Source of the DNA: Actinomycetota bacterium
GTDB taxonomy: Bacteria > Actinomycetota > Actinomycetes > S36-B12 > CAIYMF01
DNA: 64,000 bases
NCBI GenBank assembly: GCA_947455705.1
Contig: CANGPO010000002.1
Coordinates: forward strand, 63,170-127,169
Direction: 5' to 3'
Shown here: positions 1 to 64,000 of the stretch, in pieces
How positions within the stretch are numbered: the first letter of the stretch is position 1
Layout of the letters: every line of letters begins with the position of its first letter
Translations under genes and position numbers: made by a program
Notes under the pieces: model-generated
What the model saw: only the letters and a program-made list of their open reading frames with translations
Databases searched by the model: none
What the model was told of the DNA's origin: nothing

Positions 1-402
1 CCCGGCAGCTCTCACCGCGGCGGGACTTCCTGCCCGAGCAGCTAATCCGGCGTAACTATCTGTCTGCCCCGCCGGAATACCCCGCAGCTCATCACGAGCT
101 CGCCCGATAAACGGTCCACCGGATTGGCGAACAGGAACAGCGTTCAGTGCGTCTAACGCACCACCCGCATAGGCCCGGCACGCGTCGAGAACTGGTGACA
201 TCACCGGTGATGTGGTGACCACATCATGGCCACGGGCCGTCACATCGTCGGCGAGCAAGGCCAAGATCTGATCCCTGGATGCGAAGCCAGAGGCGATTAC
301 CGCCCCGTCTTCTGGGTCAACCACGATGCATAGTTCTCCGCCAGGGATCACGATCGAAGCGATTTCAAGCCGGGGTTGGGACGTGGTCGATGCGATCGTC
401 AT
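1..402 (-). CDS. ogt: Methylated-DNA-protein-cysteine methyltransferase (runs off window edge)
   Basis: Manual translation from ATG at 402: MTIASTT...GGPFIGRARDELRGIPAGQTDSYAGLAARAGSPAAVRAAG, the Ogt HTH pattern (IPxGxTxSYxxLAxxAGxPxAxRAxG). ATGA overlap with the ada-alkA stop. Not in the ORF track because it is truncated. Confidence 0.9.
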   Translation of the reverse strand, partial: MTIASTTSQPRLEIASIVIPGGELCIVVDPEDGAVIASGFASRDQILALLADDVTARGHDVVTTSPVMSPVLDACRAYAGGALDALNAVPVRQSGGPFIGRARDELRGIPAGQTDSYAGLAARAGSPAAVRAAG

Positions 403-1886
403 CGTTGCTCCTTCGGAAGACTCCAGATGTGATGGGCTGCATAGGCTCGCCAGGGACTCCACACACGCGAGTAGTTTGCCAAGGCGCGCGCATTGTCTGG
501 TAGGCCAAGTCTTTTGGCGTTTTGTTTCAGAATCAGATCAGTTTCGGGGAATGCGTCGGGATCACCCAATCCCCGCATCCGAACATAGTCCACGGTCCAC
601 GGGCCCAGGCCCGGCATCGCAAGCAGCGAGGAACGAACAGCGGCCGTATCGGGGTCTCGCAGATCTATGTTTCGAGAAGCGATGGCCTCTGCGACGCCGG
701 CAATCGTGCGCGCCCTCGCCCCCGGCATCCCGAGTTGGGCGATGCGATCAGCCCCTAACTCAGCAACAGCATCCGCACATGGGAAAGCTGCAAGTCCAGT
801 TTCATCTTGGGGACGTGTTGCTGCCACCAACCGACCCAACACAGTGGTTGCTCCACTCACCGATACCTGCTGCCCCACAATCGCACGGATCAACGTTTCC
901 CAAGGATCGACTGTCGTGGGCACGCGCATACCGGGTCGAGATTCAACAAGCGGACGAAGTACGACATCGCGGCTAAGAACGTCATTGATCGACTCCGGGT
1001 CGGCATTGAGATCAAGCCATTGCTGCACCTTATGTACGAGTTGAGCGCTATCGCGTACATCGCCATCACTGCGCACCACTACGTGTTCGTCGAGCACTGA
1101 AACCTCGACAGCTGCAGGGCGCGAAGGTAGAGCAATGATCCGTCGATGGCTCCACCCCGTCGACGTGCGCGTGTGCACTTCTAATCCGGAAATCGCCCGC
1201 GCAGCAAGGAACTCCCCAACGTGGTCCACGTCATAGGGCGGTCGCACACGAAGTCTAAGTATGAGAATGGGATCGGCTGCATCAAGTGCAGGGGCCGTTG
1301 GTCTGCGCAGAGTAGATGGCGGGCTACCAAACTCGCGTTTCATCACATCGTTGAACTGTCGAATACTTGAAAAGCCAGCAGCAAACGCAACATCGGACAC
1401 AGGTAGATCCGTTTGTTCAAGCAACATTCGCGCCGTCTGTGCGCGGCGGCTTTGGGCAAGTTGGAGCGGCCCGGCACCGACCTCGGCCACAAGGGTGCGA
1501 TGAATATGACGCTCACTGACATGCAGTGTTGCCGCCAGGCCAGCCACCCCGGCGTCATCGACGACCCCATCGGCAATCAGACGTAGCGCCTGAGCGGTCA
1601 GATCGTGCCGATGATCCCAATGCCGCGATCCAGGGGCTGAATCTGGTCGACATCGTTTACAGGCACGAAAGCCAGCGCTAACCGCCGCCGCAGGTACGGC
1701 GAAGAAGCGCACATTGGCGCGCAGTGGGGTTTGCGCAGGACACACGGGTCGGCAATAAATCCCAGTGGACGTGACACCGAACCACAGCCGCCCGTCGAAA
1801 CGTCGATCACGGCTCACAATGGCGTCGTACGCGGCGCCTGCGTCGAGACCGCTTGCAGCGGCCACGTCCGAGTCAACTGGGGTCAT
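399..1886 (-). CDS. alkA: Ada-AlkA fusion: Ada Zn domain + AraC HTH + 3-methyladenine DNA glycosylase II
   Basis: CRPVC/CKRC Ada Zn ligands, AraC HTH (VAFAAGFSSIRQFN), HhH motif PGLGPWT and catalytic Asp (DAFPETD). Start set at ATG 1886 (CAGACT 7 nt upstream); the ORF extends to 1913. Confidence 0.95.
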   Translation of the reverse strand: MTPVDSDVAAASGLDAGAAYDAIVSRDRRFDGRLWFGVTSTGIYCRPVCPAQTPLRANVRFFAVPAAAVSAGFRACKRCRPDSAPGSRHWDHRHDLTAQALRLIADGVVDDAGVAGLAATLHVSERHIHRTLVAEVGAGPLQLAQSRRAQTARMLLEQTDLPVSDVAFAAGFSSIRQFNDVMKREFGSPPSTLRRPTAPALDAADPILILRLRVRPPYDVDHVGEFLAARAISGLEVHTRTSTGWSHRRIIALPSRPAAVEVSVLDEHVVVRSDGDVRDSAQLVHKVQQWLDLNADPESINDVLSRDVVLRPLVESRPGMRVPTTVDPWETLIRAIVGQQVSVSGATTVLGRLVAATRPQDETGLAAFPCADAVAELGADRIAQLGMPGARARTIAGVAEAIASRNIDLRDPDTAAVRSSLLAMPGLGPWTVDYVRMRGLGDPDAFPETDLILKQNAKRLGLPDNARALANYSRVWSPWRAYAAHHIWSLPKEQR

Positions 1887-1957
1887 GACGATGAGTCTGC
1901 CCGATGGCGACATCGGCGCACTAGCGGAAATCGGACGTTCGGCCGTTGGCAGCAGAA

Positions 1958-3304
1958 CTAACGTAGACCCGAACGCGGCCGATCAAGTAGGTAATCAGCA
2001 ACGTCGAAAGCAAGTTCGAGCGATTGCGCACGATTCAATCGCGGATCGCAGGCAGTCTCGTAGCGATCGCCCACTTGGTCCTCGGTCACGCCGAGGGTCC
2101 CGCCGACGCATTCGGTGACATCGTCACCGGTGAGTTCAACGTGAATACCTCCGGGAACCGTCCCAAGGGCCTTGTGAACTTGGAAGAAGCCAAGTACCTC
2201 GTCCGCCACATCGTCGTATGAGCGCGTCTTGTGACCGGTGCTGCCCTCACGAGTGTTGCCATGCATGGGATCGCAGATCCACAGCACGCGATGTCCACTT
2301 GCTTCGACCTTTTCCACGATGGGCGCAAGAGCTTCACGCACAACACCAGCGCCCATGCGAGAGATGAACGTTAGCCGACCATCAATGCGATTCGGGTTCA
2401 GCAGTTCGGCCATCTCAACGGCCGCCTCGGGCGAGGTCGTGGGACCTAACTTCACTCCGATGGGGTTGTGAATACGAGCGGCAAAGTCGACGTGAGCACC
2501 GTCAAGCTGACGAGTCCGCTCCCCCACCCAGATGAAATGTCCGCTGACGTCGTACGGATTACCCGTTCGAGAGTCAATGCGCGTCATGGCTTTTTCGTAA
2601 TCCAGCACCAGGGCTTCATGGCCCGAGTAGAACTCAACCCGCTTGAATTCGTCGGGATCAGCACCACAGGCGGCCATGAACGCAAGCGCTCGATCGATTT
2701 CACCCGCGACCTGCTCGTAACGATTTCCCGCCGGTGTTTCTGCGACGAAATCCTGATTCCACGAGTGAACTTCACGCAGATCCGCATACCCACCCTGCGT
2801 GAACGCGCGCACAAGATTCAGGGTTGAACTGGCCGTTTGGTAACTGCGCAGCAATCGAGTCGGATCAGGAATACGGCCCTGGGCATCGAACTCAAGAGTG
2901 TTAACCCCATCGCCAAAATACGAGGGAAGTTCAACTCCGTCGCGTAACTCAACAGGCTTACTGCGCGGCTTGAAATACTGGCCGGCCATCCGGCCGACCT
3001 TGACGACCGGCAAGCTCGCACCATACGTCAACACGATCGCCATCTGCAGAACTGTCTTTAACTTCGCGCGAATGGCGTCAGCGGTCGCCCCATCGAATGT
3101 TTCTGCACAGTCGCCGCCCATCAGGACGAATGCCTCACCGCGACTTGCGGCCGCTAGGCGGTTCTGCAACTGATCACACTCACCTGCGAACACCAATGGC
3201 GGCAGCGTGCGTAATTGAGTGAGCACACCCTCAAGGGCGGTCTGATCTGGCCATTGCGGCTGCTGGGCCGCGGGGAGGTCGGGCCACGTGAGGATATCCA
3301 CCAT
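1958..3304 (-). CDS. aroG: Class II DAHP synthase
   Basis: GGDCAE, GRMAGQYFKPRS, WVGERTRQ, CDPMHGNT and CDPRLN motifs. Leaderless-type TACCCT 6 nt before ATG 3304. Confidence 0.95.
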   Translation of the reverse strand: MVDILTWPDLPAAQQPQWPDQTALEGVLTQLRTLPPLVFAGECDQLQNRLAAASRGEAFVLMGGDCAETFDGATADAIRAKLKTVLQMAIVLTYGASLPVVKVGRMAGQYFKPRSKPVELRDGVELPSYFGDGVNTLEFDAQGRIPDPTRLLRSYQTASSTLNLVRAFTQGGYADLREVHSWNQDFVAETPAGNRYEQVAGEIDRALAFMAACGADPDEFKRVEFYSGHEALVLDYEKAMTRIDSRTGNPYDVSGHFIWVGERTRQLDGAHVDFAARIHNPIGVKLGPTTSPEAAVEMAELLNPNRIDGRLTFISRMGAGVVREALAPIVEKVEASGHRVLWICDPMHGNTREGSTGHKTRSYDDVADEVLGFFQVHKALGTVPGGIHVELTGDDVTECVGGTLGVTEDQVGDRYETACDPRLNRAQSLELAFDVADYLLDRPRSGLR

Positions 3305-3394
3305 GCTCCAAGGGTAGGGCGCGCGCATTAACCGCACGAATCGGGCTTAGTCCATTGGCGTCGCGGTGACATGCTGGTCACCCGCGCATTGTGG

Positions 3395-4420
3395 TTAACC
3401 GAAGAAGGTGCGCACTTCCTCATAGCGCGACATCGGCACCGTCTTGAGAATTCCCGTGCCCTCGGCCAGCGGCACCCGAACGATGTCCGTACCACGCAAG
3501 GCCACCATCACACCGAATTCACGGTCGTGAATAGCGTCGATAGCTTGCAGGCCAAATCGAGTGGCTAGGACGCGGTCAAATGCGGTGGGGGTTCCACCAC
3601 GCTGAATGTGTCCAAGAACTGATGTGCGGGCTTCCTTACCGGTGCGCGCTTCGATTGCAGAGGCGAGCCAATCGCCGATCCCGGACAACTTCACATGTCC
3701 GAACGCATCCAACGTGGTGTCCTTGGTGATCAGGTCACCGTCCTTGGGCAGCGCACCTTCAGCCACAACAATGATCGGCGCGTAATGCGACTCAAATCGC
3801 GATGTAACCCACGAGATTACTTCGTCCAAATCGAACGGGACCTCGGGGATCAAGATCGCGTTGGCACCACCGGAAATCCCTGCATGTAGGGCGATCCATC
3901 CGGCGTGACGTCCCATGACTTCAACAACGAGTGCACGGTGATGCGATTCGGCCGTTGTGTGGAGGCGATCGATTGCTTCCGACGCGATGTTTACGGCCGT
4001 ATCAAAACCGAAGGTGTAGTCGGTAGCCGATAGATCGTTATCGATCGTCTTGGGCACACCGACAACCGGAACATCAAGGTCATGCAGCTTGGTCGCGACA
4101 CCCAACGTGTCTTCACCACCGATCGCGATGAGCGCATCCACGCCGAGCGAGGCCAGATTCGCCTTGATCTGATCGACCCCACCGTCAACCTTGATCGGGT
4201 TTGTACGGCTCGATCCAAGGATCGTGCCACCCCGAGGCAGAATTCCGCGAACCTCATCGATGCCAAGTGGTGACGTGAGTCCTTCGAGCGGACCCTTCCA
4301 ACCGTCACGGAAGCCGATGAACTCGTAGCCGTATTCACTGACGCCCTTGCGGACAACAGCACGGATGACAGCATTCAGACCTGGGCAATCGCCGCCGCCG
4401 GTCAAGACTCCTACGCGCAT
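3395..4420 (-). CDS. pfkA: 6-phosphofructokinase
   Basis: GVLTGGGDCPGLN, GGEDT, PKTIDND, MGRHAGW and GHIQRGG motifs; GGAG RBS. Confidence 0.96.
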   Translation of the reverse strand: MRVGVLTGGGDCPGLNAVIRAVVRKGVSEYGYEFIGFRDGWKGPLEGLTSPLGIDEVRGILPRGGTILGSSRTNPIKVDGGVDQIKANLASLGVDALIAIGGEDTLGVATKLHDLDVPVVGVPKTIDNDLSATDYTFGFDTAVNIASEAIDRLHTTAESHHRALVVEVMGRHAGWIALHAGISGGANAILIPEVPFDLDEVISWVTSRFESHYAPIIVVAEGALPKDGDLITKDTTLDAFGHVKLSGIGDWLASAIEARTGKEARTSVLGHIQRGGTPTAFDRVLATRFGLQAIDAIHDREFGVMVALRGTDIVRVPLAEGTGILKTVPMSRYEEVRTFFG

Positions 4421-4624
4421 GACACTCCAATGCGAGGGGTAACAGTTGGCATGACCCCGTTGTCATTTACCTCTATCAAACCGTACGGATCTGATAGCGC
4501 TTACATGACCCCCTATTCGGTCACTTCACCCACACGACATGACAGTCCTGCCTGTGGCTCCCGGACGCAGGACCCGCCGCGAAACTGCTGCGTCAGGACT
4601 CCCATGACGCTAACGTCATCAACT

Positions 4625-5482
4625 ATGACGTTCTCCATCGTTGCCCGGTCCGAAGATGGCTCGAAACTGGGTGTGGCGGTGGCATCTAAGTTCCTGGCAG
4701 TGGGTGCGGCTGTCCCCGCCGCCGAGGTTGCGGCCGGAGCGATTGCCACCCAAGCACTCGCGAACTTGGCCTATCGACCAGATGGCCTGGCCCTACTTCG
4801 CGACGGTCTCGATGCGCAGGCCACTGTCGACAATCTCACCGGCAACGATCCGGGACGTGACGATCGCCAACTGGGCATCGTCGACAGTCACGGCGGCTCG
4901 AGCACCTTTACCGGTATCGACTGCGTTCCGTGGGCTGGTGGAACGGCAGGTACGACGCAAGGCGGGTCGGCTTACGCCGTACAGGGCAATATTCTCGCTG
5001 GACCGCAGGTTGTCGACGCCGTGGTGAGCGCATGGTGCGCGGGTGATCCGACCAGAGATTTCCACCACCGCCTCGTCGATGCGCTGCTTGCCGGCGACCT
5101 GGCCGGTGGCGACGCTCGTGGCCGGCAGAGTGCTGCGGTTTTCGTCGTCACACCTGGCGGTGGTTACGGCGGCACCAACGACGTGCTCGTGGACCTACGG
5201 GTTGATGATCATGCTGACCCGATCCCAGAGCTCGTGCGGCTCATCGGGATCCGCGACATGCTGTTCGGTGATGTCGATCTCGACGCATGTGTGCCACTGA
5301 CGGGGCCGATCGCTGACGAGGTACGAGATCGATTGGCCATCCTCGGCCGTTCCGAGGATGACGTCGAACGGGCCCTGATCATTTGGGCCGACATCGAGAA
5401 CCTTGAAGAGCGGATGGTGCCGGGCCAGATCGATCCGATCGTGCTCGGCCATCTGCGCGCCCTCACAGGTGGAACAGCGTGA
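4625..5482 (+). CDS. DUF1028 family Ntn-hydrolase with C-terminal putative peptidoglycan-binding domain
   Basis: Starts MTFSIVARS (Thr2 candidate nucleophile); GVAVASKFLAVG, QGNILAG, GGDARGRQSAA, DLRVDDH. The ORF-track start at 4430 is an upstream extension. Confidence 0.85.
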   Translation: MTFSIVARSEDGSKLGVAVASKFLAVGAAVPAAEVAAGAIATQALANLAYRPDGLALLRDGLDAQATVDNLTGNDPGRDDRQLGIVDSHGGSSTFTGIDCVPWAGGTAGTTQGGSAYAVQGNILAGPQVVDAVVSAWCAGDPTRDFHHRLVDALLAGDLAGGDARGRQSAAVFVVTPGGGYGGTNDVLVDLRVDDHADPIPELVRLIGIRDMLFGDVDLDACVPLTGPIADEVRDRLAILGRSEDDVERALIIWADIENLEERMVPGQIDPIVLGHLRALTGGTA

Positions 5483-6963
5483 CGATCCTGGCGGTTGACG
5501 CTGGCACCACCGGGGTAACCGCTCTGGTCGTCAACCTTGAGGGTCAGATCGTCAGCCGCGGCTACTGCGAGTTTCCACAGTACTTTCCGCATGAGGGCTG
5601 GGTCGAGCACGAGCCAGAAGAGATTTGGGCGGCCACCCTGGTTGCGGTGAACACCGCGCTCGGCACGCTGCCGACGACGGTCGACCGGCCCACAGCCGTC
5701 GGCATTACCAATCAACGCGAGACGATCGTGTTGTGGGATCGGCAAACCCTCGCATCTCCCCGTCGAGCAATTGTGTGGCAAGACCGACGCACCGCAGGCA
5801 TCTGCGATCAACTCCGATCAGACGGATATGAACCCCGCGTTGCTGCGCTCACCGGGTTGCGGCTGGACCCATACTTCAGCGCCACCAAACTCAGCTGGAT
5901 CAATCTCAACGAGCCAGCAGTATGGGCAGATGTCACCTCCGGAAAGCTGGCCGTCGGCACGGTTGACTCGTACCTCGTTGCCAAGATGACGGGCGGGGCC
6001 CAACACATCACCGACGCGTCGAACGCATCACGAACGTTGTTATTCGATATCCATACCGGCACATGGAGCTCAGAACTCTGTGACCTGTTCAGGGTTCCGA
6101 TTGACTGCCTTCCCACCGTCGTCTCGTCGTACGGCATAGTCGGCCAAACCGATCCGAGCGCATTCGCCGGCCTTGAAATCCCTGTCGCGGGGATCGCAGG
6201 CGATCAGCAATCAGCACTCTTCGGCCAGGGCTGCTTCGAGGTCGGCACGAGTAAATGTACGTACGGCACCGGCTCATTTGTCTTGGTTAACACAGGTCAT
6301 ACGCCGGCAGCCTCATCGACGGGATTGCTCACAACGATCGCTTGGCAAGAACCCGATGGCGCGATTGTCTACGCACTTGAAGGTGCAGTTTTCGTGACGG
6401 GCGCGGCTATTCAATGGCTTCGCGACGGGCTGGGCATCATTGATTCAGCCGGCGAAACCGAAGCTCTCGCCCGATCGGTCCCCGATAGCGGTGGTGTGGT
6501 GTTTGTGCCCGCACTGACTGGCCTTGGCGCGCCCGACTGGGATCCGCATGCACGGGGAACGATTCTTGGCCTGACCCGCGGAACCACGCGTGCGCACATC
6601 GTGCGGGCCACCCTCGAAGCGATCGCTTACGAAGTCGGAGACGTCATATCGCTCATGATGCGCGAAGGTGAGGTGGCTGTACCGACGCTGCGGGTCGACG
6701 GCGGCGCGGCCGCAAACAACTTCCTCTGCGAGGTCCAGGCGACAACTCTTGGCGTCCCCGTCCAGCGTGCGCAGGCACTCGAGACAACCGGGCTCGGGGC
6801 CGCATTCCTAGCCGGGCTTGGCACCAGATTCTGGCCTGACAGAGAGTCGATTTCAGATCTGGTTAGCAGCGCACAGACCTTCGAACCCGGGCCCCGGGAT
6901 GAGCGCGTGCACCAGCGGTGGCGTGCGGCGGTTGAACGGTCTAAAGGATGGGCCGTCATCTGA
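5479..6963 (+). CDS. glpK: Glycerol kinase
   Basis: AVDAGTTG, GITNQRET, WQDRR, YFSATK, GDQQSALFG, KCTYGTG and LEG motifs; GTGA overlap with the DUF1028 gene. Confidence 0.95.
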   Translation: MTILAVDAGTTGVTALVVNLEGQIVSRGYCEFPQYFPHEGWVEHEPEEIWAATLVAVNTALGTLPTTVDRPTAVGITNQRETIVLWDRQTLASPRRAIVWQDRRTAGICDQLRSDGYEPRVAALTGLRLDPYFSATKLSWINLNEPAVWADVTSGKLAVGTVDSYLVAKMTGGAQHITDASNASRTLLFDIHTGTWSSELCDLFRVPIDCLPTVVSSYGIVGQTDPSAFAGLEIPVAGIAGDQQSALFGQGCFEVGTSKCTYGTGSFVLVNTGHTPAASSTGLLTTIAWQEPDGAIVYALEGAVFVTGAAIQWLRDGLGIIDSAGETEALARSVPDSGGVVFVPALTGLGAPDWDPHARGTILGLTRGTTRAHIVRATLEAIAYEVGDVISLMMREGEVAVPTLRVDGGAAANNFLCEVQATTLGVPVQRAQALETTGLGAAFLAGLGTRFWPDRESISDLVSSAQTFEPGPRDERVHQRWRAAVERSKGWAVI

Positions 6964-6981
6964 CAGCCTGACGATCGATCC

Positions 6982-7731
6982 TCAGGCGGCAGGTGCGCTG
7001 GCTGCGTGCCCCAGCGTTGACGGCTGCGTCGGCGTTGATGCTGCCTGCGCCAAAAGTGACTTCGCCTTCGTGGCATAGATGTCGACGTATTCCTGACCGG
7101 ATAACTGCATCAGTTCGTACATGATTTCGTCGGTCATCGAACGAAGAATGAACCGATCGCCTTCCATACCCTCGTAACGAGAGAAGTCCAACGGCTCACC
7201 GATGGCGATCTGGACACGCATGATCTTGGGCCACACCCGGCCCGGAGGTTGAATCTTGTCCGTTCCGATCATGGCAACGGGAATGACGGGCACCTTCGCC
7301 TCGAGAGCCATGCGAGCCACTCCCGTCTTACCGCGATACAACCGGCCATCCGGCGATCGGGTCCCCTCAGGATAAATCCCCAGCAACTCGCCCTGATTCA
7401 AAATGCGAACACCGGTATTAATCGCCGCCTCTGACGCCCGTCCACCTGATCGATCAACGGGTACCTGTCCGGCGGCCGACATAAACAACTTGGTTGCCCA
7501 ACCCTTGAGACCGGGAGTGTTGAAGTAATCGCTTTTCGCCAAGAACGTGATGTGTGGCTTCACGACCAGTGGTAAGAAGATGGAGTCAGAGAATGACAAA
7601 TGATTGCTGGCGAGAATCGCCGAGCCATCGGTGGGGAGGTGCTCGATACCCGTCACCTGAGGACGGAAGATCAACCGCAGCCAGGGTCCGATGAGGACGT
7701 GCTTGCAGAGCCAATAAAACACGAACCTCAC
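6982..7731 (-). CDS. plsC: 1-acyl-sn-glycerol-3-phosphate acyltransferase
   Basis: NHLSFSD (HX4D), FLAK, PVDR and YPEGTRS motifs. Confidence 0.92.
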   Translation of the reverse strand: MRFVFYWLCKHVLIGPWLRLIFRPQVTGIEHLPTDGSAILASNHLSFSDSIFLPLVVKPHITFLAKSDYFNTPGLKGWATKLFMSAAGQVPVDRSGGRASEAAINTGVRILNQGELLGIYPEGTRSPDGRLYRGKTGVARMALEAKVPVIPVAMIGTDKIQPPGRVWPKIMRVQIAIGEPLDFSRYEGMEGDRFILRSMTDEIMYELMQLSGQEYVDIYATKAKSLLAQAASTPTQPSTLGHAASAPAA

Positions 7732-7979
7732 CTACCCTTCATACGATCGTTCATAGTCCACAGTGCCCGCGTTGGGCCGCCGCCGTCGCGATGCGAACCC
7801 ACCGCAGTAGGAACTGATGCTGACAGTATCCCCCACAAGGCCACCAAGGTTAGAGGTAACGTCAGATCTGCAAGATCCGGTTAGTCGAAACGCCTCACCC
7901 AAACGGCCCACCGGAACGCTATTCATGAACCGTCACCACCCCGAGCGCAGCAGGTTGCGCCTGAGCAATTGGAGTCGCT

Positions 7980-8741
7980 ATGCCCCTCATGCCCGGTGCG
8001 GAACCATATTCACATGCCGGCGGTCCTGTTGGCGTTCTGGTGATTCATGGATTCACCGGATCTCCGGTGTCCATGCGCCCGTGGGCCGAGTATTTGGCCG
8101 CGGAAGGCTTCACCGTCGAGTTGCCACGGTTACCTGGACACGGAACCCGCTGGGAAGACATGGCCGTCACCCGCTGGGAAGACTGGTACAGCGAGGTTGA
8201 CCGAACACTGACCGATCTGAAGAGCCGCTGTGAACAGGTGTTCGTCGCAGGATTGTCGATGGGCGGATCACTCACCCTTCGCCTTGCCGAGCAGCGACCC
8301 GGTGATGTTGCTGGGCTGATCCTGGTGAATCCAGCCGTACACACCGAGCGCTGGGACAGACACCTTCTGCCTGTCGTGCGTCACATCGTGAAGGCCTTTC
8401 CAGGCATCATCAACGACACGAAGAAGCCCGGCGTCGATGAGGGCGGGTACACCAAACTCCCCCTGAACGCCGTTTACTCACTGCAGCAAGCATGGGCCAC
8501 CATCAAGACAGATATCGCGCGCGTCAGCTCACCCATGCTGCTGATGCACAGCCGTGAGGATCACGTTGTTGAGCCAAGCAACTCCGAATGGATCATGAAG
8601 AATGTGTCCAGCACAGATCGCACTGAGGTGTGGCTCGAAAACAGCTATCACGTTGCAACCCTCGACAACGACGCCCCGCTGATTTTCAGCACAAGTGTGG
8701 ACTTCATCAACCGAGTCGCGCATCCGACCGCTTCTGGGTGA
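7980..8741 (+). CDS. Carboxylesterase / monoacylglycerol lipase (alpha/beta hydrolase)
   Basis: HGFTG, GLSMGG nucleophile elbow, EDHVV and SYHVATLD triad residues. Confidence 0.9.
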   Translation: MPLMPGAEPYSHAGGPVGVLVIHGFTGSPVSMRPWAEYLAAEGFTVELPRLPGHGTRWEDMAVTRWEDWYSEVDRTLTDLKSRCEQVFVAGLSMGGSLTLRLAEQRPGDVAGLILVNPAVHTERWDRHLLPVVRHIVKAFPGIINDTKKPGVDEGGYTKLPLNAVYSLQQAWATIKTDIARVSSPMLLMHSREDHVVEPSNSEWIMKNVSSTDRTEVWLENSYHVATLDNDAPLIFSTSVDFINRVAHPTASG

Positions 8742-8751
8742 CACTTAGAAC

Positions 8752-9519
8752 ATGAGTGCACCCACTGGCCGCAGCAATGGCCTGCCTGAGGTGTCACGTT
8801 ACGCAGCACTTGTCGACGTCGATCCGCCAGTTGCAGATCACGTGTTGGATCTCCTTCACGATGCTGGCATCACGGCCGTAGCGGCACCGCTGGCCGGGGA
8901 TCCGGGCTTAGCGCGGGACACGATTCCACCGGATCGTCCGACTGAGCGGATCCACGTCGACCATTCCCAGTTAGAACTCGCACATCGAGTTGTTTCTCGG
9001 GCGCTGCCATCGCTTCGGTCTGACTTCCACGCCGATGCTGCGATGCGTGCTGATGCGCAGGACATGAAATCACTCGATCGTCAACGCAATCTGGCCGATG
9101 CCGATGTCGACGCACTCTTTGAAGGAATCGTGTCGGGATTCGCCAACACACCTGAAGATCCCATTCCACGCTGGTCGGTTCGAGAAGACTCCGAAGACAG
9201 CAGCAGCGATTCCGACGCACGCGACCGACTTCTACGGCAGTCCTCGGGGCCACGCGATTATGAACTTGTCGAAGATGACGGCCATTTCGTACCACCGGCA
9301 CCGCCGCCGCTTCCACACACCGATCCGGTCACGAGATTAGCCTGGGCGGCCTTGCTCGGTGGGCCAGGGTTGATCTTGATCGCCACCCTTTTTGGGATCA
9401 CCCTCGAATCGTGGATCGTTCTCTTGGCCATCGCCGGCTTCCTCGGCGGATTCGTCACCCTCGTGGCCAGAATGCGTGATCGGAAACCTGAGGGATGGGA
9501 CGACGGAGCTGTCGTTTAG
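8752..9519 (+). CDS. Conserved actinobacterial membrane protein (two C-terminal TM helices)
   Basis: Acidic low-complexity middle, HFVPPAPPPLP motif, two hydrophobic helices, ends DDGAVV. Confidence 0.75.
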   Translation: MSAPTGRSNGLPEVSRYAALVDVDPPVADHVLDLLHDAGITAVAAPLAGDPGLARDTIPPDRPTERIHVDHSQLELAHRVVSRALPSLRSDFHADAAMRADAQDMKSLDRQRNLADADVDALFEGIVSGFANTPEDPIPRWSVREDSEDSSSDSDARDRLLRQSSGPRDYELVEDDGHFVPPAPPPLPHTDPVTRLAWAALLGGPGLILIATLFGITLESWIVLLAIAGFLGGFVTLVARMRDRKPEGWDDGAVV

Positions 9520-9568
9520 CGGCACGGTCCATGTGACGACGGACTGGTGCACACGCACGGCTCGCTAG

Positions 9569-10534
9569 CTACACCAACGTGCGAGCGAGGTCTCCGGCAC
9601 CAATCAAGCCAGCATCATTGGACAGTTGAGCCAGCACAATCCGTGCGGCTGGTCGGTACTGGTGAGCCACCACGTTGGCCTCATACGCTTCGACAACCGG
9701 GGCGAGTAAGAAGTCGCCAGCCTCACTGACGCCACCACCGAGAACATAAAGATCCGGATCCAAGATTGCGGTCAGATCGGCCATTCCGCGTCCCAATGCA
9801 TGCCCGACGCGACGAAATGCCTCACAGGCCACGGGATCTCCGGCGCGCGCGGCATTCGTCACATGAACCCCTGAAACTCCCTCAGGCGTGCCATCGCCCA
9901 TACCCAGAAGGATGTCAGCGGCTGAGCGACGTTCGGCGGCTAGATGACGAGCTTCGCGCACCAGGGCGTTACCCGAGCTGTACTGCTCCCAACAGCCGCG
10001 GCGTTCGCAGCCACACAGCCTGCCCTCAGGAACTTGAACGATATGCCCAAACTCAGCGGCCATTCCGAACGATCCACGTAACGGGTGACCACCAATGATG
10101 ATCCCACCACCGATTCCGGTGCCCACAGTGACAGCAACAAGGGATCTCGCACCCTGACCGGCGCCGAAGCGGTACTCACCCCACGCCGCTGCGGTCGCAT
10201 CGTTCTCAACAATCGTCGGCAGGCCACTGGCCGCGGTCACGCGTGGACCCAGGGGCGCCTCAACCCAGCCCAGATTGGGAGCAAACCGAACAATGGAACC
10301 GGTCTCATCGACGAGGCCGGCCGCGCCCATTCCAACGGCTTCAATAAGCTCCAACTGATGGGTCCGCGCGTAGGCGACCAGATCGGAGCAGGCTGCTGCG
10401 ATTGCGTCCACGACTCCATCGAAAGAGCGGGCCGGCGTCTCCTTGCGCACCCGTTCGACAATCGCACCCGATTCGTCGACAAGACCGGCGGCAATCTTTG
10501 TGCCGCCGATGTCAACACCGATGGAGACCGACAT
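9569..10534 (-). CDS. glk: ROK-family glucokinase
   Basis: GVDIGGTK, ENDATAAAWGE, GTGIGGG, EFGH and CGCxxxGCWE Zn motif. Confidence 0.93.
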   Translation of the reverse strand: MSVSIGVDIGGTKIAAGLVDESGAIVERVRKETPARSFDGVVDAIAAACSDLVAYARTHQLELIEAVGMGAAGLVDETGSIVRFAPNLGWVEAPLGPRVTAASGLPTIVENDATAAAWGEYRFGAGQGARSLVAVTVGTGIGGGIIIGGHPLRGSFGMAAEFGHIVQVPEGRLCGCERRGCWEQYSSGNALVREARHLAAERRSAADILLGMGDGTPEGVSGVHVTNAARAGDPVACEAFRRVGHALGRGMADLTAILDPDLYVLGGGVSEAGDFLLAPVVEAYEANVVAHQYRPAARIVLAQLSNDAGLIGAGDLARTLV

Positions 10535-10569
10535 GTCCTGTGCCTAAACCGCTTCCAACTGAAAACCAT

Positions 10570-10589
10570 TCGGCACATCGTTGTGCCGA
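10570..10589. other. 8-bp inverted repeat upstream of glk (hairpin or operator)
   Basis: TCGGCACA-TCGT-TGTGCCGA. Confidence 0.45.
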
Positions 10590-10663
10590 CTCAACGTAAA
10601 CACGCGACCTCGCATCGGCCCTCGATCGTCAAGAGCCGACCACGCAACCACGCCGGATGAGAA

Positions 10664-11014
10664 CTACGTAGGGTCAGAATCCTTCGTAGGTTCCGCAAGG
10701 TCAAGATCGTCCTCAACTGTAGTGGGTGAGGCAGGGCCTGTGCCCGCCCAGTCACCGCTTGCGTGAGGCGCGGAGGATCCAGCCGTGTACGAGGCAAGGG
10801 TTGACGTGAAGGCTGCAAAAGCGGTGCTGACCCAGGTTGCGGCAGCATCGGGATCTATGTCCCGCACGGTGGCAACTGCCTTACACACTGGGCATGGACA
10901 GGTCTCGCCCTGAGCATCCACCGGGGCCAGATCAGGGGCCTGCGTCTTGAGCCACTGTTGTGCGGTGGTGATCACCTTCGAGATGTCGTCACCAGAGAAC
11001 GGTGTTTCCGTCAC
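10664..11014 (-). CDS. Small hypothetical protein with CPCPVC motif, probably DUF5304/SCO2127-like
   Basis: 116-aa ORF directly upstream of glk, coupled to the SRPBCC gene by a GTGA overlap; assignment rests mainly on position. Confidence 0.6.
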   Translation of the reverse strand: MTETPFSGDDISKVITTAQQWLKTQAPDLAPVDAQGETCPCPVCKAVATVRDIDPDAAATWVSTAFAAFTSTLASYTAGSSAPHASGDWAGTGPASPTTVEDDLDLAEPTKDSDPT

Positions 11015-11451
11015 GACGTTTCCACCCGCTCCTTGAGCCCCTTAAGCGCGGTGTCAACAATCACCTTCTCGGCCTTTCGGCGAATCATCCCAATCATCGG
11101 GATCGACACGTCAACAGCAAGTTGATACACCACAGTCGTGGTGCCATCGCCGTTATCAGTGAGGCGGTAGGCCCCGTCCATCGCCTTGAGCATCTCACCA
11201 GAGGTGAGAGTCCAGGTCACAACGCGGTTGTCATCCGTCCAGTCATACTCGAGCTGGTACGTGTCCTTGATCGCACCAGCATCAACAACAAACACGACGT
11301 CAGCTGGCTTGCGATCCTCGTACGTGGTGAGGATCTCGACGCTGCGTACTCCGTCGCTCCACTGCGGGTATGCCAACACGTCAGCAATCACCCCCATAAC
11401 CCGGTCTGCCGGGGCGTTGATGACGATGCTCGATTCAGTGCGTTCAGACAT
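11011..11451 (-). CDS. SRPBCC (START-like cyclase/dehydrase) family protein
   Basis: SSIVINAPADRVMGVIADVLAYPQW and GTTTVVYQLAVD patterns; leaderless TAAGGT promoter. Confidence 0.88.
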   Translation of the reverse strand: MSERTESSIVINAPADRVMGVIADVLAYPQWSDGVRSVEILTTYEDRKPADVVFVVDAGAIKDTYQLEYDWTDDNRVVTWTLTSGEMLKAMDGAYRLTDNGDGTTTVVYQLAVDVSIPMIGMIRRKAEKVIVDTALKGLKERVETS

Positions 11452-11519
11452 ACAGCGACCTTATCGCGTACACCTGCCTGCGACGAGGGCCATCAGCACG
11501 ATCGACGCAGCATGATGCA

Positions 11520-12299
11520 TCACCATTCAAGCGAAAATGGCTGGGCTCCACCGCGGAAATGCCCCACGTTTACGCATTCAGTGCGCCCTATCCGCACCCT
11601 GGCAGCAAGCGGCTGATGTACATGTCCGAAGACCGAATACCGGGGTTGATACTCGCGGATGTAGTCCGCCAGTGCAGTGCTTCCGTGTTCGAAACGACGT
11701 GCCACTGTGTCGTAGAGAAGTTCAGGGATGGCCGGTGGAATGTGTGAACACAACACGTCCACCGGGCCGAGAGCTGCCACATGCTCGGCGTAGGTGCTCT
11801 CATCAAGTTCGTACGGAGTCCGCATCGGCGATACCAAACCGCCACCGATGAAACCGAAACGTAAGCCGCCGATGTCAACCGTCTGAGCATCGAGAACGGT
11901 GTGGCCATCGCGCAGAAACTCGGGCCAGAAATCTGGCACATCGACATTTCCGTAGGTGAGATACGCAGGGGTTGGCAATGCTGCGAAAAGTTCACGGTAT
12001 TGCTCTTTGATCATGTGATCGACCAGTTCTTCGCGAGAGACTCCCGCGCGCTCCGTCACCGTCGTCCACAGCTCCCGCGACCACGCCCGCGCCTGGTCAA
12101 AGCTGCCAGCGGTTCGCAGCTCGATGTAGCGACGAGTGTTTTCCTCTCCGAACAGCGCTCCAAAAATCCCGTTGCCCGGCTCGGCGTAATCTATGAAGAG
12201 GACGAAATCTCCAAGGCAGACCAAGGCGTCAGCACCATCAGCTGAGCGGCGGAGCGCCTCAACGCTGCCATGAACATCACTCACGAAATTGAGTCGCAC
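11520..12299 (-). CDS. Metallophosphoesterase (calcineurin-like)
   Basis: SDVHG, LGD, YGNVD, SHIPP and FGHVH motifs. Confidence 0.9.
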   Translation of the reverse strand: MRLNFVSDVHGSVEALRRSADGADALVCLGDFVLFIDYAEPGNGIFGALFGEENTRRYIELRTAGSFDQARAWSRELWTTVTERAGVSREELVDHMIKEQYRELFAALPTPAYLTYGNVDVPDFWPEFLRDGHTVLDAQTVDIGGLRFGFIGGGLVSPMRTPYELDESTYAEHVAALGPVDVLCSHIPPAIPELLYDTVARRFEHGSTALADYIREYQPRYSVFGHVHQPLAARVRIGRTECVNVGHFRGGAQPFSLEW

Positions 12300-12377
12300 A
12301 GGCTGACCCTAAACAATGCTGGCCCACACCGCGTCCTGAAGCTGCCCGATCAGGCCGCTCGCACTCCGACGCAACCT

Positions 12378-12950
12378 CTACCGGCCGATGAACACGCCGA
12401 GCACTGTGTAGACCAGAAGCAGCACGACGAGGACGGCAGTGGTACCCATGGCCGCCATCCCCCACTTACCTCCGGGGGCACTTTCTGGGTCAACCAGACC
12501 TGGCTCTGCCTGGCGCAATTCGGCCAAGACCCGGTTTGCCCACTGTTCGGTTTGGGCGGAAATCGCAGGCGGCTCGGTGCAGGAGGTCACAGGCGTGGTC
12601 GGGACGTCTGGTGACGCGAAACTTGGTTGCATCACCGCGCCAAGGTCACTAACCGGCGAACGCGTAACTTCCGTTGCTATCGGTGCTGGTGGATTTACCG
12701 CACCAGCGCTGTGCCGACCCCGTGGGGTAGTTGAGCGGGCCCGTACAGACGAGCCGCGGCCAGTAGTCGCAGCTGCCAAGGACGAGGTGCCGACGGGACG
12801 ATTCTGCGAATACGCCAAGCCAGAGGCGGACATCGTGACGAGGGCCTGTTCAGCCGTGGCCGGGCGGAGGTCCGCGTGGCAGAGCGAACACCATGCGGCG
12901 CGATCAGGAATCACCGCATGGCAATTGGGACATCGTGAGTATTCCGCCAC
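12378..12950 (-). CDS. Zinc-ribbon membrane protein
   Basis: N-terminal CPNC...CSLC, Ser/Thr/Pro-rich linker, C-terminal TM helix. Confidence 0.65.
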   Translation of the reverse strand: MAEYSRCPNCHAVIPDRAAWCSLCHADLRPATAEQALVTMSASGLAYSQNRPVGTSSLAAATTGRGSSVRARSTTPRGRHSAGAVNPPAPIATEVTRSPVSDLGAVMQPSFASPDVPTTPVTSCTEPPAISAQTEQWANRVLAELRQAEPGLVDPESAPGGKWGMAAMGTTAVLVVLLLVYTVLGVFIGR

Positions 12951-12981
12951 GCTAGGAGTATCGGCCGCACCGCGTGCTGAC

Positions 12982-13434
12982 TTAACTGCCCCGGCCTGGC
13001 TTCATCGCCTGGTCACGCGGGTCATGAGCGGCCGCGCGCAATCCCACGGTACGGGTGGCTTCACATTCGTCCTTGAGGCTAAAGACATGTCGCTTCCACT
13101 GCGTGCAGTAGCGAGCAGTCAGGTCGCGAATCTGCGCGCCGGACAGGGTCGAACCATCCGGATCGAGGCGTACATAGTGATGAAGGACTACCCCGTCGAG
13201 CACAACCTCGAGCCAGATTTCCATCGTGCCGACCCAGGTGCGGCCTGTCCATTGCCCCGCCACCTGCCATTGGACGCCCTGGCGGCCTCGATCTCGGGTG
13301 ACCACGAGCTGCAGGTCAGGCCACCACAGCGACGTGCGCGCAGGGTCGAGCACGGACTGTGCGAGTACTGATGGGTCGCAGACGATAAATGTGTCGTCGG
13401 CGATGTTGAAACTCGTCACATCTGATGGTGGCAC
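12982..13434 (-). CDS. SRPBCC-like protein (Rv2186c-like)
   Basis: IADDTFI...WWPDLQL...DRGRQGVQW...GTMEIWLE...GVVLHHYVR pattern; conserved position. Confidence 0.75.
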   Translation of the reverse strand: MPPSDVTSFNIADDTFIVCDPSVLAQSVLDPARTSLWWPDLQLVVTRDRGRQGVQWQVAGQWTGRTWVGTMEIWLEVVLDGVVLHHYVRLDPDGSTLSGAQIRDLTARYCTQWKRHVFSLKDECEATRTVGLRAAAHDPRDQAMKPGRGS

Positions 13435-13502
13435 ACGTCACGAGATAGAAAAACGCGCTCGGATGGTGCATACAGGTGTCTGCATGTGCGACTGTCTAGG
13501 TA

Positions 13503-15092
13503 ATGGATAGGGTCGAGCGTCTTACTGATTGGCGTCAGCCAGCGGTGATCGTGCCGCTGGGTCGCTTCGGCGTACTCGCTCTGTGTCTCGTGGCTGGGCT
13601 TCTCACACTCCAACGACCTGCAGCGGAGTCTGTGCTCGCGCTGCTGGTCATCGCGATTCTGGCCAGCATTCCGATCAACGCCCTGGCCGGCCGCTGGATT
13701 CAGGTACTTCTAGAAGCCACGTTCTCCACCGCGCTGATTGCTGCCGGAGTACCACAAACTGAGGTCCTCCTGCCGTACCTGGTCGTACCCGCCTTCGCCG
13801 CCGGATTCAGAATCGGCGTCGTTCCTGCCCTAGTGACCACGCTCACCAGTCTGTTTACCTTTGTCGGCGTTCGCCTCATCGACAATGACGCAGACGAAGT
13901 CGCGCGTGCCTCGGTGATCGTTCAATGGCTCGGCGTGGCCCTAACTGCCGGACTGATGAGCGGCTGGGCTCGCTCACTTCTTCAACGGGAACGTCGTGCC
14001 ACCACGTCATACGCAACAGCTCATCAACTTCTCACTGAACTACGTGATGTCTCGCGAGAACTTCCCACGGGCCTCGACGAAGTTTCACTCTCTCAGCAGG
14101 TACTGGCATCACTAGATGGGTCGCTTTCCTTCGACCGAGGTGCGGTCTATGCGCGCGATCCCGGCGGCACAATCTCGCCCTTGGCTTATCGCGGGGCCGA
14201 CCGACTCAATTGGAATCCATCGTCCGAGTTGAGCTTGTGGGAGGAAGCGTTCCAGATCACCGCTCCCATCCAACGGGGAGATGCGATTACCGCAGACTCC
14301 GCGGGCTACTCGGCGTATTTTCCAATCCGGTTAGGTGAACGAACGATCGGGCTTGTGGCCGTTGAAAGAGAAGCAGCCCCTTGGTCGGCCCGCAGCCTCG
14401 AAGCTGCACAAGCCATCGTTGATGAGGCCGCCCTGCGCATTGAAACGGGGCAATTGTTTAGCGAGGTTCGCTCTATCGCCACGGTGGAAGAGCGGCGACG
14501 ACTTGCCCGCGAGATTCACGACGGGATTGCTCAGGAGATCGCGTCGTTGGGCTACGTCGTGGACGACCTGTCGGCGCGTTCGGAAGACGATGGCGTCAGC
14601 GAGGATCTGCTAACCCTGCGCGGTGAACTCAGCAGAATCGTCAGCGAATTGCGGCTATCTATCTTTGACCTCCGCTCAGATGTGCAACCAAGTACCGGTC
14701 TTGGTGCAGCACTTTCAAGTTACGTGCGATCCATGAGCACCGGCTCCGGCATCACCATGCACCTTGTACTCGACGAATCATCACTACGGTTGCCGATCGA
14801 AGTCGAGACCGAGGTTCTACGCATCGCACAGGAAGCAACCACCAACGCACGAAAACATGCGCGGGCTCGCAACCTTTGGGTGACCTGTCGCGTCGATCCG
14901 CCACGGGCGTTCCTGCGCATCGCAGACGATGGCCAGGGGCTGGGCTCGCCACGAGGAGATTCATTCGGCATGGAAATCATGCACGAACGAGCTACCCGAA
15001 TCGGTGCCGAACTCTTGATTCGCCAGCGCGTCGGTGGGGGCACTGTCGTCGAACTGGTAATCGGCGACAGCGCAGTAGGACGATCGTCGTAA
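13503..15092 (+). CDS. Membrane sensor histidine kinase (multi-TM, GAF-like, HisKA_3, HATPase)
   Basis: ERRRLAREIHDGIAQ H-box; QEATTNARKHA, IADDGQG and GGGTVV boxes. Confidence 0.93.
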   Translation: MDRVERLTDWRQPAVIVPLGRFGVLALCLVAGLLTLQRPAAESVLALLVIAILASIPINALAGRWIQVLLEATFSTALIAAGVPQTEVLLPYLVVPAFAAGFRIGVVPALVTTLTSLFTFVGVRLIDNDADEVARASVIVQWLGVALTAGLMSGWARSLLQRERRATTSYATAHQLLTELRDVSRELPTGLDEVSLSQQVLASLDGSLSFDRGAVYARDPGGTISPLAYRGADRLNWNPSSELSLWEEAFQITAPIQRGDAITADSAGYSAYFPIRLGERTIGLVAVEREAAPWSARSLEAAQAIVDEAALRIETGQLFSEVRSIATVEERRRLAREIHDGIAQEIASLGYVVDDLSARSEDDGVSEDLLTLRGELSRIVSELRLSIFDLRSDVQPSTGLGAALSSYVRSMSTGSGITMHLVLDESSLRLPIEVETEVLRIAQEATTNARKHARARNLWVTCRVDPPRAFLRIADDGQGLGSPRGDSFGMEIMHERATRIGAELLIRQRVGGGTVVELVIGDSAVGRSS

Positions 15093-15281
15093 CCCGGCGA
15101 CACTGGCCACTCGCTGTGAAAAGCGCGTCAACCGTTTGACGGCACACGTCATCGTTCGGCCACAAAGCACTCTCATTGAGCGCTCTTTATACCCATTCAT
15201 CACCAATAACCACCACAACGGCAACGAATTACACGATCCGTGACATGATCCACATGAGAGTTAATCAACGTGGGGGGCAAC

Positions 15282-15926
15282 ATGACGATCAGTGTTCTTT
15301 TGGTGGACGATCATGAATTGATTCGTCAGGGCCTGCGCCGCGCGTTCGAGCGTGATCAAGAATTCGAAGTTGTCGGCGAGGCTGGCTCACTTGCAGACGC
15401 CAAGCGCCTCATCGGTTTGGTAAATCCCGACGTCACCATTCTGGACGTGCGCCTGCCCGACGGTAACGGCCTTGAGGCGTGCCGAGCGATTCGCAAGGAT
15501 CGCGCCGACATGGGCATCGTGATCCTGACGATGTATGCAGGTGACGATCAGTTGTTTGAGGCGCTTGAATCGGGAGCATCGGCGTTCGTCCCGAAGAATG
15601 CACCGGCTGAAGACGTGGTGGCCGCCGCCAAGCACGCCAAGAGCTCGCCACACTCCTTCACCGCAAACGACCTCAATGAGGCCATGCGTCGCAAGATGTC
15701 ACCGACCGGTCCGCAATTGTCACCGCGTGAACGTGAGGTTCTCGGCCTGCTTGCTGACGGGCTTGGCGTGGCTCAAATTAGCCGGCAGCTCTACATCAGC
15801 GAATCAACCACCAAGACCCACATCAGCAAGCTCTACGAAAAGTTGGGTGCAGGTAATCGTGCGCAAGCGCTGATGACGGCGCTGAAACTCGGGTTACTTA
15901 AGCACGAAGATCCGAACTCACCGTAA
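15282..15926 (+). CDS. NarL/LuxR-family response regulator
   Basis: LLVDDH, LDVRLPD, LTM, PK receiver residues; LSPREREVL...ESTTKTHISKLYEKLG HTH. Overlaps the convergent M48 gene by 29 nt. Confidence 0.95.
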   Translation: MTISVLLVDDHELIRQGLRRAFERDQEFEVVGEAGSLADAKRLIGLVNPDVTILDVRLPDGNGLEACRAIRKDRADMGIVILTMYAGDDQLFEALESGASAFVPKNAPAEDVVAAAKHAKSSPHSFTANDLNEAMRRKMSPTGPQLSPREREVLGLLADGLGVAQISRQLYISESTTKTHISKLYEKLGAGNRAQALMTALKLGLLKHEDPNSP

Positions 15927-17136
15927 ATTCTCGCGCTGCTTTTATCCGCTCGGGTGACGTCGGATGAGAGGCAAACCAGAGGTAACGCAATGCAGGCGGC
16001 TCAAGTGCGGCGATATTCGTCAGCGCCAATGCCCGGTGCATCTCAACGACTGTCGCGGGATCGTCGATGAGCGCAAAACAGTGCAGATCCGCTCGTCGCT
16101 CAATCCGCCGAGAAACTCCATTCATCAACGGGGTAGCAAGTAATCCGATCCACGCCGTCGCCGTGAGCACGAGGCCGACAACTGCAGGATCGTAGGCGCC
16201 GGCACAATGACCGAAGACCAGAACCGATGGACTGCCAAGGGCCAACTCAAGGGCGCAAACCCCCGCTGCCGCAGCCAACGCTCCAACCAGCGTGCCAAAC
16301 CAGACGTCACGAGCAACTACGTGACCCAGTTCATGTGCGACAACAGCGACCACCTCCGCATCCTTCTCGCGATCGACAAGAGTGTCGTGCACAACGACTC
16401 GGCGAGTTGGCCCAAGTCCCGAGACGTAGGCATTCAACGCCGACGTGCGTTTGGACGCGTCCGCTACCAAGACATCCTGGATCGGGACGCCATCGCGCTG
16501 CGCTAAATCCATAAGTTCGCGACGCAAAGGGCCCTGGGCTAATGGCGTGAAACGATTAAACATGGGCTCTATCACCACTGGCACAACCAACGACAACACA
16601 ACGACAACAACAATCGCGATGAGTGCGACGACAATCCACCAGCCCGTTGGCCACCATCGCGCGGCCCCAATCAGCCCGACCATTGCCAGGCATGTCAGCA
16701 CTAGCCCAATCCCCTGCGCCAGCACCGCATCGCGCCACCACCGTCCCCATGAGCCGGTCGCCAGGCCTACGTCCAACAGGACGCGTCGACTCATGGCAGC
16801 GGGAATGAGATTGACCAGCCAGCCGGTGATAGACACCAAGGCAACCCCAGCACACACCGCCAGCACCCAATGGGAGTTCAACGCCGTGGTGACAGCTGCC
16901 ACCGCTGCGGACATCATCAGCACGGTGGGAACCAGAACCCCGAGGCCGAGTGAGACGTAACCCCATGGCCGGATGCGTTGACGAAAGCCCTCTTCGCGGT
17001 CACGTTCGGCACGGCTGAAATCTGCGTCGATCTCTGCCGACGACACCGCAGTACGCCCAATTCGCGGCACCCAGATCCAGCAGGCGATCGCACCCAGCAG
17101 CATGGCTGCGACGAGCCCGCTTAACGCGGCGCTCAC
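15898..17136 (-). CDS. M48 (Ste24/HtpX-like) membrane metalloprotease
   Basis: LNAYVSGLG, HELGH, ERRAD and SHP motifs; several TM helices. Confidence 0.92.
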   Translation of the reverse strand: MSAALSGLVAAMLLGAIACWIWVPRIGRTAVSSAEIDADFSRAERDREEGFRQRIRPWGYVSLGLGVLVPTVLMMSAAVAAVTTALNSHWVLAVCAGVALVSITGWLVNLIPAAMSRRVLLDVGLATGSWGRWWRDAVLAQGIGLVLTCLAMVGLIGAARWWPTGWWIVVALIAIVVVVVLSLVVPVVIEPMFNRFTPLAQGPLRRELMDLAQRDGVPIQDVLVADASKRTSALNAYVSGLGPTRRVVVHDTLVDREKDAEVVAVVAHELGHVVARDVWFGTLVGALAAAAGVCALELALGSPSVLVFGHCAGAYDPAVVGLVLTATAWIGLLATPLMNGVSRRIERRADLHCFALIDDPATVVEMHRALALTNIAALEPPALRYLWFASHPTSPERIKAAREFTVSSDLRA

Positions 17137-18578
17137 GCCGCACTACGGGTGGGCATAGGACTCAGGTGCGTCGTTGGTTCAGCCGAGGGCCCGCCCGGAG
17201 TTGGTGATGGGCTGGCAGACACCACGACCAGTGGAACCCCGGCCAGTCGATGTAATCGTGCATCCCACCGACGCACAAAATCATCGAGATTGATCCCGTA
17301 CACGTGGTGGATCGCGGCCGACATATTCTCGTCCGATGAACCGGCTCCCTGAGCGGTCAACTTATAGATCTTTACAAGTCTGGCGATGCCCCCGTCACCG
17401 GCGAGTTCGTCACAGGCAACCAGCGCACTTTCATAGGCCACCGATAGATCACTTCCGGCGAAGTCATCTTCGGTTGGAAGATGAGAAAACTCGTGGCCGT
17501 CGCGAACAGCATCGATGGCGCCACCAACGGCCACGGCCCGACCCACTCCGGTATTTTCATAGCCGACATACTCGGCCAATCCCTCTTCCAACCACAGAGG
17601 GGTCGCATCGGTGGAGCCCGAGTCAGTAGCCACGTGGACCACTTCATGGCGCACCACAATCTCACGGCCGACCGAGGACAGGCCCTGCATCGTGGGTGTA
17701 TTGAGCCACACCCGAACGGCACCAGATTCGCCTGTCGCGGCCTGCGTAGAGGTGACGGCGGCAATATCTTCCAGTGACTCCGCAGTACGGCTCAGAGCAC
17801 TCTGGAGCTGTTTGACGGTCCGGGGTACGACGATCACAACATGCTGAGACCACCCAGCACCCCAGGCTCTGGTGACGTCTGGAATAACCGCATCAGTGAT
17901 CGCCAGATAGCGCCGGAGAGTCGTGGCCGTCTGGTCAATACCAATCACGGTCGCGCGTTTACCCACGACCTGGGAGACAGATCCCAATTCCCACATCGGC
18001 TTCGGGCCAATGCAATGTTCCGCCGCGATACGCCAACCTGTATCGGAATGTTGAAGCGCCAGGTCTTCACGGAACGTCGCGGCTGAGGAGTCCATCGGCA
18101 ATCGATAACTCACCAATGCCGAGACAGTCGCCTGCGTCGGATCAGAATCCGAGCTAATGGACGTCACGGCGTAATCGAAGGACACGGGTGAAAGGCTATG
18201 AATTCCAACGAAATCAGGAACGGCCGCCTGCGGAACCTGCTGTCCAGCCAACGTGGTTTGTGAACCAAGGATCACCGCGTCAGCTCGATCTCGCAGAAGC
18301 CGCTCGACGGCGTCTCGGCGCACCGTTGGATCTGTCACTTCATCAGGCAATGTCGGTGCTGAGGTTGCGGGTACAACGGCAGCCGGCAGTTGGCTATGGG
18401 TTGGGGTGGCCGACGACATGGTGGGCGCAGACGCTACTGGGACGCCGATGAATCGGGTGAACGCCAGTGATAGGCCAGCACCAATCAGAGCCGTCACCGT
18501 CAGCAGCGCAGCGGAGAGAATCCAGATCGCACGAGTCGAACGCACCGGCGTTGGCTCGGTCGGTCCTAGATGACTCAT
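17133..18578 (-). CDS. Membrane-anchored gluzincin metallopeptidase (Rv2189c-like)
   Basis: N-terminal TM helix, HEVVH followed by WLEEGLAEY; leaderless TAACGT promoter. Confidence 0.8.
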   Translation of the reverse strand: MSHLGPTEPTPVRSTRAIWILSAALLTVTALIGAGLSLAFTRFIGVPVASAPTMSSATPTHSQLPAAVVPATSAPTLPDEVTDPTVRRDAVERLLRDRADAVILGSQTTLAGQQVPQAAVPDFVGIHSLSPVSFDYAVTSISSDSDPTQATVSALVSYRLPMDSSAATFREDLALQHSDTGWRIAAEHCIGPKPMWELGSVSQVVGKRATVIGIDQTATTLRRYLAITDAVIPDVTRAWGAGWSQHVVIVVPRTVKQLQSALSRTAESLEDIAAVTSTQAATGESGAVRVWLNTPTMQGLSSVGREIVVRHEVVHVATDSGSTDATPLWLEEGLAEYVGYENTGVGRAVAVGGAIDAVRDGHEFSHLPTEDDFAGSDLSVAYESALVACDELAGDGGIARLVKIYKLTAQGAGSSDENMSAAIHHVYGINLDDFVRRWDARLHRLAGVPLVVVSASPSPTPGGPSAEPTTHLSPMPTRSAA

Positions 18579-18634
18579 AGAGACACGTTACGTCGGACAT
18601 CAGTCACCTGTCGCCTTGCCAATGACCGACAGTC

Positions 18635-18865
18635 TCAGGAAACGGCCCGCCCCGACGAACTGTCGCCACGGACGGGAATCGTTGGGCCCGAAACCAAGCG
18701 CAATGGTGGCAATAGGCCGGAGTCAGCTAACACCGCAAGCGCCGCGCGCTCCTCGTCAGCAATTCCGCTACCGGTCGCCCACTCGATGGGCCCCAAGACG
18801 TATGACACGACGCAATCGCCACACGCCAGACCACGTACCTCACATGAATCACAATCGATGATCAT
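18635..18865 (-). CDS. Small 4-Cys metal-binding protein (CxxC-x6-CxxC)
   Basis: MIIDCDSCEVRGLACGDCVV...EERAALAVLADSGLLPPLRL; AGGTGG RBS. Confidence 0.8.
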   Translation of the reverse strand: MIIDCDSCEVRGLACGDCVVSYVLGPIEWATGSGIADEERAALAVLADSGLLPPLRLVSGPTIPVRGDSSSGRAVS

Positions 18866-18976
18866 CGTTACCCACCTGTCTGTCCTGTCGTACTTGTCTC
18901 GTCGCGTACCGGCGCGGAACTAGGGCTCATCACCGGTCGACCCTGTCGATGTTGGTCTCGCTGTTCAGTAGTTGGA

Positions 18977-18998
18977 ACGTTAGGTGGCACCTCTGACA
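18977..18998 (-). promoter_or_regulatory. PafBC / RecA-NDp DNA-damage promoter
   Basis: Minus strand reads TGTCAG-AGGTGCCACC-TA-ACG-T, exactly the TGTC(G/A)G-N10-TA-N3-T architecture. Confidence 0.75.
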
Positions 18999-19084
18999 GA
19001 ACCGCACGAAGTTGGGGTCAGCATCATGTCGAGCGGTCATTCGTCCACTATCTGCGGCGAGCCGCTCGGTGAACGTCAGACCCT

Positions 19085-20851
19085 ATGTCTACGGTCGTTC
19101 ATGTGGGACACCAAACAGCTTTCGACGATCTCGGCACCCCGCTGTCAGAGGTCACCTTTGTCGTGGTTGATCTGGAGACCACAGGTGGTTCGCCCAGTGA
19201 TGCAGGTATCACCGAGATCGGCGCGGTCAAGGTACGCGGTGGCCAGATCATCGGTGAGTTTCAAACCCTGGTAAATCCAGGTATCCCGGTGCCAGCGTTC
19301 ATTGCCGTCCTGACCGGAATCACCGACGCCATGTTGTGTGATGCTCCACCGCTATCAGTAGCACTGCCTGCATTCCTCGACTTCGCAGCGGGTGCTGTCC
19401 TCGTGGCCCACAACGCCCCCTACGACATCTCGTTCCTCAAAGGTGGTTGTGCTCGGCTTGGCCGCGCGTGGCCAGATCACGCGGTTGTCGATACCGCACG
19501 ACTAGCTCGAGCAGTGTTGCTACGAGGTGAGGTTCGAAACTGCAAACTGGGCACTCTAGCCGCGTACTTCCGCTCAACCACGACGCCAAACCATCGAGCC
19601 CTCGACGATGCGCGAGCCACCGTCGATGTCCTGCACGGATTAATTGAGCGGGTTGGTTCACTGGGAGTCCACTCCCTCGACGAAGTCGTCACCTACACCT
19701 CGCGGGTCACTCCAGCTCAACGGCGTAAGAAGCACCTCGCCAACGGATTACCTGAGTTACCCGGTGTCTATGTGTTCCGCGATCACGACAACGGAGCCCT
19801 TTACGTCGGTAAATCACAGCGAATCCGCTCACGGGTGCGCACCTATTTCACGGCGTCAGAAACCCGTACCCGGATGGCTGAAATGGTCGGAATCGCCACG
19901 ACCGTCGACGCGATCGTGTGCAGTTCACCATTAGAGGCCGAGGTTCGCGAAGTTCGGCTGATCACGCAGCTCAATCCGCGCTACAACCGCCGCAGCAAGA
20001 ACACTGGCCGCGCGGTCTGGGTCAAGCTCACCGTCGAACCATTCCCGCGACTATCAGTTGTTCGAGAGGTTCGCGATGATGTGGCAGAAGGTGCGGCCTA
20101 CCTTGGACCCTTTGGTTCACGCAAGAGTGCTCTGGAGGCCATGGAAGCACTCCATGCAGCAATTCCGTTGCGGACCTGTAGCGAGAAGATCTCCGCTCGC
20201 CGACCATCGGCATCAGCATGCGTCCTGGCCGATATGGGACGGTGTGCGGCGCCATGTATTGGTGCCATTGATGTTGACGGATATGCACTGATTGCAGATC
20301 AGATGCGTCAAGCACTCACCCAAGATGGTCGCCTGATCGAACAGCCACTACGTGATCGACTAGGTGCACTGTCTACCGAGTTGCGTTACGAAGAAGCGGC
20401 CGCATGGCGAGATCGCCTTGAAACGTTTGCTCGCGGTGCTGCCCGCGCCCAGGAGATTGCAGCCCTCGTCGCCATGCCTGAGCTCATTGCCGCGCGGGCG
20501 CTGCCTGATCGGTCGTGGGAGATTCATGTGATCCGCTACGGCCGGTTAGCTGGGGCCGGTCATGCACCCGCCGGTACCGATCCTCGGTTGACGGTCGCCG
20601 CAGTGGTGGCAACAGCCGAACAAGTAGCCCCCAATCTGCTCACCGTTCCGGCCGGATTAATTGAAGAGAGCACTCTGATCCTGCGCTGGTTGGTCAGTGA
20701 TGGGGTTCGTCTCGTGCCCGGTGAGCATGACGTGGCGTGGTCGTTACCCGCCTACGGTGCATCCGGTCTCTTGGCCCGACTCACGCGCGCCAGGCGTGAA
20801 GTGGTTGTCCCCATTCCAGCGATGGACCGCAATCTGCGCCCCGCGGGCTAG
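19085..20851 (+). CDS. DEDD 3'-5' exonuclease fused to UvrC-like GIY-YIG nuclease (Rv2191-like)
   Basis: DLETTG, AHNAPYD, HRALDDA; GVYVFRD...LYVGKS...RVRTYF; Cys cluster LRTC...C...CAAPC. Confidence 0.93.
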   Translation: MSTVVHVGHQTAFDDLGTPLSEVTFVVVDLETTGGSPSDAGITEIGAVKVRGGQIIGEFQTLVNPGIPVPAFIAVLTGITDAMLCDAPPLSVALPAFLDFAAGAVLVAHNAPYDISFLKGGCARLGRAWPDHAVVDTARLARAVLLRGEVRNCKLGTLAAYFRSTTTPNHRALDDARATVDVLHGLIERVGSLGVHSLDEVVTYTSRVTPAQRRKKHLANGLPELPGVYVFRDHDNGALYVGKSQRIRSRVRTYFTASETRTRMAEMVGIATTVDAIVCSSPLEAEVREVRLITQLNPRYNRRSKNTGRAVWVKLTVEPFPRLSVVREVRDDVAEGAAYLGPFGSRKSALEAMEALHAAIPLRTCSEKISARRPSASACVLADMGRCAAPCIGAIDVDGYALIADQMRQALTQDGRLIEQPLRDRLGALSTELRYEEAAAWRDRLETFARGAARAQEIAALVAMPELIAARALPDRSWEIHVIRYGRLAGAGHAPAGTDPRLTVAAVVATAEQVAPNLLTVPAGLIEESTLILRWLVSDGVRLVPGEHDVAWSLPAYGASGLLARLTRARREVVVPIPAMDRNLRPAG

Positions 20852-20896
20852 ACGATCAACGACCTCGCGCGTCGCGTGTACCCGCCGACATCCGGC

Positions 20897-20912
20897 CGTG
20901 AGGCTGGTCACG
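20897..20912. promoter_or_regulatory. CRP/GlxR-like palindrome (or hairpin) upstream of the Lrp/AsnC gene
   Basis: CGTGA-GGCTGG-TCACG, centred about 35 nt upstream of the leaderless start at 20940. Confidence 0.45.
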
Positions 20913-20939
20913 GACGGGGCCGCAGCCTAGTCTGAGCAC

Positions 20940-21218
20940 ATGATCACAGCACTCGTATTCATCCGCACAGAGGTCAATAGCGTCAACTCCGTGGCTGAAA
21001 CCGTCGCGGCGATCGATGGGGTAAGCGAAGTCTTCTCCGTGACAGGGGATCTGGATCTTGTCGCACTGGTTCGGGTGCAATCCCTTGAGCAGGTGAGCCA
21101 GGTCGTTACTGGTGGCATCTCCAAAGCCCCCGGTATCACCTCAACAGAGACCCACGTGGCGTTCCAGACGTACAGCCGTCAAGACTTGGACGCCGCGTTC
21201 TCCATCGGCTTGGAGTAA
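20940..21218 (+). CDS. Stand-alone Lrp/AsnC ligand-binding-domain protein (no HTH)
   Basis: IDGVSEVFSVTGDLDLVALVRV...PGITSTETHVAF. Confidence 0.88.
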   Translation: MITALVFIRTEVNSVNSVAETVAAIDGVSEVFSVTGDLDLVALVRVQSLEQVSQVVTGGISKAPGITSTETHVAFQTYSRQDLDAAFSIGLE

Positions 21219-21293
21219 TTCGGCATCCGGGTCAGTCGTTCTTCGGGTAACAAACGTCGCGCGAGTAACAACGACGATGTGGCCCGGCTCGAA

Positions 21294-22385
21294 CTACGCG
21301 CGCAGGGCCTGCGAAACGTCGATCCAGCGGTTGAGCGTGCGTCCGGCTGCCCCGCTATCAATCGCATCCGCCGCTCGCGGTAGAGCATCGCGCAGGCGCT
21401 GCGTAACACTTCCCGCCACAGCGGTTCCTGTTGCTGCGTCATATGCGACCAACGCGCCTGCTGCCCCCAGAAGCACCGCATCGCGCACCGGATCAAGGAC
21501 AGGTGACCTCTTACCAGTAATCACTGAGCGAGCGACGGCAGCGTTAAACGCCGCGTCCTGCCCACGTAAGGCACCCGGCTCCGGCGCGGGGATTCCCAGC
21601 TCAACGGGGTCGACGAACTCCTCATGGACTCCCGAACCCGTGGCATCCCACACCCGCGAGGGTGCAGCAGTTGAGAGCTCATCAAGCCCGTCCTCACCAC
21701 GCACAACCAAGGCCTTGGTACCCCGCGCAGAGAGCACGGCGGCCATGAGCGGCGCCAACCGAACATCCGCACAACCAACGATCTGCGCGGCCGGACGCGC
21801 CGGGTTTGCCAGTGGCCCCAGGACGTTAAACACGGTCGGCAATCCGAGTTCACGACGAGCCACAGCTGCGTGGCGCATACCCGGATGAAATACAGGAGCA
21901 AAGCAGAAGGCGATGCCCGCCTGCTCAACACAGGGCCCGATGGCAGCCGGCGGCAGGTCGACAACGATCCCGAGCGCTTCGAGTACGTCCGCAGAGCCTG
22001 CTGCCGAGCTCGCAGCACGGTTTCCATGCTTGACGACCGGTGCGCCGGCAGCCGCAACCACCACAGCGGACATCGTGGAGATATTGACGGTGTTCGAGCG
22101 ATCCCCACCTGTGCCACAGGTATCAACCACGGGACCAAGGCCCCTGGGTAGCGTTACGGCGCCCGCATGATCAAGCATGGCGCCGACGAGACCACCAATC
22201 TCCTCGGCTGTCTCGCCTTTACCCCGCAGGGCAACTAAGAATCCCGCGAGTTGAACCGCAGTTGCGTCCCCCGACATGGCCTGATTCATTGCCCACACGG
22301 CCTGATCTTGTGAGAGATCCTCTCGGCGCAGCAAGGTAGCCGTGAGATCCGTCCACGACGTGGATGCGATGGTGTGAGAGCTCAT
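21294..22385 (-). CDS. trpD: Anthranilate phosphoribosyltransferase
   Basis: DTCGTGGD, NISTMSA, KHGNRAASS, GSADVLEALG and GLDE motifs. Confidence 0.96.
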   Translation of the reverse strand: MSSHTIASTSWTDLTATLLRREDLSQDQAVWAMNQAMSGDATAVQLAGFLVALRGKGETAEEIGGLVGAMLDHAGAVTLPRGLGPVVDTCGTGGDRSNTVNISTMSAVVVAAAGAPVVKHGNRAASSAAGSADVLEALGIVVDLPPAAIGPCVEQAGIAFCFAPVFHPGMRHAAVARRELGLPTVFNVLGPLANPARPAAQIVGCADVRLAPLMAAVLSARGTKALVVRGEDGLDELSTAAPSRVWDATGSGVHEEFVDPVELGIPAPEPGALRGQDAAFNAAVARSVITGKRSPVLDPVRDAVLLGAAGALVAYDAATGTAVAGSVTQRLRDALPRAADAIDSGAAGRTLNRWIDVSQALRA

Positions 22386-22415
22386 ATTCGGCGGCTTAGT
22401 AACTGCACAACGCGT

Positions 22416-22835
22416 TCAGTGACCGGTGAGCGCCGCACGCGGACGCAACAACGCCGCCGCCGCCTCGGCGACCAGGACCGGATCCAAGGGGTGCGGAACT
22501 ACGGCTTCGGCCTGTGACCAGGTAGCCAACCACGCGTCCTGCGGACGACCGGTGAGCAACAGCACAGGTGGGGCGTTGAAGATTTCGGTCTTCATGCGAC
22601 GGGCAATGCCCATACCGCCGGATGGCACGGCCTCACCATCGAGTACAGCAAGATCAATGCCCCCCTTATCGAGGTAACGAATCACCATGGGCTCGGTGGC
22701 ACATTCGATGTAGTCCACGAACGGCAAATCAACCGCTGGGCGTCGACCCATTGCCGCGCGCACCGTTGATCGAACGTTGGCGTCGTCACTGTAGATAAGG
22801 ACAGTCAATCGAGGCTCTGCGGCGTGCGAACTCAT
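22416..22835 (-). CDS. Single-domain receiver (response-regulator-like) protein
   Basis: VLIYSDD, LAVLDGE phospho-Asp, LLLTGR; leaderless TAGCAT promoter. Confidence 0.8.
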   Translation of the reverse strand: MSSHAAEPRLTVLIYSDDANVRSTVRAAMGRRPAVDLPFVDYIECATEPMVIRYLDKGGIDLAVLDGEAVPSGGMGIARRMKTEIFNAPPVLLLTGRPQDAWLATWSQAEAVVPHPLDPVLVAEAAAALLRPRAALTGH

Positions 22836-22884
22836 ATCTGCATGCTATCGGTCCTCGGCTGGATGGCTACCGTGCCGGGTCAGT

Positions 22885-22902
22885 TTGTGCAAAGTTTCAC
22901 GA
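22885..22902. promoter_or_regulatory. Rex-type (or CRP-type) operator between the receiver gene and ctaE-qcrCAB
   Basis: TTGTGCA-AAGT-TTCACGA vs the Rex consensus TTGTGAA-N4-TTCACAA (2 mismatches). Confidence 0.6.
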
Positions 22903-22997
22903 TCTTTGGCGGCCCTAGGCATGGTCACTCGCCACGCCCAATCCGAAATTAGGGGGGTGGGCGCGCCGATTACTCCAATACCTGCCAGAATCCATCC

Positions 22998-23603
22998 GTG
23001 GCGACTGCAACTGTGATTGACAATCATTCGGCTCATGCACCGGCGTCGAGGCCTGACATGGTCTCGGTGGGCACCATTGTCTGGCTGTCCAGCGAACTCA
23101 TGTTCTTCGCGGCACTGTTCGCGATGTACTTCACGATGCGCGCGGTCAATTACGACGTGTGGCACAACTACACCGAGCACCTGAACATCCCATTTGCCAC
23201 CGTCAACACCACCATCTTGGTGTTGTCCTCCGTCACCTGCCAGCTCGGCGTTTTCGCTGCAGAGCGCGGTGACGTCAAGAAGTTGCAGATGTGGTTCATC
23301 ATCACGTTCATCATGGGCTCTATCTTCGTTGCCGGTCAGATCACTGAGTACTCAGAGCTTGTGCGAGAAGGGATTACGCTCTCTTCATCTGCCTACGGCT
23401 CGGTCTTCTACCTCACCACCGGCTTCCACGGTATGCACGTCACCGGCGGTCTCATCGCCTTCCTGTTCGTACTGGCGCGCACGTACGTATCTCGCCGATT
23501 TACCCACCGTCAGGCCACCACCGCCATCGTCGTGTCGTATTACTGGCACTTCGTCGATGTCGTCTGGATCGGCCTATTCACGATGATTTACCTGATCCGC
23601 TAG
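22998..23603 (+). CDS. ctaE: Cytochrome c oxidase subunit III
   Basis: [17 protein letters not shown] and YWHFVDVVW motifs. Confidence 0.96.
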
Positions 23604-23677
23604 TACGTCATTACCTCGCACGCACCATCGAGTCCCGCACCGAAACCGAACGAGATCAAGAGAGAAAAAGGGCGCAC

Positions 23678-24460
23678 GTGACCAGCACCTCAGTTCGACG
23701 CAACAAGGCCACCGGCCTGGTCGTCCTACTCGCCGGCTTAGTGATGACCGGCGTTGGGTACGCAGCCGTCACCAGCACTGCCGAGGCGTCTGTGACGACT
23801 GCGTCACAGACCCAAATCGATCAGGGTAAGCAACTCTTCCAACAGGGCTGCGCTACCTGCCACGGTTTGGCAGCCCAAGGCTCGTCTGAGGGCCCGAGTC
23901 TGATTGGCGTTGGCGCCGCGGCGGTAAACTTCCAGGTTTCGACGGGGCGCATGCCTATGGCTGCTCCGGCCAACCAGGCTCCTCAAAAGCCCCCGATTTA
24001 CACCGACGAGCAGATTGCTGCGTTGGCGTCCTATGTTGCCTCGCTCGGCCCCGGCCCAGCAGTGCCTTCTGATGAAGATCTCAACACCTCAGATGCAAAC
24101 CTCGCTGAAGGTGGCGTTCTCTTCCGTACAAACTGCGCCCAGTGCCACAACTTCGCCGGCCGCGGTGGAGCACTCAGTAACGGTAAGTACGCCCCCAACA
24201 TGATGGGTGCCACCCCACGTCAGATCTACGAAGCCATGCTCACCGGACCCCAAAACATGCCGGTGTTCAATGACAAAACCCTGCCGCCAGCTCAAAAGCG
24301 GGCCATCTTGAAGTACATCAATGAGCTCCAGACGGCCCCGAGCCCCGGTGGCTTGGCATTGGGCTCGCTCGGACCGGTAACCGAGGGAATCTTCATCTGG
24401 ACTGCGGGTCTGGGTGCGCTTCTGGCCGTTGCCGTGTGGATTGGAGCGAAGGTTCGATGA
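23678..24460 (+). CDS. qcrC: Cytochrome bcc diheme cytochrome c
   Basis: Two CxxCH motifs (CATCH, CAQCH); GRMP; N- and C-terminal TM helices. Confidence 0.96.
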   Translation: MTSTSVRRNKATGLVVLLAGLVMTGVGYAAVTSTAEASVTTASQTQIDQGKQLFQQGCATCHGLAAQGSSEGPSLIGVGAAAVNFQVSTGRMPMAAPANQAPQKPPIYTDEQIAALASYVASLGPGPAVPSDEDLNTSDANLAEGGVLFRTNCAQCHNFAGRGGALSNGKYAPNMMGATPRQIYEAMLTGPQNMPVFNDKTLPPAQKRAILKYINELQTAPSPGGLALGSLGPVTEGIFIWTAGLGALLAVAVWIGAKVR

Positions 24461-25485
24461 GTAACGATCACAAGACAGACGTAGCCACCACCGGGATTGT
24501 CGAAGGCGACATCGTCGAGTTCCCGCTTCCGCCACATCACCACCGCCTGACCGACACTGACCCTCGCGCTGCCCGCCGTGCGGAGCGTCAGGTGTCCATC
24601 ATGTTCATCCTTTCGGCGCTGTGCATCATCGGCTTTGTTGTTGCATACGTAGCGATTCCAGAGACGTCGTACATCGACCTCGGCCCCGTTGGAACGCTTC
24701 AGACCTCAAACCTGATGCTGGGTCTCACGTTCGGCTTGGCCACGTTGCTGATCGGCATCGCTGCGATCCACTGGGCAAAGAAGCTGATGTCGGACGAAGA
24801 AATCGTCGACTACCGCCACCCGGTTGGTTCACCGCAGGAAGACCGTGACGCCGCAAAGGCTGCCTTTGATGCTGGCGTTGCTGAATCAGGTTTCGTCGAG
24901 CGCAAGATGGTGCGACGCACTCTTCTGGGCGCACTCGCACTGTTCCCGCTCCCATTGATCGTCATGCTCAAGGACATGGGGCCGCTGCCAGGTGACTCAC
25001 TACGCCACACCATCTGGCGCAAGGGAAGCCGCATCGTGGTGGACGTTACGGGTCAGCCCCTTCGTCCCGAGGACATGCAGGTTGGTTCATTGGTGTCTGC
25101 ATCGCCCGCCGACCTCAATGAGATTCAGGAAGCTGACGGCGACCAGAACGCACGCGCGAAGGCATCAATCATCCTCGTACGCATGAAGCCTTCGGACATC
25201 GTGTCCGAGCAGGGTGACGGTTGGTCATGGAACGGCATCTTGGCCTTCTCCAAGATTTGCACCCACGTTGGCTGCCCCATCGCGCTCTACCAGCAGCGCA
25301 CCCACCACCTGCTCTGCCCATGCCACCAATCGACCTTCGATCTTGCCGATTCAGGCAAGGTTGTTTTCGGACCAGCAGCTCGGGCAATGCCACAGCTTCC
25401 GATCACAGTCGACAGCGAGGGCTACCTCGTGGCCCAAAGTGATTTCCAGCAACCCGTCGGACCCAGCTTCTGGGAGCGTGCATGA
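24457..25485 (+). CDS. qcrA: Cytochrome bcc Rieske Fe-S subunit
   Basis: CTHVGC and CPCH Rieske boxes; three TM helices; ATGA overlap with qcrC. Confidence 0.96.
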   Translation: MSNDHKTDVATTGIVEGDIVEFPLPPHHHRLTDTDPRAARRAERQVSIMFILSALCIIGFVVAYVAIPETSYIDLGPVGTLQTSNLMLGLTFGLATLLIGIAAIHWAKKLMSDEEIVDYRHPVGSPQEDRDAAKAAFDAGVAESGFVERKMVRRTLLGALALFPLPLIVMLKDMGPLPGDSLRHTIWRKGSRIVVDVTGQPLRPEDMQVGSLVSASPADLNEIQEADGDQNARAKASIILVRMKPSDIVSEQGDGWSWNGILAFSKICTHVGCPIALYQQRTHHLLCPCHQSTFDLADSGKVVFGPAARAMPQLPITVDSEGYLVAQSDFQQPVGPSFWERA

Positions 25486-27152
25486 GTGCCGTCGTTGACG
25501 AAGTAGGCAAGGCGATTGGTCGCGCCGATGAGCGTGCCCCCATCTCCTCGCTTTTGAAGGACAACCTGCGCAAGGTGTTCCCCGATCACTGGTCGTTCAT
25601 GCTCGGTGAAATCGCGCTGTACTCCTTCATCATCCTGCTGCTCACGGGCGTGTACCTGACCATCTGGTATCAACCGTCGATGCAGGAAGTTGTGTACCAC
25701 GGTTCATACCAGCCACTGGTCGGTATTCCGATGTCAGAGGCGTACAACTCGGCCCTGCACATCAGTTTTGACGTCCGCGGTGGCCTACTTATCCGCCAGA
25801 TCCACCACTGGGCGGCACTGTTCTTCATGGCCGCCATGGCAGTGCACATGTTCCGCATCTTCTTCACCGGAGCATTCCGCAAGCCACGCGAGTTCAACTG
25901 GGTCATCGGTGGATCCATGATCTTGATCGGCCTACTGGAAGGTTTCGCCGGTTACTCCCTGCCTGACGACCTGCTCTCTGGCGTGGGTGTTCGCATCGTC
26001 GCTGGAATCATCGAGTCAATCCCGGTTGTGGGAACGTACCTGCTGTTCTTCATCTTCGGCGGCCAGTACCCCGGTCACGATTTCATTCCGCGCCTCTACA
26101 CGTTCCACGTACTTCTCGTTCCCGGGATCTTACTGGCGAGCGTGGGTCTGCACCTGGTGTTGATCTTCTACCACAAGCACACGCAGTACCCTGGCCCCGG
26201 CCGAACGAATGAGAACGTCGTAGGCTTCCCCCTCTTCCCGGTTTACACCGCGAAGGCCGGCGGCTTCTTCTTCATCGTCTTCGGTGTCACGGTGCTCATG
26301 GCAGCGTTGGTGACGATCAACCCGATTTGGGCGTATGGACCGTACGTCCCCGATCAAGTAACGGCTGGATCTCAGCCTGACTGGTATATCGGGTTCGTCG
26401 ACGGAGCCCTTCGAGCGTTCCCGAACTGGGAATGGGAGGACTTCCTGGGGCACACCTGGAGTTGGAACATCCTCCTGCCCTGTGTCGTTATGCCTGGCAT
26501 TTTGGTCACCTTGCTTCTGTCCTACCCGTTCTTGGAAGCCTGGATTACCGGTGACACCCGCGAGCATCACCTGCTCGATCGTCCCCGTAACGCGGCCACC
26601 CGCACTGGCTTGGGCGTCATGGCCATCACCTTCTACGGCATCTTGGTCATCAACGGTGCCAACGACATTGTGGCTCAGGCATTCAACCTGTCGATCAACC
26701 AGTTGACGTGGTTCACGCGCATCGGCGTGTTCGTGATTCCACCGTTGGCCTTCATCGCAACGCGCCGCTTCTGCCTTGGCTTGCAGCGCCGTGACCGCGA
26801 TCTACTCATGCATGGTCGTGAGAGCGGTCAGATCCTGCGTCTCCCCCACGGTGAATTCATTGAGATCCACACACCGATCTCAGATGAAGAGAAGGCCGTA
26901 ATCTTGGCCAAGCGCGATATCGCACCGATCGAAGCACCACCTGAGACGGACGAGAACGGCGTCAAGACCCCGGGTCTTCGGGCCAAGAAGTGGCGTGCGA
27001 AGCTGTCGAACGCGTACTTCGGTGAGAATGTTCAACGTCCTACTCTCGCCGAGATCGAGGCAGCCGAGCACCATCACCACGATGAGGTCGCTCACGAGAT
27101 CGACGTACTTCACGAGGCTGGTGCGCCCGTTCCATCGGAGCTCACAGACTAA
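25482..27152 (+). CDS. qcrB: Cytochrome bcc cytochrome b subunit
   Basis: HWSFMLGE, heme His residues (IHHW, VHM, FHV, LHL), PDWY Qo motif. Confidence 0.97.
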   Translation: MSAVVDEVGKAIGRADERAPISSLLKDNLRKVFPDHWSFMLGEIALYSFIILLLTGVYLTIWYQPSMQEVVYHGSYQPLVGIPMSEAYNSALHISFDVRGGLLIRQIHHWAALFFMAAMAVHMFRIFFTGAFRKPREFNWVIGGSMILIGLLEGFAGYSLPDDLLSGVGVRIVAGIIESIPVVGTYLLFFIFGGQYPGHDFIPRLYTFHVLLVPGILLASVGLHLVLIFYHKHTQYPGPGRTNENVVGFPLFPVYTAKAGGFFFIVFGVTVLMAALVTINPIWAYGPYVPDQVTAGSQPDWYIGFVDGALRAFPNWEWEDFLGHTWSWNILLPCVVMPGILVTLLLSYPFLEAWITGDTREHHLLDRPRNAATRTGLGVMAITFYGILVINGANDIVAQAFNLSINQLTWFTRIGVFVIPPLAFIATRRFCLGLQRRDRDLLMHGRESGQILRLPHGEFIEIHTPISDEEKAVILAKRDIAPIEAPPETDENGVKTPGLRAKKWRAKLSNAYFGENVQRPTLAEIEAAEHHHHDEVAHEIDVLHEAGAPVPSELTD

Positions 27153-27164
27153 GGTCTGCATAAC

Positions 27165-27212
27165 AATCGCAGAGGGCGTCCAGACATGGTCTGGACGCCC
27201 TCTGCGATTTTT
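27165..27212. terminator. Bidirectional intrinsic terminator after qcrB
   Basis: Perfect 21-bp stem AATCGCAGAGGGCGTCCAGAC-ATG-GTCTGGACGCCCTCTGCGATT plus TTT, between convergent genes. Confidence 0.9.
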
Positions 27213-27240
27213 GACTGACACGTCTGCCCGGCCATCGCCA

Positions 27241-27744
27241 TCAGGTGACGCAAGCAAGCACCTCGTTAACTACGGCGTCCAGCGGTCCACGCGCGTCAAT
27301 CGTCGAACAGGGGCCGACCCAGGGCTCATACGTCGCGGCTCGTGCGCACACGTGCTCCCACGTAGGTTCACTGATCATGGACAGACCTCGCTCGCGGCCT
27401 TCAAGGCGACGTCGATGCTCGCGCTCGTCGGGCAGTGTCAACAGCACGAAGCGGACGGTTGTGCCCGTCTCCCCCGCAGCCCGACGCCACGTATCACGAG
27501 CCAATTCACTGTCATTGACTGCATCCACCACGACAGGCAGACCAAGCATGAGATTGTGCTGGGCCATTACTCGTACTACTTCATAGGCGGCGACCCCCGT
27601 CGACCAGCCCTTTTCCAACCCTGATTCGAGCATCGCATTCTCTACTGGATCGATCGACAGGTGTACCGCTCCCAGCCGTTGCGCCAGAATGTGAGCGACA
27701 GTTGTCTTCCCCGTTCCTGGCAGCCCTGACACGACGATGAACAC
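27241..27744 (-). CDS. P-loop small-molecule/nucleotide kinase (AAA_33-like)
   Basis: VVSGLPGTGKTT Walker A, VVVDAVN, RRRLEGR lid. Confidence 0.8.
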   Translation of the reverse strand: MFIVVSGLPGTGKTTVAHILAQRLGAVHLSIDPVENAMLESGLEKGWSTGVAAYEVVRVMAQHNLMLGLPVVVDAVNDSELARDTWRRAAGETGTTVRFVLLTLPDEREHRRRLEGRERGLSMISEPTWEHVCARAATYEPWVGPCSTIDARGPLDAVVNEVLACVT

Positions 27745-27816
27745 TCGAGCAATACTGCCTGCTCGGATGTCCGATGTCTCGATATCAGAGGTGTTGCGGC
27801 GCAGCGGAACGTCGAA

Positions 27817-29001
27817 TCAAGCGCTCGTGAGCGCCGATCCCTCGGCCCAGCGGTGTAACGAAATGTTCCACATTCCGATGCCGTTAAAGCCCTCCATCGG
27901 GCGATTACTCCCGGTGTACACCACGACATCTCCGATTTTGGAGTTGTGATAGAGCCAGGCAGCATTACCGATGCTCATACCAGTACAGCCATGGGAGACA
28001 TTGGCGTGGCCTTGAGCGCCTACCGACCATGGGGCCGCGTGTAAGAACTCTCCCGAATCAGTCAGACGCATCGCATACTCGACGGTGAGTCGGTAGTACT
28101 CGGGGTCGGTCTTGTTAGTGCCTCCGGTGGATGCATCCATCAACCGAGTACGTTCCTTGTTCTCAATCACTTTCACACCGGACCGCGTATCAAAGCCCGG
28201 CTTACCGGTGGTAATCGGGATGACGCGAATCGTTTGTCCGTTGCGAGTGAAGCGCAGTTGGTGGGTCTTCATATCGACGTACGAAATATTCGCATCACCG
28301 GTGCGGAAGGTGACCTTCGTATCGTCCTGACCCCACAAGCCCTTGGTGATTTGAACGCCCTTAGCATTCGACCCCACCGTGATCGTGGCATTGCCCGGCC
28401 AGAAGTCCTTCGGCCGGAACATCACCGTGTTGTCGTTGATCCAATTCCACGCACCATCTGCGGCGGTTCCGTCGACGAGGATGTCGAGGGTCTTTTCAAA
28501 AGCTGCCCGAGTCTTGTCCGTCTTGAGACGATGATTGACCGTGACGGTGATCGGCATGCCCACCCCGTACACCGAGTCTTGAGATGGGAAGACGTCTGCG
28601 GTCAAGAACTCGGACGGCTTCACGGTGGCGAAGGACGTCGTGTAGGTCATGGGTAGCCCCGAATGGTCAACCGCCGAAGCCTTCACCGAGTAGTCCGACG
28701 CATAGTCCAACTGACCTGCTGGAGCCTTCCAGGACGTCCCGTCAGCGGAGATTTCGCCGGGGATAGGTCCGTTGGGACCTTGAACGACTACGTTCGTCAG
28801 GCGGCCCTGTGCTGCTGCCAAGGTCAATGGTAGGGATGGGGCCACGGGCTGATCGGTGGACGGTGTTGGCTCGAGACTGATCTGGGCCACCGACGTGGTC
28901 TCATCAGCGCCCGCGTGCACGCTGAGTTGGCCTGTAGAGCAACCGGTGAGAGCAAGTGCCCCCACAACCACGATGGGCACTGCCCAGCGTGTAGCCCCCA
29001 T
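27817..29001 (-). CDS. ldt: L,D-transpeptidase lipoprotein
   Basis: Lipobox LTGC, Ig-like domains, FLHAAPW...SHGC catalytic motif. Confidence 0.93.
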   Translation of the reverse strand: MGATRWAVPIVVVGALALTGCSTGQLSVHAGADETTSVAQISLEPTPSTDQPVAPSLPLTLAAAQGRLTNVVVQGPNGPIPGEISADGTSWKAPAGQLDYASDYSVKASAVDHSGLPMTYTTSFATVKPSEFLTADVFPSQDSVYGVGMPITVTVNHRLKTDKTRAAFEKTLDILVDGTAADGAWNWINDNTVMFRPKDFWPGNATITVGSNAKGVQITKGLWGQDDTKVTFRTGDANISYVDMKTHQLRFTRNGQTIRVIPITTGKPGFDTRSGVKVIENKERTRLMDASTGGTNKTDPEYYRLTVEYAMRLTDSGEFLHAAPWSVGAQGHANVSHGCTGMSIGNAAWLYHNSKIGDVVVYTGSNRPMEGFNGIGMWNISLHRWAEGSALTSA

Positions 29002-29188
29002 GCTTACCTCGCACCCTAGAAATGACATCGTGAACAGCCACGGACATGGCGTCCTGTGTCAATTCACTCAGTGTCCGTCGCTACCTGTCGATATGTCCAG
29101 TTCGACACGACGCAACAACGCTAATCCACAACGAAATCTCAGCCCGTCCTCAGATGTGGTCGTATCGGCCGACCACTGCCTACACGCG

Positions 29189-29587
29189 TCAGGCGTCGAC
29201 GAACGGCCCGCGGTAGTACTCAAACACGAGCCCAATGAGCGACAGCATGAGCAGTACAACGCCCATGATCAGCAGCCAGACCGCGAAGATCAGGCCGATG
29301 CTGACGACAAAGGTGCTGAAGCCAACGGCCAAGGGCCACCAGCTATGCGGGCTGAAGAAGCCGTAATCCGGGTCAGCCTGATCAATGTTGGCAAGCGGAT
29401 TATCCTCTGGCCGCTCACCAATTCGGCGTGCGGTGAACAGGACGTAGAAACCGATCAGGAACGCCAGACACGCAGTCAGGGCCAAGGCCGTTGTACCGAC
29501 GAGCTCATGGGTTACAACCCAGTACGCCAAGGCGATGAGGGCGTACAAGGCGCTTCCGGCCGCGAAGAGAATGCCTTCGATTTTCAC
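29189..29587 (-). CDS. ctaF: Cytochrome c oxidase subunit IV
   Basis: [15 protein letters not shown] and VFEYY motifs; coupled to ctaD. Confidence 0.92.
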
Positions 29588-31320
29588 TTGGCCGCTCCCG
29601 TCGAAGACTCCACAACCTTGTCGAAAGACGCTGCCCGCTTCTGCGTAGCCACGTCAACAAGGTCTGGGTGATGCAGGTCGAACGCAGGACGCTCGGACCG
29701 GATCGGAGGTAGGGAGGTGAAGTTGTGACGCGGCGGCGGGCAACTTGTGGCCCACTCCAACGAGCAGCCCCAGCCCCACGGGTCGTCAACGGTGACCAGC
29801 GGCGCAGTCTTGTACGTCCGGTAGACGTTCAAGAAGAACGGCATCGTGGACATCGCCAGAATCACCGCACCAACACTGGACACGACGTTCAGAGTCGTGA
29901 AGCCATCTGAGGCAAGGTAGTCCGCGTAGCGTCGAGGCATACCTTCCGCGCCGAGCCAGTGCTGCACCAAGAAGGTGGTGTGGAAGCCAATGAACAGCAA
30001 CCAGAAGTGGATCTTGCCCAGACGCTCATCGAGCATGCGTCCTGTGAGCTTGGGCCACCAGAAGTAGAAGCCGGCAAACATGGCGAAAACAACGGTTCCA
30101 AAGACCACGTAGTGGAAGTGCGCCACGACGAAGTACGAGTCAGAAACCTGGAAGTCGATCGGCGGTGCCGACAACAGGATGCCAGTGAGCCCACCGAAAA
30201 GGAACGTGACCAGGAAGCCAATTGTCCACAGCATCGGTGTTTCAAATGACACCTGCCCTCGCCACATCGTTCCGATCCAGTTGAAGAACTTCACACCAGT
30301 AGGTACGGCGATCAACATGGTCATGAACGAGAAGAACGGAAGGTTGACCGCACCCGTGACGTACATATGGTGTGCCCAAACAGCAACGGACAGAGCAGCA
30401 ATCGAGATCGTGGCGAAAACCAGACCCTTGTATCCGAACAGCGGCTTGCGGCTGAAAACTGGCAGAACCTCCGTCGCGATACCGAAGAACGGAAGCGCCA
30501 GGATGTACACCTCAGGGTGACCGAAGAACCAGAACAGGTGCTGCCACAAGATGGCTCCACCGTTGGCAGCATCGAAGACCTGGGTGCCGAACTTGCGGTC
30601 GCACTCGAGCACGATGAAGGCCGCTGCAAGAACGGGGAACGCCATCAGAACCAAGATGCTGGTGAGCAACACGTTCCACGTGAAGATCGGCATGCGGAAC
30701 ATCGTCATGCCTGGTGCGCGCATGCAGAAGATCGTGGTGACGAAGTTGACTGCGCCAAGGATCGAGCCAAGACCACCAAGGGTGAAACCAAGGATCCACA
30801 GGTCGCTACCCACGTTCGGACTGTTGATCGCATTCGACAGCGGAGAGTAGGCGAACCAACCGAAAGATGCCGCGCCACCGGGGGTGAGGAACCCGAGGCA
30901 CACAATCAGACCACCGAAGAAGAAGAACCAGTAGGCCAACATGTTCAGGCGTGGAAAGGCTACGTCAGGGGCACCGATTTGAAGGGGCATGATCGCATTT
31001 GCAAAGCCCGCGAACAACGGAGTTGCGAACAGCAGCAACATGATGGAGCCGTGCATGGTGAACAACTGGTTGTACTGCTCGTTGGTGAAGAATTGCAGAC
31101 CCGGCTGGGCGAGCTCGGCGCGAATTCCGAGCGCGAGCACACCACCGAACAGGAAGAAGCCGAAAGAGGTGATCAGGTACAGATTGCCAATGACCTTGTG
31201 GTCAGTGGACGTGATCCACTTGACCAACGTACGGCCGAACCGACGACGCTGCGGCGTCGACGCCTGCACCCCATCGGGATCAGGCGTGTACTCAACAGGA
31301 CGATCAGTAAGAAGGGTCAT
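29584..31320 (-). CDS. ctaD: Cytochrome c oxidase subunit I
   Basis: [23 protein letters not shown] and MPRRY motifs. Confidence 0.98.
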
Positions 31321-32129
31321 TCCGGGACTCCCGTCGTAACGATGGTGCCAGTCTCAAGAAGCCCACCTTGGCCAGAGGCCTTCAGCGCAGCGATATGAGC
31401 GTCATAATCGGCCTTGCTAACGACGTGGACGCTGAACAGCATCTGCGAGTGGTAGGTGCCACACAGCTCCGCACACTTACCGGTGAACACACCGATCTTG
31501 TTCGGGGTTAGTTCAAATTGGTTCTCACGGCCGGGCACGACGTCCATCTTGAACAGGAACGCCGGCACCCAGAACGAGTGAATAACGTCAGGCGACGTGA
31601 GCTTGAAACGAGTGCGCTCATTGACCGGAAGCCATAATTCGGCCGGGTTAACAGGCGTACCCGTCTCATAGGCGCTATCGGTGATGTAGTTAAAGCCCCA
31701 GTTCCACTTGAACCCGACCACATTGACCACGTTCGGGGTGTTGTCAGTGAGTTTGGTGAGCTCTGCCTGATCGCGAGCGGTGAAGAAGAAGAGCCCGAAA
31801 ACCATCACGGCCGGGACAACTGTGTACATGATTTCCAACGGCAGGTTGTAGCGAACCTGAACCGGTGCACCCTCTGAACTTCGACGGCGATAGGCGATGA
31901 TCGCCCAGAAGATCAAGCCCCAGGTCAAGACACCAACCGCGAATGCGGCGATCCAGGCGTTCTGCCAGAACGCGAGCATGATGGGGCCCTGCTCAGTCGC
32001 AGGGGCCGGAAAGCCCAAGCGTCCCCACTCGGTATCAGATGAACAACCGGATAAACCCATGGCCAGGGCTGCCGCAGCGGCAACACCCACGACATGCCGG
32101 GCCCGGTTAGAGCGCGCAGACGGGCTCAC
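31317..32129 (-). CDS. ctaC: Cytochrome c oxidase subunit II
   Basis: Lipobox [23 protein letters not shown] CuA site. GTG start at 32129 chosen from a GGAAGG RBS; ORF-track start 32393 is too long. Confidence 0.95.
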
Positions 32130-32279
32130 TGATCGCCTTCCCACGAAGCGTTGCGATCGGCCGTGAAGCCCGCCAGGTTCGGCAGGGAACAACAGCACGA
32201 TCTCGTCGAGACTTACGACCGTCAGACTAGCGCAGCATTGTCGAAGCGGCTCGGCAGGGTGGGGCGGTAACGTCATCTC

Positions 32280-33473
32280 GTGGCGCATGTGAATCCAGCC
32301 TCGGTCGGGCCGAGCGATACTCCTGATCCTCAGGTTCCGGCTGGGTATTTTGACGCTGCCAGCACCCTTCCTTTGCGCGCATCGGCACGTCAAGCGCTCC
32401 TAGCGGCGCTCGATCAAGGATTCGCTGATCCAAGCCGGCGCTATCACGACGCACGACGGGCGCGGACGCTGCTAGATCAAGCCCGCGAAAGTGTGGCGGC
32501 CGTCGTTGGAGCCCGACCCGATGACGTGAGTTTTGCCACTTCAGGGACGCAAGCAGCACATCTTGCCGTACTTGGCCTTGCTAAGGGCCGGGGGCGAGTG
32601 GGCCGCAGGATCTTGGTTTCTGCCGTTGAACACAGTGCGGTCATGCATGCAGCGAACGCCAGTCCAGATGCGGTCACCGAGACAATCCCCGTCGACGCCT
32701 ACGCACGGGTGACACGCCAGTCAGTCGACGAGGCTGTCGCTCCGGGCGACGTCGCGCTCGTTGCAATTCAGTCGGCAAATCACGAAGTGGGAACTCGCCA
32801 ACCGATCGACGAGATTGGTCAGACCCTTGCACCTCACAACATCCCCTTAGTCATGGACGCGGCCCAAACCCTCGGCCGGGATGACGTACCAACGGGGTGG
32901 AACATTCTCACCGGCAGTGCACATAAGTGGGGTGGGCCCGCAGGCGTGGGCCTTCTGGTGATCCGGCAAGGGACACGCTGGCGTTCACCACTACCGGAAG
33001 ATCTCCATGAAGGCGGTCGAATTCCCGGCTTCGTGGCGATTCCGCAGATCGTGGCGGCCGCAGTGGCCCTGCAGGAGGCGGAATCTGAGCGTCATGAGGA
33101 GTCGGACAGACTTCGCCGATTGACGATGAGATTGCGTAACGAGCTTCCAACTCTCATTCCGGACTCAGTGGTGCTGGGGCATCCCGACGATCGACTCCCC
33201 CACCTGGTCACCTTGTCCGTGGCGTACGTTCCCGGCGAAGCCGTCCTCGCCGAAATCGATCGGGCCGGGTTCGCTGTCTCGTCCGGATCGTCCTGTGTAG
33301 CGGAGTCGCTCACCCCGTCACACGTCCTCGTGGCCATGGGTGCCTTAACGCAGGGCAACATTCGGATTTCACTACCGCCACGCACCCGTGAATCCGATGT
33401 CGACCGATTCATGTCTATTCTCCCCGCGATCATCTCCAGTGTTCGTGAATCACTAGGCGCAGGTGACCTATGA
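32280..33473 (+). CDS. iscS: IscS/NifS-like cysteine desulfurase
   Basis: YFDAASTLP, NHEVG, DAAQ, SAHKWGGP (PLP Lys), SSGSSC (catalytic Cys); leaderless TAACGT promoter. Confidence 0.9.
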   Translation: MAHVNPASVGPSDTPDPQVPAGYFDAASTLPLRASARQALLAALDQGFADPSRRYHDARRARTLLDQARESVAAVVGARPDDVSFATSGTQAAHLAVLGLAKGRGRVGRRILVSAVEHSAVMHAANASPDAVTETIPVDAYARVTRQSVDEAVAPGDVALVAIQSANHEVGTRQPIDEIGQTLAPHNIPLVMDAAQTLGRDDVPTGWNILTGSAHKWGGPAGVGLLVIRQGTRWRSPLPEDLHEGGRIPGFVAIPQIVAAAVALQEAESERHEESDRLRRLTMRLRNELPTLIPDSVVLGHPDDRLPHLVTLSVAYVPGEAVLAEIDRAGFAVSSGSSCVAESLTPSHVLVAMGALTQGNIRISLPPRTRESDVDRFMSILPAIISSVRESLGAGDL

Positions 33474-33736
33474 CCATCGACGGTCATTACGACGTCGTCC
33501 TCGACGAACGTGGCACGGTCTGCCCGATGCCAATCATTGCGTTGGCCAAACAAACGAAACAAACCCCTGAGGCAACGATCCTGTTGCTCGCCGACGATCC
33601 CGCAGCCGCAAGCGATATTCCCGCTTGGTGCGCCATGCGTTCTCGGGTGTTGATCGCCGCCGGTAACGCGGCAGATGGTCACGGTCAGGCGTATCTCATC
33701 GCCCCAGCCCAGGATTCCGCGTTAGACATTCTCTAG
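33470..33736 (+). CDS. tusA: TusA/SirA-family sulfur carrier
   Basis: LDERGTVCPMPII (CPxP) and ADDP...DIPAWC; ATGA overlap with iscS. Confidence 0.88.
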   Translation: MTIDGHYDVVLDERGTVCPMPIIALAKQTKQTPEATILLLADDPAAASDIPAWCAMRSRVLIAAGNAADGHGQAYLIAPAQDSALDIL

Positions 33737-34420
33737 TCAGCGTGGCATCGGGAAAACAGGCTCAAGGCCGCGAGTGCGCTCGAGCATGGTCAGATATCGC
33801 GGGCGCGCAATCTCAATGACACCGAGCGATGCTAGGTGATCTGTGCGCCACTGAACATCGAGCAAACGGTGATCAACCTGTGGCCCAGATTTCAACACGT
33901 CAACCAAGTGCACGAGAGCAGCCTTGGATGCATCGCGCTGGATGCTGAACATGGACTCGCCTGCGAACAACCCGTCGATCTCGACCCCGTAGAGGCCCCC
34001 CACTAAATCCCCATCAGCAGTGCGCGTCTCGACCGAATGCGCGAAGCCGATGCGATGCAGTTCTTCATATGCATCAATGACGGCTCCGTCGATCCAACCG
34101 TGGGGACGGTCCGGATCGGCACAGGACTCGACGACCGCGCGGAAGTCCGTGTCGACCGTCGTTACGAACTTGCGCATGGACTTTCGGAGCGACGATGTAA
34201 CGCGTAGGCGATCCAGCGGCAGAACCCCACGAGGATCCGGTGACCACCATCCGATCGGACCACCAGGTTCAACCGGCATGGGAAAGACCCCTGACCTATA
34301 AGCCGCCAGTAATGTCCCCGGTTCTAGGTCGGCCCCGACGCCAAGGATTTCTTGGCCCGGATCAGCCGCGGCCGGATCCGGCAACACCCATTGAGATTCT
34401 GGTGGCTCAGGTCGGGTCAT
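33737..34420 (-). CDS. aat: Leucyl/phenylalanyl-tRNA-protein transferase
   Basis: LLAAYRSGVFPM, WWSPDPRG, GFAHSVE, GGLYGV, FAGESMFS, DASKAAL and LLDVQ motifs. Confidence 0.95.
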   Translation of the reverse strand: MTRPEPPESQWVLPDPAAADPGQEILGVGADLEPGTLLAAYRSGVFPMPVEPGGPIGWWSPDPRGVLPLDRLRVTSSLRKSMRKFVTTVDTDFRAVVESCADPDRPHGWIDGAVIDAYEELHRIGFAHSVETRTADGDLVGGLYGVEIDGLFAGESMFSIQRDASKAALVHLVDVLKSGPQVDHRLLDVQWRTDHLASLGVIEIARPRYLTMLERTRGLEPVFPMPR

Positions 34421-34442
34421 GGCTGATCGATGGGAACTACAA

Positions 34443-35429
34443 CTAGGGACGCTGACAGCGAATGTGTTCGGCCACCTCGTCCGCGGCAGCCTGGCCGTAC
34501 GTCTGCGCAAAGCGAGTCAAGAAGTGCCGTTGAGCGAGCTCATACTCTTGAGTACCGACGGTCTCGATCACGTACGTCGCCAAGAGCGATCCAATCTGTG
34601 CGCTGCGCTCGTAGGAAAGATCCCACGCCAGCCCGGAGAAGAAGCCAGCCCTAAACGCATCGCCAACACCCGTTGGATCGGCCTTACGTTCCTCGGGCGG
34701 ACAACCCACCTCGATGGTCGTCATGCCATTGGCTTCAATACGGGAACCATCTTTGCCGAGTGTGGTGACGCGCACTCCGACGTGATCAAGTACCTCAGCT
34801 GATGACCAGCCGGTCTTTTGTTCGATCAGCCCGGCCTCGTAGTCATTGCAGAATAAGTAGGCAGCACCTTCAATGAGCTGCTTGATGTCGTCGCCCTCTA
34901 GCCGGGCAAGTTGCTGGCTGGGGTCGGCGATAAATGGGATCCCGCGAAAGCGGCACTCGTCGGTGTGACGAGCCATGGCTTCCGGATCGTTAGCGCCGAT
35001 GAGCACCAAATCAAGCGCGCCAACCCGATCCACGACCGGGCCCAATTCGATTTCGCGTGCCTCCGTCATCGCCCCCGGATAGAACGAGGCGATCTGGCAC
35101 TGCTCGGTATCGGTCGTGCAGACGAATCGAGCCGTGTGCCGCACCTCGGAAACCCGAACCGAGGTGGTGTCGACGCCATGTCGTTCCAGCCACGAACGGT
35201 AGTCGGCAAAGTCCTGCCCAACCGCAGCGACCAGGACTGGATTCAAACCGAGTACACCCATCCCGAAGGCGATGTTCGCGGCAACCCCACCACGTCGAAC
35301 GTCGAGCTCATCGACAAGGAAGGACAGTGAGATGCGATCGAGTTTCTCCGCCACGATCGAATCAGCGAATTTACCGGGGAAGGTCATGAGGTGATCAGTT
35401 GCTATTGACCCAGTGACACATACGCGCAC
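34443..35429 (-). CDS. adoK: PfkB-family kinase (adenosine kinase-like)
   Basis: VTGSIATDHLM, RGGVAANIA, NDYE and DPTGVGDAFRAG; start GTG 35429. Confidence 0.9.
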   Translation of the reverse strand: MRVCVTGSIATDHLMTFPGKFADSIVAEKLDRISLSFLVDELDVRRGGVAANIAFGMGVLGLNPVLVAAVGQDFADYRSWLERHGVDTTSVRVSEVRHTARFVCTTDTEQCQIASFYPGAMTEAREIELGPVVDRVGALDLVLIGANDPEAMARHTDECRFRGIPFIADPSQQLARLEGDDIKQLIEGAAYLFCNDYEAGLIEQKTGWSSAEVLDHVGVRVTTLGKDGSRIEANGMTTIEVGCPPEERKADPTGVGDAFRAGFFSGLAWDLSYERSAQIGSLLATYVIETVGTQEYELAQRHFLTRFAQTYGQAAADEVAEHIRCQRP

Positions 35430-35543
35430 GATGAACTCTCCATGACGTGGTGGTGATTCGTCCGTTTTACCCATATCCCAAGCGGATGCTGGGCAGTACA
35501 TTGACCTTAGTGGGCCGACCAAGACAAATTGATGCAGGCCCGC

Positions 35544-35569
35544 GGAACCAGACCCCGTGATGACGCGTC
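35544..35569 (+). promoter_or_regulatory. ECF sigma-type promoter upstream of the large lipoprotein
   Basis: GGAAC-N17-CGTC, about 55 nt before the RBS-preceded ATG at 35623. Confidence 0.55.
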
Positions 35570-35622
35570 CGACCGATGACACGACAGATCGAGCGAGCAT
35601 CGTTCACCTTCCGGAGGCCGCC

Positions 35623-37347
35623 ATGGCACGTAGCGTCAGCTCTATGAAGCATTCACGTGAGTCGCAACCTGCGCGTTCCAAGCAGCAATTGCGCGGCGTC
35701 GTCGCCGTTGGTATCGGTGCGCTGTTACTGCTGTCAGCATGTGGCACCCAAAAGGTCGTTACCGGTTCGGGCGATCAACTCCCCCTGCTGCACATCGGTC
35801 AGTCATCGCAGGCTCTTGGAGCCCCTGCTGCCATGGATTCAACCAGCGCAGCCACTGGCTGGACCTTCGAAGGCACCGCACCAGCAACCCCAGCCAATGG
35901 CCCGGTGTTGCAGTACGACGCAACTGCCGTGTCCGAAGCGCGCGTCACCGAGCTCGCGGCAAGTCTGGGGCTGACAAACGTGGCCACCAAGCACGCACAT
36001 GGCTGGGAGGTTGCCAGCAGCACATCAACCCTGCGGGTGCGCGACACCGGCGAGTGGGCATATGCGCGTGAGTCCGGACCATGTGCGTCGGTCTATCTCG
36101 ACATCGACTCCGCTGACGGTAACGGCGGTGTCGCATGCGCAGATGGATCAGTGGCTATCGCCTCAGGATCTGTTTCCAGCACTGGCACCAGCACTGGCAT
36201 GGCCATGGGTGGCGTGAGCTCGAATGCAACTCCAGACTCGTCCGGCATCATCGCGCCGGCCGCACCAACGGCAAAGCCCGAAGCACCGGTGGCAACGAGT
36301 ACCAACGCCCCGGTGGAATGTGGCCCAGCAGTTGATTGCGTACCGATGTCGCCGCCCGCTACCTGTGTGGGCGGACCTGCCGTTGACTGCGGACCTGTTT
36401 CACTACCACCGGCAGTTTCCGATGCCACCGCACTGGCAGCTGCCACGCCGGTCATCAAGGCTGCGCACCTCGACGGCACGCCTTTTGTCGCACCGTGGGG
36501 CGGATCACCAGCAACTGTGCTGATCGACCCCACGATCGTCGACCTGCCCACGTCCGGAGTTCAAACCTCGATCAGCGTGGACGATAAGGGTGTCGTAAAC
36601 GGCTATGGTCGAATTGGCAACCCAGTCGAACTTGCCCAGTACCCGGTCATTTCAGCGGTCGAGGCTCTGAAGTCTCTCAATGACATGCCGCGACCGATGA
36701 TCGACATCGCGTGCCCGGTAGAGAACAACATCAACCCGTCGGTTTCCGCCGCTCCGGTGCCGCTGCCCTCATGTGGCGCACCTGCCCCCATGGTGTTTTC
36801 TGACGTCGCGTTCGGATTACAACTTCAGTGGGATGGCGCCAAGACAATCTTGGTACCGGCATGGCTTTTCACCCCGAAGGGATCAACGAGTTCAGCGGAC
36901 ATCATCGGGTCGGTCGCGGTAGCCCCTGCGTACATCGCAGAACCAACGCCGATCCCCGTCCCGTCAATGTCCACCATGCCGATGCCAGTCCCAGGCAGCA
37001 GTGGCGGTGGAGCTGTGGCCTCGGCAGGAACTGCAAGTTCGGGAGCCGCAACGGGATCTGGTGGAACAGCGACGCAGAGCGCTACCTCCTACACCGACAA
37101 CGGGGACCAAACCCTCACCCTGCACTTCTGGGGTGGCGACTGTTCGACGTACGTAGCGGTTGCTAAGGAATCCGAGAAGGATGTCGTCGTGTTCATCACC
37201 GACACTCCCACCAATCCCGGCGGAATGTGCGACGCAATGGCCAAGGCCACTGACGTCGTGCTCAAACTCTCCGCACCGCTTGGGTCCCGTCACGTCATCG
37301 ATGGCCCCAGCGGAGCGCCGTTAACACCGGGAACCGCCCCAAAGTAG
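35623..37347 (+). CDS. Large Cys-rich lipoprotein of unknown function
   Basis: GGAGG RBS, lipobox LSAC (Cys codon 35740), Ser/Thr/Pro/Ala linkers, duplicated GPAVDC, C-terminal domain ending LSAPLGSRHVIDG. Confidence 0.8.
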   Translation: MARSVSSMKHSRESQPARSKQQLRGVVAVGIGALLLLSACGTQKVVTGSGDQLPLLHIGQSSQALGAPAAMDSTSAATGWTFEGTAPATPANGPVLQYDATAVSEARVTELAASLGLTNVATKHAHGWEVASSTSTLRVRDTGEWAYARESGPCASVYLDIDSADGNGGVACADGSVAIASGSVSSTGTSTGMAMGGVSSNATPDSSGIIAPAAPTAKPEAPVATSTNAPVECGPAVDCVPMSPPATCVGGPAVDCGPVSLPPAVSDATALAAATPVIKAAHLDGTPFVAPWGGSPATVLIDPTIVDLPTSGVQTSISVDDKGVVNGYGRIGNPVELAQYPVISAVEALKSLNDMPRPMIDIACPVENNINPSVSAAPVPLPSCGAPAPMVFSDVAFGLQLQWDGAKTILVPAWLFTPKGSTSSADIIGSVAVAPAYIAEPTPIPVPSMSTMPMPVPGSSGGGAVASAGTASSGAATGSGGTATQSATSYTDNGDQTLTLHFWGGDCSTYVAVAKESEKDVVVFITDTPTNPGGMCDAMAKATDVVLKLSAPLGSRHVIDGPSGAPLTPGTAPK

Positions 37348-37380
37348 GGACGTGGCCACGTACCTCGCGCGGCCAATGAC

Positions 37381-37436
37381 CTCAGAACGCGACTATGGCG
37401 GCACCCCATCGGGATGCCGCCATAGTGATGTCTGAG
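37381..37436. terminator. Bidirectional terminator between the lipoprotein gene and iscA
   Basis: 12-bp stem ACTATGGCGGCA/TGCCGCCATAGT, extended by CTCAGA/TCTGAG. Confidence 0.8.
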
Positions 37437-37460
37437 GGATCTTTTCAATCCCTAGGAGCT

Positions 37461-37826
37461 CTAGGAGAACGAATCTCCACAGGCACATGAGCCTGACGCG
37501 TTCGGATTATCGATCGTGAAGCCCTGCTTTTCGATGGTGTCGACGAAGTCGATCGTCGCGCCACCGAGATACGGAGCACTCATGCGGTCAGTGACGACGC
37601 GAACGGTCCCGAACTCCTTGATGACGTCACCGTCAAGTGAGCGATCGTCGAAGAAGAGTTGGTAACGCAGACCAGAACAGCCACCTGGCTGTACGGCAAC
37701 GCGCAGCGCGAGGTCGTCGCGACCTTCCTGGGTGAGCAGGGTCGAAACCTTGCTGGCAGCCTCATCGGTGAGCAGGATTCCGTCGGTAACAGGAGTGGTG
37801 TTCTCCGTGGTGACGTCGGCGGTCAT
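37461..37826 (-). CDS. iscA: IscA/HesB/ErpA Fe-S cluster carrier
   Basis: GGCSGLRYQL and CACGDSF motifs. Confidence 0.96.
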   Translation of the reverse strand: MTADVTTENTTPVTDGILLTDEAASKVSTLLTQEGRDDLALRVAVQPGGCSGLRYQLFFDDRSLDGDVIKEFGTVRVVTDRMSAPYLGGATIDFVDTIEKQGFTIDNPNASGSCACGDSFS

Positions 37827-37866
37827 ATGCGGATCCTCCGGATCTAGGTCTATTGGTCGTACGTCC

Positions 37867-37893
37867 CAACACCTGACGTGTCTGAGTAATTCC
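37867..37893 (-). promoter_or_regulatory. SigR/SigH thiol-stress promoter for iscA
   Basis: Minus strand GGAAT-TACTCAGACACGTCAGGT-GTTG = GGAAT-N18-GTT. Confidence 0.75.
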
Positions 37894-37967
37894 CGAGGGA
37901 CATCCCTATCTTGCCACGGAATCTGGATTTAACGAGCGCTGGGCGTCCACTCGCGCCATCTTGTGCG

Positions 37968-39125
37968 TCAACTACCCCACGTGCGGGCTACCCGAGCAGC
38001 CAGTTCGGCCACCTGCGCAGACGCATCGTTGATGGCCATCTGCTCGTCAAGGCCCCTAGCCCGTACGTCGTCCACGACCGCGAAGGCGGCAGTTACACCG
38101 CTGGCCGCGAACTCGCGTCGACCCACCTCAACCCGGCCCGCGATGACGACGCACGGTCGGCCCTGCTCAAGGGCTGCGGAGGCAACACCCGAAACGACCT
38201 TCCCGCGCAAACTCTGCCAATCGAATGAGCCCTCCCCCGTCACTACAACATCGCTGTTAGCAATGAGCCCAACCAGGCCCACCGTCTCGAGCACCGTGGC
38301 AATTCCAGGAACTCGGCTGGCGCCAAGATGCATCAGCGCGAATCCAAGTCCGCCACCCGCACCGGCTCCGAGCGCCACCGCCGGATCCTTGCCATCGGCC
38401 CGACGTCCGAGTGCAGCGACGAAGTTCTCCAACGCTCCTTCAAGCTCCATGACGGCCCCATCATCAGCACCCTTTTGGCGCGCGTAGCCGTTCGTGGCCC
38501 CCCGTAGACCGAGGAGCGGATTGTCGACGTCAGATGCGACCACAAGTTCGACACCGTCGACCGCCGAGCGCACGTCGGTGAGATCGACGGCCGTGATACC
38601 AGTTAATGCCGCACCACCATTGCGCAAAGCATCGGTGCAATCGACACCGGAAACTCCCTGCGCTTTCGCACCTAAAGCCGCCAGCAGGCCGGCACCAGCA
38701 TCGTTCGTCCCCGTTCCACCGAGCCCGATCACGATCTGTCGAGCGCCGAGTGCAACCGCATGACGTACCAACTCGCCGAGCCCAAACGTCGAGGTTCGAC
38801 GCGGATCGCGCTTACCTCGGGGCACGAGGTGAAGACCACAGGCTTGAGAACTTTCGAGGTACGCGGTCTTTGCACCATCACGATCAACGATCAAGACGTC
38901 TGCCAGCGTAGGTTCCCCGAGTGGCCCCGAGATTGTCACCGGATGGAGTTGACCTCCGAGCCCACCGTGGATCACCGACACGAAACCCGGACCACCATCA
39001 GATAGTGGCAACTGATGAACAACATCGTTTGGTGACGTGCGCTGCCAGCCATCGGCGATCGCCTCGCTGGCTTGCATCGCCGACAACGTGCCCGTGAAGG
39101 AATCAGGGGCGATCAGTACGCGCAT
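37968..39125 (-). CDS. glxK: Glycerate kinase
   Basis: LIAPDSFTGTLSA, SDGGPG, GLGGTGTNDAG, GAGAGGG and TGEGSFD motifs. Confidence 0.94.
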   Translation of the reverse strand: MRVLIAPDSFTGTLSAMQASEAIADGWQRTSPNDVVHQLPLSDGGPGFVSVIHGGLGGQLHPVTISGPLGEPTLADVLIVDRDGAKTAYLESSQACGLHLVPRGKRDPRRTSTFGLGELVRHAVALGARQIVIGLGGTGTNDAGAGLLAALGAKAQGVSGVDCTDALRNGGAALTGITAVDLTDVRSAVDGVELVVASDVDNPLLGLRGATNGYARQKGADDGAVMELEGALENFVAALGRRADGKDPAVALGAGAGGGLGFALMHLGASRVPGIATVLETVGLVGLIANSDVVVTGEGSFDWQSLRGKVVSGVASAALEQGRPCVVIAGRVEVGRREFAASGVTAAFAVVDDVRARGLDEQMAINDASAQVAELAARVARTWGS

Positions 39126-39178
39126 AACATCTACGCTAGCGCGAGGCAGTAGCGCACGGGCCGTGGGAGGATTCACAT

Positions 39179-40375
39179 ATGACTACCGATCGTTTCGTTG
39201 AGCCGTCACCAACTCCGCTGGCCCTTCTCCTGCTTGGGCGCGAGGCGGATCCCAATTCCGAAACCGGAGTGGAGTGCCCCGGAGACCTTCCGGCGGCAAG
39301 TGACCCCGGCTTGGTTGAACGGGCGCGAGCGGCAAAGGCCGCTCTGGGTGATCGGGTGTTCATTCTCGGACATCACTACCAGCGCGATGAGGTCATTGCG
39401 TTCGCTGATGTAACCGGCGATAGCTTCAAGCTTGCCCGCGATGCGGCCGCCCGTCCTGAGGCCCCCTACATCGTTTTCTGCGGTGTTCACTTCATGGCCG
39501 AGAGCGCAGACATCCTCACGGGTGACAGCCAAGCCGTGATCCTTCCGGATATGGCCGCCGGTTGCTCCATGGCCGACATGGCCGCCATCCATCAGGTTGA
39601 AGATGCCTGGGACGTCATGGCTGACGCTGGGATCACCGACGTGACGATCCCGATCACCTATATGAATTCCACCGCGGCTATCAAGGCATTCACGGGTCGA
39701 AACAACGGCGCCGTGTGTACGTCGTCCAACGCTCGTCGCGCACTTGAGTGGGCCTTCGAGCAGGGACAGAAGATCTTTTTCCTTCCCGACCAGCACCTCG
39801 GTCGCAATACCGCAGTCCTCGAACTCGGGCTATCACTAGAGGATTGCGTCACCTACGACCCGTACAAGCCGGGTGGTGGACTCACAGCGCAGGAACTCAG
39901 GAACGCGAAGATGATTCTGTGGAAGGGACACTGCTCAGTACACGGCCGCTTCACCGCTGAATCCGTTGCTGACGTGCGTGAGCGAGTGCCCGGTGTTAAC
40001 GTCCTGGTGCACCCTGAGTGCCAGCACGAGGTCGTACTCGCCGCAGACCTTATTGGGTCAACCGAGTTCATCATCAAGACGATCGAAGCCGCACCCGCCG
40101 GCAGCGCGTGGGCGATTGGCACCGAACTTAATCTCGTTAAGCGGTTAGCCTTGGCACATCCAGATAAGCAGATCGTGTTCCTCGATAAGACCGTGTGCTT
40201 CTGCTCGACCATGAATCGCATCGACCTCCCGCACCTGGTGTGGTCGCTGGAGAGCCTCGTCGAAGGCCGCGTCGTGAATCGGATCACGGTTGATCCCGAT
40301 GTGGCGCACTGGGCGAAGGTCGCCCTCGACCGTATGCTCGCCCTTCCCGGAGTCGGCGCAGCCCCAAAGGACTAA
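39179..40375 (+). CDS. nadA: Quinolinate synthase A
   Basis: ILGHHYQ, GDSFKLA, FCGVHFMAE, AGCSMA, YMNST, GHCSVH, HPEC and CSTM motifs. Confidence 0.96.
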   Translation: MTTDRFVEPSPTPLALLLLGREADPNSETGVECPGDLPAASDPGLVERARAAKAALGDRVFILGHHYQRDEVIAFADVTGDSFKLARDAAARPEAPYIVFCGVHFMAESADILTGDSQAVILPDMAAGCSMADMAAIHQVEDAWDVMADAGITDVTIPITYMNSTAAIKAFTGRNNGAVCTSSNARRALEWAFEQGQKIFFLPDQHLGRNTAVLELGLSLEDCVTYDPYKPGGGLTAQELRNAKMILWKGHCSVHGRFTAESVADVRERVPGVNVLVHPECQHEVVLAADLIGSTEFIIKTIEAAPAGSAWAIGTELNLVKRLALAHPDKQIVFLDKTVCFCSTMNRIDLPHLVWSLESLVEGRVVNRITVDPDVAHWAKVALDRMLALPGVGAAPKD

Positions 40376-40377
40376 AC

Positions 40378-40418
40378 GACGTGAGGGTGGCAGGTTGTAC
40401 ACCGGCCACCCTCACGTC
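40378..40418. terminator. Bidirectional terminator between nadA and the peptidase gene
   Basis: 14-bp stem GACGTGAGGGTGGC/GCCACCCTCACGTC. Confidence 0.8.
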
Positions 40419-40432
40419 TACCTCAGCTCGGA

Positions 40433-41389
40433 TCAGAGGCCCTTCAAGAACTCAATGAGGCCCGGGAAATAGTGCTGCGGATCGTCGTACTGAGCTAAGT
40501 GACTTCCGTTGGGGCACAGCAAGAATTGGCCCTGCGGGAATTGCTCGGACATCCAACGCATGTGCTCTGGATCCATCGTGTCGTGGGCTGCACCAATGAC
40601 GAGCGTGGGCACGTCGATGTCTTTGAGATCACCTGAGCGATCCCATGGTTCGAGACTTCCAGACATACCCAGTTCACTCGGACCCTGCATCGGCACGTAA
40701 ATGGCTGGATTCACGTGGCCCAGTGACCGTAAGACCGGGTCGGGCCACTCTTCGAGAGGCATCCGGCATACGTGCAGAACATAGTGATGCTCCATGAGAA
40801 GTTCTTCGTAACGAGGATCGTCGGTGGTGCCGTCAGCTTCGAACTTTTTGAGTTCGGCGAGCACATCCTGATCCATCGTTGGCATGAGCACGTTGTTGGC
40901 AAAGTCGTTGTAGAGCTTCGAACTCGACATCATGTTCGAAACGACAAGGCCCTTGAGGTGCTGCTGATAGTGAACGGCGTACTCCATCGCAAGGAGTCCA
41001 CCCCACGATTGGCCAAGAAGGACGAAGTTGCTGCTGTCTAAGCCCAGAGCCTGACGTACCTGCTCAACCTCGTCGACGAATCGCTCCAGGGTCCACAGTG
41101 AGGGATCCTCGGGAACATCGCTTCGGAACGATCCGAGTTGGTCGTAGTAGTAGTACTCAATCCCGGCACCCGGGAACCACACGTCGAAGCTCTCGTACAG
41201 TTCGTCGGTCATACCTGGGCCGCCGTGGAGCAACAGCACCTTAATGTCCGGGTTGGTACCAACACGTTTGGTCCACACCCGGAAGTCGCCACTAGGCGTC
41301 GTGATGGGAACCATGCGAGAGCCGCCAGAAATGACGTCGCGCGGATCCCACGTCGAAGTATCGAAGTATGAAACTGATGAAGTGGTCAT
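40433..41389 (-). CDS. pip: Proline iminopeptidase / L-amino-acid amidase (S33)
   Basis: LLLHGGPG, YDQLG, GQSWGG, AHDT and GSHL triad. Confidence 0.9.
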   Translation of the reverse strand: MTTSSVSYFDTSTWDPRDVISGGSRMVPITTPSGDFRVWTKRVGTNPDIKVLLLHGGPGMTDELYESFDVWFPGAGIEYYYYDQLGSFRSDVPEDPSLWTLERFVDEVEQVRQALGLDSSNFVLLGQSWGGLLAMEYAVHYQQHLKGLVVSNMMSSSKLYNDFANNVLMPTMDQDVLAELKKFEADGTTDDPRYEELLMEHHYVLHVCRMPLEEWPDPVLRSLGHVNPAIYVPMQGPSELGMSGSLEPWDRSGDLKDIDVPTLVIGAAHDTMDPEHMRWMSEQFPQGQFLLCPNGSHLAQYDDPQHYFPGLIEFLKGL

Positions 41390-41434
41390 CGACGGAGCGT
41401 AGCCCCGCCCACGACACTTCGCAGCCCGGAAAAC

Positions 41435-42172
41435 CTAAGCGGTCGGCGGTTCGATCGCCGGGGCCGCAGGCCCAGCGGCTAACTCGGTACGCAACTTGGC
41501 AAGCCCGTCTTCAACTTCGCTCTGGCTAGCCATCCGCTCGAGCTCCGCGGTGATGGAATCTTTACCGAGGCCCGTTGAATCTTCCAAGGCTCCTGAACTG
41601 AGAAGTTCGTCAATCGCCTGGCCGCGAGCCTGAAGCTGGGCCGTCTTGTCCTCAGCACGCGCAATGGCGTTGCCGACGTCAGCAAGCTCAGTGCTGATAC
41701 CGGAAAATGCCTCACCAATCTTGGCCTGTGCCTCTGCCGCAGAGTAGGTGGCCTTGATGGTCTCCTTCTTCGTGCGGAACGCTTCAACCTTGGCCTGCAA
41801 CTGCTGCGACGCCTGAACAAGCTTCTCTTCTTGATCCTGCAACTGTGCGTGCTGCGCCTGAAGGTCGGCGATCTGAACACTCAGGCCCGACTTACGGGTC
41901 AGAGCCTCGCGAGCGAGATCTTCACGGCCACCAGCAAGGGCGGCCCGTGCCTGCTGCTCAAGCTTGTCGCTCTGGGCGACGAGCGAGTTGATCTGCAGTT
42001 CGAGGCGCTTACGACTCGTGGCCACATCGGCCACGCCGCGGCGCACCTTCTGCAGCAGTTCAACCTGCTTTTCGTAGCTGTAATCCAACGTCTGGCGGGG
42101 ATCCTCAGCCTTGTCCAACACGCTGTTGGCCTTGGAGCTGAAAATCAACTTGAAGCGTTCCCAGAGGCCCAT
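41435..42172 (-). CDS. pspA: PspA/IM30 family protein
   Basis: AEDPRQTLDYSY, coiled coil, GREDLAREAL, RAEDKT...ARGQAIDEL. Confidence 0.93.
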   Translation of the reverse strand: MGLWERFKLIFSSKANSVLDKAEDPRQTLDYSYEKQVELLQKVRRGVADVATSRKRLELQINSLVAQSDKLEQQARAALAGGREDLAREALTRKSGLSVQIADLQAQHAQLQDQEEKLVQASQQLQAKVEAFRTKKETIKATYSAAEAQAKIGEAFSGISTELADVGNAIARAEDKTAQLQARGQAIDELLSSGALEDSTGLGKDSITAELERMASQSEVEDGLAKLRTELAAGPAAPAIEPPTA

Positions 42173-42378
42173 GTGGGCACTCCTTCCATCGTCAGAATTC
42201 CGTTGTCGGATCAGCGCACGTGCCCTGCTCCACCACTCTACTGACTATGAGGTTAGCCCGTTCATAGCGCATCTGTCCCCCACTGCTGATCAGGCGCCGA
42301 ACGTCAGCGGGCGTGATTACTAACTCAGTTGGCCATGCGCGTATACCCACAACGCCCATCTGACGTAGGCTCACGCCC

Positions 42379-42984
42379 ATGTTTCGCCGCAACAAGAGCA
42401 ACGAGTCCGAGGCCACTGAGCCAGTGGTCGATCCCAACCTGCCTGCCGACCAGCAGCCGAAGGGAAAGCCCACCCCATCTCGTAAGGAGGCCGAGGCCGC
42501 TCGAAAGGCTGCCCTGGCAGGTGCGGCCGATCCCAAGGCGGCTAGGAACTCCAGCCGCGAGGCCCGGGCGCAAGAGCGTGAGGCATCGCGAGCGGCACTG
42601 ATGAGTGGGGATCTCAAGCGGCTCCCACCCCGTGACGCCGGCCCCGTTAAGGCATATGTTCGCGACTTCATTGACAGCCGCCTCAGCGTGGGCGAGCTAT
42701 TCATCCCAGTGGCGCTGGCCGTTCTACTGCTGGGCTTCCTCAAGGTGGACTGGGTTCAGTTACTTCTCATCTACATCTGGATCTTCATGCTCTTGGGCGT
42801 CGTTCTGGACGGCCTGTGGATCTGGTACAAACTCAAGCGCGACATCGCCGCGAAGTTCCCCAATGAGGACGCAAGCGGATCGACGTTCTACGGAATCATG
42901 CGCGCACTTCAATTGCGTCGATTCCGTTTACCTCCGCCCCGCGTTGGATTGGGTGGGAAGCCTGCCAAGCGTCGGCGTCGATAA
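42379..42984 (+). CDS. DUF3043 membrane protein
   Basis: KGKPTPSRKEA, LPPRDAGP, RDFIDSR, FYGIMRALQLRRFRLPPPRV. Confidence 0.9.
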   Translation: MFRRNKSNESEATEPVVDPNLPADQQPKGKPTPSRKEAEAARKAALAGAADPKAARNSSREARAQEREASRAALMSGDLKRLPPRDAGPVKAYVRDFIDSRLSVGELFIPVALAVLLLGFLKVDWVQLLLIYIWIFMLLGVVLDGLWIWYKLKRDIAAKFPNEDASGSTFYGIMRALQLRRFRLPPPRVGLGGKPAKRRRR

Positions 42985-43038
42985 CCTCACCAGCCGCCCG
43001 GCCTCGCAGGCACTCGCCGCACGTCATAAGGTCTGAAC

Positions 43039-44037
43039 ATGCAGCATAGATTTCTCGGACACAGTGGCCTAAAGATCAGTGAGATTTCGTACGGTAACTG
43101 GGTTACCCACGGCTCTCAGGTCGAAGAAGATGCAGCCACCGCCTGCGTCAATGTCGCCCTCGATCATGGCGTGACGACGTTCGATACAGCCGACGTTTAT
43201 GCCGGTACTCGAGCCGAAGAGATTCTTGGCCGAGCCCTGAAAGGTCAGCGGCGAGAGGGTTTGGAAATTTTCACCAAGGTCTACTGGCCGACTGGTGAAG
43301 GCCCCAACGATCGCGGGCTCTCTCGTAAGCACATCATGGAGAGCATCAACGGCTCTCTGCGTCGGCTGCAGACCGATTACGTCGATCTCTACCAAGCGCA
43401 TCGTTTCGACTACGAGACACCTCTTGAAGAGACCCTGCGTGCATTCGACGACATCCTCCGCTCTGGCAAAGCGTTGTACATCGGCGTCTCGGAATGGAGC
43501 GCGGAGGAGATTCGCCGCGCCAACGACATCGCCGACGTGATGGGCTTCGATCACTTCATTTCCAATCAGCCCCAGTACTCGATGCTGTACCGAGTCATCG
43601 AGGCTGAGGTTGTGCCCACCTGTGACGAGTTGGGGATGAGCCAAATCGTCTGGAGTCCGATCGCGCAGGGAATTTTGACGGGTAAGTACCTTCCCGGTCA
43701 GCCACCACCCGCCGGATCGCGCGCCACCGATCCGACCAGCGCGCACTTCACTGAGGGACTGCGCACGGACGAGATCCTCACCGCCGTCCAAAACCTTCGT
43801 CCGCTCGCCGAGCAAGCCGGCCTGACGATGGCTCAACTGGCCGTGGCGTGGGTTCTCCAACATCCGTTCATTGCATCGGCCATCGTCGGTGCGAGCCGTC
43901 CCGAGCAATTGGTAGACAACCTTGGGGCCGTTGGAGTGACGCTGGAAGCCGATCTCATGTCAGCGATCGACGACGTTCTGGCCGATGTAATCGTTCGCGA
44001 CCCGCGTTTGACCGTCTCACCGAAACCGAGGGCCTAG
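43039..44037 (+). CDS. Aldo/keto reductase (Kv-beta-like)
   Basis: FDTADVY, IFTK, DLYQAH, IGVSEW, QPQYS and IVGASRPEQL motifs. Confidence 0.94.
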   Translation: MQHRFLGHSGLKISEISYGNWVTHGSQVEEDAATACVNVALDHGVTTFDTADVYAGTRAEEILGRALKGQRREGLEIFTKVYWPTGEGPNDRGLSRKHIMESINGSLRRLQTDYVDLYQAHRFDYETPLEETLRAFDDILRSGKALYIGVSEWSAEEIRRANDIADVMGFDHFISNQPQYSMLYRVIEAEVVPTCDELGMSQIVWSPIAQGILTGKYLPGQPPPAGSRATDPTSAHFTEGLRTDEILTAVQNLRPLAEQAGLTMAQLAVAWVLQHPFIASAIVGASRPEQLVDNLGAVGVTLEADLMSAIDDVLADVIVRDPRLTVSPKPRA

Positions 44038-44039
44038 CC

Positions 44040-44267
44040 ATGACAACCTACGGAACGTGGACATGGAGCTACCAGAACACAGCTGGTGACACAGTCGAAT
44101 CGAGCGTCACGTCACCATCGTTTCCAAACCAATCCGATGCAGAAAGTTGGATTGGTGAGACATGGGCCGAACTGCTCGCCGACGGTGTCGACGCTGTTTC
44201 ACTGTTGGAAGACGCGCGCATCGTCTATGGCCCGATGAGCCTTCATCCGGCCACCCCAGCGCAGTAA
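44040..44267 (+). CDS. Small conserved hypothetical protein (75 aa)
   Basis: ATG 2 nt after the AKR stop; FPNQSDAESWIGETWAELLADGV...YGPMSL pattern. C-terminal part of track ORF 43848..44267. Confidence 0.75.
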   Translation: MTTYGTWTWSYQNTAGDTVESSVTSPSFPNQSDAESWIGETWAELLADGVDAVSLLEDARIVYGPMSLHPATPAQ

Positions 44268-44349
44268 GAGCACGCCACGCCGCAATAACCGCGACACCTT
44301 TGACATGCGGCCGGTCGCCGTGGTGCAGTAGCCCTACAAGTAAATAACT

Positions 44350-44472
44350 GCGTTCGATGTCCAGGGGAAGCCGGTCCAAGTCCGGCGCTGACCCGCAACC
44401 GTAGGCCGAGACTGCTCGGCGAGCCGGAATGCCTGGCGGGCGCGAGAGGCTCCACCGTCGAGGAATACGGTC
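44350..44472 (+). ncRNA. Cobalamin riboswitch
   Basis: CCAGG-GGAA-GCCGG(tccaagt)CCGGC-GCTGACCCGCAACCGTAG-GCCGAG(actg)CTCGGC-GAGCCGGAATG-CCTGG (B12 box), then hairpin ACCGT-CGAGGAAT-ACGGT; lies upstream of B12 genes. 5' boundary approximate. Confidence 0.93.
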
Positions 44473-44507
44473 ATGGGCCCGGACCTTCCTTGGTTTCGTT
44501 CATCTCG

Positions 44508-44558
44508 CCCCTCGTTTCCGATCTGATCTGTCAGATCACAACGGGGGGTTTTGTCTTT
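44508..44558 (+). terminator. Intrinsic terminator in the riboswitch expression platform
   Basis: Outer CCCCTCGTT/AACGGGGGG, inner GATCTGA/TCAGATC, then TTTTGTCTTT, 52 nt before the start codon. Confidence 0.75.
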
Positions 44559-44610
44559 CGAGGAGCAGTCCGGCCACCTGGTCGTGAACCGCTAACCCGA
44601 AAGGCACTCA

Positions 44611-45975
44611 GTGTTTTCAGTACGCAAGAGATCGTCTGCTGCGTTCTCAGCCGCAATCATCGCCCTCGGCATATTTGGCAGTTGGACTAGCGCACCGGTC
44701 TCTGCGGCCCCCGCACCTCACTACGGCTTGTTCGGCAAAAGCGATCCCACATACGACGGCGTGTATCGCCAGTCTTTGGCGATCCTCGGACTTAAGTCCG
44801 CGGGCCGAACCGTGCCATCGGCTGCGGCATCCTGGCTTGTCCACCAGCAGTGCACAGATGGCGGTTTCCAGCCCGTGCGCACCACATCATCAACTGCATG
44901 CACCGCGTCTGATGCCGCCGGCTACGTGGGCGAGGACAGCAATTCAACCGCAGCAGCAGCCGCTGCTCTGCATGACTTGGGCTATGTCACTGAGGCAACG
45001 AAGGCATTGAATTGGCTCAAGGCCATGCAAAACCCAGATGGCGGCTTCCCTTGGTTCGTCGGCGGCCAATCAGATGCCAATTCCACAGCCTTAGCCCTTT
45101 TGGCAAACAAGGCTGCTGGAGTTTCAGCTGCTCAGTTGACGAAGAATGGTCACACTCCAACGGATTTCCTCCGGTCGCTGCAAGTTCTCTGCACCGGAAG
45201 CGATACCAACGATCGCGGGGGCTTTGCTTATGAGGATTTTGGAACTGGGCTTGTGGCGAACGACTCAGCAACGGTCTCCGCGGTTCTAGCTCTCACCGGG
45301 CAAACACTGCATGTAGTAAGCCGCCCAGCGTCGACCGCTCTCTCAACGCTCACCTGCGTCAGTGGTCAGCCAGCGAGTTACAGCCCGACGATTGTCGGAG
45401 CGGGTTACATTTCTCGACTGCTGGTTAAGTACGCCGGTGCAGTTCCACAATTCGATTACACGAATTCGGTGCGCCTCGCTGGTTCGAAGTCACTGGGCGA
45501 CACCGCATGGGCGGCTCTCGCACTATCGGCTTCTGGCGTGGGCTCGTCGCAGTTGAACAAGGTCGTTGCAGTACTGCGAGCGAACGAATCGGCTTCCTAC
45601 TCCGATCCTGGGTTGGAGGGACTCTTCCTGCTTGTGTACCGGGCTACGAATCAGCCCGCCTCGCTCAGATCCCGCTTGGCTGATCACTTGGCTTCTCTGG
45701 TTCGTCGACCGTTGGCCACCAATCAGGTGCGTCCGAGCATTAGCGGCACACCCACGGTCGGTCGTCGCGTGACCTGCGCCGCCGGCACCTGGACCAATAG
45801 CCCTACGTTGAGCATCACGTGGTTCCGATCAGGATCACAAAAGGTGCAGGGGACGGGTGCGACGTATCTGGTCCGCACTGCCGACAAAAGCACATCTCTG
45901 CGATGCGTAGTAAAGGCCACCACGACGTCTGGCACTACCACGGCAGTGTCCAAATCCCGACGAGTGACCGCCTAG
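44611..45975 (+). CDS. Secreted alpha/alpha-barrel (prenyltransferase/squalene-oxidase repeat) protein with C-terminal Ig-like domain; putative corrinoid-binding protein
   Basis: Signal peptide, three QW-like repeats (QQCTDGGF, MQNPDGGF, LQ...DRGGF), DSNST/DANST helices, Ig-like tail (PSISGTPTVG...GTW...W.R...ATY); first gene after the B12 riboswitch. Confidence 0.8.
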   Translation: MFSVRKRSSAAFSAAIIALGIFGSWTSAPVSAAPAPHYGLFGKSDPTYDGVYRQSLAILGLKSAGRTVPSAAASWLVHQQCTDGGFQPVRTTSSTACTASDAAGYVGEDSNSTAAAAAALHDLGYVTEATKALNWLKAMQNPDGGFPWFVGGQSDANSTALALLANKAAGVSAAQLTKNGHTPTDFLRSLQVLCTGSDTNDRGGFAYEDFGTGLVANDSATVSAVLALTGQTLHVVSRPASTALSTLTCVSGQPASYSPTIVGAGYISRLLVKYAGAVPQFDYTNSVRLAGSKSLGDTAWAALALSASGVGSSQLNKVVAVLRANESASYSDPGLEGLFLLVYRATNQPASLRSRLADHLASLVRRPLATNQVRPSISGTPTVGRRVTCAAGTWTNSPTLSITWFRSGSQKVQGTGATYLVRTADKSTSLRCVVKATTTSGTTTAVSKSRRVTA

Positions 45976-46027
45976 CGGCAGACTCGCACGACGAACAGCC
46001 GACGATAATGAAGGAGGGACAAGGGAT

Positions 46028-47002
46028 ATGAAGCGCCTCATTGCCACGTTCATTCTCATGTCCCTGATGTCGATCATCGCTGCGTTCATGGCGCCGCAGC
46101 AGGCGTCGGCAACTTCATATCGGTATTGGACCTACTGGTGGGGACGGCCGGGGCAAGCAGCCTGGCAGTACGCTCCCCTCGGGCCAGGCGGCGATGTTCC
46201 CGGTGATGGCTGGGTGCTCGGGTGGAGATACCAAACGACCAGCGCCAACGGAGCAGGGGCTCAACCTCCACGCGCGTCAGCGAACTTCGGGGACCTCTGC
46301 CCAGCTGCGACACCCGCATCGGGGCTAGAGCGCGTCGCGGCGGTCGTCGATTACGGCGATGCTCAGGATGCCCCCCAGGGGCAGAACACTCCCTCGGGAC
46401 GAGTCGAGTGCACCGAGGTCCCTATCCAGAGCCATGGCTCTGCTGTCATGCGGGCTGCGGGAATCTCTTTGCGCTCCCTCAACGGTTTCATCTGTGGGAT
46501 CGACGGCTACCCCATCGTGGGATGTGCAACCCCGGTGGCTACCGCCCCCAGTCCAACGTCGTCACCGACTACGAGTTCGAAGCCCACGACTCCCACTCCG
46601 AAACCAACACCAACATCCACCAAATCCAACGTGCCGGTGTCGGGAGCCTCGCGATCAGCAACACCAAGCCGCACCACATCGTCGGCCTCAGCGACAGCAT
46701 CGATGTCAGCAAGCCCGCCAGCAACACCGAGCCCGTCTATAACTGCCATTGCATCGACGGGTGGAACACTCGCACCTGTCGTGACACCAAGTACTGCGGT
46801 TATCGCTGCGTCGAACCCAGCGTCCGCGCAGCCCACACCGGCGACAGCCACACCCACTCCCCCGGGAACGACCATCGCATCACAGGCCGCGCCGGTTACC
46901 GAGTCTAGAAACGCGTTCGGCCTCATCATCGGCATTCTGGGCATAGCCCTACTTGGTGGTTCGGCGTTCTACACCTCCCGTCGACGCGGTGGTGGACGAT
47001 GA
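46028..47002 (+). CDS. SCO2322-family exported protein with Ser/Thr/Pro stalk and C-terminal TM anchor; putative corrinoid-binding beta-domain
   Basis: Signal peptide, YRYWTYW...WQYAPLGP...PGDGWVLGWRY, RVAAVVDYG, GFICGIDGYP..GC, long S/T/P linker, TM helix plus RRRGGGR tail. Confidence 0.8.
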   Translation: MKRLIATFILMSLMSIIAAFMAPQQASATSYRYWTYWWGRPGQAAWQYAPLGPGGDVPGDGWVLGWRYQTTSANGAGAQPPRASANFGDLCPAATPASGLERVAAVVDYGDAQDAPQGQNTPSGRVECTEVPIQSHGSAVMRAAGISLRSLNGFICGIDGYPIVGCATPVATAPSPTSSPTTSSKPTTPTPKPTPTSTKSNVPVSGASRSATPSRTTSSASATASMSASPPATPSPSITAIASTGGTLAPVVTPSTAVIAASNPASAQPTPATATPTPPGTTIASQAAPVTESRNAFGLIIGILGIALLGGSAFYTSRRRGGGR

Positions 47003-48150
47003 CCGCAGAACACGCGCTTGGATCGCAAGCGATCCCACGCTGGACTCATCCGGTGGCCTGGTGGGCATGGGCCTTGGGACTTGTCGCCTGCGTTAGCCGC
47101 ACAACCAACCCAATTCTTCTTGGACTGATCGTCGCAGTGGCCGGATGGGTTGTGGCCCGGCGTAAGCCAGACGCCCCCTGGGCAAACTCGTTCTCGCTGT
47201 TTCTACGTCTGGGCTTCATCGTGATGGCCATTCGTGTTGTCGTGGCCATGATTCTCGGCGGTGGAATTGGCGACCACGTACTGTTCACGCTGCCACGTAT
47301 TCAACTCCCCGATTGGGTTGCTGGGATTACCATCGGCGGCCCCGTCACCGCCGAAGCACTGCTCACAGCACTGTACGAAGGTGCAGTCATCGCAGCGATT
47401 CTTGCCTGCATCGGCGCGGCGAATTCACTGGCGAGCCCAGCGCGCTTACTGGCGACCGTACCTGCGGCTCTGTACGAAGTCGGTGTATCCATCGTTGTGG
47501 CACTTTCCTTTGCACCGCAACTGGTTGCCGACGTGAGCCGAGTTCGCACAGCACGACGACTACGTGGCCGACCCGATCGCGGCGCGCGCGCCTTAGCTGG
47601 CTCGGCCATTCCCGTCTTCGAAGGTGCCCTTGAGCGCGCGGTCGATCTCGCTGCAGCGATGGACTCACGTGGCTACGGACGAACTCGGCCGATGAAGCAA
47701 CGCGATGAATTCGTCGCCCGTGCCCTGGTAGTCATCTCGTTGATCGCACTGAGTATTGGTGTCTACGCCCTCGTCGACGGAGTCGACGGCGGCTGGGGAT
47801 CGTGGCTTTTCATAGTTCTCGGGCTCATCTGCGCGATCGTCGGTCTGCGGATTGCCGGGCGACGCTCCATTCGCACGCGCTACCGTCCCGATCCGTGGGC
47901 ACTTCCCGAATGGATTGTTACGCTCAGCGGTTGGATCCCCGCTGTCATTTTCGTCGCGGTGGCCCTTAACGATCCAGTCTCACTGGCCGGCCAGACATCA
48001 CCATTGCAGTGGCCATCCCTACCCGTGATTCCGACGATCGCCATCCTGGTGGCAGCCCTTCCCGGTATGGTCACACCGCTGCCACCTGGTGGCGGATCGG
48101 CGCCTACTGGCCCAGCTAGCGACATCCGACGTCAGGAGGTGCGATCGTGA
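46999..48150 (+). CDS. ecfT: ECF transporter T component
   Basis: HPVAWWAW, two Arg motifs (ARRLRG, AMDSRG), multiple TM helices; ATGA overlap. Confidence 0.9.
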   Translation: MTAEHALGSQAIPRWTHPVAWWAWALGLVACVSRTTNPILLGLIVAVAGWVVARRKPDAPWANSFSLFLRLGFIVMAIRVVVAMILGGGIGDHVLFTLPRIQLPDWVAGITIGGPVTAEALLTALYEGAVIAAILACIGAANSLASPARLLATVPAALYEVGVSIVVALSFAPQLVADVSRVRTARRLRGRPDRGARALAGSAIPVFEGALERAVDLAAAMDSRGYGRTRPMKQRDEFVARALVVISLIALSIGVYALVDGVDGGWGSWLFIVLGLICAIVGLRIAGRRSIRTRYRPDPWALPEWIVTLSGWIPAVIFVAVALNDPVSLAGQTSPLQWPSLPVIPTIAILVAALPGMVTPLPPGGGSAPTGPASDIRRQEVRS

Positions 48151-49763
48151 TCACCTTCGATGACGTAAGCATCACCTACAGCGGTGCCGCGGAGCCTGTC
48201 CTGGCCAACGTTAATCTGACCATCCCAGAAGGTGAACTGGTTCTCGTTGTTGGCCGAACCGGGTCAGGTAAGTCGACGCTTCTCAAATGCGTGAACGGCT
48301 TGGTACCGCACTTCACCGGCGGCACTTTGCGTGGCCGCGTCACAGTTGCGGGCCGAGATACACGCACCCATCCCCCACGGGAGTTGGCTGATGTCGTCGG
48401 CATCGTTCCACAAGACCCCATGAGCGGATTTGTCACTGACGTCGTCGAAGACGAACTCGCTTACGGCATGGAATCACTTGGTTTAGCTCCTGACGTCATG
48501 CGTCGACGGGTGGAAGAAACCCTTGATCTGCTTGGCTTGGCGCATCTTCGCAACCGGGCGCTGCTATCACTGTCCGGTGGCGAGCGTCAGCGAGTTGCGA
48601 TTGGCGCAGTTCTCACAACACATCCATCTGTTCTCGTCCTCGACGAACCCACCTCAGCCCTTGACCCGGGCGCTGCAGAGGAGGTCCTCGCCGCACTTCA
48701 ACGGCTTGTCCATGATTTGGGCGTCACGGTCTTGCTGGCCGAGCACAGACTCGAACGGGTTGTGCAATATGCAGATCGAGTCATCGTCGTTGGTGGAGCT
48801 GGTGAACCTATTCGTATGGGGACACCTGACGAAATCATGATTGACGCACCCGTTGCTCCTCCCGTGGTCGAGCTTGGGCGGCTAGCCGGCTGGGATCCAC
48901 TACCGCTATCTGTTCGCGACGCCCGACGCTGTGCGACCCCACTGCGTGAACGTCTTGAGCCGTTCGTCGCATCAATCAGTGGCGAACTCAACGTGTACGG
49001 AGATCAAGCATTCTCGATGTCCGATGCGATCGTTCGCCATGGTCATACGCTGGCATTGCGCGGAGTTTCGATCACCGCTCACGCAGGTGAAATCGTCGCT
49101 GTCATGGGACGTAATGGTGCCGGCAAGTCAACACTGCTCGGCACCCTCGTCGGATTACACGGCCTGAATGGTGGAACCGCCATCGTCGGTAACGCAGCGC
49201 CTGCATCACTTCGCGGACGTGACCTCGTAACCCGGGTCGGGCTGGTCCCTCAGGATCCGACGCACCTTCTCGTGGCCGATAGCGTTCACGATGAATGCAT
49301 TGCCACCGATCGCGATTGCGGCCTTCCGGTCGGTACCACGCGTCAAACCCTCGACAGTCTGGCACCCGGTATCGCTGACGACATGCATCCGCGTGACCTA
49401 TCCGAGGGGCAGCGCTTGGCTTTGGCACTGGCGATCGTGCTCGCGGCGGATCCGCCGATCGTTCTACTCGATGAGCCAACACGCGGCCTGGACTATCCGG
49501 CCAAGCAACAACTAGTTTCGATCCTGCAATCCCTTGCGCATGAAGGCCGTTGCGTCCTTCTGGCCACCCATGACGTCGAACTCGCGGCCGATGTTGCAAC
49601 TCGTGTGATCGTGCTCGCCGACGGCGAAATTGTTGCCGATGGCCCTGCACCCGATGTCGTCATTGGCTCGCCGATGTTCGCACCACAAGTAAGTAAAGTG
49701 CTCTCACCTCAACCCTGGTTGACAGTTGCGCAAGTCGCTCGAGCACTTGAGCCGGCATCGTGA
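48147..49763 (+). CDS. ecfA: ECF transporter duplicated ATPase (A-A')
   Basis: Two cassettes: GRTGSGKST/LSGGERQR/LDEPT and GRNGAGKST/LSEGQR/LDEPT. Confidence 0.93.
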   Translation: MITFDDVSITYSGAAEPVLANVNLTIPEGELVLVVGRTGSGKSTLLKCVNGLVPHFTGGTLRGRVTVAGRDTRTHPPRELADVVGIVPQDPMSGFVTDVVEDELAYGMESLGLAPDVMRRRVEETLDLLGLAHLRNRALLSLSGGERQRVAIGAVLTTHPSVLVLDEPTSALDPGAAEEVLAALQRLVHDLGVTVLLAEHRLERVVQYADRVIVVGGAGEPIRMGTPDEIMIDAPVAPPVVELGRLAGWDPLPLSVRDARRCATPLRERLEPFVASISGELNVYGDQAFSMSDAIVRHGHTLALRGVSITAHAGEIVAVMGRNGAGKSTLLGTLVGLHGLNGGTAIVGNAAPASLRGRDLVTRVGLVPQDPTHLLVADSVHDECIATDRDCGLPVGTTRQTLDSLAPGIADDMHPRDLSEGQRLALALAIVLAADPPIVLLDEPTRGLDYPAKQQLVSILQSLAHEGRCVLLATHDVELAADVATRVIVLADGEIVADGPAPDVVIGSPMFAPQVSKVLSPQPWLTVAQVARALEPAS

Positions 49764-50629
49764 CGTCAACGATCGTCCACGTTGAGCCAGCCACGACGAC
49801 GCGTCAATCCGTGCACATTGGCCGACGTACAGGTATCGCTCTCGCCGCGGCATCTTTTTTCGGACTCTTTGCTTTCCTATGGCCACTGATTGGTGCGGCA
49901 GACTCGACCGCGATCACGCATGCGTCGGAAACCCCGTGGCTGTTCGCAGTACTGCTTCCGTTAGTGATTGCAGTCGTTCTCGCCGATATGGCTGACGGCG
50001 GATTGGATGCCAAAGGGATCGCGCTCATCGGGGTGCTGTCTGCTGTCGCCGCGGCCCTGCGGCCATTCGGGGGTGGGCATGCCGGCTTCGAACCCATGTG
50101 GATCGTCATCATCCTCGGTGGTCGAGTGCTGGGGCCCGGTGCCGGATTTGGGATCGGCGCAATCGGCATGTTTGCCTCCGCCCTTCTCACCGGTGGTGTC
50201 GGCCCGTGGCTCGCATTTCAGATGATCGCTGCCGGCTGGGTTGGTCTCGGCGCGGGCCTACTCCCACGGGCAAAAGGAAAGTCTGAACTTGTGTTACTCA
50301 CCATCTACGGCGCCGTCGCCTGCATCGCTTACGGATTCTTACTGAACCTGTGGTTCTGGCCTACCGTCACGGTTTCGGGAAGTCTGCCGGCAGCCATCAG
50401 CTTCGTTCCTGGCGCCGGCTTCATCATCAATCTGCGGCACTGGCTGGCATTCTGCGTTGCAACGTCTCTGGGCTTCGACATTCCACGTGCGATCCTGACC
50501 GCCGTCCTGATCATCGTGGCGGGACGACCCATCCTTAATGCGCTGCGACGAGCCTCACGACGTGCAGCATTCGACGTACCCGTTTCGTTCGTCTCTCCGC
50601 AGCTATCGCCGTCTGCACCACGTCACTAG
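49760..50629 (+). CDS. cbrT: ECF S component, CbrT-like (cobalamin)
   Basis: AALRPF, GPWLAFQMIAAGWVG, FDIPRA pattern; riboswitch-controlled context. Confidence 0.82.
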   Translation: MTSTIVHVEPATTTRQSVHIGRRTGIALAAASFFGLFAFLWPLIGAADSTAITHASETPWLFAVLLPLVIAVVLADMADGGLDAKGIALIGVLSAVAAALRPFGGGHAGFEPMWIVIILGGRVLGPGAGFGIGAIGMFASALLTGGVGPWLAFQMIAAGWVGLGAGLLPRAKGKSELVLLTIYGAVACIAYGFLLNLWFWPTVTVSGSLPAAISFVPGAGFIINLRHWLAFCVATSLGFDIPRAILTAVLIIVAGRPILNALRRASRRAAFDVPVSFVSPQLSPSAPRH

Positions 50630-50644
50630 CTGACCGTTCACGCT

Positions 50645-52063
50645 ATGGACATCACCGTTCTTGGAACCGGGTCAGCTGACGGCTGGCCGAACCCATGGTG
50701 TTCGTGTATGACATGCGCGTGGGCCAGAAGTAACAACGAACTCCGCGAGCCAACGGCGCTATTGATTGATCAGCGGCTTCTCATCGACTTTGGGCCGACG
50801 GTGGGGGGTGCGGCAGAACGCGCTGGCGTTAGCCTGATCGACGTCGACACAGTCTTGATCACCCATGCACATTTCGATCATCTAGCTCCACAGCATCTCT
50901 TAACGCGTTCGTGGATCAAAGCCGATAAACCACTTCGCATCATTGGCCCCGTCAGTGTGATGAATGCGATTGAACACTGGATCGGTCCAAACGATCCAGT
51001 GACTCTGCATCCGATAGCCGCGGGTCAGATCATCGAGTTAGACGGGCAGTTGACGGGAACGACTGTGCGCGCATTGGCATCGTCGCACTTCGATGGCGCC
51101 GACGCGCTGGGTGCTGATGCGGTGTTGTTTGACGTTACGACGGCTGACGGTAAGCGTCTGCTCTACGCGACCGACACGGGCCCACTGCCGCAGGTATGTG
51201 TTGAGGCAGTGCGCAATGCCGAATTCGATGTCGCGTTCATCGAGGAAACCTTTGGCCATCACACCAATCACATGACTGGCCATCTCGACCTAGCTACGTT
51301 TCCTGAAGAGCTTGAGCGACTTCGTTTAGTGAATGCAATCACCAGCAACACCCACGTCATTGCCGTACATCTGTCACATCACAATCCACCAGGTGACTTA
51401 CTGTCTGAACAGTTGGCGCAGTGGGGTGTGCACATCGTTACTGATGGAACTCAACTTTCGATCCCACCGGTGGTACAGGGGACGCATTCAACATGGGAGA
51501 AGCTGTTGTCGAACCCACCTCGGCGCACACTCGTCACGGGCGGTGCGCGATCTGGAAAATCACAACGCGCCGAAGCACTTCTCGCCGATGTGACGAACGT
51601 CCGCTACATCGCCACCAGTGGTTCTCGCAGCGATGATTCAGATTGGATGCAGCGAGTTGCTATCCATCAGGGCCGGCGCCCGTCAACCTGGCTCACGGTG
51701 GAAACCCTCGACCTCGTCGGCGAACTATCCAAAGATGATCCGCGACCGATCTTGATCGACTGCCTATCTCTCTGGTTGACCGGCACGATGGATCGTTATC
51801 AGATCTGGGAAACCACCTCGCAATCAGCACAACGACAGCATGCCCTTGCAGCGATAGAGGCTGACGTGTCCGCCCTCGTCGAGGCGGTCCGCAACGTCCA
51901 GGTCGACACGGTGATCGTTACGAATGAGGTAGGTAGCGGGATCGTGCCCGAACATGAGTCGGGCCGACTATTCCGCGATCTACTCGGGCGATTGAACGCA
52001 CATGTGGCAGCCTCATGTGATGAGGTTGAGTTAGTTGTCGCCGGACGGGTGATCACACTATGA
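50645..52063 (+). CDS. cobU: Fusion: PhnP-like metallo-beta-lactamase-fold phosphodiesterase (about aa 1-285) + CobU adenosylcobinamide kinase/guanylyltransferase
   Basis: GTGSADGWPNPWCSCMTC, THAHFDH, ATDTG, HLSH; then TLVTGGARSGKS, YIAT, RVAIHQGRR, LIDCLSLW, VTNEVGSGIVP and LNAHVA. Confidence 0.92.
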   Translation: MDITVLGTGSADGWPNPWCSCMTCAWARSNNELREPTALLIDQRLLIDFGPTVGGAAERAGVSLIDVDTVLITHAHFDHLAPQHLLTRSWIKADKPLRIIGPVSVMNAIEHWIGPNDPVTLHPIAAGQIIELDGQLTGTTVRALASSHFDGADALGADAVLFDVTTADGKRLLYATDTGPLPQVCVEAVRNAEFDVAFIEETFGHHTNHMTGHLDLATFPEELERLRLVNAITSNTHVIAVHLSHHNPPGDLLSEQLAQWGVHIVTDGTQLSIPPVVQGTHSTWEKLLSNPPRRTLVTGGARSGKSQRAEALLADVTNVRYIATSGSRSDDSDWMQRVAIHQGRRPSTWLTVETLDLVGELSKDDPRPILIDCLSLWLTGTMDRYQIWETTSQSAQRQHALAAIEADVSALVEAVRNVQVDTVIVTNEVGSGIVPEHESGRLFRDLLGRLNAHVAASCDEVELVVAGRVITL

Positions 52064-53211
52064 ATGAGGGGCCTGACGTGGCTGGCTTAGAGCCGATCGA
52101 CATCCCAGATCTGTGCAGCCGGATCGAGCGTCCCGATCACACGTTTGTGAATGCCGCCAAGCAACGACAGGAAACCCTCACCAAACCCAGCGGTGCCCTT
52201 GGCAAACTCGAGGACTTGTCCGCATGGCTGTGTTCGGTTCAAGGTCAATGCCCGCCTCGACCACTAGATCGAGTCCGCGTTGTCATCTTTGCTGGCGATC
52301 ATGGGATCGCACGGACCGCGCAGACCAGCGCCTACCCACCCGAGGTCACCGCGCAGATGGTGATGAACTTCATCGCCGGTGGGGCGGCAGTTAACGTACT
52401 TGCACGACAAAACAACGCGTCGGTACGCATCGTCGACATGTCGGTCGATGCCGACTACGAAGCACTGGGCATGGCCGTCCCCGACGACGTCACCCGCTAC
52501 AAGGTGCGTCGATCCTCAGGATCAATCGATCGCGAGGATGCGCTTACGTACGAGCAGGCACAGCAAGCATTTGCAGCGGGGGTGGCAGTCGCCAACGAAG
52601 AGATCGACGCTGGAGTCGACCTCTTGATTCCCGGCGATATGGGTATCGGAAACACCACCCCGGCAAGCACCATCATCGCGCTCTACACAAATCTCGATGC
52701 TGCCTCGGCTGTCGGGCGCGGAACCGGTATCGATGACCTGACCTGGATGCGTAAGACCGCTGCCGTGCGCGATGCGATGCGTAGGGCGAAGCCGATCAAA
52801 GCCGACCCCATGAAACTCCTTGCCGCAGTGGGCGGAGCCGATATCGCAGCTATGACGGGTTTCTTGATGGGTGCATCTGCTCGCAAGACTCCGGTGCTGC
52901 TGGACGGGATCGTTTCAACCGCCGCCGGTTTACTGGCCCAGCGACTCACTTATCGATCCACTGAATGGTGGCAGGCCGGCCACCGCTCAACTGAACCCGC
53001 ACAGCAAAAGGCACTCGACCAATTCCCCTTGGTGCCCATCGTCGATTACGAGCTGCGTCTCGGCGAAGGAACGGGTGCACTCATTGCACTGCCAGTCTTG
53101 CGCGCAGCAGGAAATACCTTGCGCGAGATGTCCACGTTCACGCAAGCCGGAGTTTCCAATCGCGGCAGCGCAATGGAAGATTCTCCCGACGCTGCTCCCA
53201 TCGAGCTCTGA
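52060..53211 (+). CDS. cobT: Nicotinate-nucleotide-dimethylbenzimidazole phosphoribosyltransferase
   Basis: TKPSGALGKLE, FAGDHG, GDMGIGNTT, GGADIAA and LRLGEGTG. Confidence 0.96.
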   Translation: MNEGPDVAGLEPIDIPDLCSRIERPDHTFVNAAKQRQETLTKPSGALGKLEDLSAWLCSVQGQCPPRPLDRVRVVIFAGDHGIARTAQTSAYPPEVTAQMVMNFIAGGAAVNVLARQNNASVRIVDMSVDADYEALGMAVPDDVTRYKVRRSSGSIDREDALTYEQAQQAFAAGVAVANEEIDAGVDLLIPGDMGIGNTTPASTIIALYTNLDAASAVGRGTGIDDLTWMRKTAAVRDAMRRAKPIKADPMKLLAAVGGADIAAMTGFLMGASARKTPVLLDGIVSTAAGLLAQRLTYRSTEWWQAGHRSTEPAQQKALDQFPLVPIVDYELRLGEGTGALIALPVLRAAGNTLREMSTFTQAGVSNRGSAMEDSPDAAPIEL

Positions 53212-53219
53212 CCGCATCC

Positions 53220-54032
53220 ATGCCAGATTCGATCCGTCTCGCCTTCGGCACCCTGACCCGCCTTCCGGTCCCAGCGCCTCGCAGCGTTGACCGGAACACC
53301 GCACGTGGAGCAATGATTCTCGCTCCACTGGTTGGCCTGCTCCTTGGTGGAATTGCCGTGGTCGTCCTCGACGCAGTACGCGTGCTTGCAGCGAACGATC
53401 ATGCAAAATCTCTGGTCGATCTCTTGGCAGCGACGCTAGCTATCGCAGTCTTGGCGTTCATGACTCGCGGATTACATCTCGATGGTCTGGCCGACACCTT
53501 TGATGCTCTCGGAGTCAAAGGGCCGAACAACGACGCCATTCGCACCAAGCGGCTCGCGGTGATGCGGTCACCCGAGATCGGCGCTTTCGGCGTCATTGCT
53601 GTCGTGTTGTGCCTGCTCATTCAAATCGCGGCACTCGCGACCTGCGTCGCGACGGGTCTTGGCTCATTTGGCTTGCTCACCGCCGCGATGGCGTCCCGTC
53701 TCGCACTCACCTTGAGTTGCCGACCCGGGGTCACGTCTGCGCGACCTGATGGCCTTGGGGCTGCTGTCGCCGGCAGCGTGCCAACCGCGATCGGAGCCAT
53801 CGTTGCGCTGGTGACGGTGGGAACGGCCGTTGTCTTCGGGCGACTTGATGACGATGCAAGCCTGCGGACGGTCATCGCCCTTGGCGCGTCGGTCCTGGTT
53901 GCGATCGCGGTCGGGCAACTTTCGCTTCGCTTTTTCACCCGCACCTTCGGCGGTCTGACCGGAGATGTCTTGGGTGCCGTTACTGAAATCTCGATGATGG
54001 CTGCCCTACTCACGACGGCGTTTATCTTCTGA
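53220..54032 (+). CDS. cobS: Cobalamin synthase
   Basis: TLTRLP, TRGLHLDGLADTFD, MRSPEIGAFG and GGLTGDVLGA. Confidence 0.95.
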   Translation: MPDSIRLAFGTLTRLPVPAPRSVDRNTARGAMILAPLVGLLLGGIAVVVLDAVRVLAANDHAKSLVDLLAATLAIAVLAFMTRGLHLDGLADTFDALGVKGPNNDAIRTKRLAVMRSPEIGAFGVIAVVLCLLIQIAALATCVATGLGSFGLLTAAMASRLALTLSCRPGVTSARPDGLGAAVAGSVPTAIGAIVALVTVGTAVVFGRLDDDASLRTVIALGASVLVAIAVGQLSLRFFTRTFGGLTGDVLGAVTEISMMAALLTTAFIF

Positions 54033-54061
54033 GAAGAGTCGCAAGCACGTCTGCTCGGGGG

Positions 54062-54099
54062 CAGGCGAACGACGATTTCCACCGGCAGTTCGCCTGTTT
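54062..54099 (+). terminator. Terminator after cobS
   Basis: CAGGCGAAC/GTTCGCCTG stem (long loop) followed by TTT. Confidence 0.6.
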
Positions 54100-54115
54100 G
54101 TGACTCAGTTCACCG
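54098..54115. promoter_or_regulatory. Rex/CRP-type box 1 upstream of the small membrane protein
   Basis: TTGTGAC-TCAG-TTCACCG. Confidence 0.55.
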
Positions 54116-54174
54116 GGACTTTGCATCAAACGTGGCTCAGATCACGCGAAATTGGTCAGGAGCACTCTCAGACT

Positions 54175-54192
54175 TTGAGAAAATTTTCACAT
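54175..54192. promoter_or_regulatory. Rex/CRP-type box 2 overlapping the start codon of the small membrane protein
   Basis: TTGAGAA-AATT-TTCACAT (2 mismatches to TTGTGAA-N4-TTCACAA). Confidence 0.55.
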
Positions 54193-54406
54193 GAGCACAA
54201 CAACTAACGAATCCGTCACCGAATCCACCATCAATCTGGATGTCACCTCCGCCGTGGCCACCACCGCTGCTGCCGATCAGGCTGCTGCAAAGGCTGCGCA
54301 GGCAAAGCGTGACGCCAACTTCTTCAACCTTGGCTACGGCCTGCTGATCTTCGGAGCAATCATGGCTCTCGTCGTGCTTGGCCTCGTCGCCTTCCACAAC
54401 GCCTGA
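54191..54406 (+). CDS. Small single-pass membrane protein (71 aa), unknown function
   Basis: Thr/Ala-rich N-terminus, C-terminal TM helix (LGYGLLIFGAIMALVVLGLVAF), flanked by terminators. Confidence 0.75.
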   Translation: MSTTTNESVTESTINLDVTSAVATTAAADQAAAKAAQAKRDANFFNLGYGLLIFGAIMALVVLGLVAFHNA

Positions 54407-54439
54407 TCCACAAACGGCGAGTAATCGCACCATGCACTC

Positions 54440-54471
54440 ACACGCTGGCCGGTCATAACCGGCCAGCGTGT
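54440..54471 (+). terminator. Hairpin terminator after the small membrane protein
   Basis: Perfect 14-bp stem ACACGCTGGCCGGT-CATA-ACCGGCCAGCGTGT. Confidence 0.75.
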
Positions 54472-54510
54472 CGTGCGTTGAAAGGCCCCTTGTAGGACGA
54501 CCATGACGAT

Positions 54511-55071
54511 GTGGACTTCACTCATTGGTCGCATCCGTTCGCCTTCGATATCCCGCTGCTGGAAAAAGTTCTTCGGACTTTAGTCGTCTACGCAGCGATC
54601 GTGATCTTGCTGCGTGTCATGGGCAAACGAAACCTTGCGCAGGTAAACACCTTCGATTTGGTCGTCATCTTTCTGTTGTCCAACGTCGTACAGAACGCGA
54701 TCATCGGGCCGGACAATTCGCTATCCGGTGGGATCGTTGGCGCAGTCGTACTCATCGTCGTCAATAACCTCGTGGTACGCCTCGCGGCCAGACATGATCG
54801 CCTTTCCCGCTGGCTTGACGGTGAACCAACTGAACTCGTGCACGACGGCGTGTTCGATGACACGGCCGTCTCAGGATTGGGCTTGCGCGAGGCCGATGTC
54901 ATGGCCTCCCTGCGACATCAAGGCGTGTCAGATCTTCATGACGTACACACCGCGACCCTTGATCCCAATGGCGCTATTACGGTGAGTTTGGAGCCGTCAG
55001 CCCAACCTGCTACCAAGGCGGATATCGATGCGATCATGCGTCGATTAGACCAACTTCAACCACACGCTTAG
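54511..55071 (+). CDS. DUF421/YetF membrane protein
   Basis: LRVMGKRNLAQVNTFDLVV, NVVQNA, DGEPTELVHDG and ATLDPNGAITV. Confidence 0.88.
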   Translation: MDFTHWSHPFAFDIPLLEKVLRTLVVYAAIVILLRVMGKRNLAQVNTFDLVVIFLLSNVVQNAIIGPDNSLSGGIVGAVVLIVVNNLVVRLAARHDRLSRWLDGEPTELVHDGVFDDTAVSGLGLREADVMASLRHQGVSDLHDVHTATLDPNGAITVSLEPSAQPATKADIDAIMRRLDQLQPHA

Positions 55072-55082
55072 TGGCAGTTCAC

Positions 55083-56201
55083 TTACCGCGGATTGGCGGT
55101 CACAAACGGTGGAGCGGTGACGGTGTAACGTCCCGGCCGGCCGCGTACGTCAACGATAACGTCCGATCCGATCACCACACCGGCATCGGCGTTGATCAGA
55201 GCCAAGGCAATCCCCTGCTTCAATGTGGGACTGAAGGTGCCGCTGGTCACTTCACCAATCACCGCACCGGCGTCGTCAAGAACGTTCATATGTTGACGCG
55301 GAATTCCACGCTCGAGAGCCAGTAAGCCCACCATCGATCGACGTGCTCCCGATGACTTCTCCGCGACGAGCGCATCTCGACCATGGAATGCCGGCTTCGA
55401 CCAGCCAACCGCCCAACCCGCACGAGCCTGAACCGGTGAGATCTCCGGCGACAGGTCCTGACCATGCAGCGGATATCCCATCTCAGTTCTCAAGGTGTCG
55501 CGCGCTCCCAGACCACACGGCAGGATCCCAAATGCGCCTCCCGCCTCGATCAGTGCATCCCAGAGCGCACCGGCAGCACCGATGGGGATCACGAGTTCAT
55601 ACCCGTGTTCACCCGTGTAGCCGGTGCGACACACGATCACCTCTGCACCATCGAACTCGCTCTTCGCGAACGACATGTAGTCGAGCTCGGTGGGCAAACT
55701 CAGCGCCGTTAACACGTCAGTCGATCGCGGACCTTGCACCGCGAGAACCGCAAACTCACGATGCAGATTCGTGATCGTGAGACCTGGCGGGACAACCGAT
55801 TCAAGTACGTCGACGACCTGCGCGGTGTTGGACGCATTCGGGATGAGGAACACATCGTCAGGACCATTGAGGTAGGCGATCAGGTCATCGATCACTCCAC
55901 CCGCGTCGTTACATAGCAGCGTGTACTGCGCCTGACCCGGTTCGATCCGGCCGAGGTCATTGGTGAGGACTGAGTTAAGGAAATCCGCAGCACCTGCCCC
56001 CACGACGGCGGCCTTGCCAAGATGCGATACGTCAAAGACCCCAACACCCTCGCGAACCGCTGCATGTTCAGCAACGGTGCCCGAGTACTCGATGGGCATG
56101 AGCCAGCCACCGAAATCCCCCAACTTGGCACCCAGCGCTACATGTCGATCGTGCAGGGGTGAATGTAGTTCGGCAGAGGTCGTCTCTTCTCTATCAGTCA
56201 C
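55083..56201 (-). CDS. gcvT: Glycine cleavage system T protein
   Basis: [47 protein letters not shown] and VTSGTFSP. Confidence 0.97.
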
Positions 56202-56329
56202 GGCACTAACTTACTCGCCAAATACCGCCTTACTCGCGAAACACTGTCGACGGATTGTTGGACGCGCGCCGCACAGCCCACCCCAAACAGGTAAGTTGCT
56301 CATGAGATCCCTTCACCTTAGGAGTGCAC

Positions 56330-57844
56330 GTGACAACGCTGTCCCTGTCTTCAGCTGATCTAGCTACCCTGGCCACTGACGCTCTCGTCATCGCCACCAC
56401 CCCGCTCGGCGGACGCCGCAAGGGTGTCGCTCTCGCAGGCGCAGCAGCCGGCCTGAAGGCTGCACCGAAGAAGCGGCTCGAGGAAGCCCTTGCCGCGCTG
56501 GGCGCAACGGGTAAGCACGGAGATATCGTCCGGATCCCGGGCGCCGGAATCACCGCGGCACCGGTGATCGTGGCCGTTGGTGTCGGGGCCGGTCCATGGA
56601 CCGATGAATCCCTTCGCCGGGCAGCAGGCAACGCCGTGCGCGCACTTGCCGGCACCCGACGGGCCGTGCTTGCGCTACCCGTTGAGTCTGCCCCGGCCGT
56701 GGACGCAGTCGCCCAAGGTGCGCTCCTCGGTGCGTACTCGTACGACACCTACCGCGTCGACAGCAAGGCGTCACAGAAGTCTCCCGTCGACCGCATCACC
56801 CTGCACGTTGCGGACGTCAAGGACTCATCGACCGCTGCGGCCGTCGCACGCGCCAAGGCGATCACAACAGCGGTGAACTTCGCGCGAGATCTCATTAACG
56901 CGCCAGCTGCAGCCATGCCACCTTCCGTCCTTGCCCAGTCAGGCGCTGACGCTGTGGCAAACCTGCCCGTAGAGGTCGAGATCCTTGACGAGAAGGCACT
57001 TGCCGCTGGCGGTTACGGCGGCATTCTCGGCGTGGGCCAAGGCTCGATGCACCCGCCGCGGTTGGCTCGTTTCGCTTACCGCCCAGAGGGTGCAACCGCC
57101 CATCTCGCCCTCGTCGGCAAGGGCATCACCTTCGACACCGGCGGTATCTCCATCAAGCCATCCGCCAGCATGCACGAGATGAAGGCCGATATGTCTGGCG
57201 CCGCAGCGGTTATCGCAACTGTTCAGGCCGTCGCCAGCCTTGGGCTACCCGTCGCAGTGACCGGATACGTGTGCACCGCGGAGAACATGCCAAGCGGCAA
57301 GGCCCAAAAGCCCGGCGACGTTCTGCGCACCTACGGCGGCAAGACCGTTGAGGTTCTGGACACCGATGCCGAAGGTCGACTCGTACTTGCTGACGGACTT
57401 GTCCGCGCACAGGAAGACAAGCCCGATGTCATTATCGACATCGCCACGCTGACGGGAGCCCAGACGATTGCGCTTGGCTCACGTACCGCTGGCATCATGG
57501 CGAACGATGACGACCTGCGCGAGGCGGTGTTTGATGCAGCAAACCGCGCAGGCGAAAGCATGTGGCCAATGCCGCAGCCGGAGGAACTTCGAGCAAACCT
57601 CGACAGTCTTGTCGCGGACATCGCCAACATTCCACTGAGTGGACGTCGCGATGGTGGCATGCTTTCGGCGTCCATATTCCTGCGCGAATTCGTCCCGGAT
57701 TCACAGCGTTGGGCACACCTCGACATCGCCGGCCCGGCGTACAACGGCTACGGTCCATGGGGATACACCCCGAAGGGTGGTACCGGTTACGCCGTGCGCA
57801 CGCTGGTGCAGATTGCTGAAGATATGGCCGACGGAGCGCTGTAG
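56330..57844 (+). CDS. pepA: Leucyl aminopeptidase (M17)
   Basis: LVGKGITFDTGG, MKADMSGAA, DTDAEGRL, ATLTGA and HLDIAGP; GGAG RBS then GTG 56330. Confidence 0.96.
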   Translation: MTTLSLSSADLATLATDALVIATTPLGGRRKGVALAGAAAGLKAAPKKRLEEALAALGATGKHGDIVRIPGAGITAAPVIVAVGVGAGPWTDESLRRAAGNAVRALAGTRRAVLALPVESAPAVDAVAQGALLGAYSYDTYRVDSKASQKSPVDRITLHVADVKDSSTAAAVARAKAITTAVNFARDLINAPAAAMPPSVLAQSGADAVANLPVEVEILDEKALAAGGYGGILGVGQGSMHPPRLARFAYRPEGATAHLALVGKGITFDTGGISIKPSASMHEMKADMSGAAAVIATVQAVASLGLPVAVTGYVCTAENMPSGKAQKPGDVLRTYGGKTVEVLDTDAEGRLVLADGLVRAQEDKPDVIIDIATLTGAQTIALGSRTAGIMANDDDLREAVFDAANRAGESMWPMPQPEELRANLDSLVADIANIPLSGRRDGGMLSASIFLREFVPDSQRWAHLDIAGPAYNGYGPWGYTPKGGTGYAVRTLVQIAEDMADGAL

Positions 57845-57872
57845 CGGCCTCACAACAAACACGCGAACAACA

Positions 57873-57906
57873 GTGAGCCGGGACACATCCTTGTGCCCCG
57901 GCTCAC
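57873..57906 (+). terminator. Hairpin after pepA
   Basis: GTGAGCCGGG/CCCGGCTCAC stem with inner CACA/TGTG. Confidence 0.7.
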
Positions 57907-57990
57907 ATCATGTTTGAGAAAGTGAAAGACTGACGACGCACGAAACATCGTGTGAAGCGTGTCGTCCACCCGCACCCACAAGGAGCGTCC

Positions 57991-59370
57991 GTGACCGGGA
58001 CTGAATTTGATGTCGTCATCCTCGGCGGTGGCAGTGGCGGGTACGCCGCAGCCCTGCGCGGGTCCCAACTGGGCTTGTCGATCGCCCTGATCGAGAAGGA
58101 CAAACTTGGGGGCACCTGCCTTCATCGCGGGTGTATCCCGACCAAAGCGCTGTTGCACGCCGCAGAAGTTGCCGACTCGGCCCGTGAGTCGTCCGCAATC
58201 GGCGTTAACGCGACGTTGACCGGCATCGATATCGTGAAGGTGAACGAGTATCGCGATGGGGTCGTCGGTCGGCTGTACAAGGGCCTTCAGGGCTTGGTGA
58301 AGAGCCGCGAGGTTACCTACATCGAAGGCACCGGAACCCTGACCTCGTCCAATACCGTTGACGTCAATGGCGCTCGCTACACAGCGCGCAAGGCGGTCGT
58401 GTTGGCGACCGGCTCCTACGCTCGCAGCCTGCCGGGCCTCGAGATCGGCGGTCGCGTGATCACCAGTGATCAGGCCTTGCAGCTCGAATGGATCCCGTCC
58501 AAGGTGATCGTGCTCGGCGGAGGCGTCATTGGCGTTGAGTTCGCCAGTGTTTGGCGCTCGTTCGGTTCTGAGGTCACGATCGTTGAAGCACTCCCCCGGC
58601 TGGTACCGAACGAGGACGAGGCTTGTAGCAAGGCTCTCGAGCGGGCATTTCGTAAGCGGGGTATCACGAGCAAGACCGGAGTGCGCTTCTCCGGAGTGAC
58701 CCAAACCGATGCGGGAGTTACCGTCACCCTCGAAGGTGGCGAAACACTCGACGCTGACCTGCTCTTGGTCGCAGTTGGCCGAGGACCCAACGCGACCGGC
58801 ATGGGCTATGACACCGTTGGCGTGGGCATGGATCGCGGTTTCGTTCTGACGGACGATCGACTGCAAACAAATGTACCTGGCGTCTATGCGGTCGGTGACA
58901 TCGTTCCTGGCCTTCAACTGGCCCATCGCGGATTCCAGCAGGGAATCTTTGTCGCCGAAGAAATCGCTGGATTGAATCCGCGAGTGATCGACGAATCGGG
59001 CATTCCCAAGGTGACTTACTGCGAACCCGAGGTGGCCTCGGTTGGCCTTACCCAAGCCCAAGCCATCGACAAGTTCGGCGCGGACAACATCGAAGCGTAC
59101 GAATACAACCTTGGCGGTAACGGCAAGTCACAAATCCTAGGCACAGCCGGATTTGTGAAGCTCGTTCGTCAGAAGGACGGTCCGGTCCTGGGAATGCACA
59201 TGGTCGGCTCGAGAGTCGGCGAACTCATCGGCGAGGGCCAGTTGATCGTCAACTGGGAGGCCACCCCCGAGGATGTCGCACCTCTCGTCCACGCCCACCC
59301 GACGCAGAACGAGGCAGTTGGCGAGGCATTCCTTGCTCTGGCCGGCAAGCCCCTGCACGCACACGCTTAG
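57991..59370 (+). CDS. lpdA: Dihydrolipoamide dehydrogenase (E3)
   Basis: GGGSGG, GGTCLHRGCIPTK, GGGVIGVE and HPTQNE; AAGGAG RBS then GTG 57991. Confidence 0.97.
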   Translation: MTGTEFDVVILGGGSGGYAAALRGSQLGLSIALIEKDKLGGTCLHRGCIPTKALLHAAEVADSARESSAIGVNATLTGIDIVKVNEYRDGVVGRLYKGLQGLVKSREVTYIEGTGTLTSSNTVDVNGARYTARKAVVLATGSYARSLPGLEIGGRVITSDQALQLEWIPSKVIVLGGGVIGVEFASVWRSFGSEVTIVEALPRLVPNEDEACSKALERAFRKRGITSKTGVRFSGVTQTDAGVTVTLEGGETLDADLLLVAVGRGPNATGMGYDTVGVGMDRGFVLTDDRLQTNVPGVYAVGDIVPGLQLAHRGFQQGIFVAEEIAGLNPRVIDESGIPKVTYCEPEVASVGLTQAQAIDKFGADNIEAYEYNLGGNGKSQILGTAGFVKLVRQKDGPVLGMHMVGSRVGELIGEGQLIVNWEATPEDVAPLVHAHPTQNEAVGEAFLALAGKPLHAHA

Positions 59371-59463
59371 CGAAAGACGAATCCAGCACTACGGTTATTG
59401 ATAATGCGCGATCAACAATGACGTCATGATCCGCCTCGCAACTGCTCGAAGGAGAACGTAGGG

Positions 59464-61197
59464 ATGTCTGTCTCCGTCACGATGCCCATGCTCGGTGAGA
59501 GTGTCACCGAGGGCACAGTTTCGCGTTGGCTCAAGAACGTCGGTGACACCGTCGCGATGGATGAACCCATCGTTGAAGTGTCGACGGACAAGGTCGACAC
59601 CGAAATCACTGCACCATCGGCGGGGGTGATCCTTGAGATCAGCGCACCGGAAGACAGCGTGATCGCCGTTGGTGCCCAACTCGCACTGATCGGTCCGGCT
59701 GACTCCGATGCCAGCGCAGCACCAGAACCCGTTGCTACGCCACCTGCCGCGACCGAGCCGGTTGCCGTTGCGCCCGTCGCTGTAGCACCGGCAGTTGTCG
59801 AGCCTGTCGCGCCGATCGTCACCTCATCTGAACCAGCCGCCGTACCATCGTCCGGTTCAGCCTCAACGCCCGTCACACTGCCCGCCTTAGGCGAAAGTGT
59901 CACGGAAGGAACGGTTACCCGCTGGCTCAAGGCAGTTGGCGACACGGTTGCCCTCGACGAGCCGCTCGTTGAAATCTCCACAGACAAAGTCGACACAGAG
60001 TTGCCGTCACCGGCCGCGGGCGTGCTCACAGAAATCACCGTTGGCGAAGACCAGATCGTCGCCGTCGGCGGACAGCTCGGACTGATCGGCAGCGTCGCAG
60101 GCTCGCCGGCACCAGTTACCCCTGCCCCTGCCGCACCGGCCCCAGTTGCTCCACCAGTAGCCGCGGCGCCGGTCACGCCCGAACCGGTTGCCAGTGCACC
60201 TGTTTCAGCTCCTGCTGCCCCGGCACCCGTGGTTGCCGCGCCGGCTATCGCACCAAGCAACACCGACGCTTATGTCACTCCACTTGTTCGCAAGCTCGCA
60301 GCGGACAATGGCGTAGACATATCCACGGTCACAGGCTCGGGCGTCGGCGGTCGGATCCGTAAAGAAGACATCCTGGCCGCCGCAGCTGCTGCGAAGGCAC
60401 CAGCGACCACGGTTGCACCGTCAGCACCGTCAGCACCGTCAGCACCGAGTGCAGTTACAGCCGAACCGTCCAACCTTCGCGGCACAACAGTCAAGATGAG
60501 CCGACTGCGCAAGGTGATCGCTGAGCGCATGGTTGAGTCGCTCCAGACCTCCGCTCAATTGACGACTGTCGTCGAAGTTGATGTCACACGTATCTCGCAG
60601 CTGCGCGATCGGGTTAAGGCTCAGTTCGAAGCCAACGAGGGTGTGAAGCTCAGCTTCCTACCGTTCTTCGCCAAAGCCACCGTTGAGGCACTCAAGCAGT
60701 ATCCGCAGGTCAATGCCTCCATCGACCTAGCCGAGGGAACGATCACATTCCCGGATGCCGAGCATCTCGGCATTGCTGTCGATACCGAACGCGGCCTTCT
60801 GGTACCAGTGATCCGTGACGCTGGTGATCTTTCCATCGGCGGTTTGGCTCGCAAGATCGCCGATGTCGCCGGACGCACGCGCACCAACAAGGTGTCGCCT
60901 GACGAACTCTCCGGTGGCACTTTCACCCTTACCAACACCGGTAGTCGCGGCGCACTGTTCGACACTCCGATCATCAATCAGCCACAGGTCGCCATCCTTG
61001 GAACCGGTGCTGTGGTTAAGCGGCCAGTGGTGGTCACCGATGAAACCGGGCTTGATTCGATAGCCGTTCGCTCGATGGTGTATCTGGCCCTGACATACGA
61101 TCACCGACTCGTTGATGGCGCAGATGCGGCGCGATTCCTCACCACAATCAAGCAGCGACTTGAGGAAGCTTCATTTGACGCTGAACTTGGCGCATAA
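59464..61197 (+). CDS. dlaT: Dihydrolipoamide acyltransferase E2 with two lipoyl domains
   Basis: Two STDKVDTE lipoyl sites, [10 protein letters not shown] peripheral-subunit-binding domain, DHRLVDG catalytic motif. Confidence 0.96.
60415..60447 (+). repeat. In-frame 9-bp tandem repeat in the dlaT linker
   Basis: GCACCGTCA x3 + GCACCG, encoding [11 protein letters not shown]. Confidence 0.9.
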
Positions 61198-61215
61198 CAG
61201 CGCTAGGGTTCAAGA

Positions 61216-62124
61216 GTGCGCGTACTTATCAGCGGGTCATCAGGCCTGATCGGCTCGTCTCTGGTTGCCTCACTGCGCGTTGACGGTCACGACGTACGCG
61301 TCCTCGTGCGACGCGAGACCCAGGCTTCGTCAGAAGTTTCATGGAAGCCAGAACTCGGAGCCGCAGGCGTTGACGACATACTGCGCAACGCAGTGAGCAC
61401 CAGCGATGCGATCGTCAACCTTGCTGGTGCTGGTGTGGCCGAAAAACGCTGGGATGCGGCATACAAGAACGTGATCTTGAGTTCACGAGTATCGGCAACG
61501 ACGTGCCTTGCCACTGCCATCAGCCAGGTCGATAACAAGCCAACGGCCTTCGTGTCTGGCTCGGCCGGTGGCTATTACGGCGACACAGGATCCGAGGCTG
61601 TTGATGAAGCAGCCCCGGTGGGCAGCACGTTCTTGGCGCAGGTGGCCTCTGCATGGGAGCTGGCCGCACTACCTGCCACAGTGGCAGGCGTCCGCGTCAC
61701 TCACCCTCGCACCGGCACGGTAGCCGATCCCGATGGCGGCGCATTCGGTCGGCTACTTCCGCTGCTACGCGCAGGAGTTGGTGGCTCACTCGGATCTGGT
61801 CGTCAATGGTGGTCGCTGATCTCATTGCGCGATGAGGTCTCGGCCATTCGCCATCTGATCGATACCCCCGCGATCGTCGGACCGGTAAATTTCAGTGCGC
61901 CTCAGCAGGTGACCAATGGCGACTTAACCAAGGAACTGGCTAAAGCGCTCAAGCGCCCCGCGGTGGTAGCCGCACCTAGATTCGCCGTGCGCTCAGTGCT
62001 TGGTGAATTCGCCGAAGAACTCTTCCTGAACCAGCGGATGGCGCCGGCGAAATTGCTTGCCACGGGTTTCCGTTTTGCTGACCCGACGATCAGTGACATC
62101 GTCGCCGGCCTCGTCAACGCCTGA
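61216..62124 (+). CDS. TIGR01777 (YfcH-like) NAD-dependent epimerase family protein
   Basis: SGSSGLIG, VNLAGAG, SGSAGGYYG, GSGRQWWSLI and GFRF. Confidence 0.92.
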   Translation: MRVLISGSSGLIGSSLVASLRVDGHDVRVLVRRETQASSEVSWKPELGAAGVDDILRNAVSTSDAIVNLAGAGVAEKRWDAAYKNVILSSRVSATTCLATAISQVDNKPTAFVSGSAGGYYGDTGSEAVDEAAPVGSTFLAQVASAWELAALPATVAGVRVTHPRTGTVADPDGGAFGRLLPLLRAGVGGSLGSGRQWWSLISLRDEVSAIRHLIDTPAIVGPVNFSAPQQVTNGDLTKELAKALKRPAVVAAPRFAVRSVLGEFAEELFLNQRMAPAKLLATGFRFADPTISDIVAGLVNA

Positions 62125-62145
62125 GCTCACAATCTCGAACGGGCT

Positions 62146-62877
62146 TCACGTGAGTCGCGGCCTTAACCGACGAAGCCCAAGGGATCTCGGCTTCGGTAAG
62201 GGCATGTCGTGATGACTCGGCTCAACCGCCAAGCGCGCTTGTTCGCGTAGATCACGTGCCACCGGATTTTCCACCTCGCGCCGTGGCCTACGCAGCAGCG
62301 TTGACGTCAGATCGTGAAGTGACGGACGGATAAACGGATCTGGATCCTGAGCTTTCATCAACACCAGTTCGACGGCCGTTGGGAACGAACCCGAACCAAT
62401 CAACTCATGCATCAACATCGCGAGCGCCCGGATATCGTCCTCGGCTACCGGACCGCCCGCATAGGGTGCCAATCGCCACAGCCCACTTCCACCAAGCCAC
62501 ACCTGGCCGGTGCGAGAAACAAATACCGAGTCGAGCCCAACATCACCGTGCGCAGTTCGCTCGTCATGCAGTGCGGTTAATGCATCCGCAATGCGGACCC
62601 CCACAGCCAGCACCTGCCCTAGCCGCAACGGGCCTCGTTCGCGGATCGTTTTCAGCGGCACGCACTGAGTTGGCACGTGGTGAACCAGGGCGACATGTTC
62701 GTCACCGGACTCGACACGGCGAAGCGGACACAGCGAATCGGCTCGCGCATTCATGAGCGATACCCACGATGAATGCAATCGATGGGCTTGTGATGGATCA
62801 GCAGGAAGCTGCCACGGCGTGTACCTTTCGACGAAGCTCTCGTCGGCAGCATGTGCGGCGTATAAGGAATCGGTCAT
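62146..62877 (-). CDS. Degenerate Ser/Thr protein kinase-like protein (probable pseudokinase)
   Basis: ALTALHDERTAHGDVGLDSVFV...VWLGGSGL and DDIRALA...DPFIRPS C-lobe patterns. Confidence 0.65.
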   Translation of the reverse strand: MTDSLYAAHAADESFVERYTPWQLPADPSQAHRLHSSWVSLMNARADSLCPLRRVESGDEHVALVHHVPTQCVPLKTIRERGPLRLGQVLAVGVRIADALTALHDERTAHGDVGLDSVFVSRTGQVWLGGSGLWRLAPYAGGPVAEDDIRALAMLMHELIGSGSFPTAVELVLMKAQDPDPFIRPSLHDLTSTLLRRPRREVENPVARDLREQARLAVEPSHHDMPLPKPRSLGLRRLRPRLT

Positions 62878-62962
62878 GTCGTAACCGTGCAGCAGACGAA
62901 TAACCCTTCGCCGACGCCGTCCACAGGATGCACCGCGACACGGGACGCGACACCATGGGGGT

Positions 62963-64000
62963 GTGAGCAAACGAGCATCGATCGACCCCACCTACGACGT
63001 CGTCATCGTTGGCGCAGGAATGGCTGGCTTAGCCGCCGCCAAGCATCTTGTCGCCGCGCGACGAAAGGTCATGGTCATTGATGCCAACAGTCAGCCCGGC
63101 GGTCGGGTTCGTAGCGAACTGATCGATGGAGTAACGGTTGACCACGGTTTCCAGTTGCTCAATCCGTCCTATCCCGAAGCGCAGAGGATGCTCAATCTCA
63201 AGGCTTTGAACCTTCGCGAGTTCACCCCCGGAGTGCGCATCCGCGGGTCAGAACGTGCGCACAATCTGATCGACCCATTCCGCTCACCCAGAGCACTTCT
63301 GAACACAATCAAGTCCGTTCCGGGCAGCCGCCTTGAACAGTTGAAATTCGCGGCCTACATCACCGATGTCGCTAAGGGCTATGGCAACCACCTGCAGTAC
63401 CGCACGGACGGAACAGCTCACGACGCGTTGCGTGCATTCGATGACATCACCCGCGATGTGCTGGCACCGTTTTTGGCCGGCGTGCTGTTCGATGATTCGA
63501 TGACCACCTCACGTCGCCTGGTTGACGTATTCCTTCGCTCGTTCGTCCGTGGCACTCCAGCGGTACCGGCCACCGGAATGGGCGAGATAGCACAACAACT
63601 CAGCCGCGGAATTCCGCTCTCCCTCAACGAATCAGCGGTCCGAGTAACAGCCACTACCGTGACGACGAATTGGCGGGTACTCAAGGCACGTGCGGTACTC
63701 ATTGCAACCGATCCACACACCGCAGCTCGTCTCATCCCTGGCCTGCCTACTCCACACATGCGCTCAGGTACGACGTGGTGGCATCGCGCACCCGTACCCG
63801 TCGCGGCACTCAATGGGGGCCTACCGATTCTCACCGTCGACCCGCAACGACGTGGCCCATTGGTGAACACCGTGGTGATGAACGCAGCCGCCCCGGAGTA
63901 CGCGTCAACCGACCAAGCGCTCATTGCCTCGACCGCTCTTGGGACCGGCCCCTTCGCCAGCGCCGAGATCAGCAAACATCTCAGCTATCTCTACGAGGCA
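62963..64000 (+). CDS. FAD-dependent oxidoreductase (amine oxidase/protoporphyrinogen oxidase-like), runs off window edge
   Basis: Manual translation from GTG 62963: DVVIVGAGMAGLAAA...PGGRVRS...VDHGFQLLNPSYP. Not in the ORF track because no stop occurs in the window. Confidence 0.88.
   Translation, partial: MSKRASIDPTYDVVIVGAGMAGLAAAKHLVAARRKVMVIDANSQPGGRVRSELIDGVTVDHGFQLLNPSYPEAQRMLNLKALNLREFTPGVRIRGSERAHNLIDPFRSPRALLNTIKSVPGSRLEQLKFAAYITDVAKGYGNHLQYRTDGTAHDALRAFDDITRDVLAPFLAGVLFDDSMTTSRRLVDVFLRSFVRGTPAVPATGMGEIAQQLSRGIPLSLNESAVRVTATTVTTNWRVLKARAVLIATDPHTAARLIPGLPTPHMRSGTTWWHRAPVPVAALNGGLPILTVDPQRRGPLVNTVVMNAAAPEYASTDQALIASTALGTGPFASAEISKHLSYLYEA

Follow-up and report, generated by a model that had tools for sequence, protein, structure and literature searches.

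A cobalamin-riboswitch operon probably dedicated to corrinoid acquisition and completion in an actinobacterium with no detectable corrin-ring pathway

Predictions related to the system described here date from 2007, 2017 and 2019. Burroughs et al. (2007; PMC1796856) predicted, chiefly for low-GC Gram-positive bacteria, that surface proteins with SLBB and alpha/alpha-toroid domains encoded in CbiO/CbiQ operons scavenge B12 or its precursors, and the passages of Kang et al. (2017; PMC5301498) on this subject describe acI freshwater Actinobacteria that do not synthesize B12 and carry, behind cobalamin/AdoCbl riboswitches, an ECF module regarded as a putative cobalamin transporter. ECF-CbrT of Lactobacillus delbrueckii moves cobalamin and cobinamide (Santos et al. 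2018; PMC5997447), and CbiR of Akkermansia muciniphila, a phosphodiesterase whose gene lies among cobU/T/S, opens the nucleotide loop and so yields cobinamide phosphate (Cbi-P) together with alpha-ribazole, which allows the cobamide to be rebuilt (Mok et al. 2020; PMC7733943). Another related system is the SCO2321–SCO2325-type cluster of Streptomyces (NF053823, NF040672, PF28005), for which a literature search found no functional study.

The locus studied here lies in a window of 64,000 nt, the whole stretch of DNA that was analysed, from an Actinomycetota bacterium (S36-B12; CAIYMF01; assembly GCA_947455705.1, contig CANGPO010000002.1, positions 63,170–127,169 of the forward strand), and its features are collected in Table 1. 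The junctions between the eight genes, in order from gene 1 to gene 8, are 52 nt, ATGA, GTGA, GTGA, 15 nt, ATGA and 8 nt. A preliminary description had listed a riboswitch, eight co-oriented genes and these same junctions, all of which were confirmed by the ORF coordinates and the Rfam match, the junctions exactly; its gene order (two exported proteins, ECF T/A-A/S, MBL–CobU, CobT, CobS) was borne out by the domain assignments, and the terminator that it placed after CobS corresponds to a terminator-like hairpin, which a simple terminator scan missed because the loop is long. It outlined the same operon, but its starting point, position 44350, was too late, as the riboswitch begins some 55 nt earlier. 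We consider it probable that the operon serves the B12-repressed acquisition and completion of corrinoids in a cobamide-dependent organism that is unable to build the corrin ring.

Table 1. Features of the operon (positions in the window; +, forward strand).
Feature	Position	Strand	Basis
Cobalamin riboswitch aptamer	44295..44454	+	Rfam RF00174, 33.8 bits (gathering score 31.5)
Leader hairpin and U tract, intrinsic-terminator-like	44508..44559	+	fold -26.2 kcal/mol, z = -3.3
Gene 1, secreted alpha/alpha-toroid protein, SCO2321-like	44611..45975	+	signal peptide; PF00432/PF13249; NF053823
Gene 2, SCO2322-family protein (PF28005), membrane-anchored on a stalk	46028..47002	+	NF040672, 121.7 bits (cut-off 85)
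Gene 3, ECF T component, CbiQ family	46999..48150	+	PF02361, 37.4 bits; hydropathy profile
Gene 4, fused A-A' ECF ATPase, two ABC domains	48147..49763	+	PF00005 twice; TIGR04520 and TIGR04521, ~290-298 bits
Gene 5, ECF S component	49760..50629	+	PF12822, 39.9 bits
Gene 6, PhnP-like metallo-beta-lactamase-fold (MBL) domain fused to CobU	50645..52063	+	PF12706, PF02283
Gene 7, CobT, NaMN:base phosphoribosyltransferase	52060..53211	+	TIGR03160, 393 bits (cut-off 319)
Gene 8, CobS, cobamide synthase	53220..54032	+	PF02654, 148.6 bits (cut-off 23.2)
Terminator-like hairpin after cobS, UUUGUG tail	~54036..54106	+	fold -33.9 kcal/mol, z = -3.2

The aptamer scores marginally, yet above the gathering threshold. 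Its core, with the B12 box, is kept upstream of the first gene in all 15 of the related loci, and compensatory changes occur in six of the 23 predicted base pairs of its helices. A TTGACA box resembling a -35 element (44300–44305) overlaps the annotated 5' end of the riboswitch, and a CTTTGAC box is common to eight loci. The leader hairpin (44508–44548), followed by UUUUGUCUUUC, resembles an attenuator terminator and is the predicted expression platform, which would switch the operon off. The riboswitch heading this operon is the sole real cobalamin riboswitch in the whole assembly.

A salvage-only organism had been proposed, and the genome agrees with this: searches for CbiB, CbiZ, BluB and the corrin methylases found none, no de novo pathway is present elsewhere in the genome, whose only two TP_methylase genes encode a CysG/HemD-type fusion and RsmI, and CbiB was likewise found in none of 41 relatives. 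Use of cobamides is indicated by the occurrence of B12-binding domains in five ORFs (those of a corrinoid protein, a small mutase subunit, a 660-aa mutase, a KamE-like protein and a CarH-like regulator), and a PduO adenosyltransferase is encoded outside the operon. Because BluB is absent, rebuilding of the organism's own cobamide would need an externally supplied lower base.

Genes 1–5 correspond, in content, order and preceding cobalamin riboswitch, to the SCO2321–SCO2325-type cluster. With the systems of Burroughs et al. the locus shares an exported or anchored toroid protein and a small beta-rich protein, ECF-type ATPase and T genes, and the lack of B12 synthesis. The gene 1 product is a prenyltransferase-like toroid that lacks an anchor and whose C-terminal region is modelled poorly; its AF2 model confirms the toroid fold, with pLDDT >90 over residues 50–365. 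It scores 200 bits against SCO2321_fam (NF053823), under the 300-bit cut-off because the C-terminus differs, and its homologues bear transmembrane or LPXTG/LAETG anchors. Foldseek ranks class II terpene cyclases and beta subunits of prenyltransferases highest, the top 50 comprising terpene cyclases, prenyltransferases and C3d, and just one of 50 family members touches PF01122 (E = 0.033). Identification of gene 1 as a transcobalamin-like toroid is not supported: in contrast to the 2007 systems, the protein resembles PF01122 no more closely than it does terpene cyclases, and it lies nearer to the latter than to any known B12 binder.

The gene 2 product consists of a signal peptide, the SCO2322 domain, a Pro/Thr/Ser stalk some 130 aa long and a C-terminal transmembrane segment (residues 296–314), and PF28005 is present in all of its homologues. 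The domain (residues 30–170) is predicted with pLDDT >90, but a structure search found no matching fold in the PDB (best E = 1.9) and a profile search no DUF4430 (SLBB) match in any of 47 SCO2322-family members, two comparisons in which circular permutation could mask kinship. In contrast to the 2007 systems, the domain gave no DUF4430/SLBB or transcobalamin match in these searches, and profile and fold comparisons established a specific tie to transcobalamin for neither surface protein. Judged from their genomic context, the two proteins probably gather corrinoids at the wall and hand them on.

Gene 6 joins an MBL domain (approximately residues 1–282; 50645–51490) to a CobU domain (residues 295–471). 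The CobU domain matches PF02283 with 171.6 bits over profile positions 1–167 and NF004469 with 158.7 bits, just below the cut-off of 161, and both its P-loop, GGARSGKS, and the guanylyl-accepting H341 are invariant. CobT and CobS match over their full length, CobS scoring 104.7 bits against TIGR00317, slightly below the cut-off of 110. The best PDB relative of the MBL domain is PhnP of Escherichia coli (3g1p; E = 2e-7, full length). Among 18 fusions, C19/C21/C24, HxHxDH (74–79), H148, D177, H213, H242 and H245 are invariant, and these residues align with the HxHxDH motif and further ligands of the binuclear metal centre, the His that serves as general acid and the structural Cys3-His zinc site of PhnP, which places the domain in the wider clade of PhnP-like MBL phosphodiesterases. 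It differs from E. coli PhnP, however, in being fused to CobU, in having no phn genes nearby and in scoring 44.2 bits against the PhnP equivalog TIGR03307 (cut-off 272). The domain was also compared with the known remodelling enzymes, and both candidates were rejected: CbiR has an AP endonuclease 2 TIM barrel (AP_endonuc_2), a fold unrelated to the MBL fold, and the genome has no CbiZ (PF01955).

A literature search found no paper on a PhnP-type enzyme acting on cobamides. We suppose that the MBL domain acts at an undefined step of the nucleotide loop, and our preferred guess is that it opens imported cobamides to yield cobinamide phosphate for CobU, which would be, by analogy, the activity described for CbiR. 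Producers that possess CbiB (Streptomyces, Frankia, Rhodococcus and Gordonia) have the fusion just as often, and the equivalent operon of a sister family encodes CobU by itself, no MBL homologue being found at E <= 1e-20; the domain is accordingly not restricted to salvagers, nor is it indispensable. In Rhodococcus, MBL–CobU lies downstream of a BtuF/FecCD/ATPase string, so that the fusion is linked to two unrelated classes of importer, and the MBL domain also occurs fused to CobT-like proteins.

This distribution bears on a different assignment, which we regard as rather unlikely, namely that the domain performs a core loop step rather than remodelling, most plausibly the CobC-type removal of phosphate from AdoCbl-5'-phosphate or alpha-ribazole-5'-phosphate. 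CobC is absent from the operon, and its step is the only one of the loop without a gene there, CobU, CobT and CobS all being present; retention of the fusion in producers would suit a core step, as would the fusions to CobT-like proteins, which make the compound on which the phosphatase acts. The natural substrate of PhnP, too, is a 5-phospho-alpha-ribosyl compound. Enzymes of the PhnP type are nevertheless phosphodiesterases and not monoesterases, fusion to CobU better suits a product that CobU itself uses, and the MBL-free operon of the sister family implies that the step is dispensable or replaceable.

The nearest relatives of the operon are found in Nanopelagicales MAGs, and a survey of gene order showed that the layout is kept across families: six Nanopelagicales MAGs share the identical order of eight genes, as does Longivirga aurantiaca, which has been cultured, and Nocardioidaceae have a version without cobT. 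The preliminary description had placed the two modules apart in S. coelicolor, and this Streptomyces layout is right. In Streptomyces the cluster ends with the S gene and cobU/T/S are found at other sites, whereas here both modules are joined; in S. spinoverrucosus the five genes stand alone behind their own cobalamin riboswitch, and in Streptomyces MBL–CobU and CobT are located away from the transporter cluster. The joining had also been called informative, and it is: by raw genome counts, in which kinship is ignored, CbiB is missing from 16 of the 18 genomes that carry the fused operon, compared with four of the 15 that do not.

A single unit had been suggested, and a compact run of genes behind a genuine riboswitch looks like one; we infer that the eight genes are co-transcribed and B12-repressed. 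The separation of the modules in Streptomyces, together with an MBL–CobU–CobT–(CobS) arrangement near DUF3043 that looks like the ancestral locus, could mean instead that the riboswitch controls the uptake genes only, cobU–cobT–cobS being expressed from an internal promoter, and the 15-nt gap before gene 6, which contains no obvious ribosome-binding site, may be read in the same way. Such a division is unlikely, however, given that from gene 2 onwards the gaps do not exceed 15 nt and four junctions are start/stop overlaps, that a sequence scan found no promoter-like site inside the operon, and that the gene order is kept across families.

Genes 3–5 (PF02361, two PF00005 and PF12822 in adjacent, overlapping genes) encode a dedicated (group I) ECF transporter, whose T component has an additional C-terminal membrane region. 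In common with the acI modules, the transporter belongs to a non-B12-producing actinobacterium and is preceded by a riboswitch, but the passages on the acI bacteria deal with the ECF module alone, without mention of the surface proteins, MBL–CobU or attached cobT–cobS that are present here. ECF-CbrT is likewise an importer of the ECF type from an organism auxotrophic for B12, L. delbrueckii having no BtuCDF, although its ECF module is a shared one and no surface proteins accompany it, in contrast to the dedicated system with two surface partners found here. The S component had been described as CbrT-type, a label that finds no support here: it belongs to a family without a characterized member, and neither phmmer with the single sequence nor a 20-sequence profile detected any similarity, at E <= 10, to any solved S component, including CbrT.

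Its dissimilarity to CbrT, the position of the S gene immediately 5' of cobU–cobT–cobS and the requirement, without BluB, for a base from outside would also fit import of a lower ligand or alpha-ribazole, as by CblT, rather than of a corrinoid. We think this improbable. No BtuC/FecCD-type permease was found across the genome and, with no other cobalamin riboswitch, the one candidate found for corrinoid import is the ECF system; in S. spinoverrucosus, moreover, the transporter cluster stands alone behind its riboswitch, and a pair of large surface proteins fits a large and scarce ligand better than a small base that can probably cross membranes by itself. Cobalt ECF systems often stand behind B12 riboswitches, and the T and A components match CbiQ and CbiO-type models. 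Import of cobalt or nickel, as by CbiMNQO, or of haem, to which an ECF system with exported toroid and beta-domain proteins has been linked in L. sakei (Lsa1836–1840; bioRxiv 10.1101/864751), is nonetheless very improbable, as an organism that lacks a corrin pathway has no use for cobalt uptake towards B12 synthesis, the S component belongs to PF12822 and not to CbiM, and a B12 riboswitch and cobUTS in one unit indicate corrinoids.

Corrinoid import and completion would then proceed as follows. When intracellular AdoCbl is low, the riboswitch would permit read-through of the leader terminator, and the secreted toroid and the stalked, membrane-anchored SCO2322-family domain would be exported, probably concentrating corrinoids at the wall and passing them onward. 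The ECF transporter (T, fused A-A', S) would import the corrinoid and the PduO-type enzyme would adenosylate it; CobU would phosphorylate and guanylylate cobinamide, CobT would activate the externally supplied lower base and CobS would join both parts. The PhnP-like hydrolase would contribute its loop step, perhaps by supplying CobU with cobinamide phosphate.

The layout of the operon is common and was in part predicted earlier, and three of its proteins are unstudied. It is possible, although we hold the view only tentatively, that the PhnP-like MBL domain fused to CobU represents, beside CbiZ and CbiR, a third class of cobamide-remodelling enzyme with an evolutionary origin of its own, which opens the loop of imported foreign cobamides, for example cyanobacterial pseudocobalamin, and delivers Cbi-P directly to the fused guanylyltransferase, and that the importer, unlike textbook ECF transporters, is fed by two dedicated extracellular capture proteins. 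If so, many Actinomycetes, abundant lake bacteria included, would be converters of cobamides and not simple consumers.

The window carries a cobalamin riboswitch followed by eight co-oriented ORFs and a terminator-like hairpin, as the preliminary description had observed, and the junctions between the genes are exactly those that it listed: in order, 52 nt, ATGA, GTGA, GTGA, 15 nt, ATGA and 8 nt. The riboswitch lies in the 343-nt gap between the end of the upstream ORF at 44267 and the GTG at 44611 and, because its Rfam score is marginal, it was checked independently by alignment and covariation counts. In every one of the 15 related loci with upstream DNA, the aptamer core (GGGAAGCCGGTCCGAATCCGGCGCTGACCCGCAACCGTAGG ... 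GAGCCGGA..ACCTGGCG) preceded the first gene, the alignment of related loci contained compensatory changes in six predicted aptamer pairs, and four of the 15 loci, together with one Streptomyces locus, reached the Rfam thresholds independently. The alignment and counts replaced a loose regular expression for the core, which was unspecific (156 matches in 1.57 Mb); this pattern also matches in Prescottella and Mycolicibacter loci (L004:7764, L023:8807, L024:8741, L033:8746 and L049:8791), 1.2–2.2 kb 5′ of the gene for the fusion of a metallo-β-lactamase (MBL)-fold domain to CobU, and we record these as raw pattern matches only. A second riboswitch candidate, on another contig of the source genome (C92:6776-6975, 21.4 bits), was rejected; it lies within a 1236-aa 2-oxoglutarate-dehydrogenase-like ORF. 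The operon riboswitch is the sole real cobalamin riboswitch in the assembly. A simple terminator scan did not flag the last hairpin of the operon, because its loop is long.

Regulatory elements of the operon, with positions in the window
Feature	Position	Strand	Remarks
Cobalamin riboswitch	44295-44454	+	Rfam, 33.8 bits against a gathering score of 31.5
Attenuator-terminator-like hairpin	44508-44548, then UUUUGUCUUUC		Downstream of the aptamer
Hairpin with U-rich tail			Directly 3′ of cobS

The source organism is salvage-only, as had been proposed from the window. In the source assembly (2.98 Mb, 97.7% complete) we found no CbiB, no CbiZ and no BluB, and the only two TP_methylase genes, neither of the corrin type, encode a 536-aa CysG/HemD-type fusion and RsmI. 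A BluB candidate on contig C36 (71.7 bits, cut-off 150) was rejected: it is part of a 454-aa FbiB-like protein, of which it forms the nitroreductase half. Because there is no CbiB, cobyric acid is unusable by the cell, and because there is no BluB, the lower base must come from outside. CbiB was found in none of 41 genomes from 14 genera (the source genome, 24 congeners and 16 further members of its order), which makes auxotrophy a lineage trait. The ORFs with B12-binding domains number five, namely a corrinoid protein, two mutase proteins (a small subunit and one of 660 aa), a KamE-like protein and a CarH-like regulator, and no MetH-sized ORF with such a domain was seen in the source genome, which also encodes a PduO-type adenosyltransferase. 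At C149:1732-2070, C7:17935-18309 and C14:4085-4297 the genome codes for a corrinoid protein of 243 aa, of the type that partners methyltransferases, a protein similar to lysine-5,6-aminomutase beta and a MerR/CarH-like regulator that contains a B12-binding domain. Since no FecCD/BtuC-type permease was found anywhere in the source genome, and no other riboswitch, the ECF system is by elimination the only candidate corrinoid importer found.

This system consists of a CbiQ-type T component (gene 3), a fused double ATPase (gene 4) and a PF12822 S component (gene 5). The S component matches only the generic PF12822 model and, compared either as a single sequence or as a 20-sequence profile, showed no detectable resemblance to any of the solved S components, among them CbrT; the term ‘CbrT-type’, which the preliminary description had applied to the module, is therefore a statement on expected function and not on membership. 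ECF-CbrT moves cobalamin and cobinamide alike (Santos et al. 2018, PMC5997447), and modules of riboswitch and ECF genes are noted for acI by Kang et al. (2017, PMC5301498).

Genes 1 and 2 always come first behind the riboswitch, with the ECF genes nearly always next, and the products of both are exported and have conserved cysteines. The gene 1 product, a SCO2321-like protein, combines a signal peptide with an alpha/alpha toroid, for which the AlphaFold2 model has pLDDT values > 90 over residues 50–365, and four cysteines are invariant in the alignment of its family. Homologues have C-terminal membrane or LPXTG/LAETG anchors, whereas the copy in the window ends instead in a poorly modelled region of ~ 90 aa. 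The gene 2 product has a signal peptide, then a 140-aa domain of the SCO2322 family (PF28005) that is modelled with confidence, a Pro/Thr/Ser stalk of ~ 130 aa and finally a membrane anchor. The 50 best PDB matches of the toroid are class II terpene cyclases, prenyltransferase beta subunits and C3d-type domains, and the profile matches in its family were to Prenyltrans/SQHop (49 of 50), TED_complement (43 of 50) and Cobalamin_bind (one of 50, E 0.033). The SCO2322 domain had no match among PDB folds (best E 1.9) and its family none to the DUF4430 profile (0 of 47), two comparisons in which a circular permutation could mask kinship. The two exported proteins were also considered as the halves of a bacterial transcobalamin, an idea that these comparisons did not confirm: the fold of the toroid was borne out, nothing tied it specifically to PF01122, and we keep the idea only as a functional analogy. 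A 730-aa protein from a metagenome contig (P0197), considered as a natural toroid–SCO2322 fusion, was rejected as a read-through gene call and not a Rosetta-stone protein: between its two parts lie an out-of-frame-looking, arginine-rich stretch and then a second signal peptide. Burroughs et al. (2007, PMC1796856) described surface proteins with toroid and SLBB domains, encoded with CbiO/CbiQ genes in organisms that do not produce B12, and proposed that they scavenge B12 or its precursors; the context of genes 1 and 2 fits this prediction. An ECF operon of L. sakei with such surface proteins has been tied to haem (Verplaetse et al. 2019, bioRxiv 10.1101/864751). Our literature search on SCO2321-25 found nothing relevant.

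The gene order was surveyed across actinobacterial genomes, a check that had been suggested at the outset, by tblastn on 80 loci. The full eight-gene order was found in six Nanopelagicales MAGs and several truncated contigs, and the cultured Longivirga aurantiaca has all eight genes in an identical operon and lacks CbiB. In Nocardioidaceae, among them the cultured Nocardioides iriomotensis, genes 2–6 and gene 8 are present without cobT. In a sister family of the lineage, within the same order, the same operon (genes 2–5, CobU, CobT and CobS; L085:7574-14221, genome G073) has a plain CobU, and no homologue of the MBL domain was found in that genome at E ≤ 1e-20; in two further loci (L083 and L084), genes 1 and 2 adjoin CobU-CobT-CobS, and no ECF genes were detected within the 19-kb region. 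The earlier statement that Streptomyces keeps its transporter cluster apart from cobU/T/S proved correct: in Streptomyces spinoverrucosus the cluster comprises the five uptake genes alone, behind a riboswitch of their own, and the Streptomyces MBL-CobU and CobT lie near a DUF3043 gene. DUF3043 is also found 5′ of the operon in Longivirga, and in both Streptomyces and Blastococcus it adjoins MBL or MBL-CobU, a pattern suggestive of an old, conserved locus; in the simplest history, a riboswitch-uptake module would have become attached to an ancestral MBL-CobU-CobT-CobS locus. In the window, 42379-42984 and 43039-44037 agree in position and length with the DUF3043 and aldo-keto reductase genes 5′ of the Longivirga operon. 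The joined form occurs in at least two separate families and goes with pathway loss, CbiB being absent in 16 of 18 genomes with the joined operon compared with four of 15 without it (Fisher p = 4e-4, a value that ignores shared ancestry). The view that fusion into one unit is informative thus stands.

Gene 6 encodes a 280-aa MBL-fold domain joined to a complete CobU, and genes 7 and 8 encode CobT and CobS. The best solved relative of the MBL domain, across its whole length, is E. coli PhnP, and 18 diverse fusions share, without exception, the residues that align with the PhnP metal ligands, general-acid histidine and Cys3-His zinc site, so that the domain looks catalytically intact; at 44 bits (cut-off 272), it does not qualify as a PhnP equivalog. 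The fusion is widespread (2297 database matches), occurring in B12 producers and salvagers alike, and the named genomes include Nanopelagicales, Nocardioidaceae, Frankia, Rhodococcus, Prescottella, Gordonia, Nocardia, Mycolicibacter and Streptomyces. In the CbiB-positive Rhodococcus sp. ARC_M6 (L012:7220-11320), genes for a BtuF-like binding protein, a FecCD permease and an ABC ATPase run directly into MBL-CobU, and the fusion is thus tied to two unrelated importer classes. Stand-alone forms of the domain (260–290 aa) are common; one such copy, of 278 aa and 49% identical, lies directly 3′ of DUF3043 in a CbiB-positive Blastococcus MAG (L053:9995-10831), with no recognisable CobU 3′ of it. In two protein clusters of 585–612 aa (P0358 and P0359), the same PhnP-like domain is fused not to CobU but to a divergent CobT-like domain, 31–33% identical to gene 7 and with an internal deletion.

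CbiR converts a cobamide into Cbi-P and an alpha-riboside (Mok et al. 2020, PMC7733943). We propose only tentatively, as a possibility that is itself doubtful, that the MBL domain may be a cobamide-remodelling, CbiR-like enzyme; the Cbi-P from such a reaction would feed the fused guanylyltransferase directly, and the role would also fit the links to importers. A CobC-like phosphatase, which would fit both the missing step and the CobT fusions, seems unlikely to us, and the rest of the probability falls to some other activity of the domain. The presence or absence of CobC itself in a genome would say little, given the number of histidine-phosphatase paralogues. Our literature search on the MBL-CobU fusion found no paper.

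Judged by its genes, a single B12 sensor would control capture, import and completion in this operon, and the biosynthetic pathway is missing throughout the lineage. Taken as a whole, the interpretation receives partial support. The operon itself, a salvage-only way of life, the contrast with Streptomyces and the meaning given to the fusion all stand; the binder role of the exported proteins, the cutting of a foreign lower ligand and the CbrT label are hypothetical. The concept has clear precedents in the riboswitch-ECF modules of acI (2017), the scavenging prediction of 2007 and ECF-CbrT (2018) and, as the overall logic was predicted in 2007 and 2017, the value lies in the parts and not in the concept. 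The interest is mainly in three conserved, experimentally unstudied proteins of the operon (the toroid resembling SCO2321, the stalk protein of the SCO2322 family and the PhnP-like domain attached to CobU) and in the availability of a cultured host. Most B12-requiring microbes are unable to synthesize the vitamin, and communities in water and soil are shaped by which organism converts which corrinoid. With the same operon in the cultured Longivirga aurantiaca, two questions become directly testable: whether ECF importers can use extracellular helper proteins, and whether an unrecognised cobamide-remodelling or loop-finishing enzyme exists.
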